This document shows, piece after piece, positions 1 through 64,000 of a stretch of DNA of 64,000 nt (position 1 is the first letter of the stretch; each line of letters begins with the position of its first letter). Below the pieces are notes generated by a model. That model saw only the letters and a list, made by a program, of their open reading frames with translations, was not told the origin of the DNA and made no database searches. The translations under genes were made by a program, and so were the position numbers. This stretch comes from Salinispira sp. Its GTDB lineage: Bacteria > Spirochaetota > Spirochaetia > DSM-27196 > Salinispiraceae. The stretch covers positions 1 to 64,000 of the forward strand of contig CBDDDG010000021.1 in assembly GCA_965226555.1 (NCBI GenBank), in the 5' to 3' direction.

Positions 1-27
1 TCAACGCCGATCAGCCGTGCTCTATCG

Positions 28-60
28 AAAAAAGGCAGGCGCGGGTTCCCCGCGCCTGCC
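28..60 (-). terminator. Rho-independent terminator of lipoprotein gene 1
   Basis: Perfect 12-bp stem GGCAGGCGCGGG/CCCGCGCCTGCC (34-45/49-60), 3-nt loop, followed by T6 on the minus strand. Confidence 0.9.
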
Positions 61-145
61 TGAGTTGAATTGCAAGGTTTCAATAGCCGCTGAGGGCTAC
101 GGGCTATGAAACTAATACCATGACGGCGGCGTTGTTACGCCGGAA
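48..145. repeat. Left copy of 98-bp inverted repeat (partner 10470-10567)
   Basis: Reverse complement matches 10470-10567 at 97/98 positions; spans last codons, stop, 3' UTR and one terminator arm. Confidence 0.95.
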
Positions 146-2194
146 TTCTTAAACGTATCTGTTTTATCTCCGGTATACTTGCCAGCGGCATTGAGCGTCC
201 AATGATCCTTCCAGTCCTCAAGATTTTGATTGAATGCGCTTGCTTCTTCGAACATAGATCCCATCTTCGTTACCGAGCTGACATCCCAGCCGGAGATATC
301 GATATTGAATGTACTTGCTGTAGTGAACATTAAGCCCATATTCGTTACCGCGCCAGTATTCCAGCCGGAAATATCGCCATTGAATGCGCTTGCTTTATAG
401 AACATTTGGCTCATATTCCTTACCGAACTGACATCCCATCTGGAGATATCGCCATTGAATACGCTTGCGTTACTGAACACTTGGAACATAGTTGTTACCT
501 TGCTGACATCCCAAGCAGAGATATCGCCATTGAATGCGTTTGCATAATAGAACATCCGGTACATAGTTGTTACCGCTGTAGTATCCCAGTCGGAGATATC
601 GCCATTGAACGTTGCTCCCCTGAACATCTGGGACATAGTCGTTACCTTACTGACATCCCAAGCAGAGATATCGCCATTGAATGCGCTACTAACAAACACA
701 TCGGTCATATCCGTTACTGCCGTGGTAATAATGTAGTTGAGGTCAGCAGTATTGCCCCAGGCTGTTATTCCCGCAGCTACTGCTGTGTCCAGTGCAGCGT
801 TATCAGCAGGACTCACGGTAACATAGAAATACTCGGCAAACAGTATGTTTCCGGATTTGCTGCCGTATACCAGATATGTTCCGGCCGTTGTACCTGTAGC
901 AACCGTAACATCTCCGGTACCCGAATCAACTGTCGGAACGGTAACCCCATCGGGCGCAGTTGCGGCGGAGACCGTAATGACTCCTGATCCACTAACCGCG
1001 AGAGTGCCCGGTTCCACCACGGTCAAAGCAACGGTTGGACTCTGAGCGGTAATAATGGTCATAGCGGCAGCCGAAAGGTTTACCGTCGCTCCCGTCCCCG
1101 AAGGAGTAGCCTGCGCCGCAGAAATTTTCGTTGTTCCCGTTGCAGGTGTAGACCAGTCGCCAGTGCCCTGTGCGTTGACAGCGCGCACCCGTACATCGTA
1201 GGAGGTACCGTTTGTCAACCCGATAATGGGGTGGCTCGCGGCAGTACCATCAGTAATAGTGGCAATGTTATCGGTATTGGTCGTTGACCATGTGCTAGCG
1301 GCGCTTGTTCTGTGCTGCACATGGTACGCGGTAATGGGGCTGCCGCCAGTATCGGTCGGCGCTGTCCATGTTGCGGTGATCTGGGCGTTTCCGCCTGTGA
1401 GCGTGGGAGCATTCATCGCGCTGGGCTTGGTAGCCGGAATTGTTATTTTCTTAATTTCCGTTGGGTTGCCATTGCCCTGACCATTGACAGCGTAGACCTG
1501 CGCCTCGTACTCGGCACCTTTTGTCAGGTTGGGGATAGTGAGGGTCAGGGTGTTGGCATCGGCGGTGGTAATGACAGGTTCCCACGCGCGTGTTCCGACT
1601 ACGCGATATTGCAGTTCATAGCGAATAATGGCGCTGTCGCCAGTATCGGTCGGCGCAGTCCATGACGCGGTAATTGTTTGCATACTCACTGCAAGCATGA
1701 ACCCATTCGGCTCCGTGGGAACGTCGGCAATAGGTGTTGCTTCCACGCTCGATTCCGACCAGTTTCCCGCACCCTGCGCGTTGACAGCGCGCACCTGCGC
1801 GACGTAGGGGGTGTCGTTTGTCAGCCCCTCAATGTCAGTGCTTATGGCTGGCGCGTCGGCTGTAGTAATGTCCTCCGACCAGTTGCTCCCGCCGTCATCG
1901 CTATGGCGAAGTTCATACGCGGTAATTTCGCTGCTGCCCTTATCTTCCGGCGGAGTCCAGTTAACCCTTAGTTGACCATTTCCCACTTCAAGGCTTGGAG
2001 CAGCCATGGTGCCCGGCAGCATTGGATCGGGTTCCGTCATTGGTTCCGGTTCCGTCATTGGATCGGGTTCAGGGCTTGGTTCCGGCATTGGACATCCGGC
2101 AAGTAATGCAACGAGAACCACGCTCATTATAATCAATACAGAGGACGTCCCCCCCCCATAACTTTCGTAGTGGATTAAAAAGATTAAACATCAT
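112..2194 (-). CDS. FN3 x3 + DUF285/BspA-like LRR surface lipoprotein; signal peptide frameshifted at a G9 tract
   Basis: ORF 112-2136 has lipobox LAGC, a PEP-rich linker, three FN3 domains (W..P..G.S.I..Y; VRAVNAQG.G.WS) and FNGDISxWDVSxVTxMxxMF repeats. AGGAG RBS and ATG at 2194 are out of frame by 1 nt across G9 (2149-2157). Confidence 0.85.
2149..2157 (-). repeat. Poly-G (G9) slipped-strand tract in signal-peptide coding region
   Basis: C9 on the plus strand; G8 restores MMFNLFNPLRKLWGGTSSVLIIMSVVLVALLAGC. Confidence 0.85.
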
Positions 2195-2325
2195 TTTAAT
2201 ACTCCTTTTTCTAACAAATATTTGTCGGACAATGTCCGCTTATGTTTCAGTGCGAATACGCGTTGAAACCTTTCTTAAAGACTACTATATAATATCAGAA
2301 ATATCAACTGCTACATGAAAATTGA

Positions 2326-3785
2326 CAGAACTTCCCCAACAATTTTTTTGACGGGATTTTGACAGAATAATGGAGGGAGATTTTGCCCTTGAGCAGTGAG
2401 TATGTGGCGGGAATACCGGGCGCATAGACCACCCCCGCCGCAGAACCGCCGGTCTGCGTTGATTGTGTGTTGGTGATATGTAAGAAATCAACTCGGTAGA
2501 CTGCCCTCGAAAACGACCGATTGTTCACTACTTAGCTCAACACGGACATCCCTCCTGTGCGAATCTGCCATTTTATTCCCTTCCATATCCACCGCCCTGT
2601 TATTTTCCATGTTCGCTTAACAGGAAGCGTTTTTGTTACGACGCTCGCCAGCACATGGTTGATACTGGTGAGAAAATTGACCCCCATGGCAATGCAGCAC
2701 AACAAACACACAGCGGCGATCTTGTTATGCGTCCGCACTCTCTTGGTGCCAGTAAGATACGACATGCGCTTAAACTCATCATTCTCTATGCTCCACCGTA
2801 GATGCGCAGCTTCCCGCGCAGCAGGCAATGACAGATGTACATCACTCGTAATTACCCAGAACGTCTCCTTCCCTTCAGTGACCCGCAGCACCAGCACCGG
2901 CACACCATGCCATTCGTCAGGCACTGCCTCAATCTGGTAACTCGTTGATCGTTGATAATCATACCCGCTCGCGGTTTGGACTGCATCACTATAGAACCCC
3001 TGATGTTCCATATAGCGGGCTGCGCGATCAAGGAGCAACCGCTCATGTTTCCGCGGAGTGCCATCCCGCTTTACCGAACGAAATTTCACCAGAATATGAC
3101 GCTTTAATTTTGCGCAGATCAGATGAAGAAAGGGCTCACACAGGTAAAGCCCATCGAAACTTAACAATTGCGGCAGGGTATCTCCTTCCCTCAAAAGCAT
3201 TTCTTCAGACCCGCGCAGTTCGTGCCCTCTGCCCTTCATCGGTCTCACAACCTGCGCATACGTTCCTGTCTTTGTCGGTCGCGCCAGCACGGTGAACCAG
3301 ACGCTCCCGAAGACACAGGTGCCATCGACAATACCAATACTCCGATGAACTCCCGTGTCCAAATAACACGATTCTTCAGTGTCACTCACTGACAACTTCA
3401 TACTGGTTCCCACCATCGTCGTCACTTCATCCGGTATGATCTGAGAAATCACCCGTTGTATGGTGCTGTCGGAACCGACCATATACCGTTTGCTGCCGAG
3501 TAACTTCCGAACATGTTTATTCCGAGCCAGATAATCGAGATCAAACAGACTCTTGCATGAAAATAATGGCATCGATATAATGAGAGCCATTATTTGTGAT
3601 AGCTGAACAACCGGTCGTTTCCGAGGGTCGGTTAAATTGGTTGTTTTCAGCATCTGTCCGAGCCTTTGAATAAAGGTTCGGGCAACACTTTTTTTCTGAG
3701 AACACATAGTCCCTCCCATAGTAGATCATAAATGTGTATGAGAATTCCTGCAATGGTCTGAAAAAAACTTGTTGGGGAAGTTCTG
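2326..3785 (-). mobile_element. Intact insertion sequence (1460 bp), IS4-like DDE type
   Basis: Terminal inverted repeats CAGAACTTCCCCAACAA (2326-2342 and 3769-3785); 9-bp target duplication GAAAATTGA (2317-2325, 3786-3794). Confidence 0.92.
2532..3707 (-). CDS. DDE transposase (IS4-like/ISNCY)
   Basis: Acidic motifs IVDGT and SFDGLY plus HLRWSIENDEFK (YREK-like); lies between the TIRs. ATG at 3707 follows GGGAGG (ORF track starts at 3719). Confidence 0.85.
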   Translation of the reverse strand: MCSQKKSVARTFIQRLGQMLKTTNLTDPRKRPVVQLSQIMALIISMPLFSCKSLFDLDYLARNKHVRKLLGSKRYMVGSDSTIQRVISQIIPDEVTTMVGTSMKLSVSDTEESCYLDTGVHRSIGIVDGTCVFGSVWFTVLARPTKTGTYAQVVRPMKGRGHELRGSEEMLLREGDTLPQLLSFDGLYLCEPFLHLICAKLKRHILVKFRSVKRDGTPRKHERLLLDRAARYMEHQGFYSDAVQTASGYDYQRSTSYQIEAVPDEWHGVPVLVLRVTEGKETFWVITSDVHLSLPAAREAAHLRWSIENDEFKRMSYLTGTKRVRTHNKIAAVCLLCCIAMGVNFLTSINHVLASVVTKTLPVKRTWKITGRWIWKGIKWQIRTGGMSVLS

Positions 3786-3938
3786 GAAAATTGAGCGAAA
3801 TATTCTTGCCGGCGGTACCGCGCTTGATGATTACCTTGGTTTAGACGCAGGACTGTCCTGGGACGTATTTGATGACGGCTTCCTGACTCTCGGCGCTGTT
3901 CACAGACCACATGCTCATGAAATGAACAAAGAATTTCG

Positions 3939-4010
<72 letters not shown>

Positions 4011-4110
4011 ATATCCGCAGAGAAAATTTTGCGTTTTTCAATGCTTTCATATATCTATACCGCATTTTTTTGCTATTGTCAAACAGAATGAATACTTTGT
4101 ATAATTGATT

Positions 4111-4587
4111 ATGTCTTCACGAGGTGAAATTTACTCTGCCCGATTCGATACAGAGAACCGAACATATTTTTTCAATATAAAAGAAAACCGTAAGGGCGAT
4201 ATGTTTCTGAATATTGTAGAAAGTAACAAGAAATCTGCCGGGTTTGAACGGTTCCAGATTATGGTATATGAAGAAGATCTCGGGCACTTTGTGGAGAAGC
4301 TTAACAGGGCAGCATCAATTATCCTGAAAAAGAGCGAAGTTTCACAGCCGGCCTCATACCGAAGTCGAAGTCCGAGAGACTCCCGAGCGCCCAGAGACTC
4401 CCGCAGCCCCCATGCCCCCAGAGACTCCCGCTCGCCCCGCGACTCCCATAAAAAGAAGTATGAGAAAGCACCTCGTTTCCGGGAAGGAAAGAATACATAT
4501 TCTGAAACTCCACGGCCGAAATTCAGGCCGAAGTTTCGGGACACGCCCGACAATCTCAATATGCCCGACACGTCCGACAAGACATAA
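4111..4587 (+). CDS. PUR-domain (DUF3276) ssDNA/RNA-binding protein with a low-complexity PRDSR tail
   Basis: EIYS...RTYFFNIKENRKGDMFLNIVES resembles bacterial PUR proteins. Confidence 0.8.
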   Translation: MSSRGEIYSARFDTENRTYFFNIKENRKGDMFLNIVESNKKSAGFERFQIMVYEEDLGHFVEKLNRAASIILKKSEVSQPASYRSRSPRDSRAPRDSRSPHAPRDSRSPRDSHKKKYEKAPRFREGKNTYSETPRPKFRPKFRDTPDNLNMPDTSDKT

Positions 4588-4628
4588 CCGCCTTGTTCCG
4601 CCTTGGCCGACAGGCCATAGCCGCTTCA

Positions 4629-5273
4629 TTAGCCGGCTTTAAAGGTCATGCGCTGAATGGCAGAGGGTCCATACCTGTGTATGGCTGCTCTATGCGCGAC
4701 TGTCGGGTAACCCTTGTGTTTATCAAAGCCGTACTGGGGCTCAATTTTATGATATTCTGTCATCCATCTATCTCTCGCGACCTTTGCAATTATTGATGCC
4801 GCGCTTATCGCAGGAATGAGCTCATCACCCTTAACGATGGCCTGAACGGAAGAATTGTGAATAATGTCTCTGAATGCCGATTTTTCCATATCTGGAACAA
4901 ATTTTCCATCTATCCGTATCATGAAGTTTTCCCTATTCACAGTTTCCCCATTCCGCGGAGTTCTGCAAAAGCTCTGCATGGCTGAGTCCAGAGCAGCGCG
5001 CATTGCGGATAGCGATGCCCAGTGAATGTTAATCCGATCAATCTCGTCATGCCAAATCCATGCCGTTCCTGTTGCCAGAGCATGCGTATAAATACTTTCG
5101 GCCAGTGTTTCGCGCTGCTCGGCGCGCAATTTCTTTGAATCCCGCAGTCCGGGGATCATGTTTTCAGAAGAGAGTATAACAGCCGATGCGACTACAGGCC
5201 CCGCCAGAGGTCCGCGGCCGACTTCATCAATTCCGCAGACAATGCTTTCTGCAGTCTTCTCCATACTATTCAT
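4629..5273 (-). CDS. rnhB: Ribonuclease HII
   Basis: GIDEVGRGPLAGPVV, DSKKL, KGD..ISAASIIAKV.RD, HKGYPT. Confidence 0.96.
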   Translation of the reverse strand: MNSMEKTAESIVCGIDEVGRGPLAGPVVASAVILSSENMIPGLRDSKKLRAEQRETLAESIYTHALATGTAWIWHDEIDRINIHWASLSAMRAALDSAMQSFCRTPRNGETVNRENFMIRIDGKFVPDMEKSAFRDIIHNSSVQAIVKGDELIPAISAASIIAKVARDRWMTEYHKIEPQYGFDKHKGYPTVAHRAAIHRYGPSAIQRMTFKAG

Positions 5274-5375
5274 ACTCCATTTTGATGATACCGACTGATC
5301 AATTGAAACTTTTGCATTTTGTAGGACTTTCTTATAGTATATCCCTCATCATTTCCATTTTGAAGTAGGTGTTCT

Positions 5376-8168
5376 GTGTTTCTGAAGCGTATTGAGCTCT
5401 TTGGGTTCAAATCTTTTGCGGATAAAACGGTAATTGAGCTGAAGGGTAATATTATTGCAATTCTTGGTCCTAACGGTTGCGGCAAAAGTAACATTGCCGA
5501 TGCGGTTAAATGGGTTATGGGGGAACAGTCCGGGAAAACTCTACGGGTGGAAAAAATGGAAGACCTTATCTTCGGAGGTTCTGAAAGCAGACGGGCGCTG
5601 AATGTAGCCGAAATTTCTCTGACCTTTGAAAATGACCTTCCCGACTTTGCCTTTTCTGAAATATCCGTAAAGCGGCGTATATTCCGTAACGGTGAAAGTG
5701 AATATTTTGTAAACAATGTTCCTGTTAAGCTGCGGAATATGAAGGAGCAACTCTTCGATATTGGTATCGGAAAAAGCGCCTATTCCATAATTGAACAGGG
5801 AAAGGTTGATCAGATTCTTTCTTCCCGGGCAGAAGATCGCCGGTATATTTTTGAAGAAGCGGCAGGTATTTCCCGACACAGAAATAAGTGGAAGGAAGCA
5901 TCGAAAAAACTGGAACAGGTTTATACGAACATCAAGCACATTGAAAGCGTATTGTCGGAAGTAAAGCGGAGCTACAACAACCTTAAAAAACAGGCAGAAA
6001 AAGCGGAAGAGTATCGAACTCTAAAAAACACGGTTTTTGAACTGGAGCGCAACAGATATCTTCTGCGTCTCAGAAAGTATCAGGAACAAAGAGACAGGAA
6101 GGAACGGGACATTCGGCATACCGGGGCAGCGCGGGAAGATGTGCAACAAGAGATTGATCATATCAACAAGTATTTGGAGACAAATCTGGATCAGGTGCGT
6201 CGCATGGAAGGCACCCTCAACGATGCTCACAGACAGTTGTATGGTATGTCAATTGAAAAGAAAAATCTTCAATCGCAGAAATCGGCGCTGGCAGAGAGAA
6301 TGCAGGACATTGAAGAACGAATCCGGCAAGATAAAGACGGCGAAGAGAACCTACAGCAGCTGAATGATGTCCTGAAAAAGGAAAACGATGAAACAGCAGC
6401 GCACATACAGGAATGCGGCGGGCGGCTTACCGGCCTCGATGATAATATCCGCGATTTTGAAGATCAGGTTAAAAGCGCCCAGAACCGCATAGATGAAAAT
6501 TCACGTGAAGAAACGCGCATTGTTAAAGAAACCCGATCTCTTGAAAAGCAGCTTGTTGAACTTCAGGAAGATCTCCAAAAATTGACAGATGATATTGTGC
6601 GGGAGCTCGATGAGCAATTAAAGACGGCAAACCCCGCTTCCCGTGAAGAGGCATCGGAGCATCTCAATACATTATTGGCGCAGCAGGCGCAGCTCATTAA
6701 ACGATATCGGCAGCGTCTTGCCGATATCCCCAATGCCTCAGAAAAGGAACTGAGCGCATTTTTTGAGGCATTCCTCAGGGAATTTGAGAGCATTTGCCGC
6801 GACATGAGCGCGGGGGTCGAAGAATACCGGAAAAATGTTCCCTCCTTCATCGAAGAGTTCCTTGCCCCGGGCGGCATTATCATGCAAAAGCGGGATATAG
6901 ACCACAGGCTGTTTGAAATCCGCAAACATGTCGACAATAATCGTCAGCGTATTGATACCTTGCAGAAAGAAAACACAGAATGGAATAATAAAATTGATGA
7001 ATGCCATACAACACTCAGAGAATTATTGATCAGCATTGAGCGGATACGGGCAGAAAAAAAATCGCTTGAGAAGGAACGCACAAAATCCCGCAACCGCATT
7101 GAGGAATTGAAGGGGCAAATTCAGAACCACCGCGAAAAAATTGCCGAAGATGAGGGACGCCTGCTGGGGCTCAGCAAACGGGGTGAGGAGCTGAACCGTG
7201 AAAGAGAACATATTCGAAAACAGGAAGAACAAATTCAGAAGGACATCGAAAAATTTCAGAAAGATATTGCAGGGGAACAAAAACAACATTCACTGAAAGA
7301 TACACAACGTAAGAAACTCCTGAAACGCCTGTCTGAGGCGCAGGAACGTCATGAAACTGAGAAAATCTCACTTGTTGAGCTCAATACCGAAATTCGAAAT
7401 CTTCAAAATCGTTTCAGGGAGCAGTATTCCCACGATCTTCACGAATTTACCGATCTGCGCATTAAAACTCCGCTCGATCAGATCAAAAAGCAGCTGCAGA
7501 CACTACAGGAAAAACTCAGATCCTTTTCCGCGGTGAATCTCATGGCTGTTGAGGAATTTAATGAGGTGAGGGAGCGGCACGACTTTCTGCAGAAACAACT
7601 CACGGATCTCACAGAAGCGCAGGGAGACTTACAGCAGGTTATCGGTCAAATTCAGGATGAATCGTTGCGGCTTTTTATGGAAAGTTACCGGCAGATACAG
7701 ATTAATTTCAATGAATTGTTCAGGAAGCTCTTCGGAGGCGGAAGAGCTGAGGTACGTATGCTTGAGCCTGAAAATCAGCTTGAATCGGGCATAGATATTT
7801 ATGCGCAGCCTCCCGGGAAAAAACTGGAGAACATTACCCTCCTCTCGGGAGGCGAGCGCTCGCTTGCTGCCATAGCCCTTGTATTTGCGGCCTACATGCT
7901 GCGGCCGGCTCCGTTTTGCTTTCTAGATGAAATTGATGCTGCCCTCGATGAGAGTAACATTGGGCATTTTGCCGGCGTGCTGAAAGATTTTTCCCGACAT
8001 TCACAGTTCATCATTGTTTCGCACAATAAAAAAACAATGATAGCGGCCGATACCCTTCTCGGGGTAACCATGCAGGAATCGGGAGTATCGAAGGTAGTTG
8101 CAGTGCGTATGCGGGGAGCGGATGCTCTGGAGAAAAATCAGGAGAAAAATCCCGATGCCCGAACATAA
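5376..8168 (+). CDS. smc: Chromosome segregation protein SMC (short spirochete type)
   Basis: FKSF, Walker A GPNGCGKSN, QG Q-loop, long coiled coil, LSGGE signature, FLDEIDAALD. Confidence 0.93.
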   Translation: MFLKRIELFGFKSFADKTVIELKGNIIAILGPNGCGKSNIADAVKWVMGEQSGKTLRVEKMEDLIFGGSESRRALNVAEISLTFENDLPDFAFSEISVKRRIFRNGESEYFVNNVPVKLRNMKEQLFDIGIGKSAYSIIEQGKVDQILSSRAEDRRYIFEEAAGISRHRNKWKEASKKLEQVYTNIKHIESVLSEVKRSYNNLKKQAEKAEEYRTLKNTVFELERNRYLLRLRKYQEQRDRKERDIRHTGAAREDVQQEIDHINKYLETNLDQVRRMEGTLNDAHRQLYGMSIEKKNLQSQKSALAERMQDIEERIRQDKDGEENLQQLNDVLKKENDETAAHIQECGGRLTGLDDNIRDFEDQVKSAQNRIDENSREETRIVKETRSLEKQLVELQEDLQKLTDDIVRELDEQLKTANPASREEASEHLNTLLAQQAQLIKRYRQRLADIPNASEKELSAFFEAFLREFESICRDMSAGVEEYRKNVPSFIEEFLAPGGIIMQKRDIDHRLFEIRKHVDNNRQRIDTLQKENTEWNNKIDECHTTLRELLISIERIRAEKKSLEKERTKSRNRIEELKGQIQNHREKIAEDEGRLLGLSKRGEELNREREHIRKQEEQIQKDIEKFQKDIAGEQKQHSLKDTQRKKLLKRLSEAQERHETEKISLVELNTEIRNLQNRFREQYSHDLHEFTDLRIKTPLDQIKKQLQTLQEKLRSFSAVNLMAVEEFNEVRERHDFLQKQLTDLTEAQGDLQQVIGQIQDESLRLFMESYRQIQINFNELFRKLFGGGRAEVRMLEPENQLESGIDIYAQPPGKKLENITLLSGGERSLAAIALVFAAYMLRPAPFCFLDEIDAALDESNIGHFAGVLKDFSRHSQFIIVSHNKKTMIAADTLLGVTMQESGVSKVVAVRMRGADALEKNQEKNPDART

Positions 8169-8577
8169 TCTTCGCGGGGCTGTGAAAAATCCCGCTGCGC
8201 CGAAGCTCAGAATAATCATAATCGCAGTAACAATTCTGACCCTCGCGGTAATAAGCAGTATCACAGCCTTCATATTGGCGCGGCCTCCTGAGATACGCGA
8301 GGAATTCGATGGTGTTGATGGTGCCGATAGTGATGGCGCCGGTAGTTTCCGCATTCCTGCCGGTAATGAATTTTCCGTGCATCCGGAGAATCTCATGCTT
8401 CCCGATATACCGTCTGAGTTATGGAGGGGGGTGTACATGCCTGTCCGGCGCCGCAAGACACAATGGGGTATGGATGAGCTGAAACAATTCTATTACGATC
8501 CGCGGGAAATTGCCGCAGAAAATCTCAGGGCGATCAATCAGAAAAAAATTGATGCCCTGCTCAATATGTATCGCTGA
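8155..8577 (+). CDS. Hypothetical single-pass membrane protein
   Basis: Overlaps the smc end; one hydrophobic segment IIIIAVTILTLAVISSITAFILA. Confidence 0.7.
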   Translation: MPEHNLRGAVKNPAAPKLRIIIIAVTILTLAVISSITAFILARPPEIREEFDGVDGADSDGAGSFRIPAGNEFSVHPENLMLPDIPSELWRGVYMPVRRRKTQWGMDELKQFYYDPREIAAENLRAINQKKIDALLNMYR

Positions 8578-8592
8578 ATTAATTATTGAGAG

Positions 8593-8650
8593 CTCATTGG
8601 AAAATTGTGCTTGCACAATTTCCAGTAACAAAATTTCATCAATGCAAAAA
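8593..8650. repeat. REP-like palindrome, long form
   Basis: CTCATTGGAAAATTGTGC-TT-GCACAATTTCCAGTAACAAAAT; related copies at 32576, 52127 and 55987. Confidence 0.75.
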
Positions 8651-8740
8651 TTGTTGTTGCATATGTTTTCTAAACCTGATATTATACCGCAACCGCAAAA
8701 ATAATGGCGGGAGCCGTCAGAATTTTTCTGAGGCAAAAAA

Positions 8741-8772
8741 TTCATAGTACCTTAGATTCATAGTACCTTAGA
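8741..8772. repeat. 16-bp tandem duplication TTCATAGTACCTTAGA x2 abutting the RBS
   Basis: Exact repeat at 8741-8756 and 8757-8772, running into AGGAGG. Confidence 0.9.
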
Positions 8773-8786
8773 AGGAGGTAATATAT

Positions 8787-10503
8787 ATGAAAATTAGACA
8801 TACAGTTGGGGGGGGGGGTAACCCTTTTCACTTTCTGCGCAATGTTTATTGTACTGATGGCGGGATGCCCAATGCCGGATGCTCCCCCTACAATGTTTGC
8901 GCCAGCCCTTGTAGCAGGAGACGGACAGCTTACCGCATCGTGGGCTGAGCTCGCCGCTATATGGAATGAGGTGAACAAAAAGGATGGCAACGCTATTACC
9001 GCGTACAACCTACGCTATGGTGAATTTGGCAGCGAGAGCTGGACGGAAATTAACACCGGTATTACCACAAGCCATACCATTACCGAGCTGACAAACGGCA
9101 TGAATTATGCCGTGCAGGTGCGCGCAGTCAACGCGGGGGGTGCGGGTTCGTGGTCAGCATCTGCCACGGCAACACCTATTGCGCCGCCAACTGCGCCCCC
9201 TGCCGCGCCGGGTACCATGGCTGCTCCAACCCTTGAAGTGGAAAATGGGCAGCTCATTGCGAAATGGACTGCGCCGGAAGATAACGGCGGCAGCCCCATT
9301 ACCGGGTATGAGCTGCAATATCGCACAGATGATGACGGAGATTGGACGATCATTATCTCCGGCAGCATTACCTGCGCGCGCAGCGAGGGGCAGACAGAAG
9401 TCTGTCAATTTGCCTTCTCATTTTACCCTTCTTACACAGGCCACACCATCGCAGGCACAACAGACGTCACCAACTACCGACTACAGGTACGCGCCGTCAA
9501 CGCGCAGGGCAATGGCGAATGGTCTGCAACAGCAATGCTGTCGTTTGCAACGCAGGTTCCTGCGGGCACGCCAGCGGTCGCAATTCTTCCGGCTGAGATT
9601 AATGCCATTATTGCCGCTGAGAACCTAAAGAACCTCAGCCTTTTTGTGACCACGGTGGGAGCAAGCAATATCACGGTCGTTGATGGAGACATTACGGCGG
9701 TCACCTCCGTAGCTACGCCCGATGGGGTTACTATTCCGACTGTCGATGCGAGTAGCGGACTTATTACGCTTACAGTTGCCGCAGATACAACGGCAGGAAC
9801 ATATCTGGTATACGGCAGTGACACCGGAACCGGAGACATAGTCTTTGCTGAGTATTTCTATATTACCCTGAGTCCAACAACTAACGCCGAACTGCAAACA
9901 GCGGTAGATGCGGGGATAAGTGACTGGGGACAAACTGGCAATTTCAACTACATTATTACCGCGGCAGTAAGGGATATGTCCAGCATTTTCTATAATAAAC
10001 CCGAATTCAATGGCGATATCTCGCTCTGGGATGTCAGTAAAGTAACAAATATGTATAGGATACTCAGTGCCGTACCCGAATTCAATGGCGATATCTCGCT
10101 CTGGGATGTCAGTAAGGTAACGAATATGAACCAGATGTTCAATTCCGCAGAAAAATTCAATGGCGATATCTCCGCTTGGGATGTTAGTTCGGTAACGAAT
10201 ATGAGCAATATGTTCAGTTTCACAGACTCATTCAATGGCAATATCTCCGCTTGGGATGTCAGTAAGGTAACGCATATGAACTATATGTTCGGTTTCGCAG
10301 ACTCATTCAATGGCGATATCTCCGCTTGGGATGTTAGTTCGGTAACGAATATGACCGATATGTTCTATTTTGCAAGTGCATTCAGTCAGAATCTTGAGGA
10401 GTGGAAGGATCATTGGACGCTTGATTCTGCTGGCAAATATACCGGAGACAAAACAAATATGTTTTTGAGTTCCGGCGTAACAACGCCGCCGTCATGGTAT
10501 TAG
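8787..10503 (+). CDS. FN3 x2 + DUF285/BspA-like LRR surface lipoprotein; signal peptide frameshifted at a G11 tract
   Basis: ORF 8806-10503 has lipobox MAGC, two FN3 domains, five FNGDISxWDVS repeats and the same C-terminus as gene 1 (SGVTTPPSWY). AGGAGG and ATG at 8787 are out of frame by 1 nt across G11. Confidence 0.85.
8808..8818 (+). repeat. Poly-G (G11) slipped-strand tract in signal-peptide coding region
   Basis: G10 restores MKIRHTVGGGVTLFTFCAMFIVLMAGC. Confidence 0.85.
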
Positions 10504-10567
10504 TTTCATAGCCCGCAGCCCTCAGCGGCTATTGAAACCTTGCAATTCAACTCAGGCAGGCGCGGGG
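10470..10567. repeat. Right copy of 98-bp inverted repeat (partner 48-145)
   Basis: 97/98 identity to the reverse complement of 48-145. Confidence 0.95.
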
Positions 10568-10669
10568 CGCCGACCGGAAGGCTCTGTTCAGTAGCAAAAA
10601 TGTTCAGAATGAATGCGGAAACATTCTCGTGATATACACCCTAAACAATTTTTGGTATTATTCAGGTAC

Positions 10670-11377
10670 ATGGAAAAATATATACATCACGTTGCCATTA
10701 ATTATCAGAATATTTGTGCCCGCATAAAACAAAAAGCGCAGCTCTGCGGAAGAGATCCGTCAACCATTACCCTGCTTGCGGTCAGTAAGACGAAGCCCCC
10801 CGAACTCATTACTCAGGCCTGGGATGCGGGAATTCGGATATTCGGGGAAAATCGAGTACAGGAAATACAGGAAAAATTTGACCCGCGTCCCCATGAGGAA
10901 ATGGAACTCCACATGATAGGGCATCTTCAGTCCAACAAGGTGAGGGCAGCCGTACAGTTGTCCGATTGGATACAAAGTGTGGACCGCGAAAAAATTCTCC
11001 AGCTCATCAGTAAAGAAGCTCAACGCTATGAACGGACAATACAGATATGCCTTGAAGTCAATACCAGCGCCGAAGAGAGTAAGTTCGGTGTGCTGAAAGA
11101 TGAAGATGTTATTCGCCTTGCTGTGTTGGCTGCAAAATTACCCTGCGTGAAGCTCAGAGGCCTCATGACGATAGGACCGCTGCTCAGTGAGGGCGAGAAA
11201 GCTCTCAGGAATGCCTTTATCCGCCTGCGGAAACTCTTTTACACAATTGGCGATGAACTTGCGCCTCCCCTATGGGATACGCTGAGTATGGGTATGAGTA
11301 ACGATTTTGAAATTGCCATTGAGGAAGGCGCTACCATGCTCCGCATCGGGAGCAGCCTCTTCGGTCTCAGGAAATAA
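10670..11377 (+). CDS. yggS: YggS-family PLP homeostasis protein
   Basis: LLAVSKT, FGENRVQE, HMIGHLQSNK, LSMGMSNDFEIAIEEGATMLRIGS. Confidence 0.95.
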   Translation: MEKYIHHVAINYQNICARIKQKAQLCGRDPSTITLLAVSKTKPPELITQAWDAGIRIFGENRVQEIQEKFDPRPHEEMELHMIGHLQSNKVRAAVQLSDWIQSVDREKILQLISKEAQRYERTIQICLEVNTSAEESKFGVLKDEDVIRLAVLAAKLPCVKLRGLMTIGPLLSEGEKALRNAFIRLRKLFYTIGDELAPPLWDTLSMGMSNDFEIAIEEGATMLRIGSSLFGLRK

Positions 11378-11381
11378 CACA

Positions 11382-11819
11382 ATGCAACGACCCTTCCATA
11401 GCCCGAATCCCTTCCACAGAATTCTTGCTGCTCTGCTCATTATACTCATGATACCGCTGTCTGTTGGCGCTCAGGAACGGAATGTGGAAAACATACCGGA
11501 AGAAGAGCTGCAGGCTGCTCTCAATTCCGATGAGACTGAGTCATATACATTTCTGGAGGCTCTCCGACGCTTCGAAATTATTCTGTTCGGATCGCTGCCA
11601 TTCGCGCTCCTATTCACAAATATTGTCTACGATTTCGGGCGATATTTTTCCTTCGGATTTTCAGAAGGATTTTCCAGCGCCAATGCTCAGAGTAATCAGA
11701 TTCAGCTCTTCCAAGATAGCGCTCGCTCAGATGATGAGAAAACAGGAGTATTACTTGTTGCCCTTTCGGCAAGTCTTGTTATTGCCATCGTTGATCTTAT
11801 TATTGAACTCGTAAAATAA
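11382..11819 (+). CDS. Hypothetical membrane protein
   Basis: Signal-like N-terminus and two hydrophobic segments; operonic spacing. Confidence 0.7.
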   Translation: MQRPFHSPNPFHRILAALLIILMIPLSVGAQERNVENIPEEELQAALNSDETESYTFLEALRRFEIILFGSLPFALLFTNIVYDFGRYFSFGFSEGFSSANAQSNQIQLFQDSARSDDEKTGVLLVALSASLVIAIVDLIIELVK

Positions 11820-11829
11820 GCAGGCGGTA

Positions 11830-12816
11830 ATGAGTATTGAATCCATTGTATTCGAAAAGAATGTTGAAGAGTGCTGGGAACGTTTAGACATCTGCGCTTC
11901 CCGAGAATGCGCGTTGTTCGCCCGCAGCCAATTCAAGCAGAGAGTTCTCGCGGCGCGCATTAACGGAAAACCTGCGCGGGCAAGTATGGAGGTTAACCCG
12001 GGCGATACAATATCCATTGAATATCTTCCTGAAAAAACCTGTTCTCTTGAACCCGAAAACATTCCGATTGACATTATCTATGAAGATAAGAATGTTCTGG
12101 TAGTCAACAAATCTCGGGGGATGGTTGTGCATCCCGGGGCTGGACACCCGAGCGGTACCCTTGTTAATGCCTTTCTCCACCATGCACGGCTTTGCAGCAG
12201 CGATTTTTCCGCTGAGAATGTCCGCCCGGGCATCGTACACCGGCTCGATAAGGATACAACGGGGGTAATTATCATTGCCAAGGATGACAGCACGCTGAAT
12301 TTTCTTGCCGGACAGTTCCGGGACAGAGAAACAGAAAAAACTTATCTTGCTCTCGTGGAGGGAATTGTCGGCGAGGCAGGTGAAATTACCGGCTGCATCC
12401 GCCGGAGTACCCACAGCCGTATTCTCTTTACGTATGATCCGCTCAGAGGAAAACCCGCCCGCAGCCGCTATATCCCGCTTGCCCGCACCCGCCAGCACCC
12501 CGCACCCGCCGGCACCCCGCACCCCGCCCGCAGCCCGCAGCCCGCACCCGCCACCCTCATGAAGCTGCAGCCAATCACCGGCCGCACGCACCAGTTACGC
12601 GTACATGCAAAACACCTCGGGCACCCCATCCTCGGCGACCCGCTCTACAATCCGAGCTCCCCCGTGCCCGCTCTTATGCTTCATGCCGCATCTCTGAAAA
12701 TCCGCCTCCCCGGCCATACTGCCCCCACAACCTTTACCGCCCCGCCCCCCGAAGATATGCGGGAAATCTGCGCGGACTACGGCCTCACCGATGCCCTGTC
12801 TTCAAGCTTTTCATGA
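11830..12816 (+). CDS. RluA/RluD-family pseudouridine synthase
   Basis: VVNK..GMVVHP, RPGIVHRLDKDTTG, TGRTHQLRVH, GHPILGDPLY; Pro-rich insert at 12481-12556. Confidence 0.93.
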   Translation: MSIESIVFEKNVEECWERLDICASRECALFARSQFKQRVLAARINGKPARASMEVNPGDTISIEYLPEKTCSLEPENIPIDIIYEDKNVLVVNKSRGMVVHPGAGHPSGTLVNAFLHHARLCSSDFSAENVRPGIVHRLDKDTTGVIIIAKDDSTLNFLAGQFRDRETEKTYLALVEGIVGEAGEITGCIRRSTHSRILFTYDPLRGKPARSRYIPLARTRQHPAPAGTPHPARSPQPAPATLMKLQPITGRTHQLRVHAKHLGHPILGDPLYNPSSPVPALMLHAASLKIRLPGHTAPTTFTAPPPEDMREICADYGLTDALSSSFS

Positions 12817-13040
12817 ACATAGTTCAGGACAATATCATTTTTCAGATGCGTATACTGACCTTTGTTTTTCCGACGCTCCCGCGCCTTCCGGTGAGCCTGA
12901 ATCGCCACATACCGCCCGTGATCATTCCGGTTACGGTTCACTTCGCGGTAAATGGTCGTATGGCAACACCCAATGACCCGGGCTATCTCCCTGACGGGAT
13001 ATCCTTTTCGTCGATAATAGGCAATATCCTCATCACTTAT
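12800..13040 (-). pseudogene. IS30-family transposase N-terminal remnant
   Basis: HTH G.PVREIARVIGCCHTTIYREVNRN...Y.AIQAHRKARERR...YVHEKL; truncated before the catalytic core; boundaries approximate. Confidence 0.75.
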
Positions 13041-13070
13041 GGTTGAATTCACCCAGAAGAGAAAAAGTGC

Positions 13071-13099
13071 TTGACACAAACGAATTTTTTGACGATACT
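13071..13099 (+). promoter_or_regulatory. Putative sigma-70 promoter of the accessory island
   Basis: TTGACA-17 bp-GATACT. Confidence 0.55.
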
Positions 13100-13228
13100 G
13101 GATCACAGTGGAGTCTGAAAAAACGCTATTTTAGCGATGCAGTGTGAAATACCCGTGTTTCCAGAGCTTCCCTACTATTAGAAAGTTTTGCCTCAGGCAA
13201 AACAAGTACTTATCCTTCGGAGGTAAAT

Positions 13229-13633
13229 ATGGATATAGCAGATTCTTTTCCCGCAATTATAAGTACTGTTACACTTATGGTGGTAATAATTACTTTAATA
13301 TCTTCAAATCAACGAAGTAGCTCAAAAGACATCCAGGAAAATTATAAGGATATTTTAAATCACTTAGAAAAAGTAAAATCTGTCCAGAGAGATACGGACA
13401 TAAAAATTGCGCAAATTGAAACAACTTTAATAACGATAAATAAAGATATAAATGAAATTAAACAAAAACAAAATGAAATAATAAAAGAACTTTACAGCAC
13501 AAAACAAGGATCAGAATTTTCAATGGGAAAACAAATGATTCGTAGTATATCGCTTGGCATTAAACGTCAAATTTTGGAAAGCGATTCAGAAGATGCTTCT
13601 AAACAAATTGCAAATGATGAAGATGAATCTTAA
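13229..13633 (+). CDS. Hypothetical AT-rich protein with N-terminal TM helix and coiled coil
   Basis: GGAGG RBS, 134-aa ORF, hydrophobic N-terminus, heptad-like region; composition unlike the flanks. Confidence 0.7.
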   Translation: MDIADSFPAIISTVTLMVVIITLISSNQRSSSKDIQENYKDILNHLEKVKSVQRDTDIKIAQIETTLITINKDINEIKQKQNEIIKELYSTKQGSEFSMGKQMIRSISLGIKRQILESDSEDASKQIANDEDES

Positions 13634-13707
13634 ATAAGATTATCGTTCTCATTGATGTAGCGCCAAATTCTCTTTACCGACTCTTTTCTTTGTGGTACAA
13701 TTCATAC

Positions 13708-14708
13708 ATGAACAATTCACTTCTTGCCCACATTGCTGGGCGGTTTAATTCATCAGAGTATGAAAATGTGGCAAATAGCAGTCTGTGTTATTTGCTGGAA
13801 AGTTATGAGCCCGCAAGAATTGCGCTGCAAAAGCTCTTGGACATGAATATCGCGCTTTCTCATTTTGAAACGGAGAATGCGACCGAAAAACATGGCAGGC
13901 CCGATATTACCGGGTATGATCAATCTGGTAAAAAGCAGGTTATTATTGAGGGCAAGTTTGGGGCGAAGTTGACGGAGAATCAGCCCGTAAACTATTTGAA
14001 AGAGTTACCGGCTGGGGCAAAATGTTGTTTCTTGCGCCGAAATGGAGACTCATTTCGCTGGAGAACCAACTAAAAAAGCGGTTGGCTGCTGCGGATGCCG
14101 GTGCACATAACGGCGGCAGTGAATACGGCAGAATTACGGTTTCTTCCTGGCTGGATTTTTTATCTCTCATTGAAAGAGAAAACATCAGCAATCATGATCA
14201 TCATCTGGCATCGGATCTATTGCAGATGAAAGAATTATGCGGAAAAATGGATGCCGAGGGCATGCCTCCCCTATCTGCCTCAGATTTGGATCACATGAAC
14301 GGACGCATATCATATCAGTTTGAAGATATTATTGATGATTGTAAACTCAAGCTGAAGGAGTGGGAACATGCGAATTTTGAGGGATACAAGACAACCCCAC
14401 GAAAGCATGAGTATGGTTTTTATTTTGGAGCGTATGAGAAGTTTGGCTGGGGGCTGTTTTTTTCACGCTACTTGTGGTGTACGGAGAATGTACAGACGCC
14501 GTTCTGGCTGAGAGTGCAGGAAGCAACGTGGAAACCATCTCCCGAAATAAAACGTTACCTCAAGGAATGTTGCGCCGACAATGTCAGTGTCAGTGGGGAC
14601 AGCATTGGAATTGAGCTTCGTCCGGGCATGGATAAGGACGAGATTATTGCGCATATTGTCGATGAGACAAAGAAGGTACTGAAATACGTGCATGCAAAAT
14701 GTACCTGA
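13708..14708 (+). pseudogene. PD-(D/E)XK nuclease-like gene split by a 1-nt frameshift
   Basis: GRPDITG...VIIEGKFGAKLTENQP..YL motif; one extra G at 14014-14017 fuses ORFs 13708-14073 and 14022-14708. Confidence 0.72.
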
Positions 14709-15012
14709 GCATCTGGCGAAATTCATAGATGATGCACATTGGATTTTTGCCAAAACCTATGCTGCGACCTGGCCGCATGAGTATATTGTCAGGCAGAGGG
14801 TCAATGAGGCCTTGTTTGTGGAGTTTGTCAGGCATACCAGAGACTATGGTTATGTGGGTAATTTCTATCGTCAGGCTATTCCGTATTATGATGTCGGCGA
14901 TATGGTGTACTGGACGATGGGCGCTGCCATTGAGAATACCACAATTATCAACCGATGCCGAAAAGATCAGACCTATGAACATCGGCTGGCGCATAATACT
15001 TTGCCGAATTAA
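14692..15012 (+). CDS. Small hypothetical protein (WIFAKTYAATWPHEY motif)
   Basis: 106-aa ORF overlapping the upstream stop; aromatic-rich, protein-like sequence. Confidence 0.65.
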   Translation: MQNVPEHLAKFIDDAHWIFAKTYAATWPHEYIVRQRVNEALFVEFVRHTRDYGYVGNFYRQAIPYYDVGDMVYWTMGAAIENTTIINRCRKDQTYEHRLAHNTLPN

Positions 15013-15162
15013 ATACATCAAAGTTTTGCAAAATGCAAAAATTTCTACATGTCTGTGCCGGTATCTGGCTTGATATGATGATGTCGTTGATGCGCGGGCG
15101 CGAAGGATGATGATTGATGTTGGCGGCTGCGGTGTTTTCTCAGCGCGCATTAGGAAAAGAAT

Positions 15163-16041
15163 ATGCAGGATTTATTAGATCAACTACGACAGTTTGATGC
15201 CTTAAGAGATCAGAACGAAAAAAATAATGACAATTTGAACGAAATATTTACCGACTGTAATTCTCCCGAATTCGCGGATGATAGTGTCTTTGATTTGTTA
15301 CATCCTAAACTTGTTAATATCGTAAAAGGTAATGGTATTAATAAATTGTATCAACATCAGGCAGAAGCTATACGAGCTGCTATTGCTGGTCATGATGTCG
15401 TATTAGAATCGCCTACGGCAAGCGGTAAAACTCTGTCATTTTCTTTACCCATGTTAGATATGCTTATAAAGGATAGAAGCGGTCATGCTTTAATGCTATA
15501 TCCCATGAAAGCCCTTGCAAATGACCAAAGAAGACAGTTGGAAGAATTAAAAATAAAAACAGATCTTAGAATTGACTCATGGTTATTTGATGGCGACACA
15601 GATCAGGAGCATAGAAAACTATTAAAGAATTCGCCTCCACATATTTTAATTACAAATCCTGACAGTTTGCACTTTTCATTTCTCGGGTGGATGGAACAAT
15701 GGGAAAAATTTTATGCTAATCTTAAATTTATTGTCATTGATGAAATTCATGAATACCGAGGATATTTTGGCACAAATTTTGCTTTTCTGATGAGGCGTTT
15801 TTTATTGATGCTGAAACAAAAAAGTATTAAGCCACAACTCTTTTTATCTACTGCTACCTGCGCTAATCCAATAGAACATGCCCAGAACCTGACAGGGAGA
15901 AAAGAATTTACATTAGTAAATGCTTCTAAAAAATTTGCGCCAAAGAGGAATTTTATATTTATTGATCCAAATATTCCAGATTATAACTATTACAATATTT
16001 TTACACTGAGAATTGCCAAAGCTGGTCTTGCTTGCTTGTGA
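15163..16041 (+). pseudogene. N-terminal fragment of a YprA/MrfA-like DEAH helicase, truncated by IS3
   Basis: LYQHQAEAI, SPTASGKTL, YPMKALANDQ, ITNPDSLH, IDEIHEYRG.FG, TAT..NP; the stop is supplied by the IS end. Confidence 0.88.
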
Positions 16042-16101
16042 TCTTGCTTCGATTTAACGGACACTCTTCTAAGCACGATACTATAGGGAGAGGAGAGTGT
16101 T

Positions 16102-16392
16102 ATGGAAACACGGAAAGTCAGAAAATTCTATGCTGAGGATTTTAAGGAACAGGCTGTGGAGCTTGCCAAAGAAATTGGCACGAAGCAGGCGACGGAAAAG
16201 CTGGGTATAGCAAGTTATCATACCCTCGCGAAATGGGTTCGGAACGACCAGAAAGGTCCCGAGTTTCGGGAACTTCAGGAAGCCCTGGCCGAGAACAAAC
16301 GATTGAGAAAGGAACTGCGCGCCGAGAAAAAGGCGGTGGCAATACTCAATGATGCAATGGTTTTTTTTTGCAGAAAGGAGAGCCTGAAATGA
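16102..16392 (+). CDS. IS3 transposase OrfA
   Basis: FKEQAVEL..HTH..TLAKWV plus leucine zipper ENKRLRKEL. Confidence 0.9.
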   Translation: METRKVRKFYAEDFKEQAVELAKEIGTKQATEKLGIASYHTLAKWVRNDQKGPEFRELQEALAENKRLRKELRAEKKAVAILNDAMVFFCRKESLK

Positions 16393-17273
16393 AGTATCGA
16401 GGAATTGAGCAGCTGAAGCAGACCGGACATGCTGTTGCACCATGCTGCAAACTTCTGAAGGTGTCCAGCTCGGGATTCTATGACTGGCTTAAGAGAGAAC
16501 CGTCCAAAAACACCCGCAGGGATGATGAGCTTACGGGTAAAATCCTGCGTGTGTATACTGAAAATAAGGGATGCTACGGTTCGCCCCGAATTCACCGGCT
16601 GCTGCATCTTCATGGTGAAGCAATCGGGAGGAACCGAGTCGCCCGGCTTATGAGGGAATCGGGGCTCAATGCGGGGAGAACGAAGGCATATCGCCCGCGA
16701 ACAACAATGAGCAATCCATCCCAGAAGAAGTCTCCGCGGGTGTTTCGCATTGAAAGCTCCACGGTTACGAAAGCGAATGAGGTCTGGGCATCGGACCTCA
16801 CGTACCTGCCCGCCGGCGCAGGATTTGCGTACCTTGTTGTGGTTCTGGACATCTATACCCGGGAAATTACGGGCTGGAATGTCAGTGATTCCATGGAGAG
16901 CACACAGACGGAAAAGGCTCTGTTACAGGCCGTACGGAGAACTCCCGGGGAGTTGAATAGCTTGGTCTTTCATTCAGATCAGGGAACGCAGTATTGCGCG
17001 CAGAGCATTCGAGACAAACTGGAAATGTTACATATTACCCAGTCGATGTCGAGAAGGGGGAATTGCTACGATAATGCCTTTGTGGAAAGTTTTTTCCACA
17101 CGCTGAAGAATGAGCTTGGTAAGCCGAGGTTTCAGAACCTTCAGGAGGCGCGGAAGATAGTTTTTGAATACATCAACTGGTATAACCGAGAGAGGCTTCA
17201 TTCTTCTCTTGACTATATGAGTCCGATGAATTATGCTTTGAAAACAGCAGGAGAATCCTGTTGTGTTGCTTAG
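16389..17273 (+). CDS. IS3 transposase OrfB (rve integrase core)
   Basis: YGSPRI, WASDLTY, FHSDQGTQY, SRRGNCYDNAFVESFF.TLK.E, YNRER.HSSL. Confidence 0.93.
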   Translation: MKYRGIEQLKQTGHAVAPCCKLLKVSSSGFYDWLKREPSKNTRRDDELTGKILRVYTENKGCYGSPRIHRLLHLHGEAIGRNRVARLMRESGLNAGRTKAYRPRTTMSNPSQKKSPRVFRIESSTVTKANEVWASDLTYLPAGAGFAYLVVVLDIYTREITGWNVSDSMESTQTEKALLQAVRRTPGELNSLVFHSDQGTQYCAQSIRDKLEMLHITQSMSRRGNCYDNAFVESFFHTLKNELGKPRFQNLQEARKIVFEYINWYNRERLHSSLDYMSPMNYALKTAGESCCVA

Positions 17274-17303
17274 CGGATTGTCCGAATTTTCGAAGCAAGA
17301 TCA

Positions 17304-17866
17304 GTTTTCGCTTTAACAAAAAAATGTGTGTTTATTACGGGCGTGTGACAATTGTTACCAATTTTTGGGGTCATCGACTCATTGATAAACAAAAAGATAA
17401 AGTTATTGAAGAACAAAAAACCAATAATGCCAAATCATCAAAGGCGCATGCTTTTTGGTTAGAAATTGAAGATAGAGAAATTACAGAAAGTATCTTGAGA
17501 GCAGTAGAAAATATGCTGAGAGTGGGTGCTGGTTTTGTTATTCCTGCCGACAGGCACGACACAAGTACGCATTGTGAGAAGAACAAGAACATAATTTATT
17601 TTTATGAGAACTACAGTGGCGGAATTGGCATATCTGAAAAAGCGCTGACTACCTGGGGAAATATATTGAACAAAGGGATTCGTATTGCTGAAAAGTGCTC
17701 ATGTAAAAAGGGTTGTCCCAAGTGCATTCATCCGCCACGGTTAAAGGATGCAACAATGATTGATAAACAGGGAGGTTTACTTCTCGCAAAGGAATTAATG
17801 GCGATGTCTCATATAAAAGCAGATGAGCGATTTGACAAAACGAGTAATGCATGGAGAAAAATATAA
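17304..17866 (+). pseudogene. C-terminal DUF1998 (Zn-binding) fragment of the same helicase
   Basis: IYFYENYSGGIGIS and CSCKKGCPKC motifs typical of DUF1998; low GC like the N-terminal fragment. Confidence 0.82.
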
Positions 17867-17929
17867 GAATTCGCCGCGCATACTATCTCCACTTGACCTA
17901 AAGCATTTTTTCTGCTTTCATATCACCAT

Positions 17930-20134
17930 ATGATCATTTACACAAAAACAGATGAAGCTCCCGCTCTTGCGACCTATTCACTCTTTCCCATTATCATGGC
18001 ATTCATATCAAAGGCCGATGTTGCCTGTGAGTTATGGGATATCTCACTGGCCGGACGTATAATCGCCCAATTCCCCGAGTATCTCAGCGAAGAACAACGC
18101 ATACCAGATGCGTTGACCGAACTCGGCAGGCTGGTACTGAAACCCGATGCGAATATCATCAAGCTCCCCAACATCAGCGCATCAATCCCCCAAATAAAAC
18201 AGGCGGTGAAGGAGCTCCGTGAAAAGGGCTGCGGCATCCCGCAATTCCCCGAGAACCCCGCGACCGAAGAGGAACAGGAAATACGGAAACGCTACGATCG
18301 TGTCAAAGGATCTGCGGTTAATCCCGTACTCCGCGAGGGCAATTCCGACCGCCGCGTCCCCCCCTCCGTTAAAAAGTATGCCCGCGCCCATCCGCATTCC
18401 ATGGGCGCATGGGCATCCACTTCCAAATCGCATGTGGCAAGCATGTCCGAGGGCGATTTCTACGGCAGCGAGCAGTCAATGACCATGGACAGGGAGTCGA
18501 CGCTGAGCATTACCCTGCTGGAAAACGGGAAAAAAAAGCATGTTCTCAAAAAAGACCTGCGCGTTCAGAAAGGCGAAATAATTGATGCCGCCCTCATGAG
18601 CCGTAAGTCGCTCAGAGACTTTCTCCGGAAGGAAATTGATGATGCCCGCGCTCGCGGGGTGCTCTTCTCCATACATGTGAAGGCAACCATGATGAAGGTC
18701 TCAGACCCCATTATTTTCGGTCATGCCGTATCGGTGTTTTTTGAAGATGTTTTTACGAAATATGCCGATACCTTTGCCGACAGGGGAGTGAATGCAAACA
18801 ACGGGCTTGCCGATCTCTATGCAAAACTCGATGAGGCGCCTGAATCGCTGAAGGCCGAAATTCACGCGGCAATGCGCAAAGTCATGGAAGAGGGGCCTGA
18901 AATGGCAATGGTGAATTCCGACCGCGGTATTACAAACCTCCATGTTCCCAGCGACATTATTATTGATGCTTCCATGCCGGCTGCGATCCGATCCTCGGGG
19001 AAAATGTGGGGGGCTGATGGTAAGCTCAAAGATATGAAGGCCATTATTCCCGACCGGAGCTATGCGGGCGTCTACGCTGAGGTTATTGCATTCTGTAAGC
19101 AGAATGGCGCTCTTGATCCCTCTACCATGGGTTCCTTCTCAAATGTCGGTCTCATGGCGCAGAAAGCAGAGGAGTACGGTTCTCATGATAAGACCTTTGA
19201 ACTCCCCGCATCCGGCCGTATTGAAATTCGGGATGAAAATGAACATGTTCTGTTTACGCTCGAAGTGAAAAAAGGCGACATCTTCCGCATGTGTCAGGTG
19301 AAAGATGCTCCCGTGCGCGATTGGATAAAGCTGGCGGTAGAGCGGGCGAAAACAGCGCCGGTAATTTTCTGGCTCGATAAAAACCGCGCGCATGACAGGG
19401 AGCTCATAAAAAAGGTTGAAACATCCCTTCTCCAATATAATACCTCCGCTTTGAACATCAGCATCCTGAATCCGGCAGAGGCGGCAGCGCGTACAGTTCA
19501 AGACCTCGCAGCGGGAAACGATGCTATTGCCGCCACCGGTAATGTGCTCCGCGATTATCTGACAGACCTTTTTCCCATTCTCGAGTTGGGAACCAGTGCC
19601 AAAATGCTCTCCATAGTCCCCCTCATGAACGGCGGCGGCCTCTTCGAAACCGGAGCAGGCGGTTCAGCGCCGAAGCATGTCCAGCAGTTTGAGAAGGAAG
19701 GACATCTTCGCTGGGATTCCCTCGGTGAGTTTCTTGCGCTCGCGGTAAGCCTTGAGCTATTTTCGCGAACGAACAGCAACACCCGGGCGGGTATTCTCGC
19801 GCAAACCCTCGACAGCGCCACGGGGCAATTTCTTGAGAACAACAAAAGCCCCGGACGTAAGGTTCATGAACCCGACAATCGGAGCAGCCACTATTACCTT
19901 GCCCGCTATTGGGCCCGTGCCCTCGCAGATCAAACAAAAGACACACAGCTTGCCGAAGATTTTGCAGTTCTTGCCGAATATCTTGAAAACAATGAAGAAC
20001 ACATTCAGAAAGAACTGCTTGAATCTCAGGGGGGGCCGCAGGATATCGGAGGGTATTATGCCCCCGATTTTCATAAGGCTTCGCGGGCTATGAGACCCAG
20101 CAGTACCCTTAACAAGGCATGGAATTTATTATGA
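17930..20134 (+). CDS. icd: Monomeric NADP-dependent isocitrate dehydrogenase
   Basis: [64 protein letters not shown]. Confidence 0.96.
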
Positions 20135-20520
20135 GCGATCCGAAAAATCAGAAAGACTGGAAAAAAATACTTGATCCCTCTGTGTACAGGGTTACCCGCT
20201 TAGGCGGTACAGAGTCTCCCTTCAGCGGTAAACATTACAGAGAAAAACGCAGGGGAAATTATACCTGTTCCAATTGTGACGCTCCGCTCTTTCATTCCAG
20301 CGCCAAATACGATAGCGGCAGCGGATGGCCGAGTTTCTTCCAGCCAGTTACACATGAGAATGTCCGGGAGCTTGAGGATTTCAGTCATGGAATGCTGCGT
20401 ACCGAAGCGCGCTGCGCGTCCTGCGATGCTCACCTCGGTCATACATTCCCTGACGGACCGGAACCCACCGGTATCCGCTATTGTATTAACTCTCTGAGCC
20501 TGAATTTTGAGGAAGAATAA
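20131..20520 (+). CDS. msrB: Methionine-R-sulfoxide reductase
   Basis: [34 protein letters not shown]. Confidence 0.96.
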
Positions 20521-20546
20521 TTTTTTGCAAAATTGTTAATAATCGG

Positions 20547-20575
20547 TTGACAAAGATTTTGCCGATTGATACTAT
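20547..20575 (+). promoter_or_regulatory. Sigma-70 promoter for tuf-S10 operon
   Basis: TTGACA-17 bp-TACTAT with extended -10 TG. Confidence 0.7.
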
Positions 20576-20581
20576 CCACAC

Positions 20582-20899
20582 TTGTGTTCTGACTATATGC
20601 TTTATATAGCATATGGCAGACTTGAATATATCACTGTAATGTCGTGTTGATGATCAATGTTATGGTATCTGATAGATAAAATCCGATATTATTGATCAAC
20701 CAAACCGACCTTCCGATGATTAATGCCTGTGTCGGGTAATAATGGTTGGATGGTAAGGTGGTTGGGGCATATTTCCATATATTTACTATGGATATGTGCC
20801 TGAAAACTACTTCTCCTGCCTCCCCATAATATTTATATGTTGCCTTACTACCGATCCTGCAGATAGGGTTCGGCAAGTAGTGTTCTGAAGGAGGGCATA
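20582..20899 (+). promoter_or_regulatory. Long structured 5' leader / candidate ncRNA upstream of tuf
   Basis: Five consecutive hairpins (20588-20620, 20651-20698, ~20699-20764, 20766-20800, 20847-20881) between promoter and RBS. Confidence 0.5.
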
Positions 20900-22090
20900 A
20901 TGGCCAAGGAAAAGTTCGAACGAACGAAGCCGCATATTAACGTTGGTACTATTGGTCACGTTGACCATGGTAAAACAACCCTGAGTGCTGCAATTACAAT
21001 GCACAGCGCAAAAAAGCACGGTGCAAAGGCCCTGAAATATGAAGATATTGACAACGCGCCTGAGGAAAAGGCTCGGGGTATCACGATTAATACCCGTCAT
21101 CTTGAGTATGAATCAGATAAACGGCACTATGCTCATGTCGATTGTCCCGGACATGCCGACTATGTCAAAAATATGATAACCGGCGCGGCGCAGATGGATG
21201 GCGCGGTATTGGTTGTTTCGGCAACCGATGGTCCCATGAGTCAGACACGGGAACACATTCTTCTTGCCCGTCAGGTAGGTGTGCCGGCCCTTATGGTATT
21301 TATTAACAAAACCGATATGGTTGATGATGAAGAACTTATTGATCTTGTTGAAGAAGAAGTTCGGGAGTTACTGTCGGCCTATGATTTTCCTGGAGATAAT
21401 ATCCCGGTTATTCGCGGTTCGGCTTTCAAAGCCATGGAGAATCCCGATGACGAAAAGGCCATTGAGCCGGTCATTAAACTCCTTGAGACCATGGACGAGT
21501 ACTTTCCCCTTCCCAAGCGTGATATTGATAAACCCTTTCTCATGCCCATTGAGGATATTTTCTCCATTCAGGGGCGGGGAACAGTTGTTACCGGCCGTAT
21601 TGAAAGGGGAATTGTAAAAGTCGGCGAAGAAGTTGAAATTGTGGGAATTCGTGAAACATCGAAGACAACAGTAACTGGTGTTGAAATGTTTAACAAACTT
21701 CTTGATGAGGGGCAGGCGGGCGATAATGTTGGAGCACTCCTGCGCGGTGTCAACAAAAATGATGTTGAACGCGGTCAGGTTCTTGCAAAACCCGGTACCA
21801 TTACCCCGCACTCAAAATTTAAAGGGACAATCTATTGCCTCAGTAAAGAAGAGGGTGGACGCCATTCGCCATTTTTCACCGGTTATCGTCCCCAGTTCTA
21901 TTTCAGAACTACCGATATAACAGGGACAGTAACCTTGGCAAAGGGTAAGGAAATGGTCATGCCCGGTGATAATAGTGAGATAGAGGTTGAACTTATTCAT
22001 CCCATTGCCATGGACAAGGGGCTGCGCTTTGCCATCCGTGAAGGCGGTAGGACGGTTGCATCCGGCCAAGTAGTGGAAATTATTGAGTAG
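20900..22090 (+). CDS. tuf: Elongation factor Tu
   Basis: [42 protein letters not shown]. Confidence 0.99.
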
Positions 22091-22152
22091 GATAGGCTCA
22101 CGGTTCATTAAGTATTGCAGATGTTTTGTGCATCGTGGGTGTTGGAGGAAGT

Positions 22153-22455
22153 ATGAATAAAATACGTGTACGGCTTCGGGGTTTTGATGTCGAACTTATT
22201 GACCAAAGTGCGAAAGCAATTGTTCAAAGTGTTCAAAAATCAGGAGTCAGTGTTTCGGGTCCCATCCCGTTGCCTACACGAATAAATAAATTTACCGTTC
22301 TCCGTTCTCCTCATGTGAATAAAAAGAGCCGGGAGCAATTTGAAATGCGTACCCATAAACGCCTGATAGACATTATTGAGCCGACATCTGCCGTTATGGA
22401 TGCACTTATGAGGCTTGAACTGCCTGCAGGTGTTGATGTAGAGATTAAGCAGTAG
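22153..22455 (+). CDS. rpsJ: 30S ribosomal protein S10
   Basis: [28 protein letters not shown]. Confidence 0.98.
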
Positions 22456-22465
22456 GATTGAGTAG

Positions 22466-23089
22466 ATGATAGGACTTCTTGGCGTAAAAAAGGGAATGAC
22501 GCAAATTTTTAGTGAAGACGGTGAAGTCATTCCTGTCACTGTTGTGCATGTTGATAATCATACTGTTATCGGCCGTAAAACAGAGGAGGAAGACGGCTAC
22601 AATGCTGTTCTCCTTGGTTCTGGTTCAATAAAACCGAAGCATGTTTCCAAACCGTATGGGGGGCAATTCTCAAAGGATATTACCCCCCAGCGTCATCTCT
22701 TTGAGCTCAGGGATTTCGGCGATGATATTAGTATCGGCGATGTTGTCGGTGTTGATATATTTAGCACGGTGCCGTTTGTCGATGTTACCGGCACATCCAA
22801 GGGTAAGGGTACTCAGGGCGTCATGAAGCGTTGGGGCTTTCGAGGTGGACGGGCAACCCACGGTTCCAAGTTTCATAGGGAACATGGTGCTACTGGTATG
22901 GCAGCGTCTCCGTCTAAAGTAATAAAGGGTACAAAGATGGCAGGACGTATGGGAAATGAACGGGTAACAGTTCAGAACATACGTGTTGTCAGGGTTGATC
23001 CTGAGAAACAGCTCATGCTTGTCAAAGGCGCTGTTCCAGGACGGAAGAATGGGCTTGTGCTTCTTCGGAATGCGCAAAAAAAATCCTGA
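22466..23089 (+). CDS. rplC: 50S ribosomal protein L3
   Basis: [32 protein letters not shown]. Confidence 0.98.
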
Positions 23090-23100
23090 TTAGGTAGTGT

Positions 23101-23784
23101 ATGAATGTGAAAGTTCTGTCAAAGAATGGCAGCGAAGAAAAAACCATGCCTCTTGATGACTCGGTGTTCGGATGTCAGGTAAATGATTCCGCGATCTACT
23201 ATGCCATTCGTAATGAGCTGGCAAATCTTCGGCAGGGTACTGCTTCCACAAAAACGCGGGGAGAAGTAAAAGGCTCCCGAAGAAAACTCTGGAAACAGAA
23301 AGGCACCGGCCGTGCCCGTATGGGTACCCGCCAAAGCCCCATCTGGACAGGTGGAGGTGTGGCCTTCGGACCCAAGCCCCGCGACTATAGTTATAAGCTT
23401 CCCCGTAAATTGAAACGTCTGGCTTTCCGTTCTGTTCTCAGTTTAAAAAATAAAGATGGGGATCTTCTTGTTGTTGAAGATTTCGATGTTGAATCAGGTA
23501 AAACAGGAAAACTTTCCGCAATTCTCAGGAACATTATTCCGGCAGAACGGAGTGTATTTATTATCAGCGATAAAGATAAGCTCATCAAACGGGCGGGAAA
23601 AAATATCCCATGGCTCACAACTCTGAGTTTTGACAAACTTCGGGTTCATGACCTCTTTTATGGCAAAAAAATTCTTCTCTTTGAAAGCGCTGCGCATGAG
23701 CTTAACACTTTCTACGGTGAAGAAGAAAAACCGAAGAAAGCTCCGAAAGCTGCAAAAAAATCATCGGGAGGTAAAACCTCATGA
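23101..23784 (+). CDS. rplD: 50S ribosomal protein L4
   Basis: RQGTASTKTRGEV, QKGTGRAR, GGGVAFGPKPR. Confidence 0.98.
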   Translation: MNVKVLSKNGSEEKTMPLDDSVFGCQVNDSAIYYAIRNELANLRQGTASTKTRGEVKGSRRKLWKQKGTGRARMGTRQSPIWTGGGVAFGPKPRDYSYKLPRKLKRLAFRSVLSLKNKDGDLLVVEDFDVESGKTGKLSAILRNIIPAERSVFIISDKDKLIKRAGKNIPWLTTLSFDKLRVHDLFYGKKILLFESAAHELNTFYGEEEKPKKAPKAAKKSSGGKTS

Positions 23785-24065
23785 GACCTGATGAAATAAT
23801 AATTCAGCCCTTGCTCACTGAAAAAAGCAATGTCCTTCGCGAGCAGAATAAATATAGTTTTGTTATCAATCCGAGAGCCAATAAAATTGAAGTAATGCAG
23901 GCGGTAGAAAAACTTTACAATGTTAAGACCGAATCCTGCAATATCATACGGGTCAAGGGAAAACCGCGCCGCGTTCGCTATGCGATTGGGAAAACCTCCA
24001 GTTGGAAAAAAGCGATACTCACCCTGAAAGAGGGGCAGAAAATTGCTGCCTTTGAAGGGGTTTAA
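23781..24065 (+). CDS. rplW: 50S ribosomal protein L23
   Basis: [25 protein letters not shown]. Confidence 0.97.
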
Positions 24066-24076
24066 GGAATAGTATA

Positions 24077-24916
24077 ATGGGAATAAAGTTGTATAACCCG
24101 ATAACACCGAGCCTGCGTGGTACTGCGACAATTACTTTCGAGCAGTTGACGCGTTCCCGTCCGGAAAAAAGTCTTACTAGTGGTAAGTCAAGTAAGGCCG
24201 GACGTAATTCTGCAGGGAGAATATCGGTTCGGCGCCGTGGGGGCGGTCACAAGCGCCGTTATCGCCATGTAGATTTTCTTCGTAATAAGCATAATGTTCC
24301 GGGTATTGTCGCTGCAATTGAATACGATCCAAACCGCAGCGCAAACATTGCCCTCATTCATTATCTTGATGGTGAAAAACAGTATATACTTGCTCCCCGC
24401 GGTCTTGAAGTCGGACGAAAAATCCTGAGCGGCAGTTCTGCGCCGCCTGAAGTCGGCAATACACTTCCGCTTGAAAATATGCCCATGGGTTCAACCATCC
24501 ACAATATTGAACTTGAGCTGGGACGCGGCGGACAACTTGCGCGCGCTGCTGGTGTTTCAGCAACCCTTGTTGCAAGCGAAGGCGACTACGTAACAGTAAA
24601 GCTTCCCTCCGGGGAAATGCGGATGATCTTTAAAAAATGTTCTGCGACAATTGGTGTTGTGGGTAATGAAGATCATATGAATATCAGTTATGGTAAGGCA
24701 GGGAGATCGCGTTGGCTTGGTCATCGTCCCAAGGTTCGCGGTGTTGTTATGAATCCTGTTGATCATCCACACGGGGGAGGTGAGGGACGTACCTCAGGCG
24801 GTCGTCACCCTGTTTCACCTTGGGGTACACCGACAAAGGGATATAAAACGCGAAAAAAGCGCAAGACATCAGATCGTTTTATTGTGAAAAGACGCAGCAG
24901 GCGTCACAGGAGGTAG
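24077..24916 (+). CDS. rplB: 50S ribosomal protein L2
   Basis: [36 protein letters not shown]. Confidence 0.99.
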
Positions 24917-24919
24917 CGT

Positions 24920-25201
24920 TTGTCGAGATCGGTAAAGAAGGGTCCCTTTGTTGAAAGAAGTCTTTATAAACGGGTGGGCGAGATGAATAAGGATACGAAT
25001 ACGAAGAAGATGATCAAAACATTTTCCCGTTCATCGACCATTATTCCTGATATGGTTGGATTAACCATCTCTGTGTATAATGGAAAATCATGGATCCCCG
25101 TATACATAACTGAAAATTTAGTAGGGCATAAACTCGGTGAGTTTTCACCTACCAGAATTTTCCGCAGCCATGCGGGTTCTGATAAAAAGGCTTCACGTTG
25201 A
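24920..25201 (+). CDS. rpsS: 30S ribosomal protein S19
   Basis: [20 protein letters not shown]. Confidence 0.98.
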
Positions 25202-25214
25202 GGATGGTACAGCA

Positions 25215-25595
25215 ATGAGTTCCGAATATAAGGCACATGCCCGTTACATCCTTATTTCTCCTTCAAAAGTTCGTCGGGTAGCAGATAATGTGCGGAGAAA
25301 AAGATATATAGAGGCTATTACCATACTTTCACATTTGCCGCACAGGGGAGCGAAAATTTTGAAAAAGGTCATACAGAGCGCGGCTGCCAATGCCCTGTAT
25401 CAGGATTCCCAGCTTGATGAAGATAATCTGCATGTTACCGAATTATACGTGAATGAAGGTCCCCGATTGAAACGGATATGGCGTCGGGGGCGGGGACGCG
25501 CAGATGTTCTGGTCAAAAGAATGAGTCACATTACCGCGGTAGTAAGCGAAACCCGAACAAACGAAACCATGAAGACGGAAAAGGCAGAAAAATAG
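25215..25595 (+). CDS. rplV: 50S ribosomal protein L22
   Basis: SPSKVRRVAD.VR, SAAANA, VNEGPRLKR..RGRGRA. Confidence 0.97.
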   Translation: MSSEYKAHARYILISPSKVRRVADNVRRKRYIEAITILSHLPHRGAKILKKVIQSAAANALYQDSQLDEDNLHVTELYVNEGPRLKRIWRRGRGRADVLVKRMSHITAVVSETRTNETMKTEKAEK

Positions 25596-25596
25596 T

Positions 25597-26298
25597 ATGG
25601 GACAAAAAATACATCCGAAGAGTTTACGTCTTGGCATTAATAAAACATGGAGTTCAAAATGGTATGTTGACCCCCGTGAGTATGCGAATACCCTTCATGA
25701 AGATATCAAGCTTCGTAAGACTCTTTTAAATCATCCTGCTGCCAGAAATGCCGACATTGCAGAAGTTGAAATTGTTCGTCATCCGCAGCAAATCACTATT
25801 ATTATTCACACCTCATTGCCGGGCATTATAATTGGAACCAAGGGCGCTACTATTGAGAAAATAGGATCGACTCTGCAGAAAATTACCGACAAGAAAATTC
25901 AGTTGAAGATAAAAGAAATCAAAAAACCTGAAATTGATGCTCAAATTATTGCCTTTGATGTAGCGCGAAAACTGAAAGGAAGGGCATCGTTCAGAAGAAC
26001 GCTGAAAATAGTCAGTTTGCAGGCGATGAAAAATGGCGCTCAGGGAATAAAAATTCTCATTGCCGGCCGTCTTGGAGGCGCAGAAATGAGCCGCAGGGAA
26101 TCTATCAGGCAGGGACGTGTTCCGCTTCATACTTTTCGCGCCAATATTGATTATGGTTTTGCTGAAGCGCGAACCACCTTTGGTGTTATCGGAGTGAAGG
26201 TTTGGGTGTTTAAGGGTGAAGTATTGAAGCGTGAGACTAAGGAAGATGCCGGATCTCTGGTGCGTAAACGAAAAGACTTCGAAGGAGGGAGGCGTTAA
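25597..26298 (+). CDS. rpsC: 30S ribosomal protein S3
   Basis: [31 protein letters not shown]. Confidence 0.98.
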
Positions 26299-26300
26299 AC

Positions 26301-26729
26301 ATGTTATCCCCGAAGCGACTGAAATATCGAAAACACCAGCGGAATGTGAAAAATTCTCTTCTTGGAAGAGCTCAGAGAGGTAACTCTATTGCCTTTGGAG
26401 ATTACGGATTAATTTCACTTGGAAATAAATGGCTGACTGGAAGGCAGATTGAAGCTGCCCGTATCGCAATGACACGGCATATTAAACGCGGCGGTAAAGT
26501 GTGGATCAGAATTTTCCCCGATATACCCTATACCCGAAAACCTGCGGAAACCCGAATGGGTAGCGGAAAGGGTAATCTGGAATCATGGGTTGCTGTTGTA
26601 AAAAAAGGAACTGTTATGTTTGAAATTGCTGGTGTGGATCGTGAACTTGCGAGAGGGGCAATGTTGCGTGGAGCTTCAAAACTTCCCATACGATGCAAAT
26701 TTTCTGTTCGGGATGATGTGAGAGAATAA
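26301..26729 (+). CDS. rplP: 50S ribosomal protein L16
   Basis: [27 protein letters not shown]. Confidence 0.98.
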
Positions 26730-26730
26730 T

Positions 26731-26919
26731 ATGAAAAATTCATTTACTGATCTAACTTTTGAAGAACTGGTACAGAAACGGGAAGAGTTGAAGAAGAAAT
26801 ACATGGATATTCGTTTTAACACTGTTGTCGGACACATTGATAATCCCCTTGAGAAACGAATTGTCAGACGTCAAATATCGCGTCTGAATAGTTTGATTTA
26901 TAACCATCCGGATTTATAA
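26731..26919 (+). CDS. rpmC: 50S ribosomal protein L29
   Basis: Operon position; RF...GH..NP...R.VRRQISR. Confidence 0.94.
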
Positions 26920-26926
26920 TTTGGCA

Positions 26927-27220
26927 ATGAGTGAGGAGACTGGCTTGGAAAAAGATATTTTACTGAAAAAATTAAAAAAGCGTCGCTCGTATACTGGTGT
27001 GGTTGTGAGCGACAAAATGGATAAAACGGTTGTTGTACTGGTAACAACAAAACGGCTGCATAAATTGTATAAAAAATATGTTGTCTGGTCTAAAAAACTC
27101 AAGGCGCACAATGAGAACAATGATGCGAAAATGGGTGATACCGTTCGAATCGAAGAGTGCAGACCAATCAGTAAGACAAAAACCTGGCGTATGGTTGAAA
27201 TTGTTGAGCGGGCGCGATAG
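26927..27220 (+). CDS. rpsQ: 30S ribosomal protein S17
   Basis: [24 protein letters not shown]. Confidence 0.98.
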
Positions 27221-27237
27221 GCGCGGAGAAATATAAG

Positions 27238-27606
27238 ATGATTCAAATGCAAAGTTATCTGACAGTAGCCGATAACAGCGGTGCCCGAAAAGCGCAGTGT
27301 ATCAAGGTGCTTGGAGGAAGTAAGAGGAAATTTGCTGGTATCGGCGACATTATTGTGGTTGCGATAAAAGAAGCAATCCCGAATTCTCCGCTGCCGAAGG
27401 GCAAGGTTGAACGGGCAATTATTGTGCGAACTAAATCGGCATATCGTCGAAGTGATGGTACATATATCCGCTTCGATGAAAACGCCTGTGTTATTATTGA
27501 TGGCAGTAATAATCCGAGAGGCAAGCGGATTTTTGGTCCGGTCGCGCGTGAACTTCGCGATAAAAATTTCATGAAAATTATCTCACTTGCTCCTGAGGTT
27601 CTTTAG
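27238..27606 (+). CDS. rplN: 50S ribosomal protein L14
   Basis: [33 protein letters not shown]. Confidence 0.99.
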
Positions 27607-27608
27607 AG

Positions 27609-27938
27609 GTGAAGGCTATGATGTACAGGCATGGAACAAAGCTTAAAAAAAATGATGAGGTTATTATTAATACCGGTAGAGAAAAGGGAAAAACCGGTAG
27701 AATTCTCAGTATTGATCGTGATAAGGGGCGGGTACTTGTAAAAGGGGTTAACATGCTCAAAAAAGCTGTCCGTAAGAAAAATCAGAATGACAGGGGCGGT
27801 ATCATTGAAATTGAAGGTTCCATTCATATATCAAACGTTCAACTTTTCAATAAGAATGGTAAAGCCGTTCGCGTTCGATATAAAATTGAAAATGGAAAGA
27901 AGCAGCGTGTAAATAGCAAGACAGGGGAGGTTCTGTAA
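27609..27938 (+). CDS. rplX: 50S ribosomal protein L24
   Basis: KK.DEV....[21 protein letters not shown]. Confidence 0.97.
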
Positions 27939-28489
27939 TGACAGATTCGCTGCCCCGTTTGAAAGCGATGTACCATGAAAAAGTGCGCAAAGCGCTTCAG
28001 AAGGAATTTGCGTATAAAAGTTCCATGCAGTATCCCCGTCTGGAAAAAATTATTCTGAGCATGGGAGTCGGAATCGCAGTTTCGAACAAAAAGGCCCTTA
28101 CTCAGGCTGTGGGTGAGTTGACACTTATTGCCGGGCAGCGCGCTATTAAGACACGCGCGCGGAAATCAATCTCAAACTTCAAGCTTCGCGCAGGCATGGA
28201 AATTGGCGCAAAAGTAACCCTGAGGGGTGTTCGTATGTATGAATTTCTTGACAGATTTATTAGCATTGCGCTTCCCCGGGTGAAGGACTTTCGCGGACTG
28301 AATCCGAATGCCTTCGATGGTCATGGGAATTATTCCACAGGGATAGATGAGCAGATTATTTTTCCTGAGATTGTATACGATAAAATTGAGCGTATTAGTG
28401 GTTTGAATGTTGTAATTGTTACATCGGCTGCTACTGATCCCGAAGCAAAGGCTTTGCTCAGCGGTCTGGGTATGCCGTTCAGGAAATAA
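27938..28489 (+). CDS. rplE: 50S ribosomal protein L5
   Basis: [35 protein letters not shown]. Confidence 0.98.
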
Positions 28490-28498
28490 GGGGAAAAT

Positions 28499-28684
28499 AT
28501 GGCAAAAAAATCATTGATAATTAAGGCAAACCGAAAACCGAAATTCAAAACCCGCAAAGTTAATCGTTGTGAAATCTGCGGCAGACCGAGGGGATACATG
28601 CGGAAATTTAAAATGTGCCGTGTGTGTTTCAGAAAATTGGCCAGTGAAGGGCTGATTCCCGGTGTAACTAAATCCAGTTGGTGA
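28499..28684 (+). CDS. rpsN: 30S ribosomal protein S14, Zn-binding (type Z)
   Basis: 61 aa with CEICGRPR...MCRVCFR. Confidence 0.97.
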
Positions 28685-28693
28685 GGAGAACCT

Positions 28694-29089
28694 ATGAGTG
28701 TTAGTGATTCCATTGCAGATATGCTCACAAAAATCAGAAACGGTTCCATGACCGGTCTTGAAAGAGTTGATATTCTTCAGTCAAATCTCAAACTTGAGAT
28801 TGTTAAGATATTAAAAAACGAGGGTTATATTAAAAACTTTAAAGTATTGAAAGATAACAATGGCGCCATTCGCGTGTTCTTAAAGTACAGCGATGATGAA
28901 AGGCCTGTTATTCAGGGAATCAGAAAGATTTCCACGCCTGGCAGGCGTGTCTATTCGGGGTATAAAAAACTGCCTCGTATTTTTAACGGTTATGGAACAC
29001 TCATTGTTTCCACCTCCGCCGGAGTTACCACCGGTAAGAAAGCGAGTGAAAAAAAGCTTGGCGGAGAACTTATTTGCTCAATCTGGTAG
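28694..29089 (+). CDS. rpsH: 30S ribosomal protein S8
   Basis: [28 protein letters not shown]. Confidence 0.98.
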
Positions 29090-29098
29090 GGGAGTAGG

Positions 29099-29638
29099 AT
29101 GTCACGAATCGGAAAAATACCTGTGCAAATTCCTCAGGGGGTAACGGTAAGCATTAGCAATGATTGCCTTACCGTGGAGGGACCAAAAGGTATGCTCAAG
29201 CAGGAGTACCTGCCCCAGATTACCTTTAAAACTGAGGGTTCTCTTGTCAATGTGCAGAGAAAAGATGATACAAAGGAGGCGAGAAGTCTTCACGGACTTT
29301 ACCGAAAACTCCTTGATAACATGATCATTGGTGTAAGTAAGGGCTTTGAGAAGGTTCTGCTGATAAGCGGAGTTGGCTACCGGGCTGAACTCAATGGTAA
29401 AGAACTTTTGCTAAATCTTGGGTTTTCAAATCCTGTTACCTATATGCTCCCGGAAGGTATTGAGGTTAAGGTTGAAAATCAGACAAAGGTTACTATCAAA
29501 AGTATAAATAAAATTCTTCTTGGCCAAACTGCCGCTGAAATTCGTTCGTTACGGCCTCCTGAACCCTATAAGGGTAAGGGTATTACGTATGAAAATGAAA
29601 TAATTCGCCGTAAGGAAGGGAAATCCGGCATAAAATAA
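29099..29638 (+). CDS. rplF: 50S ribosomal protein L6
   Basis: MSRIGKIP, GVGYRA, RPPEPYKGKGI. Confidence 0.98.
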   Translation: MSRIGKIPVQIPQGVTVSISNDCLTVEGPKGMLKQEYLPQITFKTEGSLVNVQRKDDTKEARSLHGLYRKLLDNMIIGVSKGFEKVLLISGVGYRAELNGKELLLNLGFSNPVTYMLPEGIEVKVENQTKVTIKSINKILLGQTAAEIRSLRPPEPYKGKGITYENEIIRRKEGKSGIK

Positions 29639-29683
29639 CAATACCGGTATAAGAGTGTGAAATGTACAAAGGGCGTTTGAATA

Positions 29684-30037
29684 ATGATTAGTGAAAAGCA
29701 AAGAAAAAAACAACGGCGAAAAGCTAGAGTGAGAAAAAAGGTGAGTGGAACCAGTGGGCGACCGCGTCTCAGTTTGTTTAAAAGTAATTGTAATTTATAT
29801 GCTCAGGCTATTGATGACGGCGCAGGGCATACCCTCGCATCAATTTCAACTCAGGAAGAAGCATTCAAAAAAATGAAGATATGCGTTGATGATGCTTCCA
29901 TGCTTGGTGAGGCTTTCGGTAAGAAATTGAAAGCGCTTAAAGTTAAGGAAGTTGTTTTTGATCGAAACGGTATGCTTTATCATGGTGTAATAAGGGCCTT
30001 CGCCGATGGAGCGCGGAAGTCGGGTATAAGGTTTTAA
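29684..30037 (+). CDS. rplR: 50S ribosomal protein L18
   Basis: GT..RPRL, YAQ.IDD, VVFDRNG..YHG. Confidence 0.98.
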   Translation: MISEKQRKKQRRKARVRKKVSGTSGRPRLSLFKSNCNLYAQAIDDGAGHTLASISTQEEAFKKMKICVDDASMLGEAFGKKLKALKVKEVVFDRNGMLYHGVIRAFADGARKSGIRF

Positions 30038-30046
30038 GGAGAGTTT

Positions 30047-30556
30047 GTGGATCGGAGTAGTACTGACCGTGATCAAAATAATGATTTTTTTGAAAAACTT
30101 ATAAAACTCAATAGAGTTGCAAAAGTTGTTAAGGGGGGAAGAAGATTCAGCTTTTCCGCTCTCATGATAGTTGGCGATAGAAATGGCAGTGTGGGATTTG
30201 GTTTTGGGAAGGCGAATGATGTTTCAGAGGCAATCCGGAAGGCTGTTGATAAGGGAAAACGGACTATGATCCGCTTGCCGATAAAAAACGGTACCATTCC
30301 GCATCAGATTATAGGCAAATTCAAAAGTTCTTCCATACTCATGAAACCTGCTTCTCCTGGAACAGGCATTATTGCAGGAGGTCCGGTGCGAGCTATTTTT
30401 GAAGCGGGCGGTATGAGTAACATTCTCAGCAAATCGCTTGGATCGCAGAATGCAATTAATGTTGTAAAGGCAACTTTCGATGGTCTGGAACACCTCATGG
30501 ATGCCAGAGTGGTTGCGGGAAACCGAGGTAAAACCATTGAGGAGTTATGGGGATGA
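30047..30556 (+). CDS. rpsE: 30S ribosomal protein S5
   Basis: [27 protein letters not shown]. Confidence 0.98.
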
Positions 30557-30735
30557 AAGTGCGTATTACCCTCCGCAGGAGTACTATTGGGAGAAAACCC
30601 CGTCACCGTGCCACGGTTCGGGCTCTTGGTCTCCGTAAGCTTAATTATTCTGTGGAAAAAGAACTCAATCCCATGATCCATGGAATGATTAATTCAGTAA
30701 ACTACCTTCTTGAAGTAGAGGAGCTTAAAAAATGA
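30553..30735 (+). CDS. rpmD: 50S ribosomal protein L30
   Basis: ITLRRS.IG...[12 protein letters not shown]. Confidence 0.96.
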
Positions 30736-31256
30736 GTCTTTTACGCAGACCAGATGGTTCTGTTCGTCCCCGGAAGCGGGTCGGCCGAGGACAGGGAAGC
30801 GGTCTTGGATGTACCTCAGGTCGAGGAAACAACGGTCAGAATTCCCGTTCCGGCGGCGGTGTTCGTCCGGGTTTTGAGGGTGGACAAATGCCGCTTTACC
30901 GCCGTGTGGCGCGGCGAGGATTCAGCAACCATCCCTTTAAAAAAGACGTGATGATTTTTAATCTTGATATTATTAACAGTAAATATAAAACAGGTGAAAC
31001 TGTCTCTGTTCAAACACTTGCAGATAAGGGGCTTCTCAGCTCCCGAAGTAAGATTGATAAAATAAAGATTCTCAGTAATGGGGAAATTAAGAAAAAAATT
31101 ACCGTACATGAAAATATTGTGATTTCAACTTCAGCCGAAGAAAAAATTCTACAGGCAGGCGGTTCTATCCTCGGAAACCCTGTGTCCGAAAAGCAGGATG
31201 CAGATGCGGTTGAAGTGAAAGTAAAAGATATCGGGGAAGAAAAGAATGGCAAGTAA
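30732..31256 (+). CDS. rplO: 50S ribosomal protein L15
   Basis: [30 protein letters not shown]. Confidence 0.98.
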
Positions 31257-32571
31257 TACCCTGATTGATATTTTTAAAATAAGAGATCTTCGCGACCGCA
31301 TTTTCTTTACCCTTGCCATACTCATCATTTATCGCATAGGAACCTTTATTCCTGTGCCGGGCATCAATGTAAGTGCGATTCAGGCTGCTATTACCAGCCA
31401 GCAGAGCAGTAGCGGCGGACTGGGCATTACCGGTTATCTCGACTTTTTCTCAGGAGGGGCTTTTTCCAATTTTTCTGTTTTCATGATGGGAATTGTTCCC
31501 TATATTTCCACATCCATCATAATGCAGCTCATGCTTCTGGTATTTCCGCCGCTTAAAAAACTTCAGATGGAAGAGGGCGGTTCGAAAAAAATTCAGCGTT
31601 ATATTCGCTATGGCACCGTTATTGTCGCGCTTATACAGTCGCTGGTTATACGGCAATATGCGGGAAGTATTCCCAATGCCATTGCCATGGATAATCAATT
31701 TGCCTTTACCCTTTTTGCAATGCTTTCGGTAACAACGGGAACCATGTTTCTCATGTGGCTGGGTGAGCAGATTAATGAACGGGGTATTGGCAACGGTATT
31801 TCCCTTATTATCTTTGCGGGGATAGTTGCCCGAATGCCGGGCGCAGTGTGGGCACTGATTGTTGAAATACAGAATGGGCTCAATGTTGTATTTGTCATGC
31901 TTGCAGTAATTATGTTTGTTGTCGTTATTGTGCTTGTCATTTATGAGCAGCGGGGGCAGCGGAAAATTCCGGTGAACTATGCAAAGAGGGTTGTCGGGCG
32001 TCGTATGTATGGTGCGCAAAGTAGTTACATACCATTCAAAATCAATCCTTCGGGGGTAATTCCTGTTATCTTTGCATCTTCTGTACTCACCTTTCCAATC
32101 CAGATTGCAAGCGGGCTTGCTGCTAATGTCCGCTGGCTTCAGAATCTGCAGCGTTGGCTCAGGCCGGACGGAGCTCCGTACATAATTATCTATACGCTTC
32201 TGATTATCTTTTTTGCATATTTTTACACTCAGGTTTCGCTTAATCCCATTGAAATTTCCCGTCAGATAAGAGAGAATGGTGGTTCAATTCCGGGAATTCG
32301 GGCTGAAAAAACAGAGGAATATCTTATGAAGGTTCTGAATCGAATTATTCTTCCCGGTGCGTTGTTTCTGGCCTTTATTGCTGTTATACCGACCATAGTG
32401 CAGTCTCTGTTTAATTTTCCCGTGCAGGTTGCATATTTGATGGGGGGAACATCGCTTCTTATTCTTGTTGGCGTTGATCTCGATCTGATGAGTCAGATTG
32501 AGGGGCAACTTCGCATGCATCATCATGATGGGTTAACGAAGAAGGGGCGGATTAAATCCCGCAATCTATAA
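31246..32571 (+). CDS. secY: Preprotein translocase subunit SecY
   Basis: Multi-TM; MWLGEQI..RGIGNG.SLIIF, GVIPVIFASS, GGTSLLILVGV. Confidence 0.98.
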   Translation: MASNTLIDIFKIRDLRDRIFFTLAILIIYRIGTFIPVPGINVSAIQAAITSQQSSSGGLGITGYLDFFSGGAFSNFSVFMMGIVPYISTSIIMQLMLLVFPPLKKLQMEEGGSKKIQRYIRYGTVIVALIQSLVIRQYAGSIPNAIAMDNQFAFTLFAMLSVTTGTMFLMWLGEQINERGIGNGISLIIFAGIVARMPGAVWALIVEIQNGLNVVFVMLAVIMFVVVIVLVIYEQRGQRKIPVNYAKRVVGRRMYGAQSSYIPFKINPSGVIPVIFASSVLTFPIQIASGLAANVRWLQNLQRWLRPDGAPYIIIYTLLIIFFAYFYTQVSLNPIEISRQIRENGGSIPGIRAEKTEEYLMKVLNRIILPGALFLAFIAVIPTIVQSLFNFPVQVAYLMGGTSLLILVGVDLDLMSQIEGQLRMHHHDGLTKKGRIKSRNL

Positions 32572-32575
32572 AAGA

Positions 32576-32624
32576 ACGTTTTGCTTTGGAAAATTGCTTG
32601 CGCAATTTCCAGTAGCAAAACTTT
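32576..32624. repeat. REP-like palindrome, long form, between secY and rpmJ
   Basis: GTTTTGCTTTGGAAAATTGC-TTGC-GCAATTTCCAGTAGCAAAAC. Confidence 0.75.
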
Positions 32625-32639
32625 ATAAAAGGAAAATGT

Positions 32640-32753
32640 ATGAAAGTCAGAGTAAGTGTCAAGCCAATTTGTGATAAATGTAAGATAATTCGACGCCGCG
32701 GTGTTATACGGATTATCTGTTCTAACCCCAAGCATAAGCAGCGGCAGAAATAG
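32640..32753 (+). CDS. rpmJ: 50S ribosomal protein L36 (below ORF-track cutoff)
   Basis: Manual translation [37 protein letters not shown]. Confidence 0.97.
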
Positions 32754-32762
32754 GAGAATACG

Positions 32763-33128
32763 ATGGCGCGTATCGCAGGTATTGATTTACCAAATAAGCA
32801 TATTGAAATCGCACTTACTTATATCTATGGTATTGGCCGTACATCTGCACGGCAGATATGTAAAAAAACCGGAATTTCTGGAAGCAAGCGGACAAATGAA
32901 CTTACATCTGAAGAATCTAATAATCTGCGTAAAATTATTGAGAATGAATATAAGGTGGAAGGCAGGTTGAGAACTGAGGTAAGCCTGAATATCAAGCGTC
33001 TTATGGATATTGGTGCCTACCGCGGTTTCCGGCACCGAAGAGGACTGCCTGTTCGAGGGCAGCAGACACAAACAAATGCGCGTACTCGCAAGGGTAAGAG
33101 AAAAACTGTCGCAGGAAAGAAAAAATAG
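32763..33128 (+). CDS. rpsM: 30S ribosomal protein S13
   Basis: [31 protein letters not shown]. Confidence 0.98.
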
Positions 33129-33137
33129 GAGAAGTAA

Positions 33138-33521
33138 TTGGCTAAACCAGCGAAAAAGAAAAAAGATAAGAAAACTATATTTGAAGGGAAGATACATATT
33201 CAGGCCACATTCAATAATACTATTGTTACAATTTCTGACCTGAACGGTAATACTATCTCATGGGCGAGTGCCGGAGGGCTTGGTTTTAAGGGTGCAAAAA
33301 AATCAACTCCCTATGCAGCTCAGGCAACTGCGGAAAGCGCAGTACAGAAGGCTCTTGATTACGGACTCGGTGAAGTTCATGTACTTGTCAAAGGTCCGGG
33401 AATAGGCAGGGAATCAGCAATACGTTCTCTTGGAAATATGGGGCTGAAGGTAAAAAGCATAAAAGATGTTACACCCATTCCCCATAACGGTTGCAGACCG
33501 CGGAAAGTACGTAGAGGCTGA
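33138..33521 (+). CDS. rpsK: 30S ribosomal protein S11
   Basis: [30 protein letters not shown]. Confidence 0.98.
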
Positions 33522-33531
33522 TATACTAAGC

Positions 33532-33557
33532 GAAAGTTTTGCAAATGCAAAACTTTC
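33532..33557. repeat. REP-like palindrome, short form
   Basis: GAAAGTTTTGCA-AA-TGCAAAACTTTC; related copies at 13179, 15020, 52209 and 55919. Confidence 0.75.
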
Positions 33558-33632
33558 TCACCATTTCAGTGGAGAAGTAGAAAATTTATAACAATCACAT
33601 ATCTGCAATTGCGTTGCGAAAAAGGAAATTTC

Positions 33633-34691
33633 ATGGCACGAAAAAGTCTATTGAAAGGTTTTAAGAAACCAAAGAACATTACATTTGAACATAGTGATGA
33701 AAAACCTGATTATGGGCGTTTTGTTGCTTATCCTTTTGAGAGGGGGTACGGAACAACCATTGGTAATTCATTTCGCCGTATTCTCCTTTCGAGTATTCAG
33801 GGATATGCAGTAACGGCTATACGGATTACTTCCCATGATGCTGAGGGTAATGCGCATCTGCTTTCCAGCGAGTACGAATCAATACCGGAGGTTGTCGAAG
33901 ACACATCGGATTTTATTAATAATCTCAGGCAATTGAACATTGTCCTGCCCTCCGATGCGGAGCAGAAAACTATCGTAGTGAAATTTTCCGGGAAGGAAAA
34001 ACTCACCGGCAGTGATCTGGAAGTTGACTCCGATATAAGGATACTGAATGGCGATATACATCTTCTGAGTACAATGCCGTCTGCCAATTTGGAAATTGAG
34101 TTGCAGATTGATCTTGGCCGAGGGTATGTACCTGCTGAACAGAATAAAAATTACATTGAGATTATCGGTGTTATTCCTCTGGATGCCCTCTATTCCCCAA
34201 TTCGGCGGGTTGTCTATTCAACAGAAAATACCCGCGTAGGCGACAGGGGCGATTACGATAAACTTATTTTGGAAATATGGACTGACGGCAGTATAAAACC
34301 GGAAAATGCCCTCTCGGAGGCGGCAAAAATTGCCAAGGATCATTTTACCACCTTCATCAATTTTGACGAGAGCACTATTCTGGATGACGATGAGGGCAAT
34401 GAAGAGGACGCACGTATTCAGCAGATATTAAATACACCTGTTGATGAGCTTGAACTTTCCGTACGCTCAAGTAATTGTCTTAAAAATGCGGACATCCGGA
34501 CCATCGGTGATCTCATATCGAAAACCGAAGAAGAAATAAAAAACACCAGAAACTTCGGCAAGAAATCACTGCAGGAAATCAAAGAGAAACTTCAGGAATG
34601 GAATCTCTCGATGGGCACGACCGATTATACATCTTTGACACTAACTCCAAAAATACCGAAGAGAAAGAGAGTAATGAACGATGAGGCATAG
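33633..34691 (+). CDS. rpoA: RNA polymerase subunit alpha
   Basis: [45 protein letters not shown]. Confidence 0.98.
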
Positions 34692-35076
34692 AATTGGAAT
34701 TAATCCTCTTGAAAGAAAGGCGAGTCATCGAAAATCGCTGATCCGTAATATGGTTACATCATTTTTCCGATATGAACGAATCAAAATTACCAAAACCAAA
34801 GCCCTTGCGCTTTGCCGAGCCGCAGAAAAGATGATTACCAGAGCGAAAATTGATTCAGTTCATAACAGGCGTATTGTTGCCCGAAATATCACCGATAAGG
34901 CGATTCTCGCAAAACTCTTTACCGAAATTGCTCCCCGTTCAAAAGAGCGCAGGGGCGGCTATACGCGTATGTACAAACTCGGTCCTCGCTCGGGTGATGC
35001 AGCTGAAATGGTCATTGTTGAATTAACCGACAGGAATTCCGATGAGGAAAATACTGCAAATGATACGAAAACATAG
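34681..35076 (+). CDS. rplQ: 50S ribosomal protein L17
   Basis: MRHR...L.RK.SHR, GGYTR..K...R.GD.AEM. Confidence 0.98.
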
Positions 35077-35160
35077 GCATGAACAATAAATTCTGATTTT
35101 CGTCTGGAATTACAGGAAAAAATCCTTGATGCGTATCATTCTTCGCAAGAATAATATGTT

Positions 35161-35233
35161 TGGGATGTAGCCAAGCGGTTAAGGCACCGGGTTTTGATCC
35201 CGGCATGCGGAGGTTCGAATCCTCCCATCCCAG
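35161..35233 (+). tRNA. tRNA-Gln(TTG)
   Basis: Acceptor TGGGATG/CATCCCA, anticodon arm CCGGG-TTTTGAT-CCCGG, GGTTCGAATCC. Confidence 0.95.
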
Positions 35234-35273
35234 GGAGAATCTGGCAGAGATCATATATACATATGGAGGAATT

Positions 35274-35879
35274 ATGGCTACAAAGGTACTGTCCGTCAAA
35301 GAGCGTACAGAGTTTGGTTCAAGCGCGAGCCGCAGATTACGGGGCGAAGGAAACATTCCGGTAGTTGTCTATGGTCATCGCGATGCGCAGCATTTTATTG
35401 TCGATGGTTGGGAATTCAGAACGAAATTCCGGCACATTTCCGAAAGTGAAATCATAACTCTTAAAAACGGCGATAGCGATTTGCAGGTACTCATTAAAGA
35501 TTATCAGGCTGATATCATTAAAAACAGGATGATCCATATTGATTTTTATGAAATTGAAAAGGGGCGGACACTGCGAACGCATGTTCCCGTGTATCTGCTT
35601 GGAACACCTATTGGCGTTCGCGAGGGCGGTATTCTTGAAGCTCCCCTGCATGAGTTGGATATCGAATGTCTGCCGAAGGACCTTCCCGAAAAAATTGAAG
35701 TGAATATAAGCGAACTACAAGATTCTGCTGCTCTTCATGTCAGCGATATAGAATCGCCCACGGGGGTGAAAATTCTTACAAATGCAGATCAGGTCATTGC
35801 TGCGGTAACGCATGCAAAAGCTGAATCTGTTGAAAGTGAGGAAGCCGCAGACGAAGAAGAAGCGGTTGAAGAAGAATAG
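35274..35879 (+). CDS. rplY: 50S ribosomal protein L25/Ctc
   Basis: SRRLR..G.IPVVVYG, HIDFYE, GVREGGIL, CLPKDLP; GGAGG RBS. Confidence 0.96.
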   Translation: MATKVLSVKERTEFGSSASRRLRGEGNIPVVVYGHRDAQHFIVDGWEFRTKFRHISESEIITLKNGDSDLQVLIKDYQADIIKNRMIHIDFYEIEKGRTLRTHVPVYLLGTPIGVREGGILEAPLHELDIECLPKDLPEKIEVNISELQDSAALHVSDIESPTGVKILTNADQVIAAVTHAKAESVESEEAADEEEAVEEE

Positions 35880-36492
35880 CTCCCCCGCAGAAAACAGATC
35901 TGTTCTCTGTATTATTGGTCTGGGAAATCCTGGGATGCCTAGAATCGGAAGTCGGCATAATGTCGGTTTTCACCTTGTGGATGAAATTGCGGAAATTTCA
36001 GGACTATCATTTAGGAAAAAACTATTCTCAAAATATCTGTATGCGGAAGGTATGAACCATGAAGGCGCTACATTCAGGAAGATAGTTCTTGTGAAACCGC
36101 TCACGTATATGAATAACAGCGGAACCGTTATTCCCGATATTCTGAGAAATTACGGGGAGGATGTGCAATTTCTTGTGGCGGCAGATAATATGGATCTTCC
36201 CCCAGGTATTGTCCGCCTCAAGAGGCGCGGCGGAACAGCAGGGCATAACGGACTCAAATCTGTTACCGAATATCTGGATGATGATTTCTGGCCGCTGTAC
36301 ATTGGTGTGGGACATCCCGGAACGAAGTCGGCTGTTACATCCCATGTTATGGAAAAAATGAATCGTCATGAGCAGGTTCTTTATAAACGGTTCATGCCGA
36401 CATGGGCCGGATATATTCTCAAACTTTCTTCGGAACCCTTTGATACAGTGCTGCAGAATATAAATTCTTCCCGTAACGATGACAGTCTTTAA
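35866..36492 (+). CDS. pth: Peptidyl-tRNA hydrolase
   Basis: GLGNPG, RHNVGF, KPLTYMN.SG, GHNGLKS; start uncertain. Confidence 0.94.
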   Translation: MKKNSSPAENRSVLCIIGLGNPGMPRIGSRHNVGFHLVDEIAEISGLSFRKKLFSKYLYAEGMNHEGATFRKIVLVKPLTYMNNSGTVIPDILRNYGEDVQFLVAADNMDLPPGIVRLKRRGGTAGHNGLKSVTEYLDDDFWPLYIGVGHPGTKSAVTSHVMEKMNRHEQVLYKRFMPTWAGYILKLSSEPFDTVLQNINSSRNDDSL

Positions 36493-37879
36493 TACATTTC
36501 GTACGAAAATACTTGACGATCTCAATGCCGGAATTCCCGGGCATGCCCTGCTCGCTCTTTCGGGCGGCAGAGATTCCATGTGCTTACTGTATCTGCTGGC
36601 TGGAGCTTCTCCCCCCGAGGGGGATGGGGGCGGCATAGGTTCTGTGCCGCAGAGGCAGTTCGCATTGCGGGCTGTCCATATCAATCATGGGATACGGCAT
36701 ATCTCCGAGTGCCGGAGAGATGAAGAATGTGTGCGGGAACAGTGCCGGAAGTTGGGAATTGAATTAGACATACAGAGAGCAGTTCCCTTCGAAATACAGA
36801 GCTGGCGGAAGGAAACCGGCGGTATGGAAGCCGGAGCGCGATTTTTCCGTTATCGGATTATGCATGATATGCTCAGTCCCGGTGAGGTTTTGCTCACCGC
36901 GCAGCATACCGATGATCTTCTGGAGGGTATGGTTCTTGCATTTTTCAGTGGGACATGGTCTGCGCGAGCCTTCACAGCGGCAGATGAGAGAATTATGCGT
37001 CCCTACCTTCGCCTTAACATTGGCAGGACAGTAATCGACCGGATAATTGATGAACAGCATATCCCCTTTGTGTCCGATTCATCAAACAGTGATGTTTCAT
37101 ATCGGCGCAATTTTATCCGCAGGGTTATTCTCCCGCAAATTACCGGGCAATTCGGTTCGGCGCGAAAGCGCATATTAAAATTGGCCCGGGAACAGCAGCA
37201 TATTCAGGATGCCCTGGATTTCTGCGCGCCGCAGTCACCCTGGGAAAGATATTACCTGCTTGGCAGGCAGTCTCTGAGTTGCCGGTTTGAGGAACTTCAG
37301 CGAATTCCCGCCTATTTTCAGGTTGTCCATACCCGTTGCGCCATGGCATTCTTCCTGGCAGCGCCCTCTGCGTCCATCTCTGCAATGGGCATGGTGGAAA
37401 GAATTCCGTCGCAGTTTATTCTCGACACTATTGCACGACTTTCTGGAAAGAAGCGTTGCAGGGTTGAGGGGCACGATTGTATATTCATTCGAGAGGGAGA
37501 TCGTATATATCTATTTCCTCTGCTTGCCTTCTCACGGAAAAAAGGTTATCATAAAATGGTACGGGTAAATGAAAATTGCTTTGTTTATCCTTTTCTGGAT
37601 GTGAAAGTGAAAATTCGGCTGGGTGGGGATTACTGCCCGCAAAGAATGCTTTTTCTTCATAGCTGGAGTACTGAGAAACAATGTATGATCACATGTTCAG
37701 CGGCCCTGCGGGAAACAAAAGAATTGGTTCCCCATTGGTTGCGGCAGGCGATATCGACTATTGAAGATGGACAAAAAGTGTATGGTTTTTTGTATCCCGA
37801 TCTTATACGTGGGTCGTGGAATTTCGTGGCGGCAGATACCGCCATTGAAAAATCATTATCTGTGGAGCAGGTATTTTGA
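36479..37879 (+). CDS. tilS: tRNA(Ile)-lysidine synthetase (divergent)
   Basis: PP-loop LSGGRDSMCL, HINHGIR, E..AR..RY, TAQH.DD..E, DSSN....YRRN.IR; between pth and ftsH. Confidence 0.88.
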   Translation: MTVFNTFRTKILDDLNAGIPGHALLALSGGRDSMCLLYLLAGASPPEGDGGGIGSVPQRQFALRAVHINHGIRHISECRRDEECVREQCRKLGIELDIQRAVPFEIQSWRKETGGMEAGARFFRYRIMHDMLSPGEVLLTAQHTDDLLEGMVLAFFSGTWSARAFTAADERIMRPYLRLNIGRTVIDRIIDEQHIPFVSDSSNSDVSYRRNFIRRVILPQITGQFGSARKRILKLAREQQHIQDALDFCAPQSPWERYYLLGRQSLSCRFEELQRIPAYFQVVHTRCAMAFFLAAPSASISAMGMVERIPSQFILDTIARLSGKKRCRVEGHDCIFIREGDRIYLFPLLAFSRKKGYHKMVRVNENCFVYPFLDVKVKIRLGGDYCPQRMLFLHSWSTEKQCMITCSAALRETKELVPHWLRQAISTIEDGQKVYGFLYPDLIRGSWNFVAADTAIEKSLSVEQVF

Positions 37880-39774
37880 ATAATAATAATAGTAATAATT
37901 TGCGCAACAATGATAATCAGGATCCGCAACAGCCGGTAAATTTTAATTTCAAAAATAACAAATTTGCCCTTATTATGCTCATTGCAATATTGGTGAGTTT
38001 TATATTTATTTTTTTGCCGACGGTGAATACTTCGGGCGGCGAAATAAATTATTCGGAATTTCTTTCATACCTTGAATCGGGTATTATTGAAAAGGTCGAT
38101 ATTATTGGTAATTCCATAGTTGAGGGACGTCTGCTCAGAAACGGCGCTTCCGAAAAATTCAGCACACGAATTCCCTATATTGATCAGGAGCTGATACAGC
38201 GTCTGAATGAGAAGGGTATTACTTTTTCCGGTAAGGAAAGTCCGGTAAGTCCTCTGGTACTGCTTGTGAACATTTTCCCATGGGTTATCGGGATATTTTT
38301 TATATGGTTCATGCTCCGACAGCTTCATGGCAATGGAAATAAGGCCTTTTCCTTTGGGAAGAGCAAGGCGAAGATCTACTCCGATGACAAAGAAAAGATA
38401 ATGTTTTCAGATGTTGCCGGACAATATGAAGCCAAGTATGAACTGCAGGAAATAGTGGAATTTCTGAAGAATCCGAAAAAATTTGAGGAAATAGGCGCAA
38501 AAATTCCCACGGGTGTTTTGCTTGTCGGTCTGCCGGGTACCGGTAAAACGCTGCTTGCAAAAGCTACTGCAGGGGAAGCCGAAGTAAAATTTTTTCACAT
38601 GTCGGGTTCTGATTTTGTAGAAATGTTTGTCGGAATTGGCGCAAGCCGCGTTCGTGATCTCTTTGAACAGGGAAGGCGCAATGCTCCCTGTATTATTTTT
38701 ATCGATGAGCTTGATGCTGTCGGCCGTACACGAGGCGCAGGCTACGGCGGCGGACATGATGAGCGTGAACAGACGCTGAATCAGATGCTCGTTGAAATGG
38801 ACGGATTTGAAACAAAGGACGGGGTAATAATTATTGCCGCTACCAATAGGGCAGATGTTCTTGACCCTGCTCTTTTGCGCCCTGGTCGATTCGACCGGAG
38901 AGTTATTATTGATATGCCGGATATGAATGAACGGCATGCAATTCTGAAAATACATGTAACAAAGATCCCGCTTGATTCATCGGTTGAACTTGAGGTTCTT
39001 GCTCGTTCAACTCCCGGGGCATCGGGAGCTGATCTTGCCAATTTGGTTAATGAAGCGGCGCTGCAGGCTGCCCGCAAGGATCATAAGTATGTGACCAAAG
39101 AAGATTTTGAAGAAGCCCGGGATAAAGTCTTCATGGGGGTTGCCCGAAAATCGAAAACCTTCACAAAGGAAGAGAATCGCTGGAAGGCCTATCATGAATC
39201 GGGGCATGCTCTTCTCCATTATTATCTTGAGAATGCGGATCCGCTTCACAAGGTTGATATTATTCCCCGAGGTTCGACGGGAGGCATAACCTGGAGCCTT
39301 CCTGAAAAAGATACCTATATTCAGAAGAAGGGATGGCTCGAAGACAGAATTGCCATTACCTACGGCGGCATGATTGCGGAGAAACTGGAATACAACGAGA
39401 CAAGCACCGGTGTTTCCAATGATCTTAAGCAGGCAACAGACATTGCCCGAAACATGGTCTGTAATTGGGGTATGAGTAATCTTGGACCGATTGCGCTCGG
39501 GCAGGATGAGCAGCCAATTTTCCTTGGAAAGGAAATTGCCCGGCATAATGACTATTCCGATGGTCTGGCTCGAAAAATTGATGATGAAATGCATGCTATT
39601 CTGGAGAGGGCCTATAAGCGGGCTGAAGGTATTCTGAAAAAACACAGGGATCAGCTGGATACTCTCGCGGCAGAATTACTTGTGAAAGAGACACTGTCTG
39701 ATGTTGAGGTTCGGGAACTTCTCAATTTGCCATCCCGACTTGAGCAGACAAAAAATCAGGATGAAAATTCATAA
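37876..39774 (+). CDS. ftsH: ATP-dependent zinc metalloprotease FtsH
   Basis: Two TMs, [33 protein letters not shown]. Confidence 0.98.
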
Positions 39775-41686
39775 AAGGCATTTGTTCCGTATAGTTCCCC
39801 TTGTTTTGCTCATTATTTCCTGCGCTGGTCAGTCGATTCTTTTTCGTGAAGATCCTGTGCCTGAGCACATTAATTTCATTCGGGAAAAAATTGTTCGCTT
39901 TACGGCAGAAGAAGATCAGAAACATCTTTTTCAGGCATCGCTCATGATCTCCCGGGAGACTACCCGTAGACGTTTATCGTTCTCTGAGGGCAGAGATTTC
40001 ATGCGCGGCGTCCTTTTGAAATTTGAGGCAATGATCAGAGCCGATACTCATTCCCCCTATGAGCAACTGCCTGCCGAACCGACCGCCGACCTGCCTGCGG
40101 AACCGCATTCGGGGAAGCTGCGCAATTTTAACATTCTCCTTGCCCATGCCCGTTATCTCTTTGGACAGGACAGTTTTCCCGATTTTACCTCTTATACCGT
40201 CCGCACAGAAGGTGAGGATATTCTGGCTGCTGCTGAGAAAGAGCGGCTGGAGGGATATGATGCTCTGGCCCTGCATTATCTATTTCAAGCTGTGGAAATT
40301 CTTGGAAGCAGCTGGTTTCTGGATAATGCTTTTCCATTAGAAACAGCGCTGTGGTATGCCGCTGTTGCCCGAAAATATCACAATCGCGATGTTCTTTCAC
40401 TCATTGTTAAGACCATTGAACGCAATTATCCGCTTGAGGAGAAGAATGCCGCCATGCTTGACGCGTATCGTGAATATGCACAGAGCGACTGGGATGTGAG
40501 TGTTGGTGTTGAGGCAAGTGTTACCATATGGGTAGATAAGGGTATACGTCTTGAAGGGAGTGTTGGTTTTCCCGATCGGAGCATTGGTACGGGTTTTTAT
40601 GTTGCCTCCGATGGTTATATCATTACGAATTACCACGTTATTGCCAGCGAGGTTGACCCGACATATGAAGGGAAGAGTGAATTATTCATCCGCCCCGGTA
40701 ACAATCCTCAGCTCCGTATTCCTGCAACAGTTATTGCCTATGACCGCATATTTGACATTGCGCTCATCAAGGCAGAGAGTGAATCTCCTGAGCTTATGAG
40801 CTTTTTACCCGCGCGCTCCCTCCCCCCGGGCAGTAATCTCTTCGTTGTCGGTTCTCCGGGGGGGCTTGAGCGCAGTGTTACCGCGGGTATCGTATCGGCT
40901 CAGGGACGCCGTTTTCTCCAAATGGGAGACTTTGTACAGGTCGATGTGCCTATTAATCCCGGTAACAGCGGGGGTCCCATGTTCGATGAAGATGGGCATC
41001 TTGTCGGGGTGGTATTTGCCGGTGTGGAGCAGTTTGAGGGAGTTAATTTTGCGATACCAGCGTACTGGATTCAGTATTTTTTCCCTCAACTCTTTGAAGG
41101 CGGGGAAGTGCGGCACCCCTGGTTTGGCATGGCCGCCCGCAGGACAACAGGAGGCCTGGCAGTCGATTATGTGGTGCCCGGCAGTCCCGCAGAGGAGGCG
41201 GGTTTTCAGGCGGGGGAAATTGTTACTGCCATTAATGGCAGGCCTGTTTCACGTATCCCCGATGCGCAGGCAATTCTTCTCGGGGGAATGATTGAACAGC
41301 TCTATGATATCGCCGTAGAAGAGACACAGGATGTCGGCGGCAGGAGCATCCGCAGACTCGTATACAGCGAGGAACGCCCCTATAGTCCACTCAAGAATGT
41401 TCTTGGAGACAGGCTTGCCAATGTGTGGCTGCCGCCGCTCTTCGGCATGAAGGTTGTGTCCACGAGAACTCAGACAAACACCTATACCATTACCGAGGTC
41501 TTTTCGGGAGGTATAGCCGATGAATCCGGACTGAGTGAACATGACCATTTCAGACTTCTGAACTGGTTTATTGATCCTGATCTGGACATCGCAGTACTTC
41601 AAATATTCATCCAGAAACGGACAAACGGATACCTTGATGAGGGCTTGCAGCTTGCGGCATACATTGAACTCAACAGTTTTCTGTAA
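39761..41686 (+). CDS. S1C trypsin-like serine protease with PDZ domain, probable lipoprotein
   Basis: GTGF...GYIITNYHV, DIALIK, INPGNSGGP, PDZ (PGSPAEEAG); signal ending IISC. Confidence 0.88.
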   Translation: MKIHKRHLFRIVPLVLLIISCAGQSILFREDPVPEHINFIREKIVRFTAEEDQKHLFQASLMISRETTRRRLSFSEGRDFMRGVLLKFEAMIRADTHSPYEQLPAEPTADLPAEPHSGKLRNFNILLAHARYLFGQDSFPDFTSYTVRTEGEDILAAAEKERLEGYDALALHYLFQAVEILGSSWFLDNAFPLETALWYAAVARKYHNRDVLSLIVKTIERNYPLEEKNAAMLDAYREYAQSDWDVSVGVEASVTIWVDKGIRLEGSVGFPDRSIGTGFYVASDGYIITNYHVIASEVDPTYEGKSELFIRPGNNPQLRIPATVIAYDRIFDIALIKAESESPELMSFLPARSLPPGSNLFVVGSPGGLERSVTAGIVSAQGRRFLQMGDFVQVDVPINPGNSGGPMFDEDGHLVGVVFAGVEQFEGVNFAIPAYWIQYFFPQLFEGGEVRHPWFGMAARRTTGGLAVDYVVPGSPAEEAGFQAGEIVTAINGRPVSRIPDAQAILLGGMIEQLYDIAVEETQDVGGRSIRRLVYSEERPYSPLKNVLGDRLANVWLPPLFGMKVVSTRTQTNTYTITEVFSGGIADESGLSEHDHFRLLNWFIDPDLDIAVLQIFIQKRTNGYLDEGLQLAAYIELNSFL

Positions 41687-41706
41687 AATATGTTAGTATC
41701 CTCTGA

Positions 41707-43515
41707 ATGAGTTCCTACGATATTTCCTGCATTCGGAATTTTTGTATTATTGCCCACATTGATCATGGAAAATCGACATTGGCCGATCGTTTTATTGAGC
41801 GTTCGCATATTATCTCTGAGCGGGAATACCGCGATCAGATTCTCGATAATATGGATATTGAACGGGAGCGCGGTATTACCATAAAGAGTCAGGCAGTTAC
41901 CGTGATCCACAGGAGTAATGGTAAGGACTATGAACTCAATTTTGTCGATACTCCCGGCCATGTTGATTTTACCTATGAGGTTTCCCGAGCTATTGCGTCC
42001 TGCGAAGGCGCCCTGCTCCTCGTGGATGCCTCACAGGGTGTGGAAGCCCAGACTATCTCGAATCTTTACCTAGCGCTTGAACATGATCTGGAGATTATTC
42101 CCGTTATCAACAAGATTGATATGCCGGCTGCCGATGTCGACCGTGTACGCGCGCAGATTGATCATGATCTCGGACTAGACAGCAGCGAGGCTGTTCTTGT
42201 TTCAGCAAAATTGGGAACGGGTATTGATGAACTCTTCGAAAAAATTGTCAATGTAATCCCAGCCCCTCAGACAGTGCGGAGCAGCGCAACCCGGGCACTG
42301 GTTTTCGATTCCCATTACGATGCCTACCGAGGTGTTGTGGTGCATTGCAGGGTTTTTGACGGCAGCATTTACCAAGGACAGGAAATACTTCTCATGGGTT
42401 CACAATCATCTTATAAAATTGATGAAATTGGGCGCTTCAAAATTGACCTTGAACAATGTGAGAAACTGGAGTCTGGTGAGGTTGGCTATTTTCTGGCCGG
42501 TATAAAAAATATTAGCGACATTCAGGTGGGTGATACCATTACCGATACCATCCGCGCGGCTAACAAGGCCCTGCCGGGGTTCAGAGAAGTTAAACCCATG
42601 GTGTACTCATCTATCTATCCTGTGGACAGTAATGCCTACAAGGATCTTGCTGACGCAATGGACAAGCTCAAGCTCAATGATGCCAGCCTGATATTCGAGA
42701 AGGATAGTTCTGCCGCATTGGGCTTCGGCTTCAAATGCGGATTTCTCGGGCTTCTTCATCTTGATGTGGTGCAGGAGCGCCTCGAACGGGAATTTGATCT
42801 TTCTGTTGTTTTTACAGCCCCCTCAGTACGTTATGAGGTTCATCTCCTGAATGATCAGACTGTTTCCGTAGAAACTCCCGCTGAAATGCCCGATACAGCA
42901 CAGATCGATTACGCGCGGGAGCCCTATATCCGCGCGAGTATTATTACTCCGGTTGAATATATCGGGAATCTCATGGCGCTCTGTCTTGAGAAACGCGGTA
43001 TTCAGAAGGATATGATCTATCTTGATGAGAAGAGGGTAGAGGTGATCTATGAGATGCCTCTGGCAGAGGTGCTCTTCGAATTTTACGATCGCCTCAAAAG
43101 TCTGAGCCGAGGCTATGCCAGTTTCGATTATGAGATTATCGACCATAGAAGAACAAACCTGGTACGCCTTGATATCCTCATTAACGGTAACCCTGTTGAC
43201 ACCCTGAGCCAGCTTGTATTTCGGGAAAACGCGGCTGTAAAGGCCCGGAAAATCTGTAAGAAACTCAGCCGTGAAATACCCCGTCATCAGTTCAAAATCC
43301 CCATCCAAGGCGCCATTGGAAGCAGCATCATAGCCCGGGAAACAATTAACGCTGTCCGAAAGGATGTAACCGCCAAATGTTACGGCGGCGACATTACCCG
43401 AAAACGCAAACTGCTTGAAAAGCAGAAGGAAGGCAAGAAACGCCTGAAGATGGTCGGCAATGTTGAACTCCCCCAGAGTGCCTTTCTCTCGGTGCTCCGC
43501 AGCGATGAGAACTGA
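41707..43515 (+). CDS. lepA: Elongation factor 4 (LepA)
   Basis: IRNFCIIAHIDHGKSTLADR, CGFLGLLH, KDVTAKCYGGDITRKRKLLEKQKEGKK. Confidence 0.99.
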   Translation: MSSYDISCIRNFCIIAHIDHGKSTLADRFIERSHIISEREYRDQILDNMDIERERGITIKSQAVTVIHRSNGKDYELNFVDTPGHVDFTYEVSRAIASCEGALLLVDASQGVEAQTISNLYLALEHDLEIIPVINKIDMPAADVDRVRAQIDHDLGLDSSEAVLVSAKLGTGIDELFEKIVNVIPAPQTVRSSATRALVFDSHYDAYRGVVVHCRVFDGSIYQGQEILLMGSQSSYKIDEIGRFKIDLEQCEKLESGEVGYFLAGIKNISDIQVGDTITDTIRAANKALPGFREVKPMVYSSIYPVDSNAYKDLADAMDKLKLNDASLIFEKDSSAALGFGFKCGFLGLLHLDVVQERLEREFDLSVVFTAPSVRYEVHLLNDQTVSVETPAEMPDTAQIDYAREPYIRASIITPVEYIGNLMALCLEKRGIQKDMIYLDEKRVEVIYEMPLAEVLFEFYDRLKSLSRGYASFDYEIIDHRRTNLVRLDILINGNPVDTLSQLVFRENAAVKARKICKKLSREIPRHQFKIPIQGAIGSSIIARETINAVRKDVTAKCYGGDITRKRKLLEKQKEGKKRLKMVGNVELPQSAFLSVLRSDEN

Positions 43516-43586
43516 TTCCCGCTGCTGCTGTTACCGCTGAGGCTGCTGCCGCTGTTACCGTTGAGCCCGCTGAGGAAGATATTTTC

Positions 43587-45686
43587 CTATGTATGGCGCC
43601 AGCTCAGTAAACGTGTCACATATCTGATCCAGTACCTCGTATTTCCTGCGAGAGCTGTAAGAAAAGAGGGGCTCGGTGATGGCGAGCGCTGACCCGGAAG
43701 AAAGCGCCAGAGGAAATCCCGCTTGTTGAGAAGGGTGTGAATCTCAGACCACTGCCGTTCCAGATCATGCCCCTCGGTCTCATGCCTGCCTGTCTGCAGC
43801 GCAGATTTTCCGGAACTCCCGCCGTTTCCGGCAATATCTTTGGAAGATGATTTTGATACAAGCGGAAACAGGACGGTGATATCATACTGAAGTTTTTGCA
43901 GTTCCTGCAGTAATTCCTGAAGCTCCTGCCGGAAATTCTTTTTTGCCGGTTCATGGGGGAGCTGCTCTTTGTTTTCTGCCATTTCTCCGTTTTCTGCTGC
44001 CGAGTGTTCGGCGGTGCCGGTGAAGCGCTGCTGTCGCTGCTGCATTAGTTGCGTATCTGTTCCTTCCATGGTCATAGCGGCGCCGGTGAAGGGGAAAACA
44101 CGGTTACTGCCGAAACGCTGTGACAGTTCTTTAAAGCGCGCAGCATAACTGCGCATGAGTTCATCGCTGAGGGCCGGCCGACCGGAGAGTTCGGTATGAA
44201 AGTGCCTCGGAACCTCAAGCCCCCACTGCGCTGCGGGAGAAAGGCGGGCAGCAGTCCGCAGTACACGTTGATGCGCCGGCGCAGACCTGCTGTGCGTGCG
44301 TCCGGGAGGAAAGGCGAAGTCAAAACCGCAGTGGTAAATCGGAGCTCTGCTGTAGTGGAGGAGGATGTAGAGCGCAAGGGGGCCGACACTTCCCAGCGGG
44401 GGCAGACGGGGAATGTCTGCGGGCAGCATGTCGAGAAATGAGGTTTCAGCAAAGCGGCTCAGGAAGGCTGCGCGGTTTCTGAAGAGCCGCAGCGATGGCG
44501 GGTGCGCGAGTATATCGTGAACAAGCAGGCTGTTTCCGGTGAAGGAGCAGGCAGATGAGCAGATGAAGTCATCCATATTGGCGAACTGACCCTCTAACAT
44601 AAATATGATTTCAGGAACCACCCCTGCTTCAATGAGAGTCGGCAGGGCAGTATCTACCGCAGCAATCACCCAATTTTTCTCCGCGTGCCGACTTTTCTCC
44701 GCGATCAGCCCTTCGTCTCCGTGTCGGTTTTTCTCCCCATGCAGCCTTTCGTCCGCACATCGGCGCAATTTTTCAAGAACATCTTCAAGACCGACTCCGG
44801 CACCACAAAGAATAACCGATTTGTTGTCTGTGAGCTTGCGAAGAGCATGCCCTAATCTGTCCGAATCCCCCGATTGCCCGTCCCCCGAATCCCCTGCAGA
44901 GATATTTCCTTTTGTTTCCTCATATTCCAGAGAATTGACCAAGACATTTCTGATCCAGAGGTGAGACATGAAGAGGATGGTGGAATGGTTTCGCCAATTC
45001 TGCCGGATGCGGCGGATGGCGCATTCCCTGAGCAGATTATCGTGCTGCCCGCGGCCGCAGAAGCGGAGCCCCTGCACTCTGCGCAGGCGTCTGCGTACAT
45101 TGTCCTCACACAATGAACATGCCCCCCCGGTAAAAAATATCTCTTCCAGCCAGTGAAGTTGCCGGCCGGCAGTAGATTCAGGGCAGAAAATGATCCGTGG
45201 CATATCTTCCAGCTTTGAGCGGAGCCTTTGCCATGCCAGATACTGGGAATTTCGAATGTTCTCATCGGATGAGTTTCCATCCGATTCCTGCGGGTGATCG
45301 GCTGCAAGGGGGCGGTCGGCAAGGGGGTGATCGGCAGCAAGGGGGCGGTCGGCTGCAAGGGGGCGCTCGGCTGTGAAAAACGGAAAAAGAAGTTTTTCAG
45401 TTTCAAAAATAATGAGCAGAGAGTTCTCAGGCAGGGAATTGTTAAGGAGGCAGGAAAGACCGTAGCCCAGCCCGGGAGAAAAAAGGAGGTAGAGGCAGAA
45501 GTCCTTATTGAGCATGCGCGCAAAGCGCCGACTGAACTCCGTTTCCTCTGTCAGACGGCGATAGACTGACTGCCCCCTAATTCGGACATTCAGTTTTCCG
45601 CCATCAACGAAGAACACGATCCCTTCCGAATCGCCCCTGCTCCCGGCATCCGCTCTGCCTGGGGGCAATTCTTGCTGCCGATTCAT
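43587..45686 (-). CDS. DUF115/Maf-like (motility-associated factor, MptE-like) protein with low-complexity inserts
   Basis: SPGLGYGL, LW.RN...N, CGAG..L, AVDTALP.L...G..P, GFDFAF..G.TH. Confidence 0.7.
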   Translation of the reverse strand: MNRQQELPPGRADAGSRGDSEGIVFFVDGGKLNVRIRGQSVYRRLTEETEFSRRFARMLNKDFCLYLLFSPGLGYGLSCLLNNSLPENSLLIIFETEKLLFPFFTAERPLAADRPLAADHPLADRPLAADHPQESDGNSSDENIRNSQYLAWQRLRSKLEDMPRIIFCPESTAGRQLHWLEEIFFTGGACSLCEDNVRRRLRRVQGLRFCGRGQHDNLLRECAIRRIRQNWRNHSTILFMSHLWIRNVLVNSLEYEETKGNISAGDSGDGQSGDSDRLGHALRKLTDNKSVILCGAGVGLEDVLEKLRRCADERLHGEKNRHGDEGLIAEKSRHAEKNWVIAAVDTALPTLIEAGVVPEIIFMLEGQFANMDDFICSSACSFTGNSLLVHDILAHPPSLRLFRNRAAFLSRFAETSFLDMLPADIPRLPPLGSVGPLALYILLHYSRAPIYHCGFDFAFPPGRTHSRSAPAHQRVLRTAARLSPAAQWGLEVPRHFHTELSGRPALSDELMRSYAARFKELSQRFGSNRVFPFTGAAMTMEGTDTQLMQQRQQRFTGTAEHSAAENGEMAENKEQLPHEPAKKNFRQELQELLQELQKLQYDITVLFPLVSKSSSKDIAGNGGSSGKSALQTGRHETEGHDLERQWSEIHTLLNKRDFLWRFLPGQRSPSPSPSFLTALAGNTRYWIRYVTRLLSWRHT

Positions 45687-45750
45687 GACCCTTCCCTCAA
45701 GCGGCTACCGCTCCCTCTGCCCGGGAGCCCGTGGGGCAGCTGAAGTCGGC

Positions 45751-47142
45751 TCATGACCTTCGGAATAATTTTACGATGGGATTGTTCAAGAGAGAATCGA
45801 CTTTGACCGTCTTTCCAAGTTTCTGGAACACTTCGGCATAGCAGGGATATGGATGGATAATCCCGCTGAGTTTGCCGTAGCGAATGCCGAGGGCCTTTAT
45901 AACCTGAAGCTCGGAGATCATTTCTCCTGCCCGATCGGCAAGAATGGAAGCCCCGAGTACTTTCGCAGATGAATTGAGTATGAGCTTTACCCGTTCAATG
46001 GAGGGACCCTTAGTCCGTGTACGGTCTAAATTGTTCATATCAAAATTGTACACGCGAATTTTATCGCCATAACGTTCCCGTGCATCCGCTTCGGTAAAAC
46101 CCGCCCGGGCCAGCTCGGGTTCCGTAAAGGTTACCCATGCAACATGGTCATAGTTCACCGACATGTTTATCGGAAGTACCGCATTGAGCGCAGCCGTTAT
46201 CGCCTGATAATTGGCCATGTGGGAGAATTGATAGGGACCGGTAACATCGCCAAGAGCATAGACCCCCGCTGCCGATGTCTGCATTTTACGGTTTACGATA
46301 ATTCCCCGGCGCTCGTAGCGAATCCCTCCGGCTTCTAAGTTCAGGGCTTCAACATTCGGTTTGCGCCCCACCGCGGCGAGAATGGCTTGCGCTTTGATGC
46401 TATCTGTCTTGCCGTCGCGTTCATATGTGAGCTTTATGCCTGCGCTGCTCTGTTCCACCTTTGCTGCCTTTGCTCCAAGGTACAATTCCACTCCTTCAGC
46501 ACGGATTTTCTCCTGAAGCGGATGAACCATGTCCATCTCCTCTCTGAAAAGAATACTGGGCATCATCTCAATAAGTTTGACCCTTACCCCCATACGGTTC
46601 ATGGCCTGCGCAAGTTCAATGCCTATGGCGCCGCCGCCGAGAACAATAATGCTTTCAGGAAAACGCTCAAGCTCAAAAATAGTTTCATTACTGAGATAAT
46701 CTACCTCATTGAGACCGGGAATGGGAGGAATAAATGGGGCTGATCCGGTAGAAATAATAATTTTTCTGGCAGATACTTCCGTATCGCCGATTTTCAGCCT
46801 CCGGCGGTCAATAAATGAGGCTTCTCCCTGCATCCAGACAATGCCCATTTTCTCAAGAGTTTCGGGATCCTCATGCCGGTAAACCTCTTCACGGACCGTT
46901 CTGGCATGTTCAAGAGCAAGACGGGTGTCGTAAACATAATTCGGCACCCGCTGACGAAGGGTATATGCCGCGCGGGCCTCGTTTATGAGCGCCTTACTCG
47001 GCACACAGCCGGACCAGGTACATTCGCCCCCGGCCTTATTGCGTTCGACAAGAAGGACCTTCTTCCCAAGCCCGACCCCGTTTACCGCAGCGGTTATTCC
47101 TCCCGCTCCGGCGCCAATGACGACAATATCATAATGATTCAT
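45751..47142 (-). CDS. Pyridine nucleotide-disulfide oxidoreductase (dihydrolipoamide dehydrogenase/mercuric reductase-like)
   Basis: GAGAGG, GGECTWSGCVPSKAL, GGGAIG.E, GDV.G, FTEPELA, IHPYP. Confidence 0.9.
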   Translation of the reverse strand: MNHYDIVVIGAGAGGITAAVNGVGLGKKVLLVERNKAGGECTWSGCVPSKALINEARAAYTLRQRVPNYVYDTRLALEHARTVREEVYRHEDPETLEKMGIVWMQGEASFIDRRRLKIGDTEVSARKIIISTGSAPFIPPIPGLNEVDYLSNETIFELERFPESIIVLGGGAIGIELAQAMNRMGVRVKLIEMMPSILFREEMDMVHPLQEKIRAEGVELYLGAKAAKVEQSSAGIKLTYERDGKTDSIKAQAILAAVGRKPNVEALNLEAGGIRYERRGIIVNRKMQTSAAGVYALGDVTGPYQFSHMANYQAITAALNAVLPINMSVNYDHVAWVTFTEPELARAGFTEADARERYGDKIRVYNFDMNNLDRTRTKGPSIERVKLILNSSAKVLGASILADRAGEMISELQVIKALGIRYGKLSGIIHPYPCYAEVFQKLGKTVKVDSLLNNPIVKLFRRS

Positions 47143-47255
47143 GTTAACTCCTCCTCAGTGTTTCTGAGAATTTTGATTTTGATGTTGATGAAAACGTTTT
47201 GCATATTCCTTCCAGAAAGCATAGGTGTATTGTTTCGGCGGATCAAGGGACACAG

Positions 47256-47282
47256 GAGGATTGTGAGGATCGGGTTTTACGC
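47256..47282. repeat. 27-bp direct repeat copy of mfd-internal sequence (partner 48916-48942)
   Basis: GAGGATTGTGAGGATCGGGTTTTACGC is exact at both sites. Confidence 0.93.
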
Positions 47283-47292
47283 CGCCGCGGGC

Positions 47293-47889
47293 TTAATGCT
47301 TGGATGATTTGTTGTCCGGTTTCCAAACGATGTGACCGTTGACACCGTGTTTGTCGTAAGTCGCCAAAACATCTTTGGCGAATTTCATTAAACGCTCATC
47401 GTCGAGTGCTTCCGCTTGTTTATGCAGATTAATAAATAACTGCTTTGCGGTTTCGGTTTGGTTGTAATTTTTCTTTTGGTAATTGTGGGCACCGCATAAG
47501 ATTTGCCCGTTGCTGATAGTCGCTTTGCCGCCACTGGATTTGGGACGGATATGGTCGACTTGCAATTCCACACCGTCCTTTTTACTAAGTCCGCAAACCG
47601 CGCATTTGTACTTTCCTATTTTCATAATCACCGCTTTTTGCGCGGGCGTGAAATCTTTTTGATCTTTTTCGGTTGCAAGTTTCGGGTCGTAACGATAAAC
47701 GCCCTTGCTAATTTTCTGCAACAAGCCTTCGGCATGCAGCAACCGAATCGCCCGGTCAGGGTCACGGAACTTTTTGCCCGGTTGCTTTTCATATTCACTG
47801 ACAATGGCAGGCACTGACTCTTCGTGATGAATATTACGGTTTGGATTGGCCAAGAAAAAATCTCGGACAATTTTGGATTGACTTGCCAT
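47293..47889 (-). CDS. HNH endonuclease, putative restriction enzyme
   Basis: CAVCG...LQVDHIRP.S.GG.AT..NGQILC..HN..K; directly downstream of the MTase. Confidence 0.88.
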   Translation of the reverse strand: MASQSKIVRDFFLANPNRNIHHEESVPAIVSEYEKQPGKKFRDPDRAIRLLHAEGLLQKISKGVYRYDPKLATEKDQKDFTPAQKAVIMKIGKYKCAVCGLSKKDGVELQVDHIRPKSSGGKATISNGQILCGAHNYQKKNYNQTETAKQLFINLHKQAEALDDERLMKFAKDVLATYDKHGVNGHIVWKPDNKSSKH

Positions 47890-47894
47890 TTTTG

Positions 47895-48680
47895 TTACGC
47901 CGTCGACGCTTGTTGGTCACTGAACAAATTAAATGTTTCGTTGCTGATTCTGGTTTTTGTCAATTTGCAAAACGTGTATTCCAATTCAATGCCGATTGCA
48001 TTGCGCTGATGCGCACGTGCTTCCAAGATGGTTGTGCCACTACCGCAGAACGGGTCAAGCACAGTGTCGCCCACAAACGAAAATAATTTGATACATCGTT
48101 TCGGCAACTCACGCGGGAAAGGCGCGGGGTGCCCGATGCGCTTTGCGCTCTCGCCGGGAAAACTCCACATACCTTTTACCCAATCTTTAAATTCATCCGT
48201 GCTAATGTCGTTTGCGCCTTGGCGTTTGCGTTTCCACTCGTCTTTATACAAAACAATAATGACTTCCACCGGTGCGATAATATGCGGAGCGCTTGCCGAG
48301 CACCAACTTCCCCATGCGGTGTTGCGCGAAATGTTGCCTTCATTCCAAATAATTGTGGCATGATATTTCCAACCGAGTTTTAACGCAATTTGGGTTAAAT
48401 CGGCACATACCGGCCGTTTCCCGCCTTTGTTTTTGTCTAGCCCAACATTCAAACAAAATCGTCCGGTGGTGCGAGTCCACAGCAATACATTCGCCATCCA
48501 TTGCCGCGAAAATTCCAAATAATCGGAATAGTCCAACAAATCGCCTTTTCCGTTTCCGCTGTATTTCATTCCCAAATTATACGGCGGCGAGGTGACGGTC
48601 AAATCTACCGAGTCGGCAGGCAGAGTATGTGCACGCGTACAATTCGCGTTGATGATTTGCGTTTTGGGTGCGTTAAGCAT
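47895..48680 (-). CDS. Beta-class amino (N4-C/N6-A) DNA methyltransferase
   Basis: N-terminal SPPY (motif IV), HPAPFP, C-terminal DPFCGSGTT (motif I). Confidence 0.93.
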   Translation of the reverse strand: MLNAPKTQIINANCTRAHTLPADSVDLTVTSPPYNLGMKYSGNGKGDLLDYSDYLEFSRQWMANVLLWTRTTGRFCLNVGLDKNKGGKRPVCADLTQIALKLGWKYHATIIWNEGNISRNTAWGSWCSASAPHIIAPVEVIIVLYKDEWKRKRQGANDISTDEFKDWVKGMWSFPGESAKRIGHPAPFPRELPKRCIKLFSFVGDTVLDPFCGSGTTILEARAHQRNAIGIELEYTFCKLTKTRISNETFNLFSDQQASTA

Positions 48681-48829
48681 TGGTATTCCCCTTGATTCAT
48701 GAAAAATACGGGCTTCACATGAAAAATGGTATAATTTTGATGAGATTGGTGCGTTGCAACAATCTCATCTGTAGAACAAAGTATCATTCATTCCGACAGA
48801 ATGTCAAACCCACATGTGAAGTTCCTCTT

Positions 48830-51800
48830 TCATCCCCTAATGGAAGAGAGCCTGTCGCGCAGATATTCACTTTTTTCATGGAGCTTGATCATATGGGTGT
48901 CGACTAGGAGCACCTGAGGATTGTGAGGATCGGGTTTTACGCTGCCGCCGCTCGTGCGTATCAGTTCCATTACCCTGTCGAAATTCAAGTCGGCAATGCG
49001 GGAAAAATAGATTTCTGCCTGTCCGCGCCGTTCGCGTATTTTTACTATTCCCAGCTGATGGCAGAGTATTCGTGTTTCGGCAAGCGAGATAAGGCTGGCA
49101 ACTTCATCGGGGATGGTTCCAAAGCGATCGGTTATGTCGGCATAAAGTCCGTTGAGTTCTTCCTGTGTGTTTACTGCCGCTATATGCTTATAGAGTTCCA
49201 TTTTTTCCATTGTGTCGGTAATATAGGCATCTGGAATGTAGCCGGTGTATTCCATCTCCAGATAAATTTCTTCAGGAAGTTCATCGGTATTCTCGCTCAA
49301 ACGCCGTATTGCCTGATCAAGAAGTTTGAGGTAAAGATCAAAGCCGATGCTGTAAATATCGCCGCTCTGCTGGCGGCCGAGGAGGTTGCCGGCGCCGCGG
49401 ATTTCCAGATCCTTCATGGCAATCTTGAAGCCGGAGCCGAGCTCTGTATTGTCGCTTATAATTTGAAGCCGTTTCATAGCTATCTCGCTGAGCGATTGCT
49501 TCTCAGGGTAAAAAAGATAGGCGTAGGCAAGCCGCGCTGAGCGTCCCACCCGCCCCCTGAGCTGATAGAGCTGGCTTATGCCGTACATATCGGCGCGGCC
49601 AATGATGATGGTATTGACATTGGGAATGTCAATGCCGTTTTCAATAATTGTTGTGGTCACAAGTACTTCGAAGGCTCCGTGGATGAAACGGTGCATAATG
49701 TCCTCAAGATCATGAGGCTTCATCTGACCATGGGCCTGTTCAACAGAAATTTCGGGCAGCAGATTCTGAAGAAATGTCTGAATGTTATCGAGAGTTTCTA
49801 TGCGGTTGTGCAGATAAAATACCTGACCGCCCCGTTCAATTTCACGGCGGATGGCCGATGCGGCCCGTTCGCCGCTGAAGGGTTCAACATGGGTTTCAAT
49901 GGGGCGCCGATTATGAGGCGGTGTTTTTAGGAGGCTCATATCCCGAATTTTGAGAAGGCTCATGTGGAGGGTACGGGGGATGGGGGTGGCTGAAAGGGTG
50001 AGGCAGTCAACTGAGGTCTTAAGCGCTTTTAAATGTTCTTTGTCCTTCACCCCGAAGCGTTGTTCTTCATCAATGATGATCAGACCGAGGTTTTTGAATA
50101 CAACATCCTTTTGGATGAGTCGGTGGGTTCCGATGGCAAGATCAAGTGTTCCGTCTGCGAGCCCTGCGATAATTTTTTTCTGTTCTGCGGGAGCAACGAG
50201 GCGGCTCATCATACCGATGTTGAGCGGAAATGCCTTTGTCCGTTCTTCTATGGTCTCATAGTGCTGTTCAACGAGGATTGTTGTGGGCGCCAGAAAGGCC
50301 ACCTGCTTGCCCGCGCTGAGCGCCTTAAACGCAGCGCGCATGGCAATTTCTGTTTTCCCGTAGCCTACATCGCCGCAGACAAGGCGGTCCATGGGAAGCG
50401 GGCGCTCCATGTCCTGTTTAACTTCCTCAATACACCGTATCTGATCCTCGGTTTCTTCAAAGGGAAAGGCTGCCTCAAACTCAATTTGCCATTCACTGTC
50501 TGGAGGAAAGGCATATCCTGTGATCTTTTGCCGTTTACTGTAGATATCGAGTAAGTGCTCGGCAAGGTCTTCTACATGCCGGGAAACCCGCGATTTACGC
50601 TTTTCCCAGCTCTTTCCCCCTATCCTATCGAGACGGGGGGCATTTCCGCTGCTTCCAATGTAGCGCTGTACCAGGTTTACCTGCTCTATTGGAACGAAAA
50701 CAAATTCCTCATCGGCAAATTCAAGTTTTATGTAATCGCGCTCATTTCCGCCTGCCTGTATGCGCTGAATGGCAATAAAGCGGCCGATGCCATGGTGCAC
50801 ATGAACAACATAGTCCTTTTCATCGAGCTCCACAAAACTGTCAATTGCCTCGCTCTGTACCTTCTTCATTGATTGGGGAGTTCTCCGTTTACGTCCGAAT
50901 AGTTCATTTTCATGAATGATCATAAAAGACGATTCAGGGATACTGAAGCCGGCAGAGATACTTCCGGTAACAATGCGTAGCGGAAGATCCGCGAACAGGC
51001 GCTCAAGCCGGTTTTTCTGAGCCTCGGAGTCGGTGAGAAGAAAGACCGTGTACCCCGCCGCCTCAAGGTTTTTTATTTCATCGCGAAAGAACTGTATGTT
51101 ACCGAAAAAACTCCGCGGCTCATCGGAATGGAAATGTATTTCCTTCCGGGGGGCGGGGGCATCTGCCGGTAACCCCTTGTTCAGCAGGGGAAGGCGCAGC
51201 AGAGCGGGGCAGGCCTTCTCATGTTCGTGCAGAGGAAAAAGCAGAGGCTGGGGCATGGCAGGCGCTTCGCTGCGGCGCATCCTTCGGTATAGTGCATCAT
51301 ATTCATGGCGGAGCCCATCTGCGGCAGACAAACAGCGCTCGTACTCACCAATAACAGTAATATCACCCTCGCTGAGATAGGCGAACAGTGAACCTTCTTC
51401 ATTCCATACCATTTCCTCCGCAGGCCGGAGCATAAACGCTTTGAGATTTTCTATTGAACTCTGCGATAGATGATCGAAGCGGCGAATTTCGCCAATACTA
51501 TTCCAGTTCAGAATCATACGCAGCGGATACTCATCGCCGGGCATGAATAGATCGCAGACCTCGCCTCTGAGCGCGAATTCGCCCGGCGCGGAAACTCGCT
51601 TTACCCGCGTGTAGCCTCGGGAATCAAGCTGCTGAATGAGCATATCTGTTTCAATGTCCTGTTTCTGTGTAATGCGGAGGTACTGTGAACGGATATGCTC
51701 TGGCGGGGGAACGGGGGTCAGAAATGAGCGCAGGCTGGCGCAGAGAATGTCGGTGGAACGGTTCAGAAGGTCTTCCATGCCCCTCAGGCGCGTGCCGAAA

Positions 51801-52105
51801 ATGGCGGAATGAGCGGGGATATCCCGATAGGGAACTGTTCCCCAGCCCGGCAGCGTTGTTACCCTGCGCTTAAGCTGCCGAAGATCATGCGCGAGTAATT
51901 CCACTTCCTGTTCACCGGGCATAACCACAAGCATCATTCTGCCCCGCCGCTCCGATATTTTTGCGAGCAGAAAGGGAAGGAGACCGCCCCGTACACCCAG
52001 CAGATGAAGAGGATGGTCATTCTGCTGAAGGGAATCAAACAATTCCCTGTATGCCGGAAGTGTTTTTAATGTTTCCGAAGTACTGGAATAGAATAAGGAA
52101 TTCAC
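48830..52105 (-). CDS. mfd: Transcription-repair coupling factor
   Basis: GEFALRG, DYVVHVHHGIG, DRLVCGDVGYGKTE, DEEQRFGV, SATPIPRTL, DLEIRGAGNLLG. Confidence 0.98.
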   Translation of the reverse strand: MNSLFYSSTSETLKTLPAYRELFDSLQQNDHPLHLLGVRGGLLPFLLAKISERRGRMMLVVMPGEQEVELLAHDLRQLKRRVTTLPGWGTVPYRDIPAHSAIFGTRLRGMEDLLNRSTDILCASLRSFLTPVPPPEHIRSQYLRITQKQDIETDMLIQQLDSRGYTRVKRVSAPGEFALRGEVCDLFMPGDEYPLRMILNWNSIGEIRRFDHLSQSSIENLKAFMLRPAEEMVWNEEGSLFAYLSEGDITVIGEYERCLSAADGLRHEYDALYRRMRRSEAPAMPQPLLFPLHEHEKACPALLRLPLLNKGLPADAPAPRKEIHFHSDEPRSFFGNIQFFRDEIKNLEAAGYTVFLLTDSEAQKNRLERLFADLPLRIVTGSISAGFSIPESSFMIIHENELFGRKRRTPQSMKKVQSEAIDSFVELDEKDYVVHVHHGIGRFIAIQRIQAGGNERDYIKLEFADEEFVFVPIEQVNLVQRYIGSSGNAPRLDRIGGKSWEKRKSRVSRHVEDLAEHLLDIYSKRQKITGYAFPPDSEWQIEFEAAFPFEETEDQIRCIEEVKQDMERPLPMDRLVCGDVGYGKTEIAMRAAFKALSAGKQVAFLAPTTILVEQHYETIEERTKAFPLNIGMMSRLVAPAEQKKIIAGLADGTLDLAIGTHRLIQKDVVFKNLGLIIIDEEQRFGVKDKEHLKALKTSVDCLTLSATPIPRTLHMSLLKIRDMSLLKTPPHNRRPIETHVEPFSGERAASAIRREIERGGQVFYLHNRIETLDNIQTFLQNLLPEISVEQAHGQMKPHDLEDIMHRFIHGAFEVLVTTTIIENGIDIPNVNTIIIGRADMYGISQLYQLRGRVGRSARLAYAYLFYPEKQSLSEIAMKRLQIISDNTELGSGFKIAMKDLEIRGAGNLLGRQQSGDIYSIGFDLYLKLLDQAIRRLSENTDELPEEIYLEMEYTGYIPDAYITDTMEKMELYKHIAAVNTQEELNGLYADITDRFGTIPDEVASLISLAETRILCHQLGIVKIRERRGQAEIYFSRIADLNFDRVMELIRTSGGSVKPDPHNPQVLLVDTHMIKLHEKSEYLRDRLSSIRG

Positions 52106-52126
52106 TGGAATATCCGATAATATAAT

Positions 52127-52249
52127 AAAGTTTTGCTACTGAAAATTTTGCTCTGCAAAATTTTCCAATGAGGATTCTCTCATCTATATGTTTGATTCTC
52201 TCACGGTATAGAAAGTTTTGCCATAGGCAAAACTTTATCAATGCAAAAC
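52127..52249. repeat. Composite REP-like cluster (long form 52127-52172 plus short form 52209-52249)
   Basis: Reverse complement of 52127-52172 aligns with 8593-8636; TAGAAAGTTTTGCC-ATA-GGCAAAACTTT aligns with 13179. Confidence 0.75.
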
Positions 52250-52328
52250 CATATTATTATTTTTGTATAACGCACCCGCGCATACTGTCATGCAGGATTG
52301 CGGGTAATACAATTGGAGCTACACTTTT

Positions 52329-53273
52329 ATGCAGAAGGCTGTATATGGTTCTTTTCTTATATTGTTTGCCTTCCTATTCCCCATTCAGGCTGCAGGGAAT
52401 GAAGTTGAACTCTTTATTCATGTACATAATCAGCACATTTACTTCCCGGGCGATTCTGTTTTTATCCGTATAACAATACAGAATAACAGCCCCGATGTAT
52501 ATCGCTTCAATTTATCGGATGAGCGTCTGTTTAATATCGATTTCGATGCGCGGAATGTGGATAATCTGGAAGCTGATCCTGCCGCGGAACTCATCATGGC
52601 TGAATCGAATGCCCGCCGGATATTTTACCGTGGACTTGAAATTCTGCCCGGAGAAGAATTTTCGTTTATTGAGGATATCGCTGCCTACCGCGTGCTCAAA
52701 GAGGGACTGTATATCATTCATGCCCGTTTTTATCCCGAATTTCGGGGAATAGAGGGGCAGAATGTTCTTGTGTCGAATAATCTGACTGTGTCGATCAGGG
52801 AAGGTTTCCGCCGCGCTGAAGCCTCCCTTATCAAGGCAGATGAACTCGTCAGCGATGAAATGAGACGAGCGGCTCTCCCCCCGGATGAAGTCGTATCCTA
52901 TACTCTCGAGGCCCGCATGCATTCACGAGCCGAACAATTTCTTCAGTATCTTGATACTGCGCGCTTATATGCGGCCAGACAACAGCGCAGAGAACAGTTT
53001 CTCCGCCTTTCCGCATTCAGGCAGCAGGAAGTGCTCCGAGATTATGAGCAGGAACTTCTCAATAATGAGACAGATGAAGGTATCAGCCTTATTCCGAACG
53101 AGTACCGCATCCTCCAGACAACATATAGGCAGAGTATGGGAACTGTCATCGTTGAGCAGCGTTATGATGAAGGCAGCTATGTGGAAGTGAAGCGTTTTAC
53201 CTATGATCTGGAAAGACGCGACGGTATCTGGTATATTGTCCGTTATCAAGTTGTTAACCTAGGAACAGAATAA
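52329..53273 (+). CDS. Exported hypothetical protein
   Basis: Signal peptide ending AAG; 314-aa ORF coupled to the next gene. Confidence 0.8.
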   Translation: MQKAVYGSFLILFAFLFPIQAAGNEVELFIHVHNQHIYFPGDSVFIRITIQNNSPDVYRFNLSDERLFNIDFDARNVDNLEADPAAELIMAESNARRIFYRGLEILPGEEFSFIEDIAAYRVLKEGLYIIHARFYPEFRGIEGQNVLVSNNLTVSIREGFRRAEASLIKADELVSDEMRRAALPPDEVVSYTLEARMHSRAEQFLQYLDTARLYAARQQRREQFLRLSAFRQQEVLRDYEQELLNNETDEGISLIPNEYRILQTTYRQSMGTVIVEQRYDEGSYVEVKRFTYDLERRDGIWYIVRYQVVNLGTE

Positions 53274-53938
53274 TGAGAATTATGCTGATAAGCCCGGAAC
53301 CTTCCGATTATACAAAACTAATCACTGCCAGTGAGGATAGTGAGTGGAATGTTTTTCGCTATGCTCAACCCCTCAAGGCTCTTGATAATCTTGATGAGAT
53401 TTCTCCCGACCTGTTCATTTGGAATGTTACGAGTTTTCCCCGGCACTGGAAAATACTTGCCTCTTTTTATGCAATATCATTTTCTACGGAACTGCGGCTC
53501 ATACTTTTCTCGGAAGATGGAGAGATTGCTCAGGAGGAAGGAGAAAAAGCGGATGCCTTAGGAATTATCGGGATTATCCGGGATGGTCTGACGAGGAGGA
53601 AGGTTGAGGATATTATTGGAACAGCAGACCCTTCAGAGTCGCAGGAACATGATAATTCCCTTTTGACAATGACGCATCCCGGGAATTTCAGCATCATCCA
53701 TGGAAAAATTCGTGAATTCAGAGCAGATAGTATTGTATTCGGCGCGCAGAAAAAAATATCAGAATTTCCTATCGGGACAGTTTTTGCCGGAAGCCATATC
53801 CGGGTTCATGATACACGGATTAATCTTGACCTGATCCTCCAACAACACTCAGATGATACCTGCATACTGGCTATTCAGAGCGGTCAGGAAGAATACCGCG
53901 CTCTTTTTGAAACACTCCGCAGCACGGTGTTGCTGTAA
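53273..53938 (+). CDS. Hypothetical protein with receiver-like N-terminus
   Basis: PLKALDNLDEISPD..FPRHWK; C-terminal beta domain possibly a degenerate PilZ (inference). Confidence 0.7.
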   Translation: MRIMLISPEPSDYTKLITASEDSEWNVFRYAQPLKALDNLDEISPDLFIWNVTSFPRHWKILASFYAISFSTELRLILFSEDGEIAQEEGEKADALGIIGIIRDGLTRRKVEDIIGTADPSESQEHDNSLLTMTHPGNFSIIHGKIREFRADSIVFGAQKKISEFPIGTVFAGSHIRVHDTRINLDLILQQHSDDTCILAIQSGQEEYRALFETLRSTVLL

Positions 53939-54083
53939 AACGGTGAATTCAACCATAAGTGCAACACCTTCCTGCCCACTCATCCCGACTCCCCAAAAAA
54001 ATCACAACATTCTTTCAAATCCTTTCCAAAAAACACAATTAAAAATGACAGTTCTTCCGTTACAGATATAGCAGAAGGTATGT

Positions 54084-54356
54084 ATGAGTAATTCCGGATA
54101 CAATATACATGATATTGCTTTTAAGACAAAGTTTTGCATTGAGCACAAAAGCATGTCCCAAGATATACATACACACATACCGGAAAAATTGTACACAATG
54201 ATGGAAAAATACCTTGCGATGCCAAAGGTTCTCAATAGGCCTGTGATGGTCGATTTGAATAGGATGAGCGAGGAGGAGTTTACCCGGGGGTCAGACGGAG
54301 TTGCACGCCTGCTCGCCATGCGGCGGGGTCGGCTCAAACCTTTAGGTGATGTATAA
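54084..54356 (+). CDS. Possible small hypothetical protein
   Basis: 90-aa ORF filling an intergenic gap; no recognisable motif. Confidence 0.3.
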   Translation: MSNSGYNIHDIAFKTKFCIEHKSMSQDIHTHIPEKLYTMMEKYLAMPKVLNRPVMVDLNRMSEEEFTRGSDGVARLLAMRRGRLKPLGDV

Positions 54357-54426
54357 TGTACTGAGATAAGGGTACTATAGTACATCAAAAAAATATTATA
54401 GAGTATGCTTATATGAGGATGGACAG

Positions 54427-55272
54427 GTGAACACAAATAGGGTTGTATTTCAGAGCGATTTTGGACTTGTCGATGGAGCTGTTGCTGCCATGTACGGGGT
54501 GGCAAGTGAAGTATCGCCGGAGTTAAAACTCTACGACCTCACGCATGAGATTCCTCAGTTCAATATTCGGGAAGCTTCGTACCGGCTTATTCAGACAATA
54601 TCGTACTGGGCGAAGGGAACAGTGTTTGTGTCGGTGGTTGACCCTGGTGTCGGTACCCAGCGGAAGAGTGTGGTAGCCCTCACTGAGTCGGGGCATTATA
54701 TTGTTACCCCCGACAATGGAACCCTTACCCATGTACGGGAGAAAATTGGCATTCGCGAGCTTCGCGAAATTGAAGAATCGGTGAACCGCCTAGCAAATTC
54801 GGAGCATTCCTACACCTTCCATGGCAGAGATGTCTATGCCTATACCGGAGCCCGTCTTGCCGCTGGTGTTATAAGCATGGCGGAAGTTGGAAGAGAACTC
54901 CCTGTGAGCGAAATCATTTCTCTTCCAAGCGAACCTGCCCGCATGGCGCAAAACACAATCAACGCGAATATCGACATTCTCGATACCCGCTACGGAAGCC
55001 TGTGGACAAATGCGTCCCGGGATCTTTTCGGAAAACTCGGCATATCCTATGGTGAATATGTGTATGTCGAAATTGCCCGGCACGGCAGGGTAGTATACGG
55101 AAATGATCTGGTCTACTGCAGATCGTTCAGCGATGTAAATATCGGCGCCTCTCTTGTGTACATTAATTCCCTTCTGAACGTTGGTATTGCGATTAATCAG
55201 GGGAATTTTGCCCGCGCTCATGATATCCATTCAGGATTCAAAATACAGTTTTCACCTTCACAGAGAAAGTAA
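54427..55272 (+). CDS. SAM hydroxide adenosyltransferase (DUF62, chlorinase/fluorinase family)
   Basis: QSDFGL.DGAV.AM.GV, VSVVDPGVGT.R, PDNG.L, TFHGRDVYA. Confidence 0.93.
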   Translation: MNTNRVVFQSDFGLVDGAVAAMYGVASEVSPELKLYDLTHEIPQFNIREASYRLIQTISYWAKGTVFVSVVDPGVGTQRKSVVALTESGHYIVTPDNGTLTHVREKIGIRELREIEESVNRLANSEHSYTFHGRDVYAYTGARLAAGVISMAEVGRELPVSEIISLPSEPARMAQNTINANIDILDTRYGSLWTNASRDLFGKLGISYGEYVYVEIARHGRVVYGNDLVYCRSFSDVNIGASLVYINSLLNVGIAINQGNFARAHDIHSGFKIQFSPSQRK

Positions 55273-55521
55273 ACGGCGGTCGGTACTTGTCAGAATGATA
55301 TTAACTTAAGGATGTCAGAAATGAAAAATTTAGTAGCGATATTGAATTCTTTTTTGAGTCAGAAGATTCTGGAAGTCCATGAAATTTTAATTTTGATCGG
55401 AAGTTTTGTGCTTGACAAGGTTCCCGCTTCATAGGTAAAGTAATGTTGCTCCCGAAGGGGATGTCACGCATTGCGAACATTGCGTGTCGTACAGAAAACT
55501 ATAATTTCAGGAGGAATTATT

Positions 55522-55902
55522 ATGGAAACAAGTTCAAAAAGCACATGGGTCTATACCCTGCTTTTGATATTTTTGGGAATATTTGGCGCCCACCGATTTT
55601 ATGTTGGTAAAAAAGGATCGGGCAGCATATATTTGCTTGTCTGGGGGGTATCATTTCTCGGTTTATTCCCGGTGACAATCGGATTAATTGTTAGCGTTTC
55701 GCTAGGAGTTGCAGTGCTATTAGATTTGTTCCAGCTTGGATTTGGCGATCCGAAAGATGGGAGCGGTTGCGCTCTGGAACAGGTTCGGGGCGCCAGAATA
55801 CTGGCGGCTGTTTTGGGCGTTGTGGGGGTCATTGGCCTCATTTTTGGAGCAACCACCCTTGGACGCTTCTTCTCAGCATCCGAATTCAATCATTTGTTTT
55901 AA
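55522..55902 (+). CDS. TM2-domain membrane protein
   Basis: KS......LLIFLGIFGAHRFYVGK.GSG.IYL; AGGAGG RBS. Confidence 0.88.
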   Translation: METSSKSTWVYTLLLIFLGIFGAHRFYVGKKGSGSIYLLVWGVSFLGLFPVTIGLIVSVSLGVAVLLDLFQLGFGDPKDGSGCALEQVRGARILAAVLGVVGVIGLIFGATTLGRFFSASEFNHLF

Positions 55903-55986
55903 CAAACGATATATTTTATAGAAAGTTTTGTAAAATGCAAATATAAAATAGGAGAATGCTAAGTACAGAGAAAGCATTTCGAATCT

Positions 55987-56040
55987 GAAACTTTTACTAC
56001 TGGAAATTGTGCAGGCACAATTTTCCAATGCAAAAGTTTC
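55987..56040. repeat. REP-like palindrome, long form
   Basis: GAAACTTTT..TACTGGAAATTGTGC-AG-GCACAATTTTCCAATGCAAAAGTTTC. Confidence 0.75.
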
Positions 56041-56066
56041 TCTTATATTTATTCAGGAGGCAAGAA

Positions 56067-56615
56067 ATGAAGAAATTTTCTGCCAAAACTATCGTCATAA
56101 TCGCCATTGGCGCTGCCCTTTACGGTATCGGCAGCCTGATCAACATTCCGGTTTTTACCGGAACAAGTCTGCGTCCGGCTGTCGCAATACTCGCTGCATT
56201 TGCGGCGCTCTTCGGCCCCATCGTTGGTTTGCTCGTCGGTCTCATTGGTCATCTTCTTACTGATATTTTCGGAGGATTGGGAATCTGGCTTACATGGGTG
56301 CTCGGTTCGGGTATTGTCGGCGCCATTATCGGTTTCTTCGGTAAGATCACATCGGATAATCTGGAAAAAGGCGAATTTCCAGAGAAGGATGTTGCCATTT
56401 TCATTCTTCTCGGGCTTGTTGCGAACTTTCTGGGCTACAGTGTCTCGGCTTTTCTGGATTTTATTATATTTGCGGAACCGGCGAATAAGGTACTCATTCA
56501 GCATCTCATCGCATCACTGTCAAACACTTTCATGATTGCGACAATCGGCACACTTATTCTGTTTGTTGCCGCCAAAAGAAACAAACAGGGCAGGAATCTG
56601 TCGGAAGAAAAATGA
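56067..56615 (+). CDS. ECF transporter S component (DUF1393/MtsT-like)
   Basis: [40 protein letters not shown]. Confidence 0.88.
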
Positions 56616-58420
56616 GCGCCAATGCTTTTAGCCCGTCCGGAGGGCGGGCATGCATTGAGTTCAGTAATTTTACATTCACCTATGAGGCTCAGCAGGAAGC
56701 GACCCTCCGTGATGTTTCTATAACAATACATCGTGGGGAAAAGGTTCTCATTGCCGGTCCGAGCGGCAGCGGTAAAAGTACACTTGCAGCCTGCATAAAC
56801 GGTCTTGTTCCCAATACCCTGAAAGGAAGCATAAGCGGCACACTCACCATTGCGGGCATCCGTCCTGCCGAATTCAGCATACCCGAGGTCAGCAAATTGC
56901 TTGGTACAGTTCTTCAGGATACTGATAATCAGTTTGTCGGTCTCAGTGTTGGGGAGGATATTGCCTTCGCTCTGGAAAATGATGTGGTACCGCAGGCTGA
57001 AATGCGGGCTATTGTCGCGCGCGTTGCCGCCATGGTGGACATGGATTCCTTCATTACGCGTTCGCCCTTTGAGCTGAGCGGGGGGCAGAAACAGCGGGTA
57101 TCGCTTGCAGGCATTTTGGTTGATGATGTCGACATTCTGCTCTTCGATGAACCTCTTGCCAACCTCGATCCCCGTACCGGAAAGCGTACTATTGAGCTCA
57201 TCGATGACATTCATAAAAAAACCGGAAAGACCATCATTATCATTGAGCACAGAATTGAAGATGTGCTCCACCGTCCCCTCGACCGCATCCTGCTCATGAA
57301 GAAGGGCAGGATAATTGCCGATGACAGCCCCGATAATCTGCTTGCTTCCTCAGTTCTTCAGGAAAATGGTCTGCGGGAACCGCTTTTTCTCACTGCTCTG
57401 AGGTTCTCAGGCTGTACGGTTACGCAGACCGACAGACCTGCCTCACTCGAAACCCTGGATCTGAACCCATTCCGCAACAGGCTGCTGAAGTGGTTTTCCG
57501 CAGGCGCAGCGCCCCCTGCGGGAAGAGCCGGAACAGGGGAGCCCATCCTTGAGGTGGAAGGAATTGAACATTCCTACGATGGCGAGCAGAAGGTGATTGC
57601 CGACATAAGCTTTTCCGTCCGCCGCGGAGAAATTATCTCACTCATCGGAAAAAATGGCGCTGGTAAGTCAACACTTTCCCAGATCATCATGGGAGGATTA
57701 GTCCCTGATGCCGGATCCATTTCCTTCCTGGGGGAGAATCTGCTCACAAAGAGCGCTTCAGAACGAAGTGGACATATCGGCTTTGTCATGCAGAACCCGA
57801 ATCATATGATTTCCCACAACCTCGTATGCGAGGAGGTCGCCTTTGGTCTTCGGCTCAGGGGATTTCCCGAGGAAGATATCCGGCAAAAAACCAATGAAAT
57901 TCTAAAGCTTTGTAACCTCTACACCATGAGAAACTGGCCCATCCATGTGCTGAGCTACGGGCAGAAAAAACGGGTAACCATTGCCTCCATTCTCGTCATG
58001 GGCGCGGAACTGATCATTCTCGATGAACCGACCGCCGGTCAGGATTACCGTAACTACACCGCTATCATGGAATTTCTTATATCCCTCAACAGTTCCCTCA
58101 GTATTACGATTATTCTTGTTACCCATGATATGCATCTTGCGCTCGAATACAGTAGCCGCGCCCTCGTCCTCTCCGATGGCGAACTTATATGCGATGATAA
58201 CATCGCAAAGGTTTTTTCCAATATCCAGGTTATTGAACGCGCCAACCTGAAGCTCTCCAGCCTCTACGAACTTGCTCTGAAGCTGGACATTGAAAGCCCC
58301 GAAAAATTTATTGACCGCTTTATCCGCAGCGAAAAGCCCAGCGACCAGATCGCCCGTCCCGACCATCAGCCCAGCGACCAGATCGCCCGTCCCGACCATC
58401 AGCCCAGCGAAAAGGAGTAG
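56612..58420 (+). CDS. ECF transporter duplicated ATPase
   Basis: Two ABC cassettes: [20 protein letters not shown] and [20 protein letters not shown]. Confidence 0.93.
58335..58410. repeat. 33-bp exact tandem repeat x2.3 at the ATPase C-terminus
   Basis: AGCCCAGCGACCAGATCGCCCGTCCCGACCATC repeated; encodes [11 protein letters not shown]. Confidence 0.95.
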
Positions 58421-58423
58421 ATT

Positions 58424-59266
58424 GTGGACAGCAGTAAAATTGGATTCAGATTGAGTTATCTTGAAACCGGGTCATTTTTTCACCGCTTGAGCGGAGTGAG
58501 CAAGCTGATATTGTTCATCTATTGGATATTCCTCACCCTGCTTTCCTTTGATCTGCGCATTCTCGTTGCCATGCTCATTATGGTGTATTGCTTTCTTGCT
58601 CTGTCCCGCGTTCCCTTCCGGGTCTACCGTCCCTTTGTGCTGATACTTCTTGTGTTTGTCCTGTTTAATGCCGGTGTCATTTTCCTCTTTGCTCCCGATC
58701 AGGGCGATATATATATTGGAAGCCGCACGGTGCTGCTTGAGCTGAACGGGCGCTACGACATTACCCGGGAAACGCTCGTGTACCTGGCCGTTGTCGTGTG
58801 TAAATATATTACTGTTCTGCCCATGGCGCTGCTCTTTATTTTCAGTACGCACCCAACAGAATTTTCAGCGAGCCTTGCCAGCGTTGGTGTTCCCTACCGT
58901 TTTTCCTATGTTGTGAGCCTGACTCTCCGGTATCTGCCGGAGATAACGAAGGACTTTCGGAACATTCTCCAGTCGCAACAGGCTCGGGGAGTTGAAATTG
59001 GCAGGAAGACCGCCTTTTTCAGAAGGATATCGAACATAGGAAGAATTCTCATCCCGCTCATATTTTCCAGCCTCGACAGGGCAGAAAGTATTTCCAATGC
59101 CATGGAACTTCGCGGTTTTGGAAAGTTTGAGAAGCGCAGCTGGTATAACTACCGCGCTCTTTCATGGCGGGACATTCTGGCCTTTGCGCTTATGGCAGCC
59201 TGGCTCGTTTTGTACATTGTTCTCCGCCTCCGCCTCAATGGCATGTTCTGGTATCCCTTTACATGA
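58424..59266 (+). CDS. ECF transporter T component
   Basis: HRL....KL, LTLRYLP, QQARG, AMELRGF. Confidence 0.92.
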   Translation: MDSSKIGFRLSYLETGSFFHRLSGVSKLILFIYWIFLTLLSFDLRILVAMLIMVYCFLALSRVPFRVYRPFVLILLVFVLFNAGVIFLFAPDQGDIYIGSRTVLLELNGRYDITRETLVYLAVVVCKYITVLPMALLFIFSTHPTEFSASLASVGVPYRFSYVVSLTLRYLPEITKDFRNILQSQQARGVEIGRKTAFFRRISNIGRILIPLIFSSLDRAESISNAMELRGFGKFEKRSWYNYRALSWRDILAFALMAAWLVLYIVLRLRLNGMFWYPFT

Positions 59267-59407
59267 AGCCTCCTGCGCTACTGCCGGCAGAACCGCCAAG
59301 CCCCGCGGGGCGTGTGCAGCGTGGCGGCAGCCGTAATGCGACTGGCCGTTATTGAAGCGCCAAGCCCCGCGGGGCGTGTGCAGCCGGTCGGCAGCCTACA
59401 TGAAGCC
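59260..59407. mobile_element. 126-bp GC-rich palindromic insert flanked by an 11-bp direct repeat
   Basis: TACATGAAGCC at 59260-59270 and 59397-59407; internal 27-bp direct repeat (59294-59320, 59358-59384) containing palindrome GCCCCGCGGGGC. Confidence 0.55.
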
Positions 59408-62092
59408 GCGGAGAACGGTGTGGAGAATGCCTCCGTTTCGGTAATATTCAACCTCAACCGAGCTGTCTATGCGGCAGACGGCCGTGAATTGTGTCATTTT
59501 TCCTTCGGGATCGGGACCCTTCGCTTCTATGCCTATGCGCTGCTTGGGTTCTACCGTATCATCAATGTGTATGGTGAACAATTCATCTCCCCGGAGTTCC
59601 AGCGTTTCGGCAGATTCGCCGTGTTGGTACATGAGGGGCAGTACCCCCATTCCGATGAGATTACTGCGGTGAATCCGCTCAAAGCTCTCCGCAATGACGG
59701 CCCGCACCCCCAGCATATACACACCCTTGGCAGCCCAATCGCGGCTGGAACCCATTCCGTAGTCCTTTCCCGCGAGGACAATTGTGGGCATAGCGTTTTC
59801 ACGGTAGCGCAGGCTTGCATCGAAAATGCTCATTTCCTCGCTGTTTTTCCTGCCCGGCAGGTACACAGTGCGGCTTCCCTCTGTGCCCGGGGCAAGCTGG
59901 TTCCTCAGGCGGATATTCGCAAAGGTACCGCGGGTCATGACCTTGTCGTTGCCCCGCCTGCTTCCGTAGGAGTTAAAGTCGCTGTATTTCACGCCCATTT
60001 CCTGGAGGTAGATGCCGGCGGGGCTGTCGCGGGCAATAACGCCCGCTGGGGAAATGTGGTCGGTGGTTACTGAATCGCCCACCTTAACAAGCACTGCCGC
60101 ATCCTTTATGGGAGAAATAGTTCCTGCCGTTTTGCTCATGTTAACAAAGAAGGGCGGTTCCTGAATGTAGGTCGATTTTTCCTGCCAGTTGTACACCTCA
60201 GCGGAATTGAGCTCAATGCTGTTCCATTCGGGGTTGCTGCTTTCAATGCCCTTATAGCTTTTCTGGAAGGACTCCCTGTTCATGGCATTCTTTACAAATT
60301 CCGCAATTTCTTCATCGGAGGGCCAGATATCCCTGAGATACACAGGACCCTCTGTGCCTTCGCCTATCGGGTCGCTGTCAAGATTGATATGTACATTTCC
60401 GGCAATGGCATAGGCAACGCAGAGTGGGGGAGATGCCAGAAAATTCGCTCGGGTATCGGGGTTAATCCGTCCCTCAAAGTTTCGGTTTCCGGAAAGTACG
60501 GCAGCCGCAACTATGCCGTGTTTCTCAATTGCCCTGCTCAACTCTTCGGGAAGCGGTCCCGAGTTGCCAATGCAGGTTGTGCAGCCGTAACCGACAAGGT
60601 AGAACCCCAGTTTCTCAAGCCAGGGCATGAGGCCGGCTGTTTTCAGGTACTCGGTTACCACCACCGAACCCGGCGCGAAGCTTGTCTTTACAAAGGGCTT
60701 TGTACTCAAGCCCTTTTCAACAGCCTTCTTCGCAAGAAGACCGGCTGCCATGAGAACAGAAGGATTCGATGTGTTGGTACAGCTGGTTATGGAAGCAATA
60801 ACAACATCACCGTGCCTGAGTTCCATGTCTGTACCGTTCATGCTGAAGGCTGCCCGCGCATCGGGGTCTGCCTGTTCAAAGCCTCCGGACTTTATGGGGG
60901 CTGTGAGCAGATGCCGGAATTTTGAGGAAACATCGCTGAGCGCTATTCTATCCTGCGGACGCTTCGGCCCGGCAATGGATGGCACAATGCTGCCCAAGTC
61001 AAGTTCAAGAACCGTTTCATACAATACATCATCGCTGCTCCCGAACATTCCCTGAGAACGGCAGTACTTTTCAACCAATTCGAGGAGCTCCTCATCGCGG
61101 CCGGTGGCATACATGTATTCGAGGGTCTTGTTGTCAACGGGGAAGAAGCCCGCTGTTGCTCCATATTCAGGAGCCATATTTGCTAAGGTTGCCCGATCGG
61201 GCACAGTGAGGGAGTTTATTCCCGGGCCGGAGTACTCAACAATCTTCCCAACAACTCCCTGAGCCCGCAGGAGCTCGGTTACCCGCAGAACAAGATCGGT
61301 GGCCGTTGCCCCCTTCGGAAGATGTCCGCTCAATCGCATGCCGACAACAGGGGGCACCAGCATGTAGATGGGCTGTCCCAGCATGGCAGCCTCCGCTTCA
61401 ATACCGCCGACACCCCAGCCGAGTATGCCGAGGCCGTTAATCATTGTTGTGTGGCTGTCGGTTCCGACAAGGGTGTCGAAGAAGGCATAATCGGTTTTGC
61501 CGCTGGTTTTTTCCTGAACCACCTTCCCGAGATATTCCAGATTTACCTGATGACAAATTCCGCTGGCAGGCGGAACCACATGAAAGTTCTCAAAAGCTCC
61601 CTGTCCCCAGCGGAGAAATTCATAGCGTTCCTTGTTTCGTTCAAATTCTCTCTCTGCGTTTTTCCTGAAGGCCTCGGAAGTGGCGAAGAAATCGATGCTC
61701 ACTGAATGATCGATAATGAGATTCACCGGAAGCTGCGGATTTATTCGGGATGGATCGCCCTTCATTCTCTGCATGGCCGAACGCAGAGCGGCAAGATCCA
61801 CCACGCAGGGAACGCCGGTGAAATCCTGAAGGAGCACCCGCGCAGGGGTGAAGGGTATTTCAATGTCTGAGGGTTTTTCAGGATTGTAGGAAAGGAAATG
61901 TGTGAGATGCTCGCGGGTAACTTCTTTTCCGTTAATGTTGCGCAGTACCGATTCAAGTAAAACACGGATACTGTAGGGAAAACGGGAAATGCGCGGATAC
62001 TCCTTTGCCAGTTCGGTGAGGGAGAAATATTTCAGGTTTCGTTTTCCGATCCTCAGATCGCGTATAACAGAAAATACATCGGAATAGGGCAT
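59396..62092 (-). CDS. acnA: Aconitate hydratase A
   Basis: RVLLQDFTGVP, DHSV, GICHQVNLE, GTDSHTTM, ITSCTNTSNP, GCTTCIGNSG, GSSRDWAAKG. Confidence 0.98.
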   Translation of the reverse strand: MPYSDVFSVIRDLRIGKRNLKYFSLTELAKEYPRISRFPYSIRVLLESVLRNINGKEVTREHLTHFLSYNPEKPSDIEIPFTPARVLLQDFTGVPCVVDLAALRSAMQRMKGDPSRINPQLPVNLIIDHSVSIDFFATSEAFRKNAEREFERNKERYEFLRWGQGAFENFHVVPPASGICHQVNLEYLGKVVQEKTSGKTDYAFFDTLVGTDSHTTMINGLGILGWGVGGIEAEAAMLGQPIYMLVPPVVGMRLSGHLPKGATATDLVLRVTELLRAQGVVGKIVEYSGPGINSLTVPDRATLANMAPEYGATAGFFPVDNKTLEYMYATGRDEELLELVEKYCRSQGMFGSSDDVLYETVLELDLGSIVPSIAGPKRPQDRIALSDVSSKFRHLLTAPIKSGGFEQADPDARAAFSMNGTDMELRHGDVVIASITSCTNTSNPSVLMAAGLLAKKAVEKGLSTKPFVKTSFAPGSVVVTEYLKTAGLMPWLEKLGFYLVGYGCTTCIGNSGPLPEELSRAIEKHGIVAAAVLSGNRNFEGRINPDTRANFLASPPLCVAYAIAGNVHINLDSDPIGEGTEGPVYLRDIWPSDEEIAEFVKNAMNRESFQKSYKGIESSNPEWNSIELNSAEVYNWQEKSTYIQEPPFFVNMSKTAGTISPIKDAAVLVKVGDSVTTDHISPAGVIARDSPAGIYLQEMGVKYSDFNSYGSRRGNDKVMTRGTFANIRLRNQLAPGTEGSRTVYLPGRKNSEEMSIFDASLRYRENAMPTIVLAGKDYGMGSSRDWAAKGVYMLGVRAVIAESFERIHRSNLIGMGVLPLMYQHGESAETLELRGDELFTIHIDDTVEPKQRIGIEAKGPDPEGKMTQFTAVCRIDSSVEVEYYRNGGILHTVLRGFM

Positions 62093-62244
62093 TGTTTACT
62101 CCTGTGGTAGGGAAATTATTCCTCATTATACCCCGTATGCGCCCTGTGGAGCAAGTAGCAGAAAGTATTTAAAGTATAAAAGTATTTATATGGGGAGATA
62201 TATATGCCGAAATAAGGAATGAGTAGTCAGGAGGACTAACATAT

Positions 62245-63096
62245 ATGCACGGATGCAGACGATTGAGCAGGGCAGCTCTATTATTGGTCGTGGGATTTTT
62301 CATTCTCCCGCCCCCAATCATATTTTCTCTGGACATTGAATACCGCGTTCAGGCGGGCGAAACATTCTATTCCATAGCTCGAAAATACAACATAAGCCAT
62401 CAACAACTTATGTCGACGAATAACATACACGACGAGCAATCGCTGCGGGTCGGACAAATACTGCGCATTCCGCAGGCGGGCTCTGAAATTTTGGAGAAGT
62501 ATGAAATTCAGGGCGGCGATACACTTTACAGCATATCGCGCCGAAATGGTATGAGCGTTCAGGATATTCTCGATTTTAATAATTTGAGTCCCGATGATAT
62601 TATACAACCCGGTCAGGTTCTGCAGCTGAACCCACAATCGGAGCGGAGCTTCGAGCGGCAAAGGGAGGGATCGGGAACTGTTCCCGTTACCCTAAGCAGC
62701 AAAACAGTATCGCCGACAATTACCGCTCCAGCGCTCCAACCTCAGGGAACGCTATTCTGGCCGCACGGAGGGGAACAGATTAAGCTGAGCGGAAAATTTC
62801 CCGGCATAGCCATTCGGGGTGATGCCGGCGATAACATACGCGCAGTGAGCAGCGGCAGAGTTGTGTACAGCGGGCCGCATTCCACCCTTGGCAATGTGGT
62901 ATTTATTCAGAATGAGCGCGGGTACATATATATTTATGGCGGAAACCGTAATCTTCTCATTGTTTCAGGCGATTCTGTTCAGGCAGGGCAGATCATCGGC
63001 ACCCTCGGTCCAAGCCCGCTCCTTCAGGAAGTACAGGTGTATTTCAGCGTCTGGAAGGAAGGACGATACATTGATCCCGCAAAATCGCCCCGGTAA
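62245..63096 (+). CDS. LysM x2 + M23 peptidase-like protein (NlpD-like)
   Basis: Two LysM repeats (YRVQAGETFYSIA; YEIQGGDTLYSIS); M23 fold lacking the HxH Zn ligands. Confidence 0.85.
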   Translation: MHGCRRLSRAALLLVVGFFILPPPIIFSLDIEYRVQAGETFYSIARKYNISHQQLMSTNNIHDEQSLRVGQILRIPQAGSEILEKYEIQGGDTLYSISRRNGMSVQDILDFNNLSPDDIIQPGQVLQLNPQSERSFERQREGSGTVPVTLSSKTVSPTITAPALQPQGTLFWPHGGEQIKLSGKFPGIAIRGDAGDNIRAVSSGRVVYSGPHSTLGNVVFIQNERGYIYIYGGNRNLLIVSGDSVQAGQIIGTLGPSPLLQEVQVYFSVWKEGRYIDPAKSPR

Positions 63097-63199
63097 TTTT
63101 CCATTTCACACAAAATTAATATTGTTTTTATGCCTTTGTAGTGATATATTACCACTGGGATTATATTTGAAAAAATCAACGTGCTAAAAACACTATAAT

Positions 63200-64000
63200 A
63201 TGCCGACAAAGAATGATAATATGCCGACAGAGAATGATATTTTAAAACTATATTTACGACAGATCACAGAGTATCCTTTGCTCTCGACAGCAGAGGAACT
63301 GAGTCTGACAACAAAGATATTCGAACAAAAAAATCATTTGCAGAAACTTACTGCGGAATACAACAGCGACTCTGGAAAAGTAACAAGTGAAATGCTTGAA
63401 AAAGCGGCGCAGGCCCTCCTTATAAGTAAAAATCAAATGATTCATTCTAATCTTCGTCTGGTAGTTTCCATTGCAAAGAAACTGAACAACAGAGGTCTGC
63501 CGCTGCTTGATGTTATTAATGAGGGTAACATTGGGCTTATTGAAGCAGTTGAGCGTTTCGATCATCGGAGAGGCTGCAGGTTCTCTACCTACGGCACATG
63601 GTGGATTCGGCAGACAATTCTGAAGAGTGTTGCCGAAAAGAGCAGAACGGTTAGAATACCTATTCATATGATCAATAGCATGCAGAAATATCATTATACC
63701 TGCAGCTATCTCAGCGATGAGTTTGAACGCGAGCCCACTAACGATGAAATCGCGCAATGTCTCCAATGCACACCGGAAAAAGTTCGGAAAATTAAAATAG
63801 CCAGTCAGAAAACGACATCGCTCGACAGTACTATTGACGATAATATGACCAGCCTTGTTAATATGGTCGTTGATTTCGATAAGCAGGAACCCCTTGACCA
63901 GATTTTCAGGCGCACAGTTGTGAATGACCTGAGGCAGATGCTTGATAAGCTTCCTGATCGGGAACGGAGGATTCTCCAGCTCCGTTTTGGTCTCAATGGA
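63200..64000 (+). CDS. Sigma-70 family factor lacking region 1.1 (RpoS-like), truncated by window end; absent from the ORF track
   Basis: Manual translation: LYLRQI..YPLLS..EE, SNLRLVVSIAKK..NRGLPLLD.INEGNIGLIEAVERFD..RG.RFSTY.TWWIRQ, RTVRIPIH, L.DRERRILQLRFGL. Confidence 0.92.
   Translation, partial: MPTKNDNMPTENDILKLYLRQITEYPLLSTAEELSLTTKIFEQKNHLQKLTAEYNSDSGKVTSEMLEKAAQALLISKNQMIHSNLRLVVSIAKKLNNRGLPLLDVINEGNIGLIEAVERFDHRRGCRFSTYGTWWIRQTILKSVAEKSRTVRIPIHMINSMQKYHYTCSYLSDEFEREPTNDEIAQCLQCTPEKVRKIKIASQKTTSLDSTIDDNMTSLVNMVVDFDKQEPLDQIFRRTVVNDLRQMLDKLPDRERRILQLRFGLNG

Follow-up and report, generated by a model that had tools for sequence, protein, structure and literature searches.

Does a pair of outward-facing surface lipoprotein genes in a spirochete form a self-contained device for varying the cell surface, or is it a sample of a larger repertoire? 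The window analysed, a stretch of 64,000 nucleotides from Salinispira sp. (contig CBDDDG010000021.1, assembly GCA_965226555.1), raises this question through its first genes. An earlier note had interpreted them as an inverted pair of phase-variable paralogues with one architecture, unrelated signal peptides that nevertheless each carry an out-of-frame poly-G tract, different module numbers and shared blocks of constant DNA. All of these descriptive points were confirmed. The two genes diverge from starts located 6.6 kb apart and both pass the Pfam DUF285 and fn3 and the TIGR02167 cut-offs.

Gene A (112..2194, minus strand) encodes a class II signal peptide, a Pro-rich linker, three FN3 domains (1132..2020, limits approximate), a 150-aa stalk (682..1131) and an array of six 25-aa DUF285/PARCEL repeats with a C-cap (115..681). 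A ribosome-binding site recognized in the sequence (2202..2206) precedes the ATG at 2194; the lipobox Cys is at 2094 and the stop codon at 114-112. The G9 tract (2149..2157) lies in the signal peptide and ends 54 nt before the Cys codon. Because the ATG-to-Cys distance is 100 nt, gene A is in the +1 frame, and as assembled it is out of frame at this tract. The stalk is predicted to be beta-rich, with a helical N-cap and an Ig-like domain for which there is a weak lead only (the Atlas lead scored <0.9). Gene B (8787..10503, plus strand) has a class I signal peptide, two FN3 domains (8885..9545, limits approximate), a stalk (9546..10005) and five repeats with a C-cap, predicted to form a TpLRR-like solenoid (10006..10500). 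Its ribosome-binding site (8772..8778), also recognized in the sequence, is followed by the ATG at 8787, the lipobox Cys at 8866 and the stop codon at 10501-10503. Here the tract is a G11 (8808..8818), again within the signal peptide and ending 47 nt before the Cys codon; the ATG-to-Cys distance of 79 nt places gene B in the +1 frame as well, likewise out of frame as assembled, and its start frame closes after 53 aa.

The two signal peptides fall in different clades, and their lipoboxes, LAGC and MAGC, follow a hydrophobic stretch; these calls were made by motif and with a home-made HMM. When the cap repeat is counted, gene A has seven repeat motifs and gene B six. The constant DNA consists of a 98-nt 3' block, matching at 97/98 nt between 48..145 in gene A and 10470..10567 in gene B, which comprises the end of the cap and a family-wide trailer. 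In gene A this trailer includes an intrinsic-terminator-like hairpin with a T run (26..61), which in gene B is reduced to the first arm.

The repeat region passed the cut-offs of PF03382 (207 and 187 bits for genes A and B, cut-off 25) and of the TIGR02167 PARCEL model (92 and 73 bits, cut-off 30). NF045896, which describes the Mbov_0838 PARCEL lipoprotein family, aligned with the repeat region only and fell short of its cut-off (135.8 and 106.2 bits versus 500). A TpLRR-like beta-solenoid is predicted: residues 335-545 of the predicted model superimpose on TpLRR (PDB 6mlx; Z 13.6, rmsd 3.1, 181 aligned residues) and on 4h09 (Z 12.1), Z values that lie near the caution limit of the tool for repeats. 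TpLRR itself is nevertheless a single gene with LRR_5-type repeats and 10% identity. The matches listed by the PDB sequence search and by Foldseek were all to FN3 domains. A promoter scan was uninformative, since it gave 17 sites for 15.9 expected, and the only Rfam match was a tRNA.

Genes A and B are not alone. They are two of about 110 mosaic lipoprotein genes that make up a dispersed family. In this 3-Mb genome (93.5% complete, 26 contigs) the family comprises 109 DUF285 ORFs and 115 signal peptides, occupies 6.5% of the DNA and has a median spacing of 18 kb. A ribosome-binding site and a start are present in 100/115 members, and most have their own trailer. These properties, together with the dispersal of the loci, do not match the cassette gene conversion typical of vls or tprK. 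About ten further loci are broken or fragmentary through other lesions, which indicates that decay also occurs in the family, and insertion sequences are abundant in the genome. One of them (2319..3792, minus strand), with 31-nt imperfect inverted repeats and a transposase at 2532-3725, ends 125 nt upstream of gene A. It is probably a bystander, even if it may have altered the gene A promoter. Outside this genome, no full-length homologue was found in 30 relatives; within the order, 13/98 other genomes have DUF285 matches, never more than 14 apiece. A metagenome scan with the stalk and repeats gave 32 loci of at most 61% identity, aligned mostly to the repeat part, and a genome contig collection gave no match to SMC or to the signal-peptide tract pattern. 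Close homologues in other assemblies are known as proteins only; several begin inside or after the signal peptide, which is no evidence of a switch without the DNA. No description of this lipoprotein family was found in the main texts searched, a literature that leaves out most subscription journals.

What did not survive is the idea that the inverted pair is a special system. Equally divergent arrangements are seen in 11/38 neighbouring pairs less than 15 kb apart. One form of this idea would be a shufflon-like, site-specific inversion, in which the pair swaps 3' ends through the 98-nt block. Some observations are in line with it: in the cap and trailer, and only there, genes A and B are each other's best match; among 3240 pairs, just one has a near-exact 3' match longer than their block; and the contig ends 27 nt past the gene A terminator. 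A crossover within the block would however alter no codon, and the DNA enclosed by the pair is of a housekeeping nature (tRNA, rnhB, smc) with no recombinase among its ORFs. The genome has three tyrosine recombinases (PF00589), only on contigs C2 and C12, in a search that left serine recombinases aside. Near neighbours are also not more alike overall than distant members (p=0.09 for the cap), although genes A and B did exchange 3' sequence recently. Such an inversion is extremely unlikely.

If the pair is not special, are its tracts? Scoring of the poly-G frame across the paralogues, which the earlier note had proposed, shows that 24/32 signal peptides with a run of at least 7 G are out of frame, compared with 2/68 of those without a run (Fisher p=3e-14; 15/115 signal peptides without a callable start are excluded). 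Eight more genes carry a G or C run just 3' of the lipobox, bringing the tract-bearing genes to about 40 of about 110. The tracts occupy four non-homologous sites: one in each of the two classes of signal peptide, and two 3' of the lipobox, where one site has a G run and the other a C run. Their lengths range from 7 to 21, and five of the 32 signal-peptide runs are only 7 G long. At the scale of the genome, 31 G/C runs of at least 10 were observed for 2.4 expected, and all 31 are in or before lipoprotein genes: 23 are inside 5' windows that represent 0.58% of the genome, and the other eight are likewise in or before such genes. Five genomes of the same bacterial family have one to seven runs of this length. 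Mononucleotide runs are thus over-represented in the 5' coding region of predicted surface genes, a recognized mark of phase variation. Length variation is known here from contigs, between near-identical paralogues only: tract length differs in 11/15 pairs with at most four differences per 75 flanking nt. The three frame classes (8, 10 and 14 genes) fit a random drift among frames (binomial test against 2/3, p=0.35).

These frames could be a product of the assembly, if the long-read consensus is wrong at long G runs in genes that are truly in frame. With more than 100 repeats and still only 26 contigs, the assembly may well have been built from long reads, and a few family members are broken at short G runs. 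Some frame calls may indeed be one base off, because almost no coding G runs of at least 9 are available outside the family for calibration. Against this explanation, frame switches at coding runs are few (8/258 at A7, 3/76 at A8 and 1/39 at G7, compared with 71/4348 at random sites), which shows an assembly free of a general homopolymer frameshift problem, and three G10 runs within FN3 domains are all in frame. The lengths observed far exceed a one-base error, and the very existence of the runs would be left unexplained. The window is contained in five sequencing runs, none listed as RNA, and a Logan contig of one of them (X1, which may be the source sample) covers 8709-8903 with neither differences nor gaps and carries the same G11, so that the artefact is largely refuted for gene B. 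Logan contigs of four runs were compared with a stretch that covers only a small part of gene A; paralogues account for the indel rows seen there at 2148 and 8808. A relative about 98% identical is present in runs X4 and X5. Taken as a whole, an assembly artefact is very unlikely.

One-way decay deserves somewhat more attention, although it too is unlikely. Here the tracts would be mutational hot spots in a recently expanded and redundant family, and the out-of-frame genes young pseudogenes. The loci broken by other lesions, the abundance of insertion sequences and a weak constraint in all classes (dN/dS near 0.65) are compatible with this scenario. The out-of-frame genes are nonetheless under the same constraint as in-frame genes, with no truncated mature frame among them: all 24 keep an open mature frame of 430-855 aa, the dN/dS of their FN3 and stalk regions is 0.64 (n=21) versus 0.68 in tract-free genes (n=51), and deviations from the repeat framework amount to 4.5% versus 5.5%. 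Decay also fails to account for long runs that are limited to the 5' ends of lipoprotein genes, have arisen at four positions and are kept at up to 21 G or C in a genome with MutS and MutL genes, whose presence would slow slippage.

Intact mature frames would fit equally well with an expression rheostat, in which transcriptional slippage, ribosomal frameshifting on the G run or an alternative start yields a little protein from out-of-frame genes, and tract length tunes the amount. A gene caller indeed began gene B (P0001) at a TTG directly 5' of the tract and in frame with the body. This TTG has no ribosome-binding site, however, and starting there removes the charged N-region. Both shifted classes are well populated (+1 with 10 genes, +2 with 14), so no direction of shift is preferred, and tract length varies at the DNA level. 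A rheostat is accordingly rated as improbable, a little below decay and a little above the artefact.

The second layer, a modular reshuffling of the paralogues, was also borne out. Signal-peptide and stalk distances are uncorrelated (rho -0.06), the two halves of the stalk have 15/79 nearest neighbours in common versus at least 32 for random column halves, and a PHI-type test gives p=0.001, a value that rate variation along the sequence can inflate. In 82 genes, 33 combinations of FN3 and repeat numbers are found. The repeats are spaced at 25 aa in 383/398 cases and are unique in sequence in 377/383, with five hypervariable positions each (17, 18, 21, 22 and 24), where codons vary in all three bases. 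Because these positions were picked by entropy, their pN/pS of 1.26 is circular. No local conversion effect was seen among 18 neighbouring pairs, and neither a reverse transcriptase (PF00078), as a diversity-generating retroelement would need, nor a Y1 transposase was found in the 93.5% complete genome. About 110 copies and mosaic paralogues contradict two of the contrary outcomes named in the earlier note, a family of only two and an absence of mosaicism.

The most probable explanation is a slipped-strand ON/OFF phase variation superimposed on a recombining, mosaic family of about 110 FN3-TpLRR-like lipoprotein genes, of which about 40 bear a tract. Both layers, tract slippage and module recombination, are known mechanisms. 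Replication slippage would likely lengthen or shorten the G/C run, which lies within the signal peptide or shortly 3' of it, and run length would set the frame; each tract-bearing gene would thereby switch its predicted surface protein ON or OFF separately from the others, and presumably reversibly within the population. New variants would arise more slowly, by homologous (RecA-type) exchange or by gene conversion across the shared blocks, and out-of-frame copies could serve as an intact archive for this process. Expression of the roughly two thirds of the family that lack a coding tract would not depend on this switch. The predicted protein layout runs from a lipid anchor through an FN3 spacer and a stalk to a distal TpLRR-like solenoid with five hypervariable positions in each repeat. 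The proteins may be surface-exposed and may bind partners from a host, a predator or a phage. An adhesin role, antigenic variation and an association with a host, all put forward in the earlier note, may apply.

In several respects this organization recalls the opa genes of Neisseria, which are dispersed full-length paralogues whose signal-peptide coding region holds a slippage repeat and whose hypervariable segments recombine. The opa genes, however, number about 3-11, use CTCTT pentamers and encode outer-membrane beta-barrels, whereas mononucleotide runs are found here in about 40/110 lipoproteins with variable repeat and domain numbers. The tpr genes of Treponema pallidum provide another spirochete example of poly-G variation of surface genes, but their tracts act on transcription from promoters. 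The closest precedent concerns the repeats themselves: for the PARCEL lipoproteins MAG1330 and MAG3260 of Mycoplasma agalactiae, an N-terminal poly-G was described and phase variation proposed (Roske et al. 2010, PMC2996958). Two poly-G genes are reported in that M. agalactiae/M. capricolum PARCEL/DUF285 set (PMC2996958), compared with about 40 tract-bearing genes here. Strains of M. feriruminatoris average 27 DUF285 proteins (PMC10634449), about a quarter of the number in the spirochete. The spirochete further differs from the Mycoplasma set in that its tracts occupy four separate positions and its PARCEL repeats are mounted on a variable array of FN3 domains and a stalk; the main text of PMC2996958 does not contain the word fibronectin. 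The poly-G loci of Campylobacter, as described with PhasomeIt (PMC6321876), are similar in their tract number per genome, in an ON share near neutral drift and in runs that peak at 8-10 and lie mostly within ORFs. Campylobacter tracts are spread over many unrelated genes, while nearly all long tracts belong here to one paralogous surface-protein family.

A more ambitious reading can be put forward tentatively, and is rather doubtful. The family would be a set of LRR binders that diversifies clonally, a bacterial counterpart to variable lymphocyte receptors, made of about 110 complete genes with ongoing FN3 and repeat recombination and with specificity set by five positions per repeat. Repeatedly evolved G/C switches would silence about a quarter of the genes as an intact archive, and the surface of this spirochete, which would possibly be animal-associated, would differ cell by cell with neither expression site nor cassettes.

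Most known cases of phase variation come from cultured pathogens. Tract switching, a known device, is probably used here at an unusually large scale in an uncultured, Salinispira-related spirochete. Such gene sets are easily overlooked, because gene callers mask the frameshifts with other starts. The 383 repeats, with their fixed framework and five variable positions, constitute a large natural series for finding DUF285/PARCEL ligands. The investment of 6.5% of the genome in one family, with almost all long G/C runs placed there at four separately evolved positions, points to a strong and fluctuating selection on the surface, which a host, a predator or a phage may exert.

The pair of outward-pointing lipoprotein genes lies in the window at the beginning of contig C21, in a genome of 2.98 Mb and 26 contigs (completeness 93.5%, contamination 6.7%). 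Gene A (112-2194, minus strand) and gene B (8787-10503, plus strand) both open with an RBS and an ATG, followed by a G run, a hydrophobic region and a lipobox, and both score above the cut-offs of the DUF285, fn3 and PARCEL repeat profiles. Close homologues carry the label 'BspA family leucine-rich repeat surface protein [Salinispira sp.]'. The poly-G tract reported in the earlier note as lying one base off frame in each signal peptide was verified: the hydrophobic region and the lipobox are one base out of frame with the ATG both in gene A (G9, 2149-2157) and in gene B (G11, 8808-8818). The common architecture described for the pair holds as well, with three FN3 domains and seven repeat motifs in gene A, two and six in gene B (cap repeat counted), and a shared 98-nt 3' block identical at 97 of 98 nt.

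The interval between the two genes contains an IS, a tRNA, a DUF3276 gene, rnhB, smc and a small membrane protein gene. The IS (2319-3792, 1474 bp) is without Pfam match and gives only a weak match to IS1380 (E 0.003); it stops 125 nt short of gene A, on the upstream side, lies beside the tRNA (3939-4010) and has eight further near-complete copies in the genome (98-99%). The DUF3276 protein carries an Arg-Asp-Ser-rich tail encoded by degenerate 9/18-nt repeats (4372-4447). A short hairpin element upstream of gene B (8591-8645) occurs at about 418 loci genome-wide and, with slightly different window definitions, upstream of 27 of 115 family genes versus 106 of 1243 other long ORFs. Gene B, flanked by smc and yggS (5379-11377), sits at a synteny break, because two complete genomes of the same family have these two genes on opposite strands, separated by about 170 kb.

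The gene family extends well beyond these two copies, as had been proposed: 109 ORFs in the genome were matched by a profile made from the window's repeats, and 115 family lipoprotein starts by a signal-peptide profile. The mature frames sum to 195 kb, or 6.5% of the genome. Stalk and repeats are present in 82 members, which range from 0 to 11 FN3 domains and from 2 to 19 repeats, in 33 combinations of the two. Duplicated haplotigs were ruled out as the source of the copy number, an exact 300-mer being common to only two pairs among 99 genes. Within the set of genomes searched, the expansion is specific to this lineage: of 98 others from the order, 13 have DUF285 matches, and none has more than 14. 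The inverted pair, in contrast to the special arrangement seen in it initially, is what chance predicts, since family members are spaced at a median of 18 kb and a divergent orientation is seen in 11 of 38 close pairs. A conserved non-coding trailer with two hairpins can be observed 3' of most family genes (26-114 in the window, for example); GC-rich palindromic inserts, which vary in length, are often present in the loop of its terminator.

Frame states were counted for the 100 of 115 starts with a callable RBS and ATG, the other 15 being dropped. The poly-G frameshift recurs across paralogues: 24 of the 32 starts with a run of at least 7 G are out of frame, versus 2 of 68 without a run (p=3e-14). 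The 32 comprise 8 in frame, 10 at +1 and 14 at +2, a split compatible with drift. Two classes of signal peptide carry runs, which stop 47 or 54 nt short of the Cys, and eight further genes have runs just after the lipobox. Of these, five have G runs of 9-21, of which two are in frame and three are not; the C runs of the other three measure 11-21, with one in frame, one out of frame and one belonging to a degenerate gene. The signal-peptide tree, drawn from a short alignment, requires about seven tract gains or losses, at least four of which are forced by well-supported branches. Tract length changes faster than its flanks: of the 15 pairs whose 75 nt of flank carry no more than 4 differences, 11 have tracts of unequal length.

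Genome-wide, 31 G or C runs of at least 10 were counted versus 2.4 extrapolated, and 23 of them lie in the 5' windows of the family; five same-family genomes hold 1-7 each. Of the other eight, one falls in a degenerate member and three are in-frame G10 runs within FN3 domains; the remaining four are associated with other lipoprotein genes, two being inside the 5' coding part and two upstream of the gene. A C11 just after the lipobox of a collagen-like lipoprotein (G000:C21:318653-318663, in frame; G000 denotes this genome) and a C12 at the start of another lipoprotein (G000:C22:176129-176140, out of frame) are likely switches outside the family. Candidate promoter tracts are the G10 runs beside T runs that precede two related lipoprotein genes by about 200-230 nt (G000:C14:59000 and G000:C18:93040). 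A repeated intergenic element with a G6 or G8 run is present in 15 copies, including G000:C2:118689 and G000:C10:485366.

These frame states are read from contigs, with one tract length seen per locus, and the out-of-frame genes could reflect assembly error or decay instead of switching. The assembly is not generally frameshifted, because coding frame switches, which affect 1.6% of random sites, are seen at 3-4% of the A7-A8 runs and at one G7 run in 39; beyond the family, coding G runs of at least 9 are too rare for the error at that length to be calibrated. A Logan contig of sequencing run X1 crosses the tract of gene B with no difference; X1 may be the source sample, so that this comparison checks the assembly and adds no independent population. 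An artefact is very improbable. Decay is somewhat less so but still unlikely: about ten other family loci are broken, but the mature frames are open in all 24 out-of-frame genes (430-855 aa), their dN/dS of 0.64 is close to the 0.68 of tract-free genes, and they show no excess of framework changes. MutS and MutL, both encoded in the genome, count against switching. Slipped-strand ON/OFF switching remains the preferred reading.

The mosaicism attributed to the paralogues in the earlier note was borne out in 79 canonical genes. Signal-peptide distances show no correlation with those of the stalk (rho -0.06) or of the cap (rho -0.05). Nearest neighbours common to both stalk halves number 15, whereas random splits of the columns give at least 32, and the p value of a PHI-type test is 0.001. 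The best-matching paralogue shifts along gene A, and likewise along gene B. One recent exchange between A and B is suggested by their sequences: in four modules their mutual ranks are 29-51, whereas in the cap plus trailer each is the other's best match, and their 98-nt block comes second in length among the 3240 pairs. Neighbouring members in general are not more alike (p=0.09). Neither a reverse transcriptase nor a Y1 transposase was found in the genome (93.5% complete), and the tyrosine recombinases are on contigs other than that of A and B; homologous recombination or conversion is therefore the likely route of reshuffling. RecA is encoded in the genome.

An AlphaFold model of mature B (50-sequence alignment, pLDDT 79.7, pTM 0.58) predicts two FN3 domains, a beta-rich stalk and a repeat region, the last of which aligns with T. 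pallidum TpLRR (Z 13.6, rmsd 3.1, 181 residues). Among the repeats, 377 of 383 are unique, with hypervariable positions 17, 18, 21, 22 and 24 and a framework pN/pS of 0.17. The modelled fold, the unique repeats and the hypervariable positions over a constrained framework would fit a fixed scaffold presenting variable putative binding residues at the tip of a length-adjustable spacer.

By analogy, host association is plausible for this genome, because sponge symbionts have been placed in Salinispira (PMC12478362). The window sequence was found in runs labelled 'organism A' and in cave metagenomes, the latter with a relative about 98% identical in which the family is also present at high depth.

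The closest architecture to the family is that of Neisseria opa. Phase variation by N-terminal poly-G frameshift has been proposed for two PARCEL lipoproteins of M. agalactiae (Roske et al., PMC2996958), and the poly-G phasomes described for Campylobacter have similar tract counts, but on unrelated genes (PMC6321876). The mechanisms are already known; what is new is their scale, the way they are concentrated on a single FN3-PARCEL family, and the occurrence of tracts at four separate positions.
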